From: Bdellovibrionota bacterium
Lineage (GTDB): Bacteria; Bdellovibrionota_C; UBA2361
Length of the DNA stretch: 29,739 bases
Direction of reading: 5' to 3'
NCBI GenBank assembly: GCA_044352465.1
Contig: JBILDU010000031.1
Span: forward strand, 1-29,739
In this document: positions 1 to 29,739 of the stretch, piece after piece
Position numbering within the stretch: position 1 is the first letter of the stretch
How the letters are laid out: each line of letters opens with the position of its first letter
Program-made: the position numbers and the translations under genes
Notes under the pieces: generated by a model
The model's input: the letters and a program-made list of their open reading frames with translations, nothing else
Databases searched by the model: none
Told to the model about the DNA's origin: nothing

Positions 1-917
1 CCGTATGGCGCGGTGAGAGCCCACGATTTGAAACCGCTCGACTCAAACCCATGGTCAGCCGGCTCAAGCACGACAGCAGTTCCAGAGATCCCGAGAATCT
101 TCGGCCAAATTCCGGTGTAGCGCAGTTGGCTTTTGGCATGGTCGCGATTGCCGCGACAGTCTATCCCGGTAAAGGTCTCGAATGCCTGCAACCCGGTCTC
201 GAGCTCTCGCTCTAGATTCGAGGTGTAGACCGGTTCGATCGTACCCTTAAAGCCGCCATCACGAAGCCACCGCTCTATCGCCGGCGCGCCCCTGTAGGAG
301 AGCAGGTCCTTGAGAAGCGGCGCTATCTCCGCGGGAAGGATATCGACGAAGGTGCTCATTCGACGGGCCCAAAGGGAGTCCTCAACGACGTAGACCACTC
401 GCTTCGCTCCGGGGGGTGGGGTCCCGACGGTTTCCCGGATCTGGTCGAAGCGGGGGAACCACGAGCTCATCCACCGCTCGAGCTTGACGATGTCGGAGAG
501 GTCTCGACGATGCCGAATTAAATCGAGTAGGTCTCCAGGCAGGAGAGGACAGAAGGTTCCAAGGACTACCGTGGACTCGATCTTCAGTCCGGATGGTATC
601 GCCGCTCCCAGAATCACATTCCCCCGCCCCTTATCGAACCAGCGTGGCTCAAAGGGGGACTCGGTGGGCTTGGGGAGGGCGGTGGGGAGAGTAATTCGGT
701 TGGGCCGATCGGCGTTGACGGTGTTTACCGCCATGAGCCAGCCATTAATCCGATCAAGCACCGACAAGGTGGGATCATTTGCCTGAGCGAACGGATCCGC
801 AAGCTCTGGGAGCGACGTCGGGAAAACAGCTCGCTCGGGCAGTCTAATCCCAGCCGGGAAAGATGCGGACGGTGCCAGATTCGAAAGGGAGTTGGAACGA
901 GATAGTTCTTGAGTCAT
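1..917 (-). CDS. Hypothetical protein, >305 aa, running off the left edge of the window
   Basis: Manual translation from ATG at 917 (MTQELSRSNSLSNLAPSASF...KRVVYVVEDSLWARR...WALTAPYG) has no stop before position 1. It is missing from the ORF track because its stop lies outside the window. No family recognised. Confidence 0.75.
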   Translation of the reverse strand, partial: MTQELSRSNSLSNLAPSASFPAGIRLPERAVFPTSLPELADPFAQANDPTLSVLDRINGWLMAVNTVNADRPNRITLPTALPKPTESPFEPRWFDKGRGNVILGAAIPSGLKIESTVVLGTFCPLLPGDLLDLIRHRRDLSDIVKLERWMSSWFPRFDQIRETVGTPPPGAKRVVYVVEDSLWARRMSTFVDILPAEIAPLLKDLLSYRGAPAIERWLRDGGFKGTIEPVYTSNLERELETGLQAFETFTGIDCRGNRDHAKSQLRYTGIWPKILGISGTAVVLEPADHGFESSGFKSWALTAPY

Positions 918-1026
918 ACACCTACCCACGAAATATAAAACCGCCTCACAACGTCGCCGCGGCGAGGGCACCGACCCATTGAAGCCACTGCAGCGCCATT
1001 ACGTCTCAACCGACTGCATCTCAATC

Positions 1027-1077
1027 CGCAGCACCTCATGCCACAGCACCTAATTTCACAGCACCTAATTCGACAGC
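1027..1077. repeat. 15-bp imperfect tandem repeat (CACAGCACCTAATTT-like), about 3.4 copies
   Basis: cgcagcacctcatgc / cacagcacctaattt / cacagcacctaattc / gacagc in the 918-1325 intergenic region. Confidence 0.8.
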
Positions 1078-1325
1078 CGCAGGTACCGAAAAGGAGCTAC
1101 CGCTCGATTTTACGGCGGAGCGCTACCGCACAGCCCTCAGACGCGTTTGCTTTCGGAAGACTGGTATTCAATCGGAATAAGCCGGCCGCGCCTTGCGGAG
1201 CTTTCGTGGATGACTTACGACTTGCCAGGGGATAGGAAGACTTTCGTACTACCCGCGCCGATACGAGTCAAGAGGAGAGAGCTGATTCGTGACCCCAAAG
1301 GTGCCTCGAAAAACACCAGCCACGA

Positions 1326-1886
1326 TTATTCCCAGTCGTCGTCCCGGAGATCGAGGAAAAATATCCCGGCAACAAAGTCGGCGACCTCTTCAACACAGAT
1401 CCCCCCGTAACCTCCAATAAGAAAGATATCGAGCCCTAGGCCGAGTTCGCCGGTGCACACCTTTCGGTCAGCCGAATTCACGTAGAGCGGGCCGACACCG
1501 AATTCATTCGAGCTTTCCACCAGTACCGGGACCTCACGACCGAAAAGGCCACCCCGCACAGAGACGGGCATCATCATTCGGTAACCGACCTGCCCGTACT
1601 TCGTGACCCGCACCACTCCACCAACCGCGGGCCCAACTCCCAGATCGACTCTGAAGATGTCGATGAGGTCAGCAACACGGTTCGGGATCCACAGGAGTGC
1701 CTGCTCCCACCATGGAGATGATGCCACCGGCAACTCATCGCCCGGTTTAAAATCGGGCCACGGTTCGTTGGGGCTTGTCGCGATAGATGGAGCGGGGGGG
1801 CGCCCCTCTTTCGGTGAGACTTCACCGTACACGCAGAGGGGGGCAACCAATAGAAACAAGACGAGGCAGAGTGCTCGAGTTCGCAT
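1326..1886 (-). CDS. Hypothetical exported or membrane-associated protein
   Basis: Start moved to ATG 1886 because MRTRALCLVLFLLVAPLCVYG reads as a signal peptide. A Pro-rich linker and a Gly-rich hydrophobic domain follow. Confidence 0.75.
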   Translation of the reverse strand: MRTRALCLVLFLLVAPLCVYGEVSPKEGRPPAPSIATSPNEPWPDFKPGDELPVASSPWWEQALLWIPNRVADLIDIFRVDLGVGPAVGGVVRVTKYGQVGYRMMMPVSVRGGLFGREVPVLVESSNEFGVGPLYVNSADRKVCTGELGLGLDIFLIGGYGGICVEEVADFVAGIFFLDLRDDDWE

Positions 1887-2044
1887 ACGCCCGATCGTGC
1901 CACGTTCGATCCTCCCGAGCAATTTAGATATTCAGAGGACGGTTACTCTGCGGCGATATTCCGGCGCGCTCTTGTTCAGAGGACTCTACGGTGCAGCGGA
2001 GGATGGGTGGAGTAATGAAGCGACCAATTTCGGGGCCAGTCGTA

Positions 2045-2482
2045 TCACAGGAATACCCGGGTAATCGCGGTGTTCTGTTCGTTGAGTTTAAAACCGGAGA
2101 CAAACGGAAGCGTAGGAAGGTGGCGGTGCACCGCGGCTTGAAGCCGTCCCGTGCCGTAGCCGTGCAAGATCTCGACTTCGGCCATTCCCGCGATGAGCGC
2201 CTCGTTCAGATATTCATCGAGCTTACGGATCCCTTCCTCCACGGTGTATCCGTGGAGGTCGAGTCGGGGAGCGAGTTTGCGATTCCGCTCCGGAATGTCG
2301 ATCATTCTTTTCGGTACGCTGGGGGCCTTGGGCGCTTCGCTCGGGAGCAGCTCGCTCTCCCTCAAGTGGAGACGGAGATCTCCCAAAACCACGGTATACT
2401 GTCCTGATCGAGCGATAGCCACGATCTGCCCAATTTTTTTGAGCTTCTTTATCAAGACAAACTGGTCAAGCGCGAAAGCCAT
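2045..2482 (-). CDS. Smr/MutS2 C-terminal domain protein (KOW-like segment + Smr), stand-alone
   Basis: LDLHGYTVEEG...LDEYLNEALIAG...ILHGYGTGRL is the MutS2-type Smr signature. The N-terminal beta-rich segment resembles the MutS2 KOW domain. Confidence 0.9.
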   Translation of the reverse strand: MAFALDQFVLIKKLKKIGQIVAIARSGQYTVVLGDLRLHLRESELLPSEAPKAPSVPKRMIDIPERNRKLAPRLDLHGYTVEEGIRKLDEYLNEALIAGMAEVEILHGYGTGRLQAAVHRHLPTLPFVSGFKLNEQNTAITRVFL

Positions 2483-2488
2483 AAAGAA

Positions 2489-2938
2489 TCACACCGACTC
2501 GTTGAGACGCACGCGCTCGCCGTTGATCTCAAGTTCGCTCTCGGTGCGCGCGTAACGTAGCAGGTGTTGATGCGCGGGGCGAGAGAGTCGTGCCCGATGT
2601 CCCCCCTTAACCGCGCAGTAGATCTGGTGCTCCTTGCCCACCGCAAGACTTGCCGGAACGAGTAGCTCAGTCGAGCCATCGAATAAAACGACCTGCCAAC
2701 CGGCCGCGTTCTCGATGATTTCGCCCACGAAGTAAGCGGTGTCGGCGCAGGTGAAATCGGCGACTGCTGCCCCAATCCGGAGAACAAACCGAGCGGTGGA
2801 CTCATCCCAGACGATCGAGCGATGAAACAGTTTGCTCAGCTCCACGTGAGTAAAAGGCTGCCCCTCATGCCACCATTCCCCGGTCGCGGAGAGATGCAGG
2901 GTGCCCTCGAGAGAGATGGTGTTGTGGGGCAGGCGCAT
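2489..2938 (-). CDS. DUF1285-like protein
   Basis: GEWWHEGQPFTH..L.KLF..SI, DTAYFV and YCAVKGG.RARLSRPA match the DUF1285 pattern. Lies 6 nt from the Smr gene. Confidence 0.7.
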   Translation of the reverse strand: MRLPHNTISLEGTLHLSATGEWWHEGQPFTHVELSKLFHRSIVWDESTARFVLRIGAAVADFTCADTAYFVGEIIENAAGWQVVLFDGSTELLVPASLAVGKEHQIYCAVKGGHRARLSRPAHQHLLRYARTESELEINGERVRLNESV

Positions 2939-3000
2939 CAGCTTACCGTCGAAAATAGTTTCTGAGTCTCTCTAAGATTGAGGCAGTGGAGCAACACGGG

Positions 3001-4260
3001 CTACCCGGCGATCTTGACGAGGTGGTAGTTCTTCTTTCCGGTTCGCATCAAAAAGAGCCCCGTATCTGCCTTGAGAGCCGAGGAGATTATCAGCGCTGGG
3101 TCGCTTACCCGCTCGTTGTTGAGATACACTCCGCCGCTCGTAATGAGCCGCCGGGCTTCGCCCTTTGAGGCCAGCGTCTTTGAATTAACGAGGGCGTCGA
3201 CGATAGTCAACCCACCGAGTTCGCCCCGGTTAAGGGTGGATGACGGTACGTCAGCGAAGATCTCCTCGAGCTGAGACTCGGAAAGCCCATCGAAGGAGCC
3301 CCCGAAGAGAACCTGCGCGCTTCTCTTTGCATCTTCGGTCGCAGCGCTCCCGTGAATCAAGGTGGTCACAGCGTCGGCGAGTGCTTTTTGCCCCGCCCGC
3401 TCAGCCGGGGCAGCGAGCATCTTCGCTTCGAGCGCGGCGATCTCCTCCAGCGAGAGTAGGGTAAAGATCTTCAGATATCGCACCACATCCGCGTCCGGCA
3501 CATTGAGCCAGAACTGGTGAAACTTGAATGGGCTCGTGAGCTCTGGGTCAAGCCACACGGCTCCCCCCTCAGACTTGCCGAATTTCCGGCCCTGGCTATC
3601 GAGAATGAGGGGCGCGGAGAGAGCGAATGCCTCGCCTTGTACTTTGCGGCGGATAAGCTCGAGCCCCGCAGTGATGTTGCCCCATTGGTCCGAACCTCCG
3701 AACTGGAGTTTGCAATTCCTGGTCGTGTAGAGGTGCAGAAAATCGAAAGACTGCAGGAGCATGTAGCTAAATTCGGTGAATGAGATCCCGTCGCCTTCGA
3801 GCCGCGCTTTCACTGAATCTTTCGCCAACATGTAGTTCACGGTGAAGTGCTTCCCGATGTCGCGCAGGAAGTCGAGGAGGGTTACCTCGCGGGTCCACGA
3901 ATAGTTGTCGACGAAATCCGCGGTCACTCCGGAGCGGTGCATGATCGCTCCTACCTGGGCCGAGATCGCCGCCACGTTCGCGTCGACGACTGCGCGCTCA
4001 AGAAGTTGCCGTTCCGCACGTTTGCCCGATGGATCACCGATGGCACCGGTAGCACCACCAAAGAGGAGCACCGGCTTAAGCCCCGCCCGCCCGAGGTGAA
4101 TCGCCACGAGGATCGAGACGAGGTTGCCGATGTGGAGGCTCTTTGCCGTGGGGTCAAAGCCAACGTAGCAGCCGTCCCCGGCAACTAAATTCTCGACACC
4201 CGCTTCATCGGAGATATCTTGAATGAGGCCGCGCCAGCGCAGCTCTTGAAGGGAAATCAT
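3001..4260 (-). CDS. tyrS: Tyrosine--tRNA ligase
   Basis: YVGFDPTAKSLHIGN (HIGH), QFGGSDQWGNI, KFGKS (KMSKS) and a C-terminal S4-like domain. Confidence 0.98.
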   Translation of the reverse strand: MISLQELRWRGLIQDISDEAGVENLVAGDGCYVGFDPTAKSLHIGNLVSILVAIHLGRAGLKPVLLFGGATGAIGDPSGKRAERQLLERAVVDANVAAISAQVGAIMHRSGVTADFVDNYSWTREVTLLDFLRDIGKHFTVNYMLAKDSVKARLEGDGISFTEFSYMLLQSFDFLHLYTTRNCKLQFGGSDQWGNITAGLELIRRKVQGEAFALSAPLILDSQGRKFGKSEGGAVWLDPELTSPFKFHQFWLNVPDADVVRYLKIFTLLSLEEIAALEAKMLAAPAERAGQKALADAVTTLIHGSAATEDAKRSAQVLFGGSFDGLSESQLEEIFADVPSSTLNRGELGGLTIVDALVNSKTLASKGEARRLITSGGVYLNNERVSDPALIISSALKADTGLFLMRTGKKNYHLVKIAG

Positions 4261-4443
4261 ACCTTAAAGCCTTAACAGGGGGGGTTAGACTCGATATCCT
4301 ACCACAGGTTTGCCAACTGTATAGATTTGCAATGAAAGTTCCGTAAAGGGGTGTCTGGTCGAGGGAGTTCTCGCCCTGCGCCGAGCCCCTGGGGGCGGGT
4401 GGGCCGGTTCGTGGGGGGCTCCGCGAGCTGCGCGGGCAAACGC

Positions 4444-4472
4444 TTGAAGGGGCTGGTGTTTTAGGGCATAGT
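4444..4472 (+). promoter_or_regulatory. Putative sigma70 promoter for rpmG
   Basis: TTGAAG-N17-CATAGT, ending 32 nt upstream of the rpmG ATG. Confidence 0.45.
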
Positions 4473-4504
4473 ACCGATTCTTAGTCGTAATTTAAGGCGA
4501 TTGT

Positions 4505-4750
4505 ATGGCCAGAGTTCAAAAAGAAACCCAGTTTCTCGTTTCCTCCGCCGGTACCGGATATGTTTACGCGCACCGGAAGAACAAGAAGAAGTTCAAGGGA
4601 GAGAAGAAGCTTGCCCTCGTGAAGTTCGACCCTGTCGCGCGCAAGCACGTCAAATTCGAAGAGTCCTCGAAGCAGAAGGCGTTGAAGCGTAGCAAGGCGA
4701 AGCCTGCGGCGAAGGCCGAAGGTGCTGCTGAAGCTCCTAAAGCTGAGTAG
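4505..4750 (+). CDS. rpmG: 50S ribosomal protein L33, cysteine-free type, with Lys/Ala-rich C-terminal tail
   Basis: LVSSAGTGYVY..RKNKK...KL.L.KFDPVARKHV.FEE. No CxxC motifs. Confidence 0.93.
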   Translation: MARVQKETQFLVSSAGTGYVYAHRKNKKKFKGEKKLALVKFDPVARKHVKFEESSKQKALKRSKAKPAAKAEGAAEAPKAE

Positions 4751-4764
4751 TTGGGGTTCGGGGT

Positions 4765-6915
4765 ATGGGCAACCCAGCCGCCGAACAAATGACCGCACCT
4801 TCATCGAACGGCTCTTCGGGCTCCGGGGAGCTGCTCGACTCATCCGTCATGTCATCTCGTTCGCTGGTATCGCCCGGAGTTGGGTACTCGTCCGTCGGTT
4901 CCTCTGGTGGGACATCTGCGCATCGGTTGGCCCCGTCGGCAGCGCTTGGGCTCCCGAGTAAATACCGGGTAGAGACGGTCGTGTGGCTGAGCTTTTTTGC
5001 TCTGGCGAACGTCCTCTGTTTCCACTTTTTTGCCTACCACATCCCTCCGATCGCACGGAATTTCTCGGCAAATCCCGGCGCAATCGCGATGGTCGAAGGC
5101 GGCCTGCAAGGCCTCTTCGCGCTTGTCTTGGTGGCCGCCTGGGCATGGTTTGACCTTCCGGCTGGTTGGCGGTACCTCCGGAGTGGATCGCTCACCCTTC
5201 CGATACTCCGATTTCTTGCGATTTTGGCTGCGGCCTTGGGAGGCTTTTCGTCGGCTTGGGCTGCTCTCGGTGGTCAGAGCCCTGGACTTGTTTCGATCGG
5301 CCTCTTCCCCCTCGCCAGCCTCGTCTTGGCGGGGCATGCCCTCCTCTGTAGTTGGGTATCGCTGACCGTCGCCCGTCGCACCGGGGTGAGGTATGAGGAT
5401 CGCATCGGTCTTATCAATGTTGTGCCGCACGGTGGGTCGATCGGACTGACCGAGGTGCACGACAAAATGGTGCGCCTGGCGGAGCTTCAGAGCGGAGATC
5501 TGGTGCGCCTGAAGCCCGGTTTCACGGTGCCGTGTGATGCGATAGTGGAGCAGGGGATCGCCGAGGTTGAGGAGGTCAAGCTCTCTGGGTTCGCCACGCT
5601 CCGATTTAAGGGTGAGGGTCAGCGTGTCTATGCGGGCTCGGTAGTTCGCTCGGGCGAGCTCCTCGTGCGAGTTGAGAGCACTTTTGGCGACGCGGTGTTG
5701 TCGAATTTTACCGAGGTTTTGGATGGGGTGATTCGGCGGAATCTGGTTCCTGAGCGCTGGGAGACCCCGCTCCACGCCCTCGTGCTTTTCCTCGGGGCCT
5801 CGGCGGGTATCTACTTCTTCCGTGCCGGCGCCTCCGGGGCTCTGGTCGGCGGCACCGTCGCGGGGGTCCTGGCTACCTCGCTATGGCTCGATCTTCTCGC
5901 TTACCTGCCCCTGCTTCGCGGGGTGGCGATTACTTGGGGTTTTGAGCGGGGCATCTTGTCTGGAGAGCCCCACCAGCTTGAAACTCTTGGGCAGGTGCGG
6001 AATCTCGTTGTCGACCATGCGCCCGGCCATCGGGCTGACGCCTTGCGGGTGGCAGATTTCACGATCGTCGATGAGCGCCTCGATTCGGTGCAATTAACGT
6101 GCGCTTTGCTCTCGATTCTTGGTCGTTCCAACGACGGATTCGGTGGGGCTGCGGCGGAGTTCCTGCGGGGACGGGTGACCGAACCGGTTCTCTACGAGGT
6201 GCGAGATTTCTTCGATTATCCGGGGAAGGGGATCTCTGCGGTCGTCGCTGGTGCTGAATTTAGCATCGGAGATGAACTGTTCCTGCTCGAGCGTGGCGTG
6301 CAGATTCAAGTTTCTGAGGTAGAGGAGGGGATCGACGGTGAGCTTGTGTACGTCGCACTCGGCGAGGAGATCGCCGCCCGATTCACCGTTCATAGAGCCG
6401 CGCGTCTTGAATCCCCGCAAGCGATGGACAAGCTCCACCGCCTTGGTGTGCGCCCCCTTTTAATGAGCCAAGCTCCGTGCGAGGTCGCTGACCTTGCAGG
6501 GAAGGAGTTGAGCTTGGAGTTAGGCCAAATCACTGGGGGACTCTCTCTCGACCAATACGTCGATCGCTTACGGAACGTTTCCCCCGCTGCCCTTGCGTGC
6601 ACACCGGAGACCCCGAGCGAGGTGAGCCGTGCTGCGACTGTGCGGCTCATGGGCTTCGATGAAGTCCGCTTTAATCTCGATCCGAAGGCGATCACTGTTT
6701 TTCGCCCAGGGCTGACGCCTCTTGTAGAAGCCTATGAGCTCGGGCAACGGCTTGTGCGGACCTTAAGGGTGGGACGTGGTGGTGGCGTGTGTTTCGCGCT
6801 CGCAACGGCAGCCTTTGGAGTGATAACCGGGAACCCCTTGCTAGGTTTCTCTCTCGCTCTCTTGGCCCCGCTCTATCTCGTTGGAGCCGCTGCGTTCATT
6901 CGGCGGCCACTGTAA
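4765..6915 (+). CDS. P1B-type (heavy-metal) ATPase-like membrane protein lacking catalytic motifs
   Basis: A-domain (GDLVRLKPGFTVPCDAIVEQG...VYAGSVVRSG), GIL...LETLGQV and N-domain PGKGISA are recognisable, with TM segments in P1B order. TGE, CPC, DKTGT, HP, TGD and GDGxND are all substituted. Confidence 0.85.
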   Translation: MGNPAAEQMTAPSSNGSSGSGELLDSSVMSSRSLVSPGVGYSSVGSSGGTSAHRLAPSAALGLPSKYRVETVVWLSFFALANVLCFHFFAYHIPPIARNFSANPGAIAMVEGGLQGLFALVLVAAWAWFDLPAGWRYLRSGSLTLPILRFLAILAAALGGFSSAWAALGGQSPGLVSIGLFPLASLVLAGHALLCSWVSLTVARRTGVRYEDRIGLINVVPHGGSIGLTEVHDKMVRLAELQSGDLVRLKPGFTVPCDAIVEQGIAEVEEVKLSGFATLRFKGEGQRVYAGSVVRSGELLVRVESTFGDAVLSNFTEVLDGVIRRNLVPERWETPLHALVLFLGASAGIYFFRAGASGALVGGTVAGVLATSLWLDLLAYLPLLRGVAITWGFERGILSGEPHQLETLGQVRNLVVDHAPGHRADALRVADFTIVDERLDSVQLTCALLSILGRSNDGFGGAAAEFLRGRVTEPVLYEVRDFFDYPGKGISAVVAGAEFSIGDELFLLERGVQIQVSEVEEGIDGELVYVALGEEIAARFTVHRAARLESPQAMDKLHRLGVRPLLMSQAPCEVADLAGKELSLELGQITGGLSLDQYVDRLRNVSPAALACTPETPSEVSRAATVRLMGFDEVRFNLDPKAITVFRPGLTPLVEAYELGQRLVRTLRVGRGGGVCFALATAAFGVITGNPLLGFSLALLAPLYLVGAAAFIRRPL

Positions 6916-7186
6916 TCCGCCACGTCGGCTTGCCGCGTGTCCTCTTTCCGGGTGGTCATACCAAGAGGCTCATTTTGGCGAGGCGCGGCCGACACTGTGT
7001 CGGTGGAGCTCGATCTTACCTGGAGTAGGCGAACGGCCGTTCGGTGTCTTTGCTCCCGATTTATTACGGCATCTTTTTGGGCCAGGGCTCATTTTTGCCA
7101 AATTTTTGACACCTTTTTGTCTGCTCCCCGCGTCTTATCCATAGAGGGCGGCAGTAAGTGCCCGAGAAGTCGAAGGGAGACGTCAA

Positions 7187-7552
7187 ATGGGATTCAATCA
7201 GAGCATCGGAGCGGGGGCGCTCGATCTTGGTTTGGGAACGACCGTGTTAGTTGAAGATATGGTCGACGCGGGCAGGGGGTATGCCCACGGCCCGGAGCGG
7301 GCTCTCATGTCGGCGCTTTTATTTGATGGTGTCCAGGCATACATGAGCTACGTATGTGCGGCGGATGAGGAGGTGAAAGCGAGATACCGCGAGGCGTACA
7401 CCTGGGTAACCGCAAAAGAGAGAGAGTATGTTTTCTCGTTTGAGAACGTGTGCGAAGGGTTGGGGCTCGACCCAGAATACCTTCGCCTTGGACTCATTAA
7501 TGCGTGTCACTCTCGTATCGATGGATGGAAGAGGTCGCGCAGGAATTTTTAA
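7187..7552 (+). CDS. Conserved small hypothetical protein (PExxL...W...FxFxxxCExLxLD pattern), paralog A
   Basis: Good RBS (GAAGGGAGA), a downstream terminator, and clear similarity to ORF 8937-9224. Confidence 0.85.
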   Translation: MGFNQSIGAGALDLGLGTTVLVEDMVDAGRGYAHGPERALMSALLFDGVQAYMSYVCAADEEVKARYREAYTWVTAKEREYVFSFENVCEGLGLDPEYLRLGLINACHSRIDGWKRSRRNF

Positions 7553-7587
7553 TCGATCACTCCTACTAGCAACGTAACAGAGCCACG

Positions 7588-7622
7588 GGCCGGTGGGGCG
7601 CAACACCCACCGGCCTTTTTTT
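7588..7622 (+). terminator. Intrinsic terminator
   Basis: GGCCGGTGGG-GCGCAACA-CCCACCGGCC perfect 10-bp stem followed by T7. Confidence 0.9.
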
Positions 7623-7738
7623 GTCATTGCATATCCCGTTGGGCTCCTCGGCCCGTTTGGTTTAATCGGAGACCGGATAGTCGACTGATGCGGAAGCTCC
7701 GTCAGTGGGTCTCTTTCATAGGATCGGGCGGGTCGAGC

Positions 7739-7927
7739 CTACTCTTGCTGATCGGTTGTGGGGGTGCCCACGGATTCTTGTGGATCTAATTCAACCGCTG
7801 GAATCGAGTAGCGCTCGCTCGCCCATGCGCCGAGGTCGAGCAGTTTGCACCGTTCCGAGCAGAAGGGGAAATGGGATCCGCGGCCTTGGAACTCGCTCTG
7901 GCATTGGGGACAACGGGCATCCGACAT
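7739..7927 (-). CDS. yacG: DNA gyrase inhibitor YacG
   Basis: CPQC...FPFCSERCKLLDLGAWASERYSIP is the YacG zinc-finger signature. Confidence 0.95.
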   Translation of the reverse strand: MSDARCPQCQSEFQGRGSHFPFCSERCKLLDLGAWASERYSIPAVELDPQESVGTPTTDQQE

Positions 7928-7968
7928 CGGGCTACGACTCCGCTCGCACGGGGTATGTGACGATAAAA

Positions 7969-8238
7969 TTACTGCTGAGAGAGCTTCTTAATCTTTATTC
8001 GATCGACCCGGATAGCATCTTGGGCGAGGAGCTGCAAATGCTGCAGCACGGAATCTCGACTTAAGTAATCGGAGTCCTCGGGGCTACCCGGCTCGATGTA
8101 GAGAATGTCATCCTCGAAGTGATACGCGGCTATCCGTTGGAGGTAGTTGAGGAGTCCAAGTTGGAGCTTCTCGTCCAGAGCATCGAGGAACTTCTGCCAC
8201 AACTCGGGGTTATTTCCTTTGCTCTGCGGTGAATTCAT
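7969..8238 (-). CDS. Small protein resembling a stand-alone DnaA N-terminal (domain I, KH-like) fold
   Basis: ELWQKFLDALDEKL...LNYLQRI..YHFEDDILYIEPGS..DSDYLSRD...L..LAQD follows the helix-helix-strand-strand-helix pattern of DnaA_N. The ORF itself is well supported; the family call is tentative. Confidence 0.6.
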   Translation of the reverse strand: MNSPQSKGNNPELWQKFLDALDEKLQLGLLNYLQRIAAYHFEDDILYIEPGSPEDSDYLSRDSVLQHLQLLAQDAIRVDRIKIKKLSQQ

Positions 8239-8885
8239 ATATCCCTAGTATACCAGCGCTCGAAAAGACGGGGAAGGTTAAATCAGCTAAGTCGAATCGC
8301 CACAGCCCCTTAAGCGTTGCGTGCGGTATGACTTGTGCTCCCTGTCAGTGCTCGTTGTTTCGAGAGGCCCTCCCGGGTGGAGTGCAATTCGTGCAAGATA
8401 CATAGACCCGTTCCGCGTAGATTTAGTATGAGCCGGGTGGGGAAGGAGTCGCGCGCTTGCGATCGATTCGCGTTTGAGGCTGGGGGAGGATGGCCTTGTT
8501 TGCTCAGGTGCGGGAGTCCTGCCGCTGTGAGCGATTAGCTGGGCGCGTCACCCGATGCCTTCTGTCGTGCCGCACGGTCGGCGCCTGATTCCGGCGTCAA
8601 CGTTCGCGCTGGATTCCTCGCTAGTACTCCGAGCAGAAATTGTTTTATATGAGAGCTGGTGCGGGGGCGGAGTCTTAGCTTTTTTGTCTGGTCCGCCGGC
8701 GGGCTTCGTTCGACTGACTTCGACGAGTTCACGCCGAAGTCTCCCGCCCGCCAAACCCCTGGCAGGTGAAAAAAAGAACTATCGGACCTGCCACCAGGCG
8801 TGTGCTTTGAGGTGTGTCTTCCGACTCGTAGACGTCGGTGTGAGTATCTCTGGCGGCGTTTCGGCGCACGGCCCAGAGCGGGGGT

Positions 8886-8915
8886 AAAAAAAAGCCCCGC
8901 ATCGGCGGAGCTTTT
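8886..8915 (-). terminator. Intrinsic terminator of paralog B
   Basis: Minus strand reads AAAAGCTCCGC-CGAT-GCGGGGC-TTTTTTTT, 21 nt after the stop codon. Confidence 0.88.
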
Positions 8916-8936
8916 CTCGAGTCACAGAGGTAGTAA

Positions 8937-9224
8937 TTAAACCATCGCCTCTTGAGCCATCGCGCCCGGGTTTGCCTGGGCCTGAATATCAATAGCCCGT
9001 CGGAGGCTGTCGCAGTCGAGGTCGAGCGCTTCGCAGATAAAGCGGAAGGTCAACGGGGCATCGGTCGGCTCGTCGTCCATAAGCCATATACGGGCACCCT
9101 CACGAACCTCGCCTTCGCCGCTGACGTAGTCCGTTACCGCGCGTTGCAGGACCGCAGCTAACAAACGCTTCTCCGGAACAATAGAACCGGCGGCGGGGAC
9201 ATCGGAGTTTGACCAGAATTTCAT
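8937..9224 (-). CDS. Conserved small hypothetical protein, paralog B
   Basis: PEKRLLAAVLQRAVTDY...ARIWL...LTFRFICEALDLD aligns with paralog A. RBS GAGGT lies 8 nt before ATG 9224; GTG 9230 is too close to it. Confidence 0.85.
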   Translation of the reverse strand: MKFWSNSDVPAAGSIVPEKRLLAAVLQRAVTDYVSGEGEVREGARIWLMDDEPTDAPLTFRFICEALDLDCDSLRRAIDIQAQANPGAMAQEAMV

Positions 9225-9277
9225 ACTCACTTACCTCGTATTAATGCTTTCTCAACTAACCAAATATCTAAACTCGG

Positions 9278-9530
9278 GTGACAAAAACCCTGTCCCTTGC
9301 TGGAGTAAATCGACAACAGGGCAACGGGGTCACTGAAGCGAAGGGGACACAATCCCCTGGGCTTCAGCCCTAATTTTTAAAATCGAATTTATGCGGTTTT
9401 GGCGCGGCTAAATTCGTGTCTTACGATGGGCGCTCGACTCTCGACGGGAGCTCTTTAACTTTCGCTAGAAGGATACAGCTCCCTAGCCGATTCAGAGGCT
9501 CAACACGTTCATTCGTTTATTTGTGACCCC
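9278..9530 (-). ncRNA. Candidate structured leader RNA or ncRNA of unknown family
   Basis: Nested helices: 9326-9333/9523-9530, 9334-9367, 9384-9416 and 9446-9483 (GAAA-tetraloop tip), plus a U-tailed hairpin at 9283-9321. G-U wobbles favour the minus strand. Confidence 0.55.
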
Positions 9531-9531
9531 A

Positions 9532-9561
9532 AGGATAGTGGAATGACTATTCTAGAGTCAA
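9532..9561 (-). promoter_or_regulatory. Putative sigma70 promoter overlapped by an inverted repeat
   Basis: TTGACT-N18-TATCCT on the minus strand, with a T-tract upstream. TGACT-N7-AGTCA palindrome at 9544-9560. Confidence 0.5.
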
Positions 9562-9935
9562 GAAAAAAAGACAGGCCGACCGCAGCGGTCGGGGAAAGCT
9601 GGAAACAGTGGGAATATAGCTAGTTACGGAGACTCCCGCAAGAGCATTGTAGTAGAAAGTTAATGTTTAGTTCGCCTCGTAAGACTCCTCCCAAGAACCT
9701 GAGATGGGGGAGATATTAGTCGGACCGATACCGAGCGATACGATCGCGATCACATCGGCCGGGCCGTTGTTGAATATTTCGAAGATATCAATTGAGGCAC
9801 CCCGGGAGAGGAACTGGCGGTGGTTTGTCGGTTGCCTTCGCTCGGGTGCGGCGTTGCTGCGGCGGCTCAGCTGAAGCCTTCTCGGTATGGGCGCGGTTTT
9901 ACATCACAGGGATGAGCTGTTATTTTTGACGAGCT

Positions 9936-11195
9936 ATGTCAACCATCGATGTCAGTTCTGTAACCGCAACGAAACCCGTTACCCCGGGTGCTGCCGCACG
10001 CGCCCTTTTCCCCATTTTCTCCGCACATCCGGGTCTGGCGTATCTCGATACTGCGGCGAGTAGTCAAAAACCGCTCGCCGTTATCGAGCGTATGGATCAG
10101 TACTACCGCGCAGAGCACGCGAACATTCACCGGGGAGCGTACGCGCTCAGTGCGAATGCGACGATTCATTATGAGGAGGTTCGGGAGAAAGTCGCCCGAT
10201 TCCTGAATGCGGTCTCCCCCCAGGAGATTGTTTTTACTCGCGGGGCCACCGAATCGGTGAATTTGGTGGCACGGTGTTTCGATCCGTTTCTGAACCCCGG
10301 CGATGTTATTTTGCTCACACTGCTCGAGCACCATAGCAACATCGTGCCGTGGCAGCTCCTCGCGGCTCGTCGAAATGCGCGGGTGGTGTTTGCGGAGGTC
10401 ACGGCGGAGGGCGCGCTTAATCGGCAGGACTTCCTCGACAAGTTACAAGAGTTTCGTCCTAAAATAGTCGGGCTCACCGCGCTCTCCAACGCTCTCGGCA
10501 CGGTAGTGCCGGTAGCAGAGCTCGTCGGTGCAGCGCACGCTGTGGGCGCGAAGGTTCTCGTCGACGGTGCTCAAGCGGTACTCCACGGTTCCGTTGATGT
10601 TCGCGCGATGGATGCCGATTTCTTTGTGTTCTCGGGGCACAAGCTCTACGGTCCCACCGGCGTGGGGGTGTTGTACGGAAAGAAAGCGCATCTGGACGAG
10701 TTCGAGCCGTTTCTGGGGGGTGGCGATATGATTCGGACGGTCACGCCCACCGGCTCCACGTGGGCGGATACCCCGCAGAAATTCGAGGCGGGGACACCCC
10801 CGATCGCTGAGGTAATCGGACTGGGAAGTGCGATCGATTTTGTGAATTCGGTCGGAATCACGCCACTTCAATCATACGAGGAGGAGCTTTTTCACTATGC
10901 TTGGGAGCTGCTCCGGTCTGAGCCCGGTGTGACGGTCTACGGACCAAAGCGAGTAGAGGGGGAGCAGCAGTCGATCATTTCCTTTAATGTCGGCGGTGTT
11001 CACGCTCACGATCTCTCGACGATCGCGGACTCCCTTAAAGTTCAGATTCGCGGCGGGCATCATTGTGCCATGCCGTTGTTGCGCCGTCTCGGCATCCCGG
11101 CCACCGCCCGAGCGAGTCTCGGTGTTTACACGCTCAAGGATGATTTCCTTCCCCTCCTTGAAGCCATTCGGCGAGCGCGGCAACTCTTCACGTAA
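9936..11195 (+). CDS. sufS: Cysteine desulfurase, SufS (group II) family
   Basis: YLDTAASSQKP, EHHSNIVPWQ, FSGHK (PLP lysine), KFEAGTP and RGGHHCA. Confidence 0.95.
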   Translation: MSTIDVSSVTATKPVTPGAAARALFPIFSAHPGLAYLDTAASSQKPLAVIERMDQYYRAEHANIHRGAYALSANATIHYEEVREKVARFLNAVSPQEIVFTRGATESVNLVARCFDPFLNPGDVILLTLLEHHSNIVPWQLLAARRNARVVFAEVTAEGALNRQDFLDKLQEFRPKIVGLTALSNALGTVVPVAELVGAAHAVGAKVLVDGAQAVLHGSVDVRAMDADFFVFSGHKLYGPTGVGVLYGKKAHLDEFEPFLGGGDMIRTVTPTGSTWADTPQKFEAGTPPIAEVIGLGSAIDFVNSVGITPLQSYEEELFHYAWELLRSEPGVTVYGPKRVEGEQQSIISFNVGGVHAHDLSTIADSLKVQIRGGHHCAMPLLRRLGIPATARASLGVYTLKDDFLPLLEAIRRARQLFT

Positions 11196-11202
11196 GCAGC
11201 GT

Positions 11203-12180
11203 ATGATCGAAGTTCGGGGCGTTTGCAAATCTTTTCGGATTTTCGAAAAGGCGCCCGGGCTCAAAGCCTCTCTCCGCGGTCTTTTTCGGCGGCGCTCATT
11301 CGATCGTCACGCGCTCGTTGATGTTTCCCTCGAGGTTGCTCCCGGTGAGATCGTCGGACTGATCGGTGCAAACGGGGCGGGGAAGACCACTTTAATTAAG
11401 ATTCTCGCCGGGATCCTCGAACCTTCAGGTGGATTTACGCAGGTTCTGGGGTTCACCCCATTCGAGCGTAAAAACGAGTTCCGGCGGCAGATCGCCCTCA
11501 TCATGGGGCAGAAGATGCAACTCGGGTGGGATCTTCCGGCGGCCGATTGTTTCCTCTTGCTCCGCGAGATCTACGCTATCGACAAGCGACGGTGCGCTGA
11601 GCGGATCGATGAGTTAAGTGAAGCACTCGACGTCAAGCGGCTCCTCAACGTACCGATTCGACGATTAAGCTTGGGCGAGCGGATGAAGATGGAGTTGATG
11701 GCAGCGCTGTTGCACGATCCCAAGGTCATCTTCCTCGATGAACCGACGATCGGGCTCGATATTGGAGCGCAACACGCCATTCGGGAATTTCTGAAACGAT
11801 ATCGGGCACGGCAGAAACCAGCGATCATCCTTACCTCACACTACATGGAGGACATCAAGGCATTGTGCGAGCGGATCGTGATTATGCGGGAGGGCCGCTT
11901 CGTCTACGACGGGGGCCTGAGTGAGGTGTTGAACCAGCACACCGATCATAAAGTCGTGACGGTGCATCTCGATCTCGATCGCCCGTATGATCTGACTCAA
12001 GGGGGACTTGAAATAATCGCCGCGGAGGGTGCAGTGGTGAAGATTCGAGCTCCGCGAGACCAGGTAACCGGCACGGTCGCGCGAGCGCTCGAGACGTTAC
12101 CCGTGCTTGACCTCGCGATCGAGGAGCAAGAGATCGGTTCGATCATCGAGCGTTTAATGCGCCGGGAACGGGTGGCGTGA
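11203..12180 (+). CDS. ABC transporter ATP-binding subunit (COG4586-like)
   Basis: GANGAGKTT Walker A, LSLGERMK signature, FLDEPT Walker B and SH loop. Start set at MIEVRG, 7 nt after the sufS stop. Confidence 0.93.
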   Translation: MIEVRGVCKSFRIFEKAPGLKASLRGLFRRRSFDRHALVDVSLEVAPGEIVGLIGANGAGKTTLIKILAGILEPSGGFTQVLGFTPFERKNEFRRQIALIMGQKMQLGWDLPAADCFLLLREIYAIDKRRCAERIDELSEALDVKRLLNVPIRRLSLGERMKMELMAALLHDPKVIFLDEPTIGLDIGAQHAIREFLKRYRARQKPAIILTSHYMEDIKALCERIVIMREGRFVYDGGLSEVLNQHTDHKVVTVHLDLDRPYDLTQGGLEIIAAEGAVVKIRAPRDQVTGTVARALETLPVLDLAIEEQEIGSIIERLMRRERVA

Positions 12181-12989
12181 GCGCGACAGCAACCTTCGTC
12201 GAGGTGGTGACCTTGGAGCTGCGGCGCCGTTTCGCCTATCGAACCGATTTTTGGATCCGCTCGATCCTCTCGGTAGTTGTCCAAGGGACTTTGGGTTACG
12301 CCGTGTGGGCGGCGGTTTTTGAGGCTACGGGGGTTGCAACTATCGGTGGCTATACGCTGGGGGAGTTGGTCGTCTATTATCTTTTTGCCGCGCTGGTGGT
12401 GCTGCTTGTTCGCCCCGATTTCGGCTTCGTCGCTCGCGAGATCTATGATGGCTCGCTGACTCGATTCTTCGTGCTCCCGACCTCATTTTTCCTATATAAA
12501 CTCGGGCAACAGAGCGCCCAGGTTGTGCTCGTCCTATTTCAGATCGTGCTTGTTACCGCGTGCATTTCTCTCAATCCGGGGGGCGTGCTCGGCACGGCGA
12601 GCGTGGGGCTCGACCATCTCCTTCTTGGTGTGCTGGCCGCCCTCGGTGCCGCGTATCTCTACTATGTTTTGGCGTTTCTCTTTGAGTTACCGGCTTTTTG
12701 GATGGAGGAGGTGTGGAGTCTCCCCGTATCGCTGATGTTCGCCGCGAACTTTTTAGGGGGCCTCCTCCTGCCGCTGACGGCTTTCCCTCCATGGGCGCAA
12801 GAGCTCCTCGTGCTCACCCCGTTCCCGTACCTTATTTCATTCCCGGTACGTACCTTCCTCGGTGAGCATGATCTGCCCGCGGTACTCGCAGGTCTTGCCG
12901 TCATCGCGGTCTGGTGTGTTTTCTTCCATCTGGCCGTGCGTTGGGTTTGGCAGCGCGGGGTGTCGCGGTTTACCGGGGTAGGGCAATGA
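12177..12989 (+). CDS. ABC-2 family permease (COG4587-like)
   Basis: AYRTDF, IGGYTLGELVVY, AREIYDGSL and FLGGLLLPL..FP.W...L...PFPY. GTGA overlap with the ATPase gene. Confidence 0.88.
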   Translation: MSATATFVEVVTLELRRRFAYRTDFWIRSILSVVVQGTLGYAVWAAVFEATGVATIGGYTLGELVVYYLFAALVVLLVRPDFGFVAREIYDGSLTRFFVLPTSFFLYKLGQQSAQVVLVLFQIVLVTACISLNPGGVLGTASVGLDHLLLGVLAALGAAYLYYVLAFLFELPAFWMEEVWSLPVSLMFAANFLGGLLLPLTAFPPWAQELLVLTPFPYLISFPVRTFLGEHDLPAVLAGLAVIAVWCVFFHLAVRWVWQRGVSRFTGVGQ

Positions 12990-13783
12990 GGACGCTCCGG
13001 AGATATCTGCGGCTCTACGGAGCATTCTTGAGGCTCTCGATAAGTCGCGGGACCATTTTCCGCGCGGCGTTTTTCTCCCGTTTTTTCATGGATATCGGAT
13101 TTTATCTCTTCGATATTTTGTTTTTTCTCGTGGTCTTTACGAATACATCAGCGCTCGGGGGGTGGAGTAAAGAGCAGGTTCTCGTCTTTATCGGATGCTT
13201 TCTCGTGGTCGATGCACTCCAGATGACGGTGAGCTCCAGTAATCTATGGGCGTTCTCCGATGTCATCAATAAGGGGGATCTCGACTATTACCTCACTCGC
13301 CCGGTTTCGGCGCTCTTTTGTTTAAGCTTGAGGGAGTTCTCACTTAGTTCGTTTTGTAACCTGCTTGTTGCCCTCGCTCTCCTCGGTTGGTTTATCGGCG
13401 GATTACCGGCGACACCGAGCCTTCCCCAACTGATAGTCGGTGGAGTTTTGATCGTCAACGGCGCGTTTCTGTACCACCTCGTGCGACTCATGCTTTTAAT
13501 CCCGGTGTTTTGGATTCACTCGGGGCGGGGACTTGATAATCTTTTCTTCACGACCGTCCAGCTCAGTGAGCGTCCTGAGCGGATCTATAATCCCGCCCTC
13601 CGAACCCTCCTGGTGACGGTCTTACCGTTCGCCTTAATGGCGTCTTACCCGGCCCAAGTGATTGTGGAGCCGTTCGACATCAGGATCGTGCTCCATACAC
13701 TGACGGTGACCGGATTATTTTTCATCGCCGTTCTGATCCTCTGGCGGAATGCGCTCCGAGCCTACAGCTCGGCGTCCTCATAA
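12986..13783 (+). CDS. ABC-2 family permease (COG3694/DUF990-like)
   Basis: LGGWSKEQV, GDLDYYLTRPV and P..IY...LR.LL..VLP. ATGA overlap gives start 12986. Confidence 0.88.
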   Translation: MRTLRRYLRLYGAFLRLSISRGTIFRAAFFSRFFMDIGFYLFDILFFLVVFTNTSALGGWSKEQVLVFIGCFLVVDALQMTVSSSNLWAFSDVINKGDLDYYLTRPVSALFCLSLREFSLSSFCNLLVALALLGWFIGGLPATPSLPQLIVGGVLIVNGAFLYHLVRLMLLIPVFWIHSGRGLDNLFFTTVQLSERPERIYNPALRTLLVTVLPFALMASYPAQVIVEPFDIRIVLHTLTVTGLFFIAVLILWRNALRAYSSASS

Positions 13784-13787
13784 AGGG

Positions 13788-14324
13788 CTATTCCAGAGTT
13801 GGATCGAGGAGGGCCAAGAGGATCGCGCGCGCGGGAGCGTAGACCTGCCCCGGAGCAAAGCTTTCGCGGGGACCGGCGATGTTCAGAACCCTGATGTTGT
13901 GAGAAGCGATCCATCCCCAGAATCTCCCCACATCAGCTCTGGAGTCGAGTTCGAGACTCAGCAACGGTCGGCCGTGCGCGTTCGCACGTTCAATAGTCAG
14001 GGGAGTTCCATCAGTGGGAGTTCCGCGGGATAATAAGAGAGTCGCGTCAGAATCAAGGGCATTGAGTTCGGTGCGGACAGCCGGAGTGGCGCTGCCACAC
14101 TCCTGGAGGGGGTAATGAGGAGGAATCGGGCCGTCCTCAGCCCACCGGCCATCGGGGCACCAACCGCGACAGGGGAGATGGAGCGCCATCGCGACATCGA
14201 GCGCGGCACGATCGACGCCACTCTGTCCTCCCGTGACGATCGTGAGCCGCCGTTTGGGTGCTCTAATCGCGGAGATCTGCTGACCGATAAGAGTTTGGGC
14301 TGTTTCGGGTGAGAGCGGAGTCAT
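13788..14324 (-). CDS. Putative molybdenum carrier protein (SLOG superfamily)
   Basis: IVTGGQSGVDRAALD, GWCPDGRWAEDGPIP, RTELNALDSDATL and VLNIAGPRES. Confidence 0.9.
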   Translation of the reverse strand: MTPLSPETAQTLIGQQISAIRAPKRRLTIVTGGQSGVDRAALDVAMALHLPCRGWCPDGRWAEDGPIPPHYPLQECGSATPAVRTELNALDSDATLLLSRGTPTDGTPLTIERANAHGRPLLSLELDSRADVGRFWGWIASHNIRVLNIAGPRESFAPGQVYAPARAILLALLDPTLE

Positions 14325-14575
14325 ACGGCCATATCAAAAAAAAGCAAATTATTACTCTAGGTCGGGGGCGTTCTCATAGTGGCTGCGGCATCAGCATTTA
14401 GTCAATCTCTCAGCCATCCGCTCGAGAAGGCGGGACCCTTTATCTTGGACACGGTTTTTGCCCCATTGATTCAATAGGTTCTGCTGGCCATGCGGGGGTA
14501 TGTTAAGGGGGGCAGTTAAGCTATCATGTCTCTCGACGTTGTGGACTCAGTTTTTTATCTGCGGTCTCCAGAAAT

Positions 14576-15715
14576 ATGACTGATTGTCGTTGTAACGAAC
14601 GGGAAGAGGGGCGCGATTCACTACCGGTGTCTTCGGCCCTTACCGAGCGCGGTTCTTTTGGCCCGGATTTGCGATTACGCCCCGAACCCTTCTCCTCGGG
14701 AGAGCTTCTTACCCTCACCAGTGCCCTGAAGCTTGGCGCAAAGATATATGAGCCGGTTGTGCGCAGTGGCCTCTCTGACCGGCCGTGTGCGCCCCTGATG
14801 CCGCACGCGGTCGATCTAGCGATCCAGTTGATCGGTCGGGGTGCCCCTCTTCATACCGTCATCGCGGGACTATTTTACGATGTTGAGCAGGGCGCGGTGC
14901 GGGGCTCGCTTGAGGCTTTAGATGCGACGATTGATCGTAAATTCGGCGCGGTGGCTCCAGGTGGGAAAATTTCGACCTTTATCGATGGCATCGGAGAGTC
15001 GTGGGCGAGTGGCGATAGTGCTCGCTTCGATCGCACGGAGAGACTTGCCGAGCAGCTCATCACGAAGGTGGACCCCGGGAAAATTCGCCTGACACCATAC
15101 TCCGAGGCGGACATCCGGTTGATGTCACGCGGAGTTTGGGCGGCGCACAATTTGTTTATCGATGCGAAGCCCCGACCGTGGGGGCCAGCCGAGCAGCTAT
15201 CGATGTTTCGTCACGCCGCTGAGGTGGGGCTTCTTCTCATCGGGGCGCACCAAAGAGCGGAGATCGTTACCGCCGGTTTGATGCATGATTTCTATGAGGG
15301 GTACGTAGTCACTCCGACCCGGGGAGAGATTCAAAGTTACGTCTCCGACCGTTTTGGTGGGGAGATCCATCGATTGCTCGAAGCGGTCACCGAGCCACCG
15401 AAGCGACCGAACCATCAGAATTGGTGGGATCGAAAGCTAGCGGTTATCAGAAGTCTCGAAGAGCACGACGTGGGAGCTAATACCATCGTTTGTGCGGCCA
15501 AAATCTCGACGATCGCAGAGGGGAATAAGTTTCTGCATAAAGGCGGGGAGCTCCAGCGTTGGACGTCCGGGTCGTGGGACGACAATCTGAGGGTATTTCA
15601 GACGCTGCGCGATCTCTTTGAGGAGAAGGGGGTACCACGAGTCCTCCTGGAGCGGTTTGATCTTGAACTTGCTCGATGGCGCTCGAATGCGCCTACCCCG
15701 ATAATCGGCCAATAA
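14576..15715 (+). CDS. Tandem RelA/SpoT-Mesh1-type HD-domain protein with degenerate motifs
   Basis: Two copies of H...V/L..LI.......AGLxHD/YD....FG. The second continues with AVTEP..WWDRK and AAKIST, where ADKxxN is canonical. Confidence 0.75.
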   Translation: MTDCRCNEREEGRDSLPVSSALTERGSFGPDLRLRPEPFSSGELLTLTSALKLGAKIYEPVVRSGLSDRPCAPLMPHAVDLAIQLIGRGAPLHTVIAGLFYDVEQGAVRGSLEALDATIDRKFGAVAPGGKISTFIDGIGESWASGDSARFDRTERLAEQLITKVDPGKIRLTPYSEADIRLMSRGVWAAHNLFIDAKPRPWGPAEQLSMFRHAAEVGLLLIGAHQRAEIVTAGLMHDFYEGYVVTPTRGEIQSYVSDRFGGEIHRLLEAVTEPPKRPNHQNWWDRKLAVIRSLEEHDVGANTIVCAAKISTIAEGNKFLHKGGELQRWTSGSWDDNLRVFQTLRDLFEEKGVPRVLLERFDLELARWRSNAPTPIIGQ

Positions 15716-16019
15716 CATAGACTGCTGTGACGGTTTGAAGAGGCCCGGATGCGGCCTCCTCGAAACTCAAAGCGAGTTCGCCGCGCTCGCAGACAAATCG
15801 GATAAAATACCGCGGGATCGCCGTCCGAAAGGGACCGGTTTTCGCCGTTCGAACTTTTTGAAGGGGGCGGCAATCGGAATCCGTGCGTGGAATCGAATCC
15901 CTCGGGGACTCCCGCGGGGGATGCCGCTCAAGTCTCCAAGCCCCCCTCCCGTGGAATAAATCCGTTTGCCCGCTTTGGGAGAGCGTAATAAATTAGCGGT
16001 GAACTTGAGGGGGGTGGTG

Positions 16020-16775
16020 GTGCAATCCACGAAGATCGACCTATTTTTTTATCGGGCTGGACGCTCGGCGGCGGAGGAAGCTGCCTACGTCGCTTTCAAT
16101 CCGAGCCTCACCCCGGGGAGCCTCGTCGCCGCGACTTCGGTCACGAGCCGTGAAAGCATCAGTAATCAGGTCGCTGCAAAGATGGCGCTCGAGCGGTTTG
16201 TGGAAGGGGTGCTTGATTTCTTTGCGTCGGGAGCCGCTGACTCGAAGAGTCGCACTGAGGATGAGAAGAGCCTGCAGGTTCTTGAGGCTGCTTTTAAAAA
16301 AGCGAACGCCTCGGTCTATCAATTCGGGCACAAACTTGCTGCGGGGGGGCGGATGTCGGCCTCGCTGCTTGGGCTGGTGATCGAGGAGCGCTGTGTGGCG
16401 GCGGGGCGTGCTGGGCGTGCGTCCGCGTATCTCTCTCGTGGGGCCAGTCTTTTCCCGTTTTTTGACCAGCCCCGTGATGTGGGGATGAACGAGCACCAAG
16501 CGCGCGAGCAGCTTGTGGGTGCCCATTCGATGGTGGCCGTGGAGCTCGCCTCGGTCCCGGTTGAGCCGAACGACGTTATCGTGGCTTTCGCGGAGCCTCT
16601 CACCGAGGGGGAGGAGCTTCGGCTCAGGGATTTGGTGCAGAGCGTCGATATGGGATCGGCGAACCCGGCGGAGGCGCTGGTGCGGGGGCTTTTTGGGCGA
16701 GAGCGGGAGGTTACCTTTGCGCTTCTCGCCGTGGTAGGCCCAGCGGCAATTTATCTCGATCGGGCGATTGGTTAG
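16020..16775 (+). CDS. PP2C/PPM phosphatase-fold protein lacking metal-binding aspartates
   Basis: QVAAKMAL, LEAAFKKANASV, RMSASLLGLVI, AGRAGRASAYLSRG, VEPNDVIVAFAEPL and EVTFALL follow PP2C motif order. GTG start chosen after the GAGGGGGG RBS. Confidence 0.72.
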   Translation: MQSTKIDLFFYRAGRSAAEEAAYVAFNPSLTPGSLVAATSVTSRESISNQVAAKMALERFVEGVLDFFASGAADSKSRTEDEKSLQVLEAAFKKANASVYQFGHKLAAGGRMSASLLGLVIEERCVAAGRAGRASAYLSRGASLFPFFDQPRDVGMNEHQAREQLVGAHSMVAVELASVPVEPNDVIVAFAEPLTEGEELRLRDLVQSVDMGSANPAEALVRGLFGREREVTFALLAVVGPAAIYLDRAIG

Positions 16776-16880
16776 TCGGGTTTTGCACACCCTTGCCGGG
16801 CGGGCATGGTCGGCGCGATTCGAGGTGTGCCCTGGACCGTTCTGGTGTATCATGGGAAGGCCATTTTTTGGGGTTAAGTC

Positions 16881-19151
16881 ATGGAAGCGAAAGATTTTCA
16901 GATCGTTGAGAAACTCTACAAGAAGCTTGAGGCGGCGCACGCCGTGGCGCGGCAGAAATTTGGCCGTCCGTTGACCCTGACCGAGAAGATCCTGTTTGCG
17001 CATATCGCTGAATGGCCAGCCGATCTGCCGGTTCGGGGAACAACGACCCTCAAGCTCAACCCCGATCGGGTGGCGATGCAGGATGCCACCGCGCAGATGG
17101 CGATCCTTCAGTTTATGGTGACAGGGTGGGATACCGTGTGTGTGCCGACCACCGTTCACTGCGATCACCTCATTCAAGCTCGGGTAGGGGTCGATAAAGA
17201 TCTTCCCCGTGCTATCGATGAGAATAAAGAGGTCTATGAGTTTCTAAAATCTGCCTCGGAGCGTTACGGCATCGGCTTCTGGAAGGCGGGCTCCGGTATC
17301 ATCCATCAGGTGGTGCTCGAGCAATACGCATTTCCGGGTGGTCTTATGATCGGGACCGATTCCCACACCCCCAACGCAGGGGGGCTCGGTATGCTTGCTG
17401 TCGGTGTTGGGGGTGCCGATGCCGTTGATGTGATGGCGGGTCGTTCGTGGGGTGTTTTAAACCCGAAGATTATTGGGGTGCACCTTACCGGGAAGCTCAG
17501 TAAATGGGCTTCGCCGAAAGACGTCATTCTCAAGGTGGCAGGAGCTCTGACGGTCGAGGGGGGGACAGGAAAGATAGTCGAATATTTCGGCCCCGGGACT
17601 GCGAGCATCAGCTGCACCGGAAAAGCTACCATCACCAATATGGGTGCGGAGCTGGGGGCGACGACATCGGTATTCCCGTACGATGCCCGGATGTCGGCCT
17701 ATCTGAAGGAAACGAATCGGAAAGACGTCGCTGAGCTAGCCGATAAATACGCCGCGTTCCTGACGGCCGACCCGGAGGTCGCCCAGGAACCGAGTAAGTT
17801 CTACGACCAGATCCTCGAGATTGATCTCTCGACACTCGAGGCGCAGTGGGTGGGTCCCCACACCCCGGATCTCCTTCGCACAGCCGCCGAGATGAAGACG
17901 GTGGCACCTAAAGAGGAGATCCCCGAGGATATCACCTTCGCCCTTATCGGCTCGTGTACGAACTCGTCGTATGAGGATATTAGTCGTGCGGCGGCGATCG
18001 CCGCTGAAGCGAAGGCGCGGGGTCTTAAGACGAAGATTCCGCTCATGGTCACCCCTGGCTCTGATCAGGTGTTTAAGACGATCGAGCGGGACGGTTTTCT
18101 CAAGACCCTCACCGATGTCGGGGCGACCGTGCTCGCGAACGCCTGCGGTCCTTGTATCGGCCAGTGGAAGCGCGACGATATCAAACCGGGGCAGAAGAAT
18201 ACGATTGTGACGAGCTACAACCGTAACTTCAGAAAGCGCAACGATGGCAATGCCGAGACGCTCGCCTTTATCGGTTCGCCGGAGTTGGTGACGGCGGTGG
18301 CTTTCGCCGGCAAGATCACTTTTGATCCGCAGCGCGACACCTTGACCGATGCAAATGGACAGCGGTTCATGTTCTCAGAGCCCAAGGGGGAAGAGCTCCC
18401 GAGCAAGGGATTCGTCCTCAGCCGTGAGGGCTTCATCGCCCCACAGGAGAGTGTTGAGGCCCGCAAAAAGATCGCGGTGGCGATCGATCCCGCGAGCGAG
18501 CGGCTGTCTTTCTTGGAGCCATTTCCGGCGTGGGACGGGAAAGATATGGAGGAGCTTCCCGTTCTCATGAAGGCGAAAGGGAAGTGCACAACGGACCACA
18601 TCTCTCAGGCGGGGCCGTGGTTGAAGTATCGCGGCCACCTCGCAAACATATCGAATAATATGTTTATCGGGGCGACGAACGCCTTTACCGATGAGATCGG
18701 CAAGGGCAAGAATGTGGTGACCGGTGAGACCGGTATCGCCTATCCTGAGGTTGCAAAGGACTACAAGAAGCGAGGCCTTGGCTGGGTAGTGGTGGGGGAT
18801 CAGAACTACGGTGAGGGATCGTCCCGCGAACACGCGGCGATGTGCCCGCGGTTTCTAGGATGCCGCGCGGTTATCGTGAAAAGCTTCGCCCGTATCCACG
18901 AAACCAACCTCAAAGCTCAAGGTGTTTTACCGCTCACGTTTGTTGATCCAAACGCTTACGATACGATCGGCGAAGCTGACCGTATCTCCGTCAAGGGGCT
19001 GACAACCCTCGCTCCGGGCAAAGACTTGACCCTTGTCGTAACCGGTCCCGCCGGTCGGCGTGAGTTCGCCCTAAAGCATACCCTGAACGAGGAGCATATT
19101 CGCTGGTTTAAGGCAGGATCAGCGCTCAACGAGTTGCGGCCGAGAAGCTAG
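16881..19151 (+). CDS. Aconitate hydratase, mitochondrial-like type
   Basis: PDRVAMQDATAQMA, HCDHLI, GTDSHT, GSCTNSSYED, NACGPCIGQW, TTDHIS and NYGEGSSREHAA. The 756-aa length fits the mitochondrial-like group. Confidence 0.96.
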   Translation: MEAKDFQIVEKLYKKLEAAHAVARQKFGRPLTLTEKILFAHIAEWPADLPVRGTTTLKLNPDRVAMQDATAQMAILQFMVTGWDTVCVPTTVHCDHLIQARVGVDKDLPRAIDENKEVYEFLKSASERYGIGFWKAGSGIIHQVVLEQYAFPGGLMIGTDSHTPNAGGLGMLAVGVGGADAVDVMAGRSWGVLNPKIIGVHLTGKLSKWASPKDVILKVAGALTVEGGTGKIVEYFGPGTASISCTGKATITNMGAELGATTSVFPYDARMSAYLKETNRKDVAELADKYAAFLTADPEVAQEPSKFYDQILEIDLSTLEAQWVGPHTPDLLRTAAEMKTVAPKEEIPEDITFALIGSCTNSSYEDISRAAAIAAEAKARGLKTKIPLMVTPGSDQVFKTIERDGFLKTLTDVGATVLANACGPCIGQWKRDDIKPGQKNTIVTSYNRNFRKRNDGNAETLAFIGSPELVTAVAFAGKITFDPQRDTLTDANGQRFMFSEPKGEELPSKGFVLSREGFIAPQESVEARKKIAVAIDPASERLSFLEPFPAWDGKDMEELPVLMKAKGKCTTDHISQAGPWLKYRGHLANISNNMFIGATNAFTDEIGKGKNVVTGETGIAYPEVAKDYKKRGLGWVVVGDQNYGEGSSREHAAMCPRFLGCRAVIVKSFARIHETNLKAQGVLPLTFVDPNAYDTIGEADRISVKGLTTLAPGKDLTLVVTGPAGRREFALKHTLNEEHIRWFKAGSALNELRPRS

Positions 19152-19198
19152 CTGCTCTGCCGCACCATAGGCCGGGGGACCCATTTCACCGGGGGGAG

Positions 19199-19227
19199 AT
19201 GAAAAACACCTCCCGTTCAGCTATACT
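19199..19227 (+). promoter_or_regulatory. Putative sigma70 promoter for the NAD kinase-like gene
   Basis: ATGAAA-N17-TATACT. Confidence 0.45.
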
Positions 19228-19305
19228 GCAGCAACGGCGAGGAAAAACCGGCGGGGACAGACTCCCAAACGCTGAATTCCAAGCTCGCTGTCTGCAAGCT
19301 GTCCT

Positions 19306-20541
19306 ATGGAACCGCGACCGAGCGAACAAATCGACCCGACCCCCCGAGGGCTTCAGGCTTTGGGGGACTTGGCCACGCCGGCTGGATTCCAGGCCCTTCG
19401 TGATACGCTTGGTCGTCTTGCCCCCGATACGATCGCGGGTAATGAGCGGATTAAAAATTTTCTCGCAAAGCTCGGTGAACTGCGCGTGGAAATTCCAGAG
19501 CTCTTGCGCGATCTCGCGCAGACCGGCCCTGAGGAAGCGCGAGGACCGCTCTTGCGGGTCCCGGAGGGTGGAGCGGTTCCACAATTCGTGCGCGATCCAC
19601 ATCCGATCGATCTTGAACGGGTACTGGTGGTGACCAAGCAGTCGAAGGTCCAGTACGATATGGCGCGGTACGGGTGGACCGACGCGCAACTACAAGAAGA
19701 GTATGCGCGCGGCCCGGAGGATAAAACACGGATCCTCAAGAGCCATCAACGCCAGATGGCAGCGCTCGATGTCCTCTCCAGCTACATCTCGCCGGAGCGG
19801 ATCGTCTCACGGAATGCGCTTCGCCCCGCCGATATCGCCGCTGCTTCGCTGGTCATCGCCTTCGGGGGAGATAACCATCTTCAATTCGTATCCCACGCTA
19901 TCGACGATGAGACACCACTCTGGGGGATGAATTCCGATCCGCAGACGAGTTTCGGGGCGCTTCTGGGCGGGAATATCAAGGACCTTCCCCCCGCACTAGG
20001 GGCGTTGTCGCGGGGGGAATATCGTTTCGAGCCGTGGACCAGGCTGCGGGTGGAGATCGATGGACGACCGCTCCCGTCCGCTCTCTGTGATGTCTATATC
20101 GGTGAGCGGGAGCGAAAGTATATGTCGCGTCATCGTCTTGAGGTGACCGATGACACGGGGAGAAAAGCCTCACTTGAGCAGAAGTCGTCAGGGATGCTTG
20201 TGATAACAGGGGCTGGCTCATCAGGATGGGCGAGAAGTGCGGGGCGATATCTGCACGGTGGTGATTGCGATTTCCCCCGTGAATCGCGCTACAGCCGTTT
20301 TCTTCTCACCGAGCCATCCTTAGCTATCCCCGGTGCTGAAGATCCGCCGCGGCAGAGTGCTCTGCCCACGCTATGCAACGGCATCCTTCTCGAAGGTGAA
20401 AGTCTAGTCGTCCATTCGCTCAACGATAGCGATGGGATCGTTAGTATCGATTCCCTTGAGGAGGTGCAGTTTCCGCGCGGGCGAACCGTGACGGTACGGC
20501 TCGATTCGCAACCGCTTTGGGTGCCCGTAGTGGCGCTCTAA
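19306..20541 (+). CDS. NAD kinase family protein, NADK2-like, with ~100-aa N-terminal extension
   Basis: VLVVTKQSK, VIAFGGDNH, WGMNSDPQTSFGAL, ALCDVYIGE and EQKSSGMLVITGAGSSGW. Confidence 0.85.
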   Translation: MEPRPSEQIDPTPRGLQALGDLATPAGFQALRDTLGRLAPDTIAGNERIKNFLAKLGELRVEIPELLRDLAQTGPEEARGPLLRVPEGGAVPQFVRDPHPIDLERVLVVTKQSKVQYDMARYGWTDAQLQEEYARGPEDKTRILKSHQRQMAALDVLSSYISPERIVSRNALRPADIAAASLVIAFGGDNHLQFVSHAIDDETPLWGMNSDPQTSFGALLGGNIKDLPPALGALSRGEYRFEPWTRLRVEIDGRPLPSALCDVYIGERERKYMSRHRLEVTDDTGRKASLEQKSSGMLVITGAGSSGWARSAGRYLHGGDCDFPRESRYSRFLLTEPSLAIPGAEDPPRQSALPTLCNGILLEGESLVVHSLNDSDGIVSIDSLEEVQFPRGRTVTVRLDSQPLWVPVVAL

Positions 20542-20679
20542 GCTTGCACCGTTCGGGTTAGTGCAAGTGGGCCACCGTGGGATCGAAGCGGCTGCATCCC
20601 CGGCAATCTCGGGCACTTAAGCCTATCTTCGTACCTACAGTGGCGGTTCGGCCTGAGAGGGAAAAAGAGCGCCAAATTC

Positions 20680-20707
20680 TAAGCTGTTTCTCAAACTTAG
20701 CCGTTTA
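20680..20707 (+). promoter_or_regulatory. Putative sigma28 (FliA) promoter
   Basis: TAAG-N16-GCCGTTTA versus consensus TAAA-N15/16-GCCGATAA, about 80 nt upstream of the flagellin gene. Confidence 0.5.
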
Positions 20708-20786
20708 CAGGGGTGGGGCCTCTTGCGGGTAGCGTGTACCTCGCTCACGCACGCCCCTTATTCCGCGACGGAACGCGGGAGGTGTA

Positions 20787-22607
20787 GTGGCTGTACGGAT
20801 AGGCAGTAATATATCGTCGCTGCAGGCGCAACGCCGCGTCGGCGAAGCCACATCGTCGGTGGGTGCGAGCCTATCGCGCCTCTCCTCCGGTCAACGAGTT
20901 AACCGCGCCTCCGACGACGCGGCGGGGCTCGCAATCGCTGATACCCTCCGCACCCGCCGTACGGTGTACGACCGCGGTGCTAAAAACGTGAGCGACGGCG
21001 TGAGCCTCCTTACTATCGCCGATTCAGCGATTGGAGAGCTCGCGGGGCTCACGACCCGAATCCTCGAACTCGCCGAGCAAGGGGCGAACGGGGTTTACTC
21101 TGTGGCCCAACGGAAGGCGATGGATACCGAGGCGCAACGGCTTCGGGACGAGTTCCTCCGCATCTCTCGCTCGACTCAGTTCAACGGGCTGAACCTCTTC
21201 GACGGCTCGATCCAAGGGTTGCGTATCCAAGCTGGTTTGGGTGTCGATGGGGGTGTCGCCTCATCGCTCGGTGGGAAGCTCGGGAGTGGGTACGTTGTCG
21301 ATGGATCGGGCCAGACTATTCTTGGGAACGTTCAGAGTTCAACGGTTGCGGATTTTAGTGGAGACGGGGTCACCGATGTCGTAGGCTGGGCGGGCGCGGG
21401 GCTCGCTTTTCAGGCCGGTCTTGGGAACGGAACATTCTCCGCTGCGACGACCTTGACAACCAGTGCCACACCGTACGGTTTCGAAGCCGCGGATTTCAAT
21501 AACGATGGGGCGCTTGACCTCGTTGGTGCGGTAGGTACCGCAACCCTCTCGGTCTTTCTTAATAATCGGGTGGGTGGTTTTAACCCGGCAACGAGCGTCA
21601 CCACCGGGGGAGCGGCGTCGTTGATTGCCGTCGTCGATGCCAACAGCGACGGTCGGATGGACATCGTTACTGCCACGAACAACCTCGCCGGAAACGATAC
21701 GTTATCGCTGTTGCTTGGAAACGGTTCGGGGGGCTTCGCCGCACCGAGTACTATCTCCCTTGGGACCGGGTTTGATCCGAATGCTCTGGAGGCGGGAGAT
21801 TTTAATGGGGATGGAGTGACCGATCTCTTACTACTGTCTAATGCTGGTTCGTCCGTGGTGTATCGAGGAAACGGCGTTGGGGGCTTCACCCTCCAGAACT
21901 CTACAAGTGGACCGTATCTTAACGCCACCGTGGGCGATTTTAACGGCGATGGGATCTCCGATTTCGCCCAGAGTGATGCGGGGACTGTGGAGGTGTGGCT
22001 CGGGTCCCAAAGCGGTACTTTCACCCTATCCTCGTCGTTATCTGGTAATCAAGTCGGTGTCGGCGATATGAACGGTGATAGCGCGCTCGATATTATCACC
22101 ACCGATGGCGATAATAACTCTTTCTCGATTCTCCTTGGGAACGGTAGTGGTGGGTTTTCCGATTCGGGGATGCAAGGAGTTGGATTTCTTCCAAGCATCG
22201 CCACCGGTGATGTCGATGGTGACGGGGTGACCGATATCGTGGCGAGTGGTTATACCCCGTTTCTCGGCAAGACTCGGGACGGCATCAACCCGATTCAGCC
22301 GTTCTCACTCCTTACCCAGGCGGATGCGCGCCAAGCGATAGCTCCGCTCACCCGTAAGCTTGAGGAGCTCAGTAAACAGCGGGGCGTTATCGGCGCCTTT
22401 CAATCCCGCCTCGCGAGCGCGTCGCTCAGCGCCTCATCTCAAAGCGACGGATTTCGGGCGGCGGAGTCGCGGATTCGGGATGTCGATGTAGCGCAGGAGG
22501 CTGCCCGGCTCGTCGGCTCTCAGATCCGGCAACAAGCTGCCACTGCGGTTCTCGCGCAGGCGAATCTCCAGCCGAGCCTCGCACTTCAGCTGCTCGCAAT
22601 TTCCTAA
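20787..22607 (+). CDS. Flagellin with seven inserted FG-GAP/VCBS repeats
   Basis: N-terminus has RLSSGQRVNRASDDAAGLAI and TQFNG.NL; C-terminus has RGVIGAFQSRL, ESRIRDVDVAQE and VLAQAN. The centre holds seven DxxxDGxxD-type repeats. RBS GGAGGT. Confidence 0.93.
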   Translation: MAVRIGSNISSLQAQRRVGEATSSVGASLSRLSSGQRVNRASDDAAGLAIADTLRTRRTVYDRGAKNVSDGVSLLTIADSAIGELAGLTTRILELAEQGANGVYSVAQRKAMDTEAQRLRDEFLRISRSTQFNGLNLFDGSIQGLRIQAGLGVDGGVASSLGGKLGSGYVVDGSGQTILGNVQSSTVADFSGDGVTDVVGWAGAGLAFQAGLGNGTFSAATTLTTSATPYGFEAADFNNDGALDLVGAVGTATLSVFLNNRVGGFNPATSVTTGGAASLIAVVDANSDGRMDIVTATNNLAGNDTLSLLLGNGSGGFAAPSTISLGTGFDPNALEAGDFNGDGVTDLLLLSNAGSSVVYRGNGVGGFTLQNSTSGPYLNATVGDFNGDGISDFAQSDAGTVEVWLGSQSGTFTLSSSLSGNQVGVGDMNGDSALDIITTDGDNNSFSILLGNGSGGFSDSGMQGVGFLPSIATGDVDGDGVTDIVASGYTPFLGKTRDGINPIQPFSLLTQADARQAIAPLTRKLEELSKQRGVIGAFQSRLASASLSASSQSDGFRAAESRIRDVDVAQEAARLVGSQIRQQAATAVLAQANLQPSLALQLLAIS

Positions 22608-22712
22608 GAGCACGGGATAACGGTCTCCTGACAATACGGGCTGTTTTCAAAGATATCGTGTATGGTTTACGAGGGACCACCGTTCCCGCCATCTTTTATA
22701 CGAGAGAGATTT

Positions 22713-24722
22713 ATGAACCGCCTCGGTCGTGAAAAGAGTCCGTATCTTCTCCAGCACAAGGATAACCCGGTTGATTGGTACCCGTGGGGAGAGGAGGCGT
22801 TTGAGGTCGCACGCCGGGAAGATAAGCCGATATTCCTCTCGATCGGGTACTCTACCTGCTACTGGTGTCATGTCATGGAGAAGGATTCGTTCGAGACTGC
22901 GGAGATCGCGCAGGTCTTGAACCAGTACTTTGTCAGTATCAAGGTTGATCGGGAGGAGCGCCCCGATCTCGACCAGATCTACATGGATGCGGTGGTTGGG
23001 CTCACTGGCCATGGTGGCTGGCCGATGACCGTCTTTTTGACCCCGGATAAGAAGCCCTTCTGGGGGGGCACTTTTTTTTATCGCAAGCAATTTCTCGAGA
23101 TACTCGGCAAGCTCCACGTGGTGTGGCGCGATGAGCGGAGTCGTATCCTCAGCGCCGCTGATGGTATAACGGCCGCACTTTCGGAGCGGGTAATTTCACC
23201 TGCGGGGAGTGACGCCCCGTTGTCGCTCGAGATCTTCGAGCGCGCGGTGCGACGATTCGAGGAGAGCTTCGACGATACCGATGGGGGCTTTGGCGGTGCG
23301 CCCAAATTCCCCCCGTCTCAGCAGCTGCGGTTCTTGCTTCGCGACTACCATCGTTCGGGGCGGGGCGAGTCTCTCGCGATGGTGGAGACGACCCTCGACC
23401 GCATGATGCGGGGGGGAATCTACGATCATCTGGGGGGCGGTTTTTCAAGGTATGCAACCGATGCACGGTGGATTGTGCCCCACTTTGAGAAGATGTTGTA
23501 CGACAACGCACTTTTGGCGGTGACATACCTTGAGGCCTTTCAGGTGACGAAGAAATCCGAATATCGGGTAATCGTGGAGGAGATCTTGAGTTATGTCGGG
23601 TCGGTCTTAAGCTCGCCCGAAGGGGGGTTCTTCTCCGCTGAGGATGCGGGCGAGGTTGGCAAAGAGGGAGAGTTCTATGTTTTCTCCCCAGACGAGCTCT
23701 CCACTTTTCTATCTGGAGAGGAATACGCCCTTGCTGAGCGGGTCTTCGGGTTAAGTGACGTAGGAAATTTTGAGCAGGGTACGACGATTCTCAACGTCCC
23801 GCGCGGTATCGATTGGAGCGAGCGAGACTCGGATGTAGCGCGGGCTCTCCGGGCGAAGTTACTTGCACTCAGGAGCACACGATCCCGACCGCATCTCGAC
23901 GATAAGGTTCTCACGTCGTGGAACGGGATGATGATGACGGCGTTTGCTCGCGCCGGGATGATACTTGGAGAGCCGCAGTATCTTGCGCGGGCCAAAGCTG
24001 CAGCGACATTCATCGAGTCGAAGCTTATGCGCGGGGAGGTCCTGCTCCACCGTTACCGAGACGGAGAGGGGGCGATCGAGGGAACGCTCGATGATTATGC
24101 GTTCTTTATCGAAGCGCTGCTGTCGCTCTACGTCGCCGATAGCGACCCCCATTGGGTACGCCTCGCGGTGCAGCTCCAGGCAAAGCAAGATGACCTTCTT
24201 TTTGATCGCGAGGGTGGGGGATATTTTTACAGCGCGGCACCCGATCTTTTGCTTCGGAAGAAGGAAGTTTTGGACGGTGCCACGCCCGCAGCTAACTCGG
24301 TTGCGGCGGACAATCTCGTTCGACTTTTTGAGCTTACCGGGGAGTCTCGCTACCTTGAGCGGGCGCAAGCGACCGTGGGGTCTCTTGGTCCGGTTTTCGA
24401 ACGCCATCCGAGCGCGGTACCGCGATTACTCCTCGTTGTGGATGCTCTGCTCGGGCCTCGAACAACCGTTGTCGTCGTACCCGCCTCTGATGGCAGGGGC
24501 GTACGTCTCCTCCGTGCAGCGCGCCGTGAGTTCCTCCCCCGAGTTCTTATCGTTGAGGCGTTAGGTCACGAGGAGCCGGCGGTTGTGCGCGGGAAGATAT
24601 GCCGTTCCGAAGGCTCCACGGCCTATTACTGCACCGATGACGGATGCTCCGCCCCCTTAGTTGATTTCGATAGTATTTTCGATGTCTTGGGAGGTGGATC
24701 GTCGGCCGGTGCGGTGCCTTAA
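22713..24722 (+). CDS. YyaL/SSP411 (SPATA20-like) thioredoxin-domain protein
   Basis: [42 protein letters not shown] and [10 protein letters not shown]. Confidence 0.95.
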
Positions 24723-24772
24723 CTGATAATTGTCATCTATGTTAGGGTTCTGTTTGGACGTATACTACCGCC

Positions 24773-25726
24773 ATGGGAATAGATCCAAGCCAGCCGAAAG
24801 GCGAAGGCCCCGAGCAGTCCCCCGCGTCATCCAACGACCAACGACCCGCTGAAGGTGTAGCCGGAATCTCGGATTCGGATTTGTCAGCGCTATTCGATGG
24901 CGACTTTGAACCGATTGATCCGATTTACCGTGCCTTAGGAATAGACCCCGATGGGATCGTGGCGGAGCACCTCGAGGCCGAGGTGATGGACTCCCTTGGA
25001 AAGCGGATGCCCGAGAGTATGCTCCGCCGAGCCATGCCCCGTGTCCTCGGTGAAACTGAGGACGGGAGGGTCGTGGTCGCCCTCGAATTCCGTCGCCCGG
25101 AGGGTAGTCTTATCCCAGCGGCCCACCTTGTTGAGGGCCCCGATCCGGCGGAGCCGGGTGGTTTTCGGGGTAGGGGTTCCGATCTCCCGAACAAGAAGGT
25201 GGTTACCACCATCGCCGGTAACGGAGCGCTCAATGAGGGTGATTGGGAGCGCGTATCGGGGCAGGTGACGGTTATCCTTACGCAGCGCTATCCGGGCCAG
25301 TCCTCTGATGGCTTTACGATGCAGCTTACCGTTAACTCAATGAGCGGCGTCGCGGCGCTTTTTTCCTCGATAGAGTTGAAAGAGAGAAACGGTCAGCCGT
25401 CAGCCGCTCGTACGTTGCTCGATCGTTTTATCGCTGGGCGCATCGGGGCAGAAACAGGGGATCGGGAGTCGCCGCCCGATTACATACTCATCACTCCGCT
25501 TACGCAAAGTGAAGATGGGGTAGCAAAGCTCTCGGTCGTCGTGGCGGCGACGTTACGAGGTGACGATTATCATTCGGCGCTTGAGGGGATGGAGATCGAA
25601 GTGGGGCTCTCCACAGCGAAGTTACTCACCATCAAGGGGGGGACGTGGTACAACCGCGGTTCCGCAGCACTCTACGTTCAGGAGCTTGAGCGGCGCGAAC
25701 GCCAGCATCGCAAAGATGCGGAATGA
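24773..25726 (+). CDS. Hypothetical protein with a disordered acidic N-terminus
   Basis: 317-aa ORF fills the gap between YyaL and the REP cluster; TATACT lies 6 nt upstream of the ATG. No family recognised. Confidence 0.75.
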   Translation: MGIDPSQPKGEGPEQSPASSNDQRPAEGVAGISDSDLSALFDGDFEPIDPIYRALGIDPDGIVAEHLEAEVMDSLGKRMPESMLRRAMPRVLGETEDGRVVVALEFRRPEGSLIPAAHLVEGPDPAEPGGFRGRGSDLPNKKVVTTIAGNGALNEGDWERVSGQVTVILTQRYPGQSSDGFTMQLTVNSMSGVAALFSSIELKERNGQPSAARTLLDRFIAGRIGAETGDRESPPDYILITPLTQSEDGVAKLSVVVAATLRGDDYHSALEGMEIEVGLSTAKLLTIKGGTWYNRGSAALYVQELERRERQHRKDAE

Positions 25727-25748
25727 ACGCCTGAATCGAGCGACCGGA

Positions 25749-25939
25749 GGAGGGCTCGCCTCTGTCGAGCCGTGCTCGTGTTACCGGTAGCGCCACGGCC
25801 GGACAGAGTCCGGCCCTCCACGCTGCGTTGCAATTACCCACGGCAGCGTTGAACTCTCTGACCTTATGGAGGGTTCGCCTCTGTCGAGCCTTGCGTGTAT
25901 CACCGCTGACGCTTTGGCCGGACAGAGTCCGGCCCTCCA
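25749..25939. repeat. Two tandem REP doublets (REPIN/BIME-like)
   Basis: GGAGGG(C/T)TCGCCTCTGTCGAGCC at 25749 and 25868, each paired with an inverted GGCCGGACAGAGTCCGGCCCTCCA at 25797 and 25916. Period 119 bp; between convergent genes. Confidence 0.85.
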
Positions 25940-25976
25940 AGGCCGTGCTTGAATCACCGGCTCGGTGGTCTCGGTC

Positions 25977-26834
25977 TTAACCCAGACGGGTGTGAACGAG
26001 GAATCCCGCCGGCAAGATACGCGGGGAGTCCTCCTCCCGCATGGAGAGCTCCCCAAGCTCGATCGAATGGGGGGTGCCGTGAAGTTCATCGATTAAAAGA
26101 TTACGGAAGGTGTGGGCACCCAGCTCGAAGTGGTGAGAGGTAAGAAAGAGCTCTCCTCCGGTGGGCTCGAGAACGGCAAGCAGGAGTCGGACGAGCTCTT
26201 GAGAAACTTCATCCAGTGACCAGGTTTTCTTCGCGGTGATCCGGCTAAAGCTCGGCGGGTCGGCGATGATGATGTCGTACCGTTGCTCCTTCTTCGCTTG
26301 GCGTGCGAGGTAGATGAGTGCATCTTCAGGAATCAGCCGTACCGCACCCTCCGGAAGCTCATTTGCAGCGATGTTCTCCCTGGCCCAGTCGAGCGCCCGT
26401 TTGGCGAGATCGAGGTGAGTAACGGAGGCTCCGGCTTTTGCTGCTACCATGCTCGCCATGCCGGTGTAGGCAAACAAGTTTAAGACCTGTACCGCGCCTT
26501 GCGTGGAGCGAAGCTCTCCGATTCGAGCCTTGACCGCCTCGAGGTAGGCGGCGTGCTCTGGAAAGATACCGATTTGGCCGTTCGTCTGGGGGCGCAGGAC
26601 AAGGGTGCAGAGGTCGCTGTCGAATCGCCACGAATCAAAGGGGGTGCCGCGAAAACTCCAGCCTCTCTCGGGGTCGAAAGCTGCATCCGCATTCGTCCAC
26701 CGCTCTCTGGGGAGCCGCTGTTTCCACACGCTTAAACTGCTCGGTCGGACGATCGACTTGTCCCCAAAGCGCTCGAGCTTGAGGCCGTGGCCCGAGTCGA
26801 GGAGGGCATAACTTTCTGAAAATGGCGGTTTCAT
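25977..26834 (-). CDS. Class I SAM-dependent methyltransferase, RlmI/RlmK-like (COG1092)
   Basis: YALLDSG.G.KLERFG, GIFPEH, VLNLFAYTG, WARENIAAN and IIADPPSF. Confidence 0.88.
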   Translation of the reverse strand: MKPPFSESYALLDSGHGLKLERFGDKSIVRPSSLSVWKQRLPRERWTNADAAFDPERGWSFRGTPFDSWRFDSDLCTLVLRPQTNGQIGIFPEHAAYLEAVKARIGELRSTQGAVQVLNLFAYTGMASMVAAKAGASVTHLDLAKRALDWARENIAANELPEGAVRLIPEDALIYLARQAKKEQRYDIIIADPPSFSRITAKKTWSLDEVSQELVRLLLAVLEPTGGELFLTSHHFELGAHTFRNLLIDELHGTPHSIELGELSMREEDSPRILPAGFLVHTRLG

Positions 26835-27005
26835 GTCTTGGAGAGCACTCTAAAGATCTTTCGTAGATCCGTCCAGGGAGGCCCTATAATCGTTCTAAAA
26901 AAGGAGGAGCGTCTATTTATTAAGGGCGTCGAAGGGGCGTCCGACCTAGAGGGGGCACGGTGTGGTGGTGTCGTGCAAGGTGAATCTTCGAGGGGAAGGG
27001 ATGCT

Positions 27006-27467
27006 ATGAAATGTCCAGCGTGTGAGCGGGCGCTCGTTGAATTTGCGGCGGGGCCGATGAAGGTTGACATCTGTCTTGAGGGGTGCGCGGGGATCTGGTT
27101 TGACCGCGATGAGCTCGCCAAGGTTGATGATCATAACGAGCCGTTCCCGGAAAGTCTCACCCGTGTTCTCACGAATGCACAGGTCGTCATCGATAAGCGG
27201 AAAGAGCGCGAGTGCCCGCGGTGTGTCGGTCAAGTGATGACCCACCGGTTCTTAGACGATCAGATGAAGATTCAAGCTGATGAGTGCTCCCAATGTGGGG
27301 GGCATTTTCTCGATATCGGGGAGCTGGCGAACCTGCGCGAGGAATCGCGTCGGGACGCTGAATCCCAGCGGAGGTGGTCTGATTGGCTCAAAAATCATGG
27401 GGATAATCTGAAAGACCCTCAAAAGGGGAAGCGGTATCGCGCGTTCTTCGAGGTGTTATTCAAGTAG
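27006..27467 (+). CDS. Double zf-TFIIB-type zinc-ribbon protein
   Basis: MKCPAC...VDIC..GC.GIWFDRDEL and CPRC...ADEC.QCGG.FLD.GEL. A purine-rich RBS precedes ATG 27006. Confidence 0.88.
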   Translation: MKCPACERALVEFAAGPMKVDICLEGCAGIWFDRDELAKVDDHNEPFPESLTRVLTNAQVVIDKRKERECPRCVGQVMTHRFLDDQMKIQADECSQCGGHFLDIGELANLREESRRDAESQRRWSDWLKNHGDNLKDPQKGKRYRAFFEVLFK

Positions 27468-27515
27468 CGACTTGCCTCCACACAAGAGCGTGGCGGGCCG
27501 CGGCGCCCCGCACCG

Positions 27516-28253
27516 CTATGACTCTATCACGATATCGGCGATTTCTCGTAGATTGAGGCGGCGCACCGTTTCTCCCCGCTCCTCGAAAAAAGCGGAGTTC
27601 AGGACCGCTAACTGGCACACCTCGATACTGCCGAATCGTTCGATGAGCATCTCCCGGCGGCTGAGCGCGCCACCATCAACCAGAACGATCTCCTTCGATG
27701 GGGTGAGCAAGAAATTCTCGGCGTGGTGGTCCACTAAGTGAAATTTTTGGGCAAAAAAACCGGAGAGCGTTTGGACGAGTTTTGATTTGGCTTCATCCCG
27801 CTCGATCGTCCCATCGGTAAGAGCTCGATTGAGTGGGGTGCCTTCAACGAAAGTGGCGAGAACGGCCACCAGAAAGCCCGCGCGATCCCGCAGTGCTCCG
27901 GCGTAATTCGGCATGTGGGGGAGCCTCGCCGCGAGCGCCACCTTGTCCCGGTTGAGGAGGTCGACCGCGGTGTCGAACGACATGTCGCCTGACGGAGCCA
28001 CGAGCTTGAGCACGTGTGACCGCGCGTGAATCTCGAGGCGATAAACCTCCGCGTATTCGCACACGCGCTCCTCCGCGAGGCGTTGTAGTTTCGAGCACGA
28101 GCCAAATTCCGCCTTGAGCGCGGCTGTGACGGTCGACGTCTTCGGAATCCCCGTTTTGGCGAGGGCGAAGTCGAACGTGGAGGTGCGGGGTAGAACGCGC
28201 TGCACCGGATCGGTGCGGCTCTCTTGTCTTGTTTTGCGGAGTGGCTCAACCAT
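27516..28253 (-). CDS. Protein kinase-like superfamily protein
   Basis: AEVYRL, VLKLV (beta3 Lys), FVEGTPL hinge, HLVDHHAENFLL catalytic loop and IVLVDGG (DFG-like). Confidence 0.7.
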   Translation of the reverse strand: MVEPLRKTRQESRTDPVQRVLPRTSTFDFALAKTGIPKTSTVTAALKAEFGSCSKLQRLAEERVCEYAEVYRLEIHARSHVLKLVAPSGDMSFDTAVDLLNRDKVALAARLPHMPNYAGALRDRAGFLVAVLATFVEGTPLNRALTDGTIERDEAKSKLVQTLSGFFAQKFHLVDHHAENFLLTPSKEIVLVDGGALSRREMLIERFGSIEVCQLAVLNSAFFEERGETVRRLNLREIADIVIES

Positions 28254-28520
28254 CGTCGTGAGTAGCTTCCCTAAAAACCACGCGACAACGATCCAAGGGA
28301 TCGGCGTCGCTGCGCGACATGACTTTTGTAGCGGTCCCTACCCGGATGGGTGGTGCCGAAAGAGCGGGCGTGTCACTCCCCCCCGGTGCGACACGATTCT
28401 TAAGTGTTATGCGGACTGGCCCCTACGAGATATCAGGAGATTTTTAGTCAAGCAGTTCAAGTTCTTGGGTCCCGTTTCCAAGCCTTGCCCCGGTAATTCT
28501 TCGGTACTATTGTGCCCCCT

Positions 28521-29330
28521 ATGAAACAGTACCTTGACCTTGTGAAAGACGTCTTAGAGAACGGCCGCCCCGATGACGGGGGCGCGCGACCCGATCGTAC
28601 CGGGGTGGGGACATACTCGGTTTTCGGCCGACAGATGCGTTTCAATCTTGATGAAGGGTTCCCCCTCCTCACGACGAAGAAGGTACACCTTCGATCGATT
28701 GTTCATGAGCTCTTATGGTTTCTCAAAGGTGATACCAACATTCGCTACCTGCACGAACACAAGGTGACGATTTGGGACGAATGGGCCGACGCAAACGGAG
28801 ACTTGGGGCCGGTCTACGGAAAACAGTGGCGCTCGTGGCAGGGGCCTGATGGTAAAAAAGTCGACCAGATCGCCCGTGCGGTGGAGCAGATTAAGAATAA
28901 CCCCCACAGCCGTCGGCTCGTGGTTGTGTCGTTCAACCCAGGCGATCTTCCTGAGGTTGCGCCACCAGCGTGCCATACCCTTTTCCAGTTTTACGTGTCT
29001 CACGGACGCTTGAGCCTGCAGCTCTACCAGCGCTCCGCCGATCTGATGCTCGGGGTGCCCTTTAATATCGCGAGTTACGCGCTGCTGCTGATGATGGTAG
29101 GGCAGGTGGCCGGGCTAAAGCCTTATGAGTTCGTCCATACTTTCGGAGATGTGCACATCTATTCGAATCACGTGACGGGGGCGCTCGAGCAGTTAAAACG
29201 TGAGCCTCGACCACTGCCGACGATGACGCTTAATCCAGCGGTGACCGATCTTTTTGCATTCAAATACGAAGATTTCACCCTTTCGAATTACAACCCGCAC
29301 GACCCCATCAAGTTCGAGATCGCCGTATGA
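28521..29330 (+). CDS. thyA: Thymidylate synthase
   Basis: [38 protein letters not shown] and [16 protein letters not shown]. Confidence 0.98.
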
Positions 29331-29739
29331 TTCGGATCTGCGCCATCGCAGCGATGGATGAGGGGCGGGTTATCGGAGTAAACGGGGGTCTGCCGTGGCG
29401 GATTCCCGAGGATCTGAAGCGGTTTGCTGCCCTCACTCGTGGGCACGCGGTCGTCATGGGGCGAAAGACGTTTGAGAGTTTGCCGGCACCTTATAAACCG
29501 CTCAAAGATCGGAAGAACATCGTTGTAACGAGGGATGGGGCGGCGTTAAGGGACTTCCCAGCCGTAACGGTCTGGGGCGACCTCAGCGCCGGTTTGGCGC
29601 TCTGTCGGGCCGGTCAAGGTCAATTGCCGACCGATACGGTGTGGATAATCGGTGGGGGGGAGGTCTACAAGGCTACCCTCGCTGAGTGGGATGAGGTATA
29701 CTTAACCGTTGTTTCCGGGCGGCACCCGGGCGATGCTTT
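29327..29739 (+). CDS. folA: Dihydrofolate reductase (partial, runs off the right edge)
   Basis: Manual translation gives [33 protein letters not shown]...[11 protein letters not shown]...RKNIVVTR...[13 protein letters not shown] overlap with thyA. Confidence 0.96.

Follow-up and report, generated by a model that had tools for sequence, protein, structure and literature searches.

A putative structured 5′ leader, maintained by selection, upstream of a small-protein gene in an uncultured Bdellovibrionota lineage

Introduction

When a stretch of intergenic DNA folds well, does it encode an RNA, and if so, on which strand and for which gene? The question is raised by a contig of a metagenome-derived Bdellovibrionota genome (3.13 Mb in 170 contigs), analysed here over 29,739 nt (the window), in which a 711-bp gap separates two divergent genes: paralog B on the minus strand and a cysteine desulfurase gene on the plus strand. 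The gap contains a structured stretch that an earlier note, made from the letters alone, had described as a large, closed multi-helix RNA with mutually exclusive pairings, and had read as an undescribed riboswitch or attenuator, or else as a co-transcribed non-coding RNA.

Leaders of several kinds could serve as models for such an element. Attenuator leaders, in which an intrinsic terminator precedes the first gene, are known from the trp, pyr, bgl and T-box operons of Bacillus, where they are controlled by proteins or by tRNA. Small, highly expressed proteins can have lineage-specific autoregulatory leaders, as exemplified by ribosomal-protein leaders and the long 5′ untranslated regions of the cspA type. 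In Bdellovibrio, an abundant RNA of B. bacteriovorus reportedly contains a c-di-GMP riboswitch.

Results

The structured stretch and its neighbours are listed in Table 1. The stretch is single copy, as BLAST matched only the stretch itself in the whole assembly (next best E 1.38). This argues against a dispersed repeat of the REP/BIME or MITE kind, which requires several copies in its own genome.

Table 1. Features of the paralog-B locus, in window coordinates; L070 is the close relative introduced in the text
Feature	Positions	Strand	Details
Paralog A gene	7187-7552	plus	Protein 30% identical to paralog B
Intrinsic terminator closing the paralog-B transcription unit	8886-8911	minus	Hairpin plus U8; -19.4 kcal/mol, z -4.07
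Paralog-B gene	8937-9224	minus	95-aa protein; ATG 9224-9222; Shine-Dalgarno GAGG 9237-9234
Putative 5′ leader of paralog-B mRNA (ends predicted)	9225-9527	minus	~300 nt, non-coding
Terminator-like element	9278-9328	minus	CCC (9328-9326) and CCCUGUUG (9321-9314) pair with CAGCAAGGG (9302-9294) and GGG (9290-9288)
Hairpin GCUGAAGC..AGGGGA-UUGUG-UCCCCU..GCUUCAGU	9332-9368	minus	14/14 pairs kept in L070
Hairpin CGAAUUUA-GCC-GCG-CCAAAAC-CGC-A-UAAAUUCG	9384-9416	minus	-7.4 kcal/mol, z -2.70
Small hairpin GUC..GCG-loop-CGU..GAC	9418-9438	minus	RNAalifold consensus; two one-sided changes in L070, pairs kept
Hairpin GGGAGC(U)...(A)GCUCCC, variable tip	9446-9483	minus	-13.5 kcal/mol, z -2.57; 6-bp base identical in L070
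Hairpin AGCC-UCUGAAUC-GGCU	9485-9500	minus	Kept in L070, where two C-to-U changes produce G-U pairs
Conserved unpaired 5′ segment AAACGAAUGAACGUGU	9503-9518	minus	CGAAU/GAACG half-sites; GAACGAGCGAACGAG in L070
Promoter	9532-9569	minus	T7 run 9569-9563; -35 TTGACT 9561-9556; -10 TATCCT 9537-9532
SufS-type cysteine desulfurase gene	9936-11195	plus	Far side of the 711-bp gap

Paralog B encodes a small protein for which searches of Pfam, PHROGs and NCBIfam returned no family. Its predicted structure has four helices (mean pLDDT 81); Foldseek found no match in the PDB at E<=0.001, the best VIA-align Z of 5.4 is in the noise range for helical bundles, and the ESM Atlas yielded 'hypothetical' clusters only, some of them viral. 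The gene is widespread among relatives, with ortholog-level matches in 53 of 60 related genomes (57-76% identity, E <= 1.5e-25); the seven genomes without one are 55-86% complete. Family members usually number two to six per genome, and further proteins are known at 78-99% identity to paralog B. Over 76 orthologous loci, the ortholog-bearing genomes all belong to uncultured Bdellovibrionota, 'Bdellovibrionales' or unclassified bacteria, and none is from a cultured organism.

Several other features of the window were recorded. Downstream of paralog B, about 700 bp (8239-8936) contain neither an Rfam match nor a family-matching ORF (8555-8887, plus strand, was tested against Pfam). Beyond them lie an ORF of 89 aa that has no family (7969-8238, minus strand) and a YacG-like zinc-finger protein of 62 aa (7739-7927, minus strand; NCBIfam NF001638 at 52.3 bits, under the 83-bit cut-off). 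Paralog A is also preceded by a gap, of 270 nt (6916-7186, plus strand), in which a TTTTTGTC motif 72 nt before the ATG resembles one in the paralog-B leader. A perfect palindrome upstream of paralog A (7029-7043, CGAACGGCCGUUCG / CGAACGGCCGTTCG) was flagged as terminator-like; it was considered as a second operator but resembles the hairpin of a terminator for the ATPase gene upstream. Farther away, the window encodes a flagellin whose N- and C-terminal flagellin domains flank a central insert of FG-GAP repeats (20787-22607, plus strand), and holds two direct repeats of 72 nt, 83% alike, with GGAGGG...CCCTCC brackets (25749-25939).

We compared the fold of the stretch with that of shuffled sequence. 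Every helix arm named in the earlier note was found in its place on the minus strand, including GGGGUCAC (9530-9523), GUGACCCC (9333-9326) and a second GUCAC (9282-9278), as was the CCCUGU..ACAGGG hairpin with U5 (9287-9283) after it. The folding energy of the 271-nt stretch is -89.3 kcal/mol; 200 dinucleotide shuffles give -73.65 +/- 4.63 (z -3.38), and only one of them is as good. Single hairpins reach z values of -2.6 to -2.7, the terminator-like element just -1.0. The two strands are nearly equal, a 260-nt piece giving z -2.84 against -2.95 on the opposite strand, so that the strand cannot be picked by thermodynamics alone. Alternative pairings do exist in the window: GACACG and CGAAUUUA share a CG, and a full CGUGUU/GACACG helix is therefore incompatible with CGAAUUUA/UAAAUUCG; GGGC-UGAA-GCCC (9370-9359), seen in the fold, is an alternative to CUGAAGC/GCUUCAG and competes with its outer arm.

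Known RNA families do not account for the stretch. Rfam 15 gave no match at gathering scores in the whole window, its c-di-GMP, c-di-AMP and cGAMP riboswitch classes included, and at E<=10 on 8900-9900 only chance-level rows, none near threshold (the best inside the stretch were rliI, 16.9 bits versus 45, on the plus strand, and FuFi-1, 14 bits versus 59.6). ARAGORN found no genes, and 20 orthologous loci likewise had no Rfam match. The judgement that this is not a known riboswitch, 6S, SRP, tmRNA or T-box RNA thus stands, and the RNA is undescribed after the Rfam scan that had been proposed as a check on its novelty.

Relatives of the RNA are equally scarce. A BLAST search of 60 related genomes gave no homologue, its best non-self match covering 25 nt at E 0.0037. 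Two sets of orthologous upstream regions, 72 and 74 in number, gave blastn and nhmmer no match except a single metagenome locus, L070, and a covariance model (R1, 9416-9272) run on the 60 genomes and 148 orthologous loci matched L070 alone. The leader of L072, whose protein is 84% identical to paralog B, is unrelated and A+T-rich. The leader RNA is lineage-restricted, known from the source bacterium and one near relative alone.

L070, from a scan of metagenome contigs with the paralog-B protein that gave 52 loci, is the sole close relative carrying the RNA; its protein is 95% identical and it offers 865 nt of upstream sequence. In a global alignment of the two loci, only 32-51% of columns are identical on the far side of the promoter and past the gene, where the DNA can hardly be aligned. 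The promoter elements (T-run, -35, spacer palindrome and -10) show next to no difference, the RNA is conserved blockwise, and so are the ribosome-binding site and the gene as a whole. Conservation ends right after GUCACCCGAG (9282-9273), and the next 35-45 nt up to the Shine-Dalgarno sequence are not conserved. In the paralog-B gene, 26 of 45 fourfold-degenerate sites (58%) and 42 of 96 third codon positions differ. The 3′ half of the RNA (9416-9272) differs at only 21 of 145 positions (14.5%), and set against the fourfold-degenerate sites this low divergence indicates strong purifying selection on the 3′ half. Selection on the 5′ half (9527-9417, 41 of 111 positions differing) is weak.

L070 retains AGCC/GGCU, GGGAGC/GCUCCC, the 9438-9418 hairpin, CGAAUUUA/UAAAUUCG with the inner GCG/CGC, GCUGAAGC/GCUUCAG with the inner AGGGGA/UCCCCU, and the terminator-like stem. 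All 11 pairs of the 9384-9416 hairpin are identical, with differences confined to loop bases, and three of the 14 pairs of the 9332-9368 hairpin show a one-sided, G-U-compatible change. Over the 3′ half, 36/36 pairs are standard in both sequences, four of them changed, on one side only. An RNAalifold consensus of the window and L070 consists of local hairpins only; its 63 pairs, a generous count in that the structure was derived from the same two sequences, include 11 one-sided changes, all still paired, no two-sided change and no broken pair. When the minimum-free-energy fold of the window alone is laid on L070, 53 of 79 pairs are unchanged, 12 are changed but kept and 14 are broken; 65/79 are standard, versus 24-38/79 when partners are slid by 1-3, and differing bases make up 28 of 158 paired and 37 of 102 unpaired positions. 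The broken pairs are long-range and tip pairs. Since L070 is the only relative with the RNA, no compensatory double change is seen.

All the one-sided stem changes give G-U pairs on the minus strand; the plus strand would have A-C instead. This, the promoter and the orientation of the gene jointly fix the RNA to the minus strand, where the earlier note had placed it.

The long-range architecture fared differently. All eight pairs of the proposed closing helix GGGGUCAC/GUGACCCC fail in L070, where CUCCUCCU stands opposite GGGGUCAC. The second GUCAC was said to compete for the same GUGAC, but the 3′ arm in L070 lacks the U of GUGAC and the competing pairing is lost; the UAGC/GUUA tip is replaced by a different, longer tip hairpin; and the CGUGUU/GACACG helix, whose arms are both present in the window, loses one pair. 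With these pairings lost and the local hairpins kept, the element consists of local hairpins in series, and is no closed junction of several helices with competing pairings as had been proposed. Conservation among relatives holds in part: the 3′ half is under selection and the hairpins are kept in L070, but no other homologue was found in the 60 genomes and 148 loci, and no double-sided change is seen.

Other comparisons concern the same region. No small ORF in the leader is common to the window and L070, as the ORFs differ and indels break the frames; a leader peptide was rejected on this ground. Within the RNA, contigs from four lake DNA runs vary at only three positions (9276 G>A, 9305 G>A and 9423 A>G on the plus strand), all outside stems and too few for a test of the structure. 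Upstream, a 15-nt block, TAACTAGCTATATTC (~9622-9608, minus strand, with CTTGC upstream of it), is conserved with L070 amid surroundings (9600-9644) that are not. Read as TTGCGG-17-TATATT, the block may be a second promoter, some 75 nt upstream of the main one; in L072, a comparable place is occupied by two copies of AACTAGCTT.

The promoter is conserved far beyond L070. Scanned from 6900 to 10000, the minus strand has a single promoter-like site, TTGACT-18-TATCCT (9561-9532), with no second one between 9531 and 9225. Judged from its position, transcription would start near 9525 (+/- 2). The earlier note's caveat, that a start near 9525 would clip the 5′ strand of the closing helix, is borne out by this order-conserved promoter. 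A hairpin plus T7 at 9592-9563, tried as a terminator, was set aside and read as an upstream promoter element, the stem being lost in L070 and the T-run alone kept.

The 18-nt promoter spacer contains a palindrome, GAAT-AGTC-ATTC (9552-9541). The layout of a T-run and TTGACT-nn-CGAAT-N4-GTTCGG-TA recurs at 15 of 72 orthologous loci, 159-670 nt upstream of the ortholog (L106 and L107 being identical), and again in 10 of 74 species representatives, of which seven are genomes already counted; the paralog-B proteins of these loci range in identity from 53% to 100%. At up to 2 mismatches, the promoter/operator occurs exactly once per genome in 5/5 genomes, always at the paralog-B ortholog, and a reversed control occurs nowhere. 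As the promoter/operator is both order-conserved and unique in each genome, the palindrome is probably the operator of a dedicated DNA-binding regulator of initiation. That the paralog-B product is its own regulator is a guess.

The palindrome resembles the Cheo-box, the LexA operator of Gram-positive bacteria (GAAC-N4-GTTC): CGAAT-N4-GTTCG matches it in half-sites, in spacing and in overlapping the promoter. It differs, however, in being unique in each tested genome, and the lexA gene of the source genome has no such box in the 400 nt upstream. An SOS/LexA operator was rejected on both counts (one site per genome in 5/5 genomes, no box at lexA). Half-sites also recur inside the leaders: in 7 of the 14 leaders with an operator promoter, one lies <=20 nt from the putative start, and leaders with the operator hold 33 half-sites versus 19.3 expected, a mild enrichment. 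This recurrence may explain the conserved unpaired segment at 9518-9503, which is possibly a second operator at the DNA level. In three loci (L108, L044 and L057) a strong hairpin and U-run stand within ~50 nt past the conserved promoter and could mark a very short transcript or an early pause site in the leader.

At its other end, the leader carries the terminator-like element, in which the stem (9328-9288) is followed by U5 and then by GUCAC, about 55-59 nt before the ATG. With an 11-nt loop and -14.7 kcal/mol (z -1.02), the hairpin is moderately stable at best and makes a weak terminator, unlike the strong one behind paralog B. A stem-loop and U-run thus lie in the leader as in an attenuator, 5′ of the start codon and on the coding strand; between the window and L070, we identified no conserved antiterminator pairing that would exclude this stem. 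In L070 the stem is kept and the loop is 10/11 identical. The U-run after the stem is weakened there, yet a second hairpin and U-run come next, which suggests that a termination or pausing signal of some kind is maintained at the leader end. An anti-Shine-Dalgarno role for the conserved loop was discarded, as its 7-bp complementarity to GGUAAGU was matched or beaten by 319 of 1000 shuffled loops.

We then turn to the leaders of the orthologs at large. Long upstream regions are the rule for paralog-B orthologs; the sense strand folds with a mean z of -1.83 versus -1.31 for the antisense strand, and 18/48 regions fall below -2. A strict hairpin-plus-U-run was found in the last 200 nt of 20/67 leaders (0.34 per sequence versus 0.19 in shuffles), and a GG..UUUGUC motif related to the terminator-like element at 11/72 loci, 29-127 nt before the ATG. 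With these frequencies and with no consistent closing helix definable, the terminator was rejected as a family trait. Attenuation is thus not a conserved feature of the gene; at the paralog-B leader it is plausible, and not as a family-wide rule.

A separate clade of metagenome contigs (L083, L111, L086, L080 and L077) has its own conserved leader of the orthologous gene. In these five loci, 10 of 53 consensus pairs are changed on both sides. The L083-clade leader has the invariant blocks AGUGUA.C.CAC, GUGACGA.GGUCAU, GGUUGGUUUUAUCUGGUG and AACUUUUUGAUGGGAC and a predicted AGAAAG/CUUUUU pairing beside the ribosome-binding site; Rfam returned no family for the leaders of L083, L086 and L111.

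Discussion

A chance spacer is disfavoured as a reading of this locus: on the comparative sequence evidence, the structured element is real and selectively conserved. Our preferred account, to which we give about an even chance, is that the stretch forms the ~300-nt 5′ untranslated leader of the paralog-B mRNA, structured, cis-acting, fast-evolving and equipped with a weak internal terminator. Initiation would take place near 9525, at a sigma-70-type promoter with the palindrome GAAT-N4-ATTC in its spacer, probably under the control of a dedicated DNA-binding regulator, possibly the paralog-B product. The leader RNA would fold as a row of local hairpins, the last of them being moderately stable and followed by a U-run ~55 nt ahead of the start codon, and as no second promoter is visible, the paralog-B ORF would depend on read-through of that hairpin. 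The leader would then most likely set the amount of full-length mRNA in cis, via partial premature termination, and perhaps affect mRNA stability or translation. A protein, an sRNA or a physical cue appears likelier as the trigger than a metabolite. The leader may double as a small RNA, and part of its conservation could act at the DNA level via CGAAT/ATTCG half-sites.

The interpretation of the earlier note is supported in part: it rightly placed on the minus strand an undescribed RNA that would be transcribed together with paralog B and has a hairpin and U-run at its end, whereas the riboswitch part is weak, with no homologue at 148 orthologs or in 60 genomes. An independent sRNA of ~245 nt (~9525 to 9283), with its own promoter and terminator and acting in trans, would account for a conserved block framed by the promoter, the terminator-like hairpin and U5, for the stop of conservation after GUCACCCGAG, and for a 3′ half, the functional part of many sRNAs, that is the most conserved; a last-hairpin loop with 10 of 11 nt identical is also unusual for a plain terminator. 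However, that terminator is weak, the gene would have to be served by leak-through or by an unrecognised promoter (the ORF has no promoter-like site past the hairpin), and throughout the order it is the protein gene, and not the RNA sequence, that the conserved promoter accompanies; we hold such an sRNA to be rather unlikely. Very unlikely, in our estimate, is a metabolite or second-messenger riboswitch using the terminator hairpin as its expression platform. A structured leader followed by a hairpin and U-run is a fitting layout for one, mutually exclusive pairings exist (GGGC-UGAA-GCCC versus CUGAAGC/GCUUCAG) and unpaired segments are conserved with L070. Yet Rfam offers no family, cyclic-dinucleotide classes included; the proposed closing and switch helices are not conserved; the core occurs in the window and L070 only, and not across many taxa or before several genes; and the gene downstream encodes a small protein without a family, neither metabolic nor transport, so that no pathway names a ligand. 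A ligand-binding aptamer would be expected to persist, but here the gene is conserved and the RNA has no homologue by sequence or covariance model, which weakens the riboswitch reading further.

It is also conceivable that the inverted repeats are conserved as DNA, binding the regulator of the promoter palindrome or nucleoid proteins, with the RNA fold incidental. CGAAT/ATTCG recurs at 9512-9508, 9416-9412 and 9388-9384, CGAAUUUA/UAAAUUCG being built from the half-site, and both the mild enrichment of half-sites in operator-bearing leaders and the equal fold z of the two strands agree with this. We nevertheless think it improbable: one-sided stem changes give G-U pairs on the minus strand, where cruciforms or the other strand would have A-C mismatches; hairpins that lack half-sites (GGGAGC/GCUCCC, GCUGAAGC/GCUUCAG, AGGGGA/UCCCCU) are equally conserved; and the half-sites in CGAAUUUA..UAAAUUCG are spaced by 23 nt versus N4 in the operator. 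A functionless chance fold in a drifting intergenic spacer has for it that the RNA is known from one relative only, that there is no compensatory double change, and that good folding is common in G+C-rich spacers. A divergence of 14.5% in the 3′ half versus 58% at fourfold-degenerate sites, beside flanks that cannot be aligned, and a fold that 1/200 shuffles equals make it the reading we credit least of all.

The mRNA leader that we prefer shares with the attenuator leaders of Bacillus a long structured 5′ region on the strand of the gene, a hairpin and U-run not far ahead of the ribosome-binding site, a gene that has no separate promoter, and the availability of alternative pairings. It differs from them in having no recognisable conserved antiterminator/terminator pair and only a weak terminator, in the absence of T-box, RAT or other known binding motifs (Rfam being negative), and in the gene regulated, which encodes a small protein that has no described family. 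With ribosomal-protein and cspA-type leaders it has in common a very conserved small protein behind a selected, structured leader that differs between lineages. The turnover of the leader here, however, is between genera and not phyla, binding of the leader by the paralog-B protein is hypothetical, and that protein has no convincing fold match. Within the same phylum, an abundant non-coding RNA is reported from Bdellovibrio bacteriovorus (PMC3627812). The likeness lies in a non-coding RNA element from the same phylum and in the idea of a cyclic dinucleotide; the differences are that the paralog-B leader matches no cyclic-dinucleotide riboswitch model in Rfam 15 and that its order consists of uncultured genomes only.

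If our preferred account is true, the locus adds another structured, selectively maintained mRNA leader, mainly a matter of annotation for an uncultured Bdellovibrionota lineage, and the fate of the long-range helices is a reminder that riboswitch calls from single-sequence folds warrant caution. More interesting than the RNA is the wider pattern of a near-invariant protein, a once-per-genome promoter/operator and long leaders that have structure in most relatives yet no relation in sequence, which marks the paralog-B gene as a tightly controlled regulator that merits characterisation. A bolder reading, which we consider a long shot, is that an order-wide, near-invariant 95-aa protein stands behind a genome-unique promoter/operator while each lineage has rebuilt its structured leader, the leader being a sensor (of a protein, an sRNA, temperature or a new ligand) that gates a key regulator, and 9416-9272 being the version of this lineage. 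Were that so, the regulatory layout of the family would have been conserved while the RNA that carries it out turned over rapidly.

Follow-up and report, generated by a model that had tools for sequence, protein, structure and literature searches.

The 29,739-nucleotide stretch of DNA analysed here, called the window, carries on its forward strand a flagellin gene at positions 20787..22607, which starts with GTG and encodes 606 amino acids plus stop (ORF call, Pfam and TIGRFAM profiles). A ribosome-binding site, GGGAGG, can be read from the sequence at 20777..20782 (+), 4 nt before the start codon. The gene is real and intact, and its Flagellin_N and Flagellin_C domains enclose seven FG-GAP repeats. 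Flagellin_N, with the N-terminal helices of D0/D1, covers amino acids 6-141 (20802..21209, +; Pfam 6.2e-30, 104.5 bits against a cut-off of 26.6, profile positions 2-137 of 139), and Flagellin_C, with the C-terminal helices of D1/D0, covers amino acids 523-603 (22353..22595, +; Pfam 1.8e-16, 60.7 bits against a cut-off of 23, profile positions 6-86 of 86). In the AlphaFold2 model these regions form the D0/D1 helical hairpin with helices at 7-129 and 511-604. Foldseek comparisons of this core with solved flagellar filaments gave E-values from 3e-16 to 1e-9, and the best matches were 9au6 (3.2e-16), 9n59 (1.2e-15) and 7sn4, three structures that span 3e-16 to 4.5e-14. The feature had originally been delimited as 20680..22607, of which the end is that of the gene but the start is that of a promoter motif upstream of it.

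Identity as FlgL (hook-associated protein 3) was rejected, with TIGR02550 reaching 72.1 bits and thus remaining under its cut-off of 127.2. In JGI, homologues are called 'flagellin-like hook-associated protein FlgL', which is a generic label. Flagellinolysin, the enzymatic flagellin, was likewise rejected since the Pfam scan of the 606-aa protein found no peptidase family at E <= 1.

The insert is a seven-bladed FG-GAP beta-propeller at amino acids 163-499 (21273..22283, +), supported by Pfam, AlphaFold2 and structural and profile matches. FG-GAP_3 matches the 606-aa protein in 7 stretches (5.6e-44) and FG-GAP matches it at 2.9e-17. The original prediction depended on the insert folding in this way, and when modelled alone it forms a closed propeller (pLDDT 93.2, pTM 0.91). 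The AlphaFold2 models have 28 strands, four in each of the seven blades, with blade 7 closed by the N-terminal strand 163-172. The top structural match of the isolated domain is integrin alpha-IIb (Z 29.6, rmsd 2.6 Å over 307 residues), and a search of a viral structure library returned generic propellers only. A conserved and family-specific linker, TRDGINPIQPFSLLTQADA (amino acids 496-514; 22272..22328, +; family conservation line), leads from the propeller to D1.

A motif scan of the propeller found the predicted calcium loop D-x-N/D/S-x-D-G/S-x-x-D in all seven blades, and the alignment agrees. The loops, all on the forward strand, are DFSGDGVTD in blade 1 (aa 189; 21351..21377), DFNNDGALD in blade 2 (aa 236; 21492..21518), DANSDGRMD in blade 3 (aa 284; 21636..21662), DFNGDGVTD in blade 4 (aa 338; 21798..21824), DFNGDGISD in blade 5 (aa 384; 21936..21962), DMNGDSALD in blade 6 (aa 427; 22065..22091) and DVDGDGVTD in blade 7 (aa 475; 22209..22235). 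These are the seven motifs that had been quoted for about 21350-22240, and the claim of intact flagellin ends around exactly seven repeats is borne out. In the homologue alignment the D/N columns of the loops are invariant or at least 90% conserved, and exactly seven motifs are present in 108 of the best 120 homologues. In the family alignment no other propeller element is as well conserved as the calcium loops (entropy 0.96 bits).

The sigma28-like promoter that had been proposed was found as TAAG-N16-GCCGTTTA at 20680..20707 (+), ending 80 nt before the start codon. It scores 9/12 against the sigma-28 consensus TAAA-N15-GCCGATAA. The genome's three further FG-GAP flagellin paralogues are preceded by similar motifs (8-10/12), and a loose sigma-28-like pattern occurs upstream of all four paralogues and 45 times genome-wide, compared with 24-31 times in shuffles. 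The motif was rejected as a family-wide feature: the strict pattern is present in 4 of 58 upstream regions of FG-GAP flagellins, and this genome accounts for 3 of the 4. In 28 of the 58, a GCCG-type -10 can be seen under relaxed criteria.

Flagellar domains were absent from the 18 neighbouring window ORFs scanned with Pfam, as originally noted, and the neighbours with Pfam matches are housekeeping genes (TyrRS, aconitase, an ABC transporter, a DUF255 thioredoxin, ThyA and others). In 50 loci of relatives, comprising 458 ORFs, no conserved partner gene such as a chaperone or a glycosyltransferase was found: flagellin alone recurs (59 ORFs), and the next family is found in 4 loci. The description of the gene as an orphan fits its surroundings but not its genome, because it is one of four FG-GAP paralogues there.

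A profile search of the genome gave 12 Flagellin_N matches, including the four FG-GAP flagellin paralogues; the genome also carries seven other flagellin-family genes. MotAB, FliL, FliM, FliN, FliO, FliP, FliQ, FliR, FlhB, FlhA, FlhF, FlhG and FliA are encoded on one contig. There are two FliD genes, and one FlgL-like gene is located on a contig other than that of the FG-GAP flagellin. A genome search for fliA, fliD and export genes, which had been put forward as a check, thus recovered FliA, FliD and the full export apparatus. The codon bias of the gene (ENC 45.3) lies at the 9th percentile among 1126 long ORFs, and three of the four FG-GAP paralogues have a weaker bias than this gene. The short flagellins of 285 aa are more strongly biased (2nd-3rd percentile), and for this reason the propeller flagellins may be rare subunits. 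The ribosome-binding-site k-mers of the FG-GAP flagellins are also weaker and less uniform than those of the short flagellins. In a quick tree the short flagellins form one tight clade, and the D0/D1 cores of the FG-GAP flagellins have long branches (0.4-1.0 changes per site).

The flagellin/FG-GAP architecture is common to all of the 120 best database matches. Of 124 genomes from the phylum, 53 encode FG-GAP flagellins, some with at least 10 copies, and some copies in other genomes are interrupted by a stop codon (e.g. '1 TAA'). A second FliD acting as a dedicated cap for propeller flagellins was considered and rejected. At least two FliD matches occur in 39 of the 53 genomes with an FG-GAP flagellin and in 27 of the 71 without (hand count), a difference that is confounded in that one genus makes up most of one 36-genome family. 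A Planctomycete origin was also rejected, with the Pirellulales-labelled copies nesting inside the Bdellovibrionota-type clade in a quick tree. The copies in question, 1 and 3 in number, come from two MAGs labelled Pirellulales, and among 81 sampled Pirellulales genomes a match was found in the starting MAG only, which suggests transfer or mis-binning.

Among the listed titles and abstract openings on flagellins with FG-GAP, VCBS or beta-propeller domains, the one study that bears on the family is Fields et al. 2024 (Nat Commun 15:9500, PMC11532411). That study lists a structural cluster of flagellin outer domains, #55, as 'WD40-repeats'. According to its Supplementary file 2, the cluster has total lengths of 545-670 aa and outer domains of 282-407 aa, and 16 of 40 listed members are labelled PF13517/PF01839 FG-GAP. 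The source MAGs carry the labels Deltaproteobacteria, Pseudomonadota, SAR324 and Bradymonadales, and the cluster representative is A0A521GVE6. For 10 homologues an accession link was looked for and none turned up. The 606-aa flagellin shares the features of the cluster, namely Flagellin_N, Flagellin_C, FG-GAP_3 and an outer domain of about 280-410 aa. By architecture and size, the propeller flagellins correspond to the family already printed as cluster #55. No entry for FG-GAP, VCBS or a propeller was found in one supplement text of Eckhard et al. 2017 (PMC5595980).

Conservation differs between the parts of the protein. Mean pairwise identity in the family is 0.60 in the N core, 0.56 in the C core, 0.59 in the linker (aa 496-514) and 0.40 in the propeller. 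Between the closest paralogues, D0/D1 dN/dS is 0.08-0.13, and judged by these ratios of about 0.1 the polymerisation core is under purifying selection. Two paralogues are 97% identical in the N-terminal core with a dS of 0.14, indicating recent gene conversion or exchange. Within the propeller, alignment entropy is highest in the 2-3 loops (2.63 bits) and the 4-1 loops (2.86 bits). Most indels fall in these loops and in strand 4, where 27 inserted columns are the maximum among propeller elements. Between the paralogues C45 and C99, identity is 91% in the core and falls to 15% in the top-face loops. From these comparisons the top-face loops of the propeller are hypervariable; the dN/dS value of 0.84 for the top loops is saturated and unreliable, with one FG-GAP pair having an unsaturated core dS. 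The residues conserved across blades are all structural (calcium loop, GNGxGxF), and no ligand-pocket residue repeated from blade to blade was found in the family alignment.

The reading considered best, with a probability somewhat better than even, is a filament flagellin whose variable propeller is displayed for binding and would make the filament a multivalent adhesin or lectin-like fibre; export, polymerisation and the binding of calcium and ligand are what we infer for it. The gene would encode a late-class flagellin, probably dependent on FliA/sigma-28, whose product might be exported through the flagellar type III apparatus of the genome and polymerise into the filament via its canonical D0/D1 core, most likely in small amounts or under certain conditions, alongside the short flagellins of 285 aa. 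The propeller would be displayed in place of D2/D3 with seven predicted calcium sites on the lower face. The hypervariable 2-3 loops and 4-1 connecting segments of the upper face could then serve as a binding surface, which would turn the filament into such a fibre, and the paralogues may offer differing specificities on the same core. The size of the propeller is compatible with a filament: AAL-2 measures 51 x 27 Å (PMC4483166), protofilaments have a repeat of about 11 x 5 Å (Fields et al. 2024, PMC11532411) and flagellins of 792 aa (9au6) polymerise. An adhesin or lectin function and the prey recognition proposed at the outset are putative; the nearest profile relatives are lectins, but the GlcNAc pocket of AAL-2 and PVL is not conserved here. 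A membrane sheath, if present over the filament, would hide the propeller.

The same data can be read without any specific ligand: a rigid, calcium-stiffened outer domain might thicken, stiffen or shield the filament, with consequences for hydrodynamics or for protection from proteases, phages and grazers. We regard this as possible but doubtful. It agrees with the purely structural nature of the conserved positions and the lack of a PVL-type pocket, and a disc of the dimensions given above would roughly tile the filament lattice. The outer domains of other flagellins have been reported to modulate motility, and cluster #55 is described, in the parts of Fields et al. 2024 (PMC11532411) that concern it, solely as a rigid scaffold fold. 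However, a lattice shell should keep its contact surfaces, yet variability is highest in the surface loops, which differ almost wholly between paralogues with near-identical cores. It is also difficult to explain 4 to at least 10 divergent copies per genome mechanically, although escape from phages or grazers could drive loop variation too.

Secreted flagellin homologues exist, for example FlaC of Campylobacter, and the protein might similarly be exported by the flagellar type III system as a secreted or tip- or junction-associated flagellin-like adhesin that builds no filament. The scattered genes without flagellar neighbours, here and in the 50 loci of relatives, are in line with this, as are the long D0/D1 branches and the weaker, less uniform ribosome-binding-site k-mers compared with the short flagellins. 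It is nevertheless quite improbable in view of D0 and D1 being complete at both ends and under strong purifying selection, the exchange that keeps two N-terminal cores nearly identical, and the low FlgL score beside a separate FlgL-like gene on another contig. That the gene is decaying, silent or a product of misassembly is hardly credible: its frame of 606 codons is unbroken and preceded by a ribosome-binding site, purifying selection acts on the core, and the codon bias is that of the 9th percentile. Contigs from four of four lake-water runs cover the gene piecewise with 0 differing letters, thus without population variation there; the 24 sequencing-run records examined for the gene are all DNA contigs, mostly from lake-water metagenomes. 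Nothing pointing to decay was found in this gene, and the stop codons mentioned above belong to copies in other genomes.

An extension of the preferred reading, a filament flagellin with a binding propeller, would make the paralogues a cassette system in which a conserved core and promoter, subject to gene conversion, carry interchangeable calcium propellers. The choice of copy would alter filament adhesion to prey cells, algae, particles or glycans, and the flagellum would be a programmable multivalent adhesin. This extension is unlikely. The propellers are of FG-GAP type in most copies and of PD40 type in some relatives, and from one paralogue to another their upper faces are almost entirely different. 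If the protein does build filaments, each flagellum would carry thousands of calcium-stabilised propellers. This would add a new class of function to flagellar filaments, next to the proteolytic flagellins, and such a filament could serve as a natural display scaffold. The family is abundant in uncultured freshwater or lake bacteria of the Bdellovibrionota type. The result for this one gene is modest because it adds one more intact member to a family already in print.

Among known systems, cluster #55 of Fields et al. 2024 is the same in architecture, with a beta-propeller inserted between Flagellin_N and Flagellin_C. The text there that deals with the cluster consists of one sentence calling the fold WD40 and one line on co-option, and is without calcium loops, FG-GAP assignment, taxonomy, paralogy or function. 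Flagellins known to form filaments (Geovibrio thiophilus 9au6, 792 aa; E. coli O157:H7 7sn4; Salmonella FliC 1ucu) have a similar D0/D1 core (Foldseek E 3e-16 to 5e-12) and also carry the outer domain at the D1 hairpin, but their outer domains are Ig-like or beta-folium, and no solved filament is known to have a propeller. In flagellinolysin (Eckhard et al. 2017, PMC5595980) a foreign functional domain likewise occupies the hypervariable region, often in extra flagellin copies. That insert is a HEXXH metallopeptidase active on filaments, whereas the FG-GAP flagellin has no peptidase domain.

The best profile matches among solved structures are the lectin propellers UmbA of Streptomyces umbrella toxin particles (8w20, 9oee; UmbA4 2.8e-26) and the fungal AAL-2 (3.1e-24) and PVL (1.4e-21) (4tqj and 2bwr). 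They share with the FG-GAP flagellin the calcium loops and a blade topology of short 2-3 loop, long 3-4 loop, connecting segment and ring closure by a shifted strand. Their blades are longer, about 56 residues compared with about 47-49, and these lectins occur free or on a toxin rather than within a flagellin. The GlcNAc pocket of PVL and AAL-2 is built from Asn/Asp, Gly-Gly-Trp and His in the 4-1 connecting segment and repeated by blade (PMC4483166). A GlcNAc lectin of this type was rejected: the shorter connecting segments of the flagellin leave no Asn/Asp...GGW...His pocket, the alignments have gaps where GGW...H would stand, and the only two Trp of the propeller sit outside these segments. 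Structurally, the closest matches are integrin alpha heads (7la4, 4wjk, 4um8; Z 29.6-28.1), which have FG-GAP repeats and D-x-D-x-D-G-x-x-D loops of the same kind at about 15% identity. Integrins depend on a beta subunit and contain 3-4 calcium sites, whereas the propeller of the FG-GAP flagellin carries the motif in all seven blades.

The gene at 20787-22607 on the forward strand is a genuine and intact member of a family of flagellins with inserted propellers that is known only from cataloguing so far. It is an open frame of 606 codons with a GTG start, and a GGGAGG was read from the sequence 4 bases upstream of that start. The original prediction of seven FG-GAP repeats inside intact flagellin N- and C-terminal regions is borne out by Pfam, which matches Flagellin_N at amino acids 6-141 (6.2e-30, profile positions 2-137 of 139), Flagellin_C at 523-603 (1.8e-16, positions 6-86 of 86), FG-GAP_3 in seven stretches between them (5.6e-44) and also FG-GAP (2.9e-17). 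All seven quoted Ca-loop motifs were located in a motif search, at amino acids 189, 236, 284, 338, 384, 427 and 475 (nucleotides 21351-22235, forward strand). Flagellin models also score best in an NCBIfam scan. FlgL identity was rejected, as TIGR02550 scores just 72 bits where its cut-off is 127.

The insert was predicted to fold as a propeller, and it does so in the AlphaFold2 models. The full-length model (42 aligned sequences, mean pLDDT 84, pTM 0.76) places long helices at residues 7-129 and 511-604, and its 28 strands at 163-499 form seven four-stranded blades. Modelled alone from 45 sequences, the insert reaches pLDDT 93.2 and pTM 0.91. Strand 163-172 closes the ring by completing blade 7, so that the two ends of the propeller adjoin, an arrangement that would suit insertion into the D1 hairpin. 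Foldseek searches with the whole model return solved flagellar filaments first (9au6 at 3.2e-16, 9n59, 7sn4, 9gnz, 8sug), and for the insert part the seven-bladed lectins AAL-2 (4tqm, 1.2e-10) and PVL, followed by UmbA4, CRTAC1 and the Tc-toxin propeller. With VIA-align the isolated domain has integrin alpha heads on top (7la4, Z 29.6, rmsd 2.6 A over 307 residues), and generic WD40 propellers rank below them (Z 25-27). When the insert was searched as a profile against sequences in the PDB, the matches were UmbA4 (2.8e-26), AAL-2 (3.1e-24), UmbA (2.4e-23) and PVL (1.4e-21), and more weakly CRTAC1 (3.9e-12), TcB/YenB (about 3e-11) and integrin alpha-V (6.8e-9).

As predicted, the gene has no flagellar neighbours: none of the 18 scanned ORFs of the window has a flagellar domain. 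The ORF directly upstream (19306-20541, forward) matches no Pfam family at E <= 1e-5, nor do four other sizeable ORFs at 3-971 (reverse), 15966-16775 (forward), 24773-25726 (forward) and 27516-28253 (reverse). Elsewhere in the assembly (3.13 Mb, 170 contigs, 94.9% complete) the fliA, fliD and export genes that were to be sought are present. MotA, MotB, FliL, FliM, FliN, FliO, FliP, FliQ, FliR, FlhB, FlhA, FlhF, FlhG and FliA are encoded on contig 117 and there are two FliD genes, so the genome has an export and assembly apparatus. The second FliD (contig 40, L100:1348-2931) is divergent, with 528 amino acids and FliD_C only (1.2e-18), and stands solitary among unrelated genes; two or more FliD matches are common across the phylum, with or without propeller flagellins. 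A second full-length FHIPEP/FlhA paralogue (contig 47, L097:7400-9541, 590 bits) directly follows a Tad/Flp pilus gene set with an AAA_31/CbiA (ParA/MinD-type) ATPase, RcpC/CpaB, a T2SSE ATPase and two T2SSF genes; a gene for a kinase-like HEAT protein comes after it, and no further type III export genes were found nearby. A third, shorter FHIPEP protein (contig 168, L098:7929-13422, 605 amino acids, mid-profile missing) has as neighbours a sigma-70-family factor, a YscJ/FliF-like lipoprotein, two ORFs without Pfam match and a TPR protein, and may represent either a relic or a minimal type III-like module.

A count of paralogues gave four FG-GAP flagellins among 12 Flagellin_N matches in the genome: this gene and copies on contigs 112, 45 (21565-23505, reverse) and 99 (25849-27924, reverse). 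Of 30 FG-GAP_3 matches genome-wide, 26 fall in these four. There are also four complete short flagellins of about 285 amino acids, one cut at a contig end, one divergent, and a FlgL-like gene. The remaining flagellin, of 425 amino acids (contig 10, L007:643-1917), carries an unrecognised insert, an outer domain of about 190 amino acids without Pfam match, and clusters with flagellins of 413-440 amino acids in relatives.

The predicted sigma-28-like promoter was found as TAAG-N16-GCCGTTTA at 20680-20707, matching 9 of 12 positions of the consensus TAAA-N15-GCCGATAA. The other three FG-GAP paralogues have the same type of motif upstream (8-10 of 12); for the short flagellins of this genome no convincing instance was seen. 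A loose pattern matches 45 sites in the genome against 24-31 in shuffled sequence, the four FG-GAP flagellin sites among them, though these four are not independent because the copies on contigs 45 and 99 are nearly alike upstream. Among relatives few FG-GAP flagellin upstream regions carry the strict pattern (4 of 58); 28 of these 58 have a relaxed GCCG-type -10, which is also found in 4 of 15 short-flagellin upstream regions, distally in all four. One short flagellin (contig 22, about 3700-3790) is preceded by TGGCAA-N5-TTGCA, which resembles the sigma-54 promoter consensus, and short and propeller flagellins may thus be under different sigma factors.

All of the best 120 matches in a word-indexed search have the flagellin-propeller architecture (E <= 5e-108, 40-63% identity, mostly 570-670 amino acids, one of 488), exactly seven motif matches being found in 108. 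In their source records they are called "flagellin", "FG-GAP-like repeat-containing protein" or "VCBS repeat-containing protein". Full-length matches occur in 27 of 41 genomes of the order (hand count at best E <= 1e-50) and in 53 of the 124 genomes compared in the phylum (E <= 1e-45; 37 of 64 genera), with as many as ten or more copies per genome, scoring having covered at most ten candidates in each. Related loci in public records come chiefly from MAGs under the labels Bdellovibrionota, Bdellovibrionales or Oligoflexia; some others carry the label Deltaproteobacteria or Pseudomonadota. Two Pirellulales-labelled MAGs also have copies, and 81 genomes sampled from that order gave no match beyond the starting one. 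Around 50 FG-GAP flagellin loci no neighbour family recurs except flagellin. The best 150 representatives at 50% identity comprise about 50 full-length propeller flagellins of about 600-650 amino acids, the remainder being giant multi-FG-GAP proteins with blades 34-43% identical to this propeller. Such proteins of many propeller units (1,100-7,400 amino acids, 30-43% identical; contig 60 of genome G044, contig 14 of genome G045, proteins P0125-P0137 and others), some of them encoded by members of the same phylum, may have donated the insert.

Fields et al. 2024 (PMC11532411) obtained 682 clusters of flagellin outer domains from AlphaFold models, naming "the WD40-repeats in cluster #55" a rigid scaffold in one sentence and suggesting co-option from cellular proteins in one line. 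Their Supplementary file 2 gives 40 members of cluster #55, 16 with FG-GAP Pfam labels, and the supplement has a singleton FG-GAP flagellin from Fuerstiella marisgermanici. Eckhard et al. 2017 (PMC5595980) reported 61 domain types within flagellin hypervariable regions; the searchable text has no mention of FG-GAP.

Of 91 ORFs that have both core domains, the 88 flagellins that passed a coverage filter went into a quick maximum-likelihood tree of their concatenated cores, with FlgL and truncated copies excluded. The 16 short flagellins form a single tight clade (SH-aLRT 98) and the 61 FG-GAP flagellins are on long branches, compatible with a single origin of the latter. This genome's four propeller copies group in one clade (98) built of two pairs, and core dN/dS of the closest pairs is 0.08-0.13. 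The copies on contigs 45 and 99 have nearly identical promoters, N-terminal cores with 97% amino acid identity (dS 0.14), C-terminal cores with 82% (dS 1.4) and propellers with 51% (dS saturated); their top-face loops are 15% identical against 91% for the whole core. Such a mosaic suggests either that the core underwent gene conversion or that propeller cassettes were exchanged. Three flagellins of 675-683 amino acids from relatives nest within the FG-GAP clade by their cores, and the two scanned (L079:4306-6354 and L087:380-2404) have a PD40 (TolB-type) propeller instead of FG-GAP, a sign that one class of propeller may have been substituted for another.

The likeliest mechanism would be a filament subunit whose displayed propeller is stabilised by calcium and has a variable face for binding, and we favour it with slightly better than even confidence. 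At the D/N positions of all seven Ca loops the full-length alignment shows either no variation or conservation of at least 90%. Mean entropy is 0.96 bits in the 1-2 (Ca) loops and 1.60 in the 3-4 (GNGxGxF) loops, against 2.63 in the 2-3 loops and 2.86 in the 4-1 connecting segments, and strand 4 with 27, the 2-3 loops with 26 and the 4-1 segments with 11 account for most inserted columns. That the propeller is a structural outer domain without ligand is possible, though we doubt it; an exported protein that does not polymerise is improbable, and a silent copy very improbable. By codon bias (ENC, 1126 long ORFs) this gene lies at the 9th percentile, the other three propeller copies at the 27th, 71st and 96th, and three short flagellins at the 2nd-3rd, hinting that the short flagellins probably serve as bulk subunits and that this copy may be the most expression-adapted of the four propeller flagellins.

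Strands were numbered after the topology of AAL-2, which has a short 2-3 loop, a long 3-4 loop and then a connecting segment, and the GlcNAc pocket residues of AAL-2 and PVL are Asn/Asp, Gly-Gly-Trp and His (PMC4483166). In the alignments this signature was not found in the present propeller, and its connecting segments are shorter than in the two lectins. From the entropy pattern and the AAL-2 topology, the variable face corresponds by analogy to the ligand-binding face of the lectin relatives, with the known sugar pocket absent. Integrins likewise bind their ligand on the face equivalent to the variable one.
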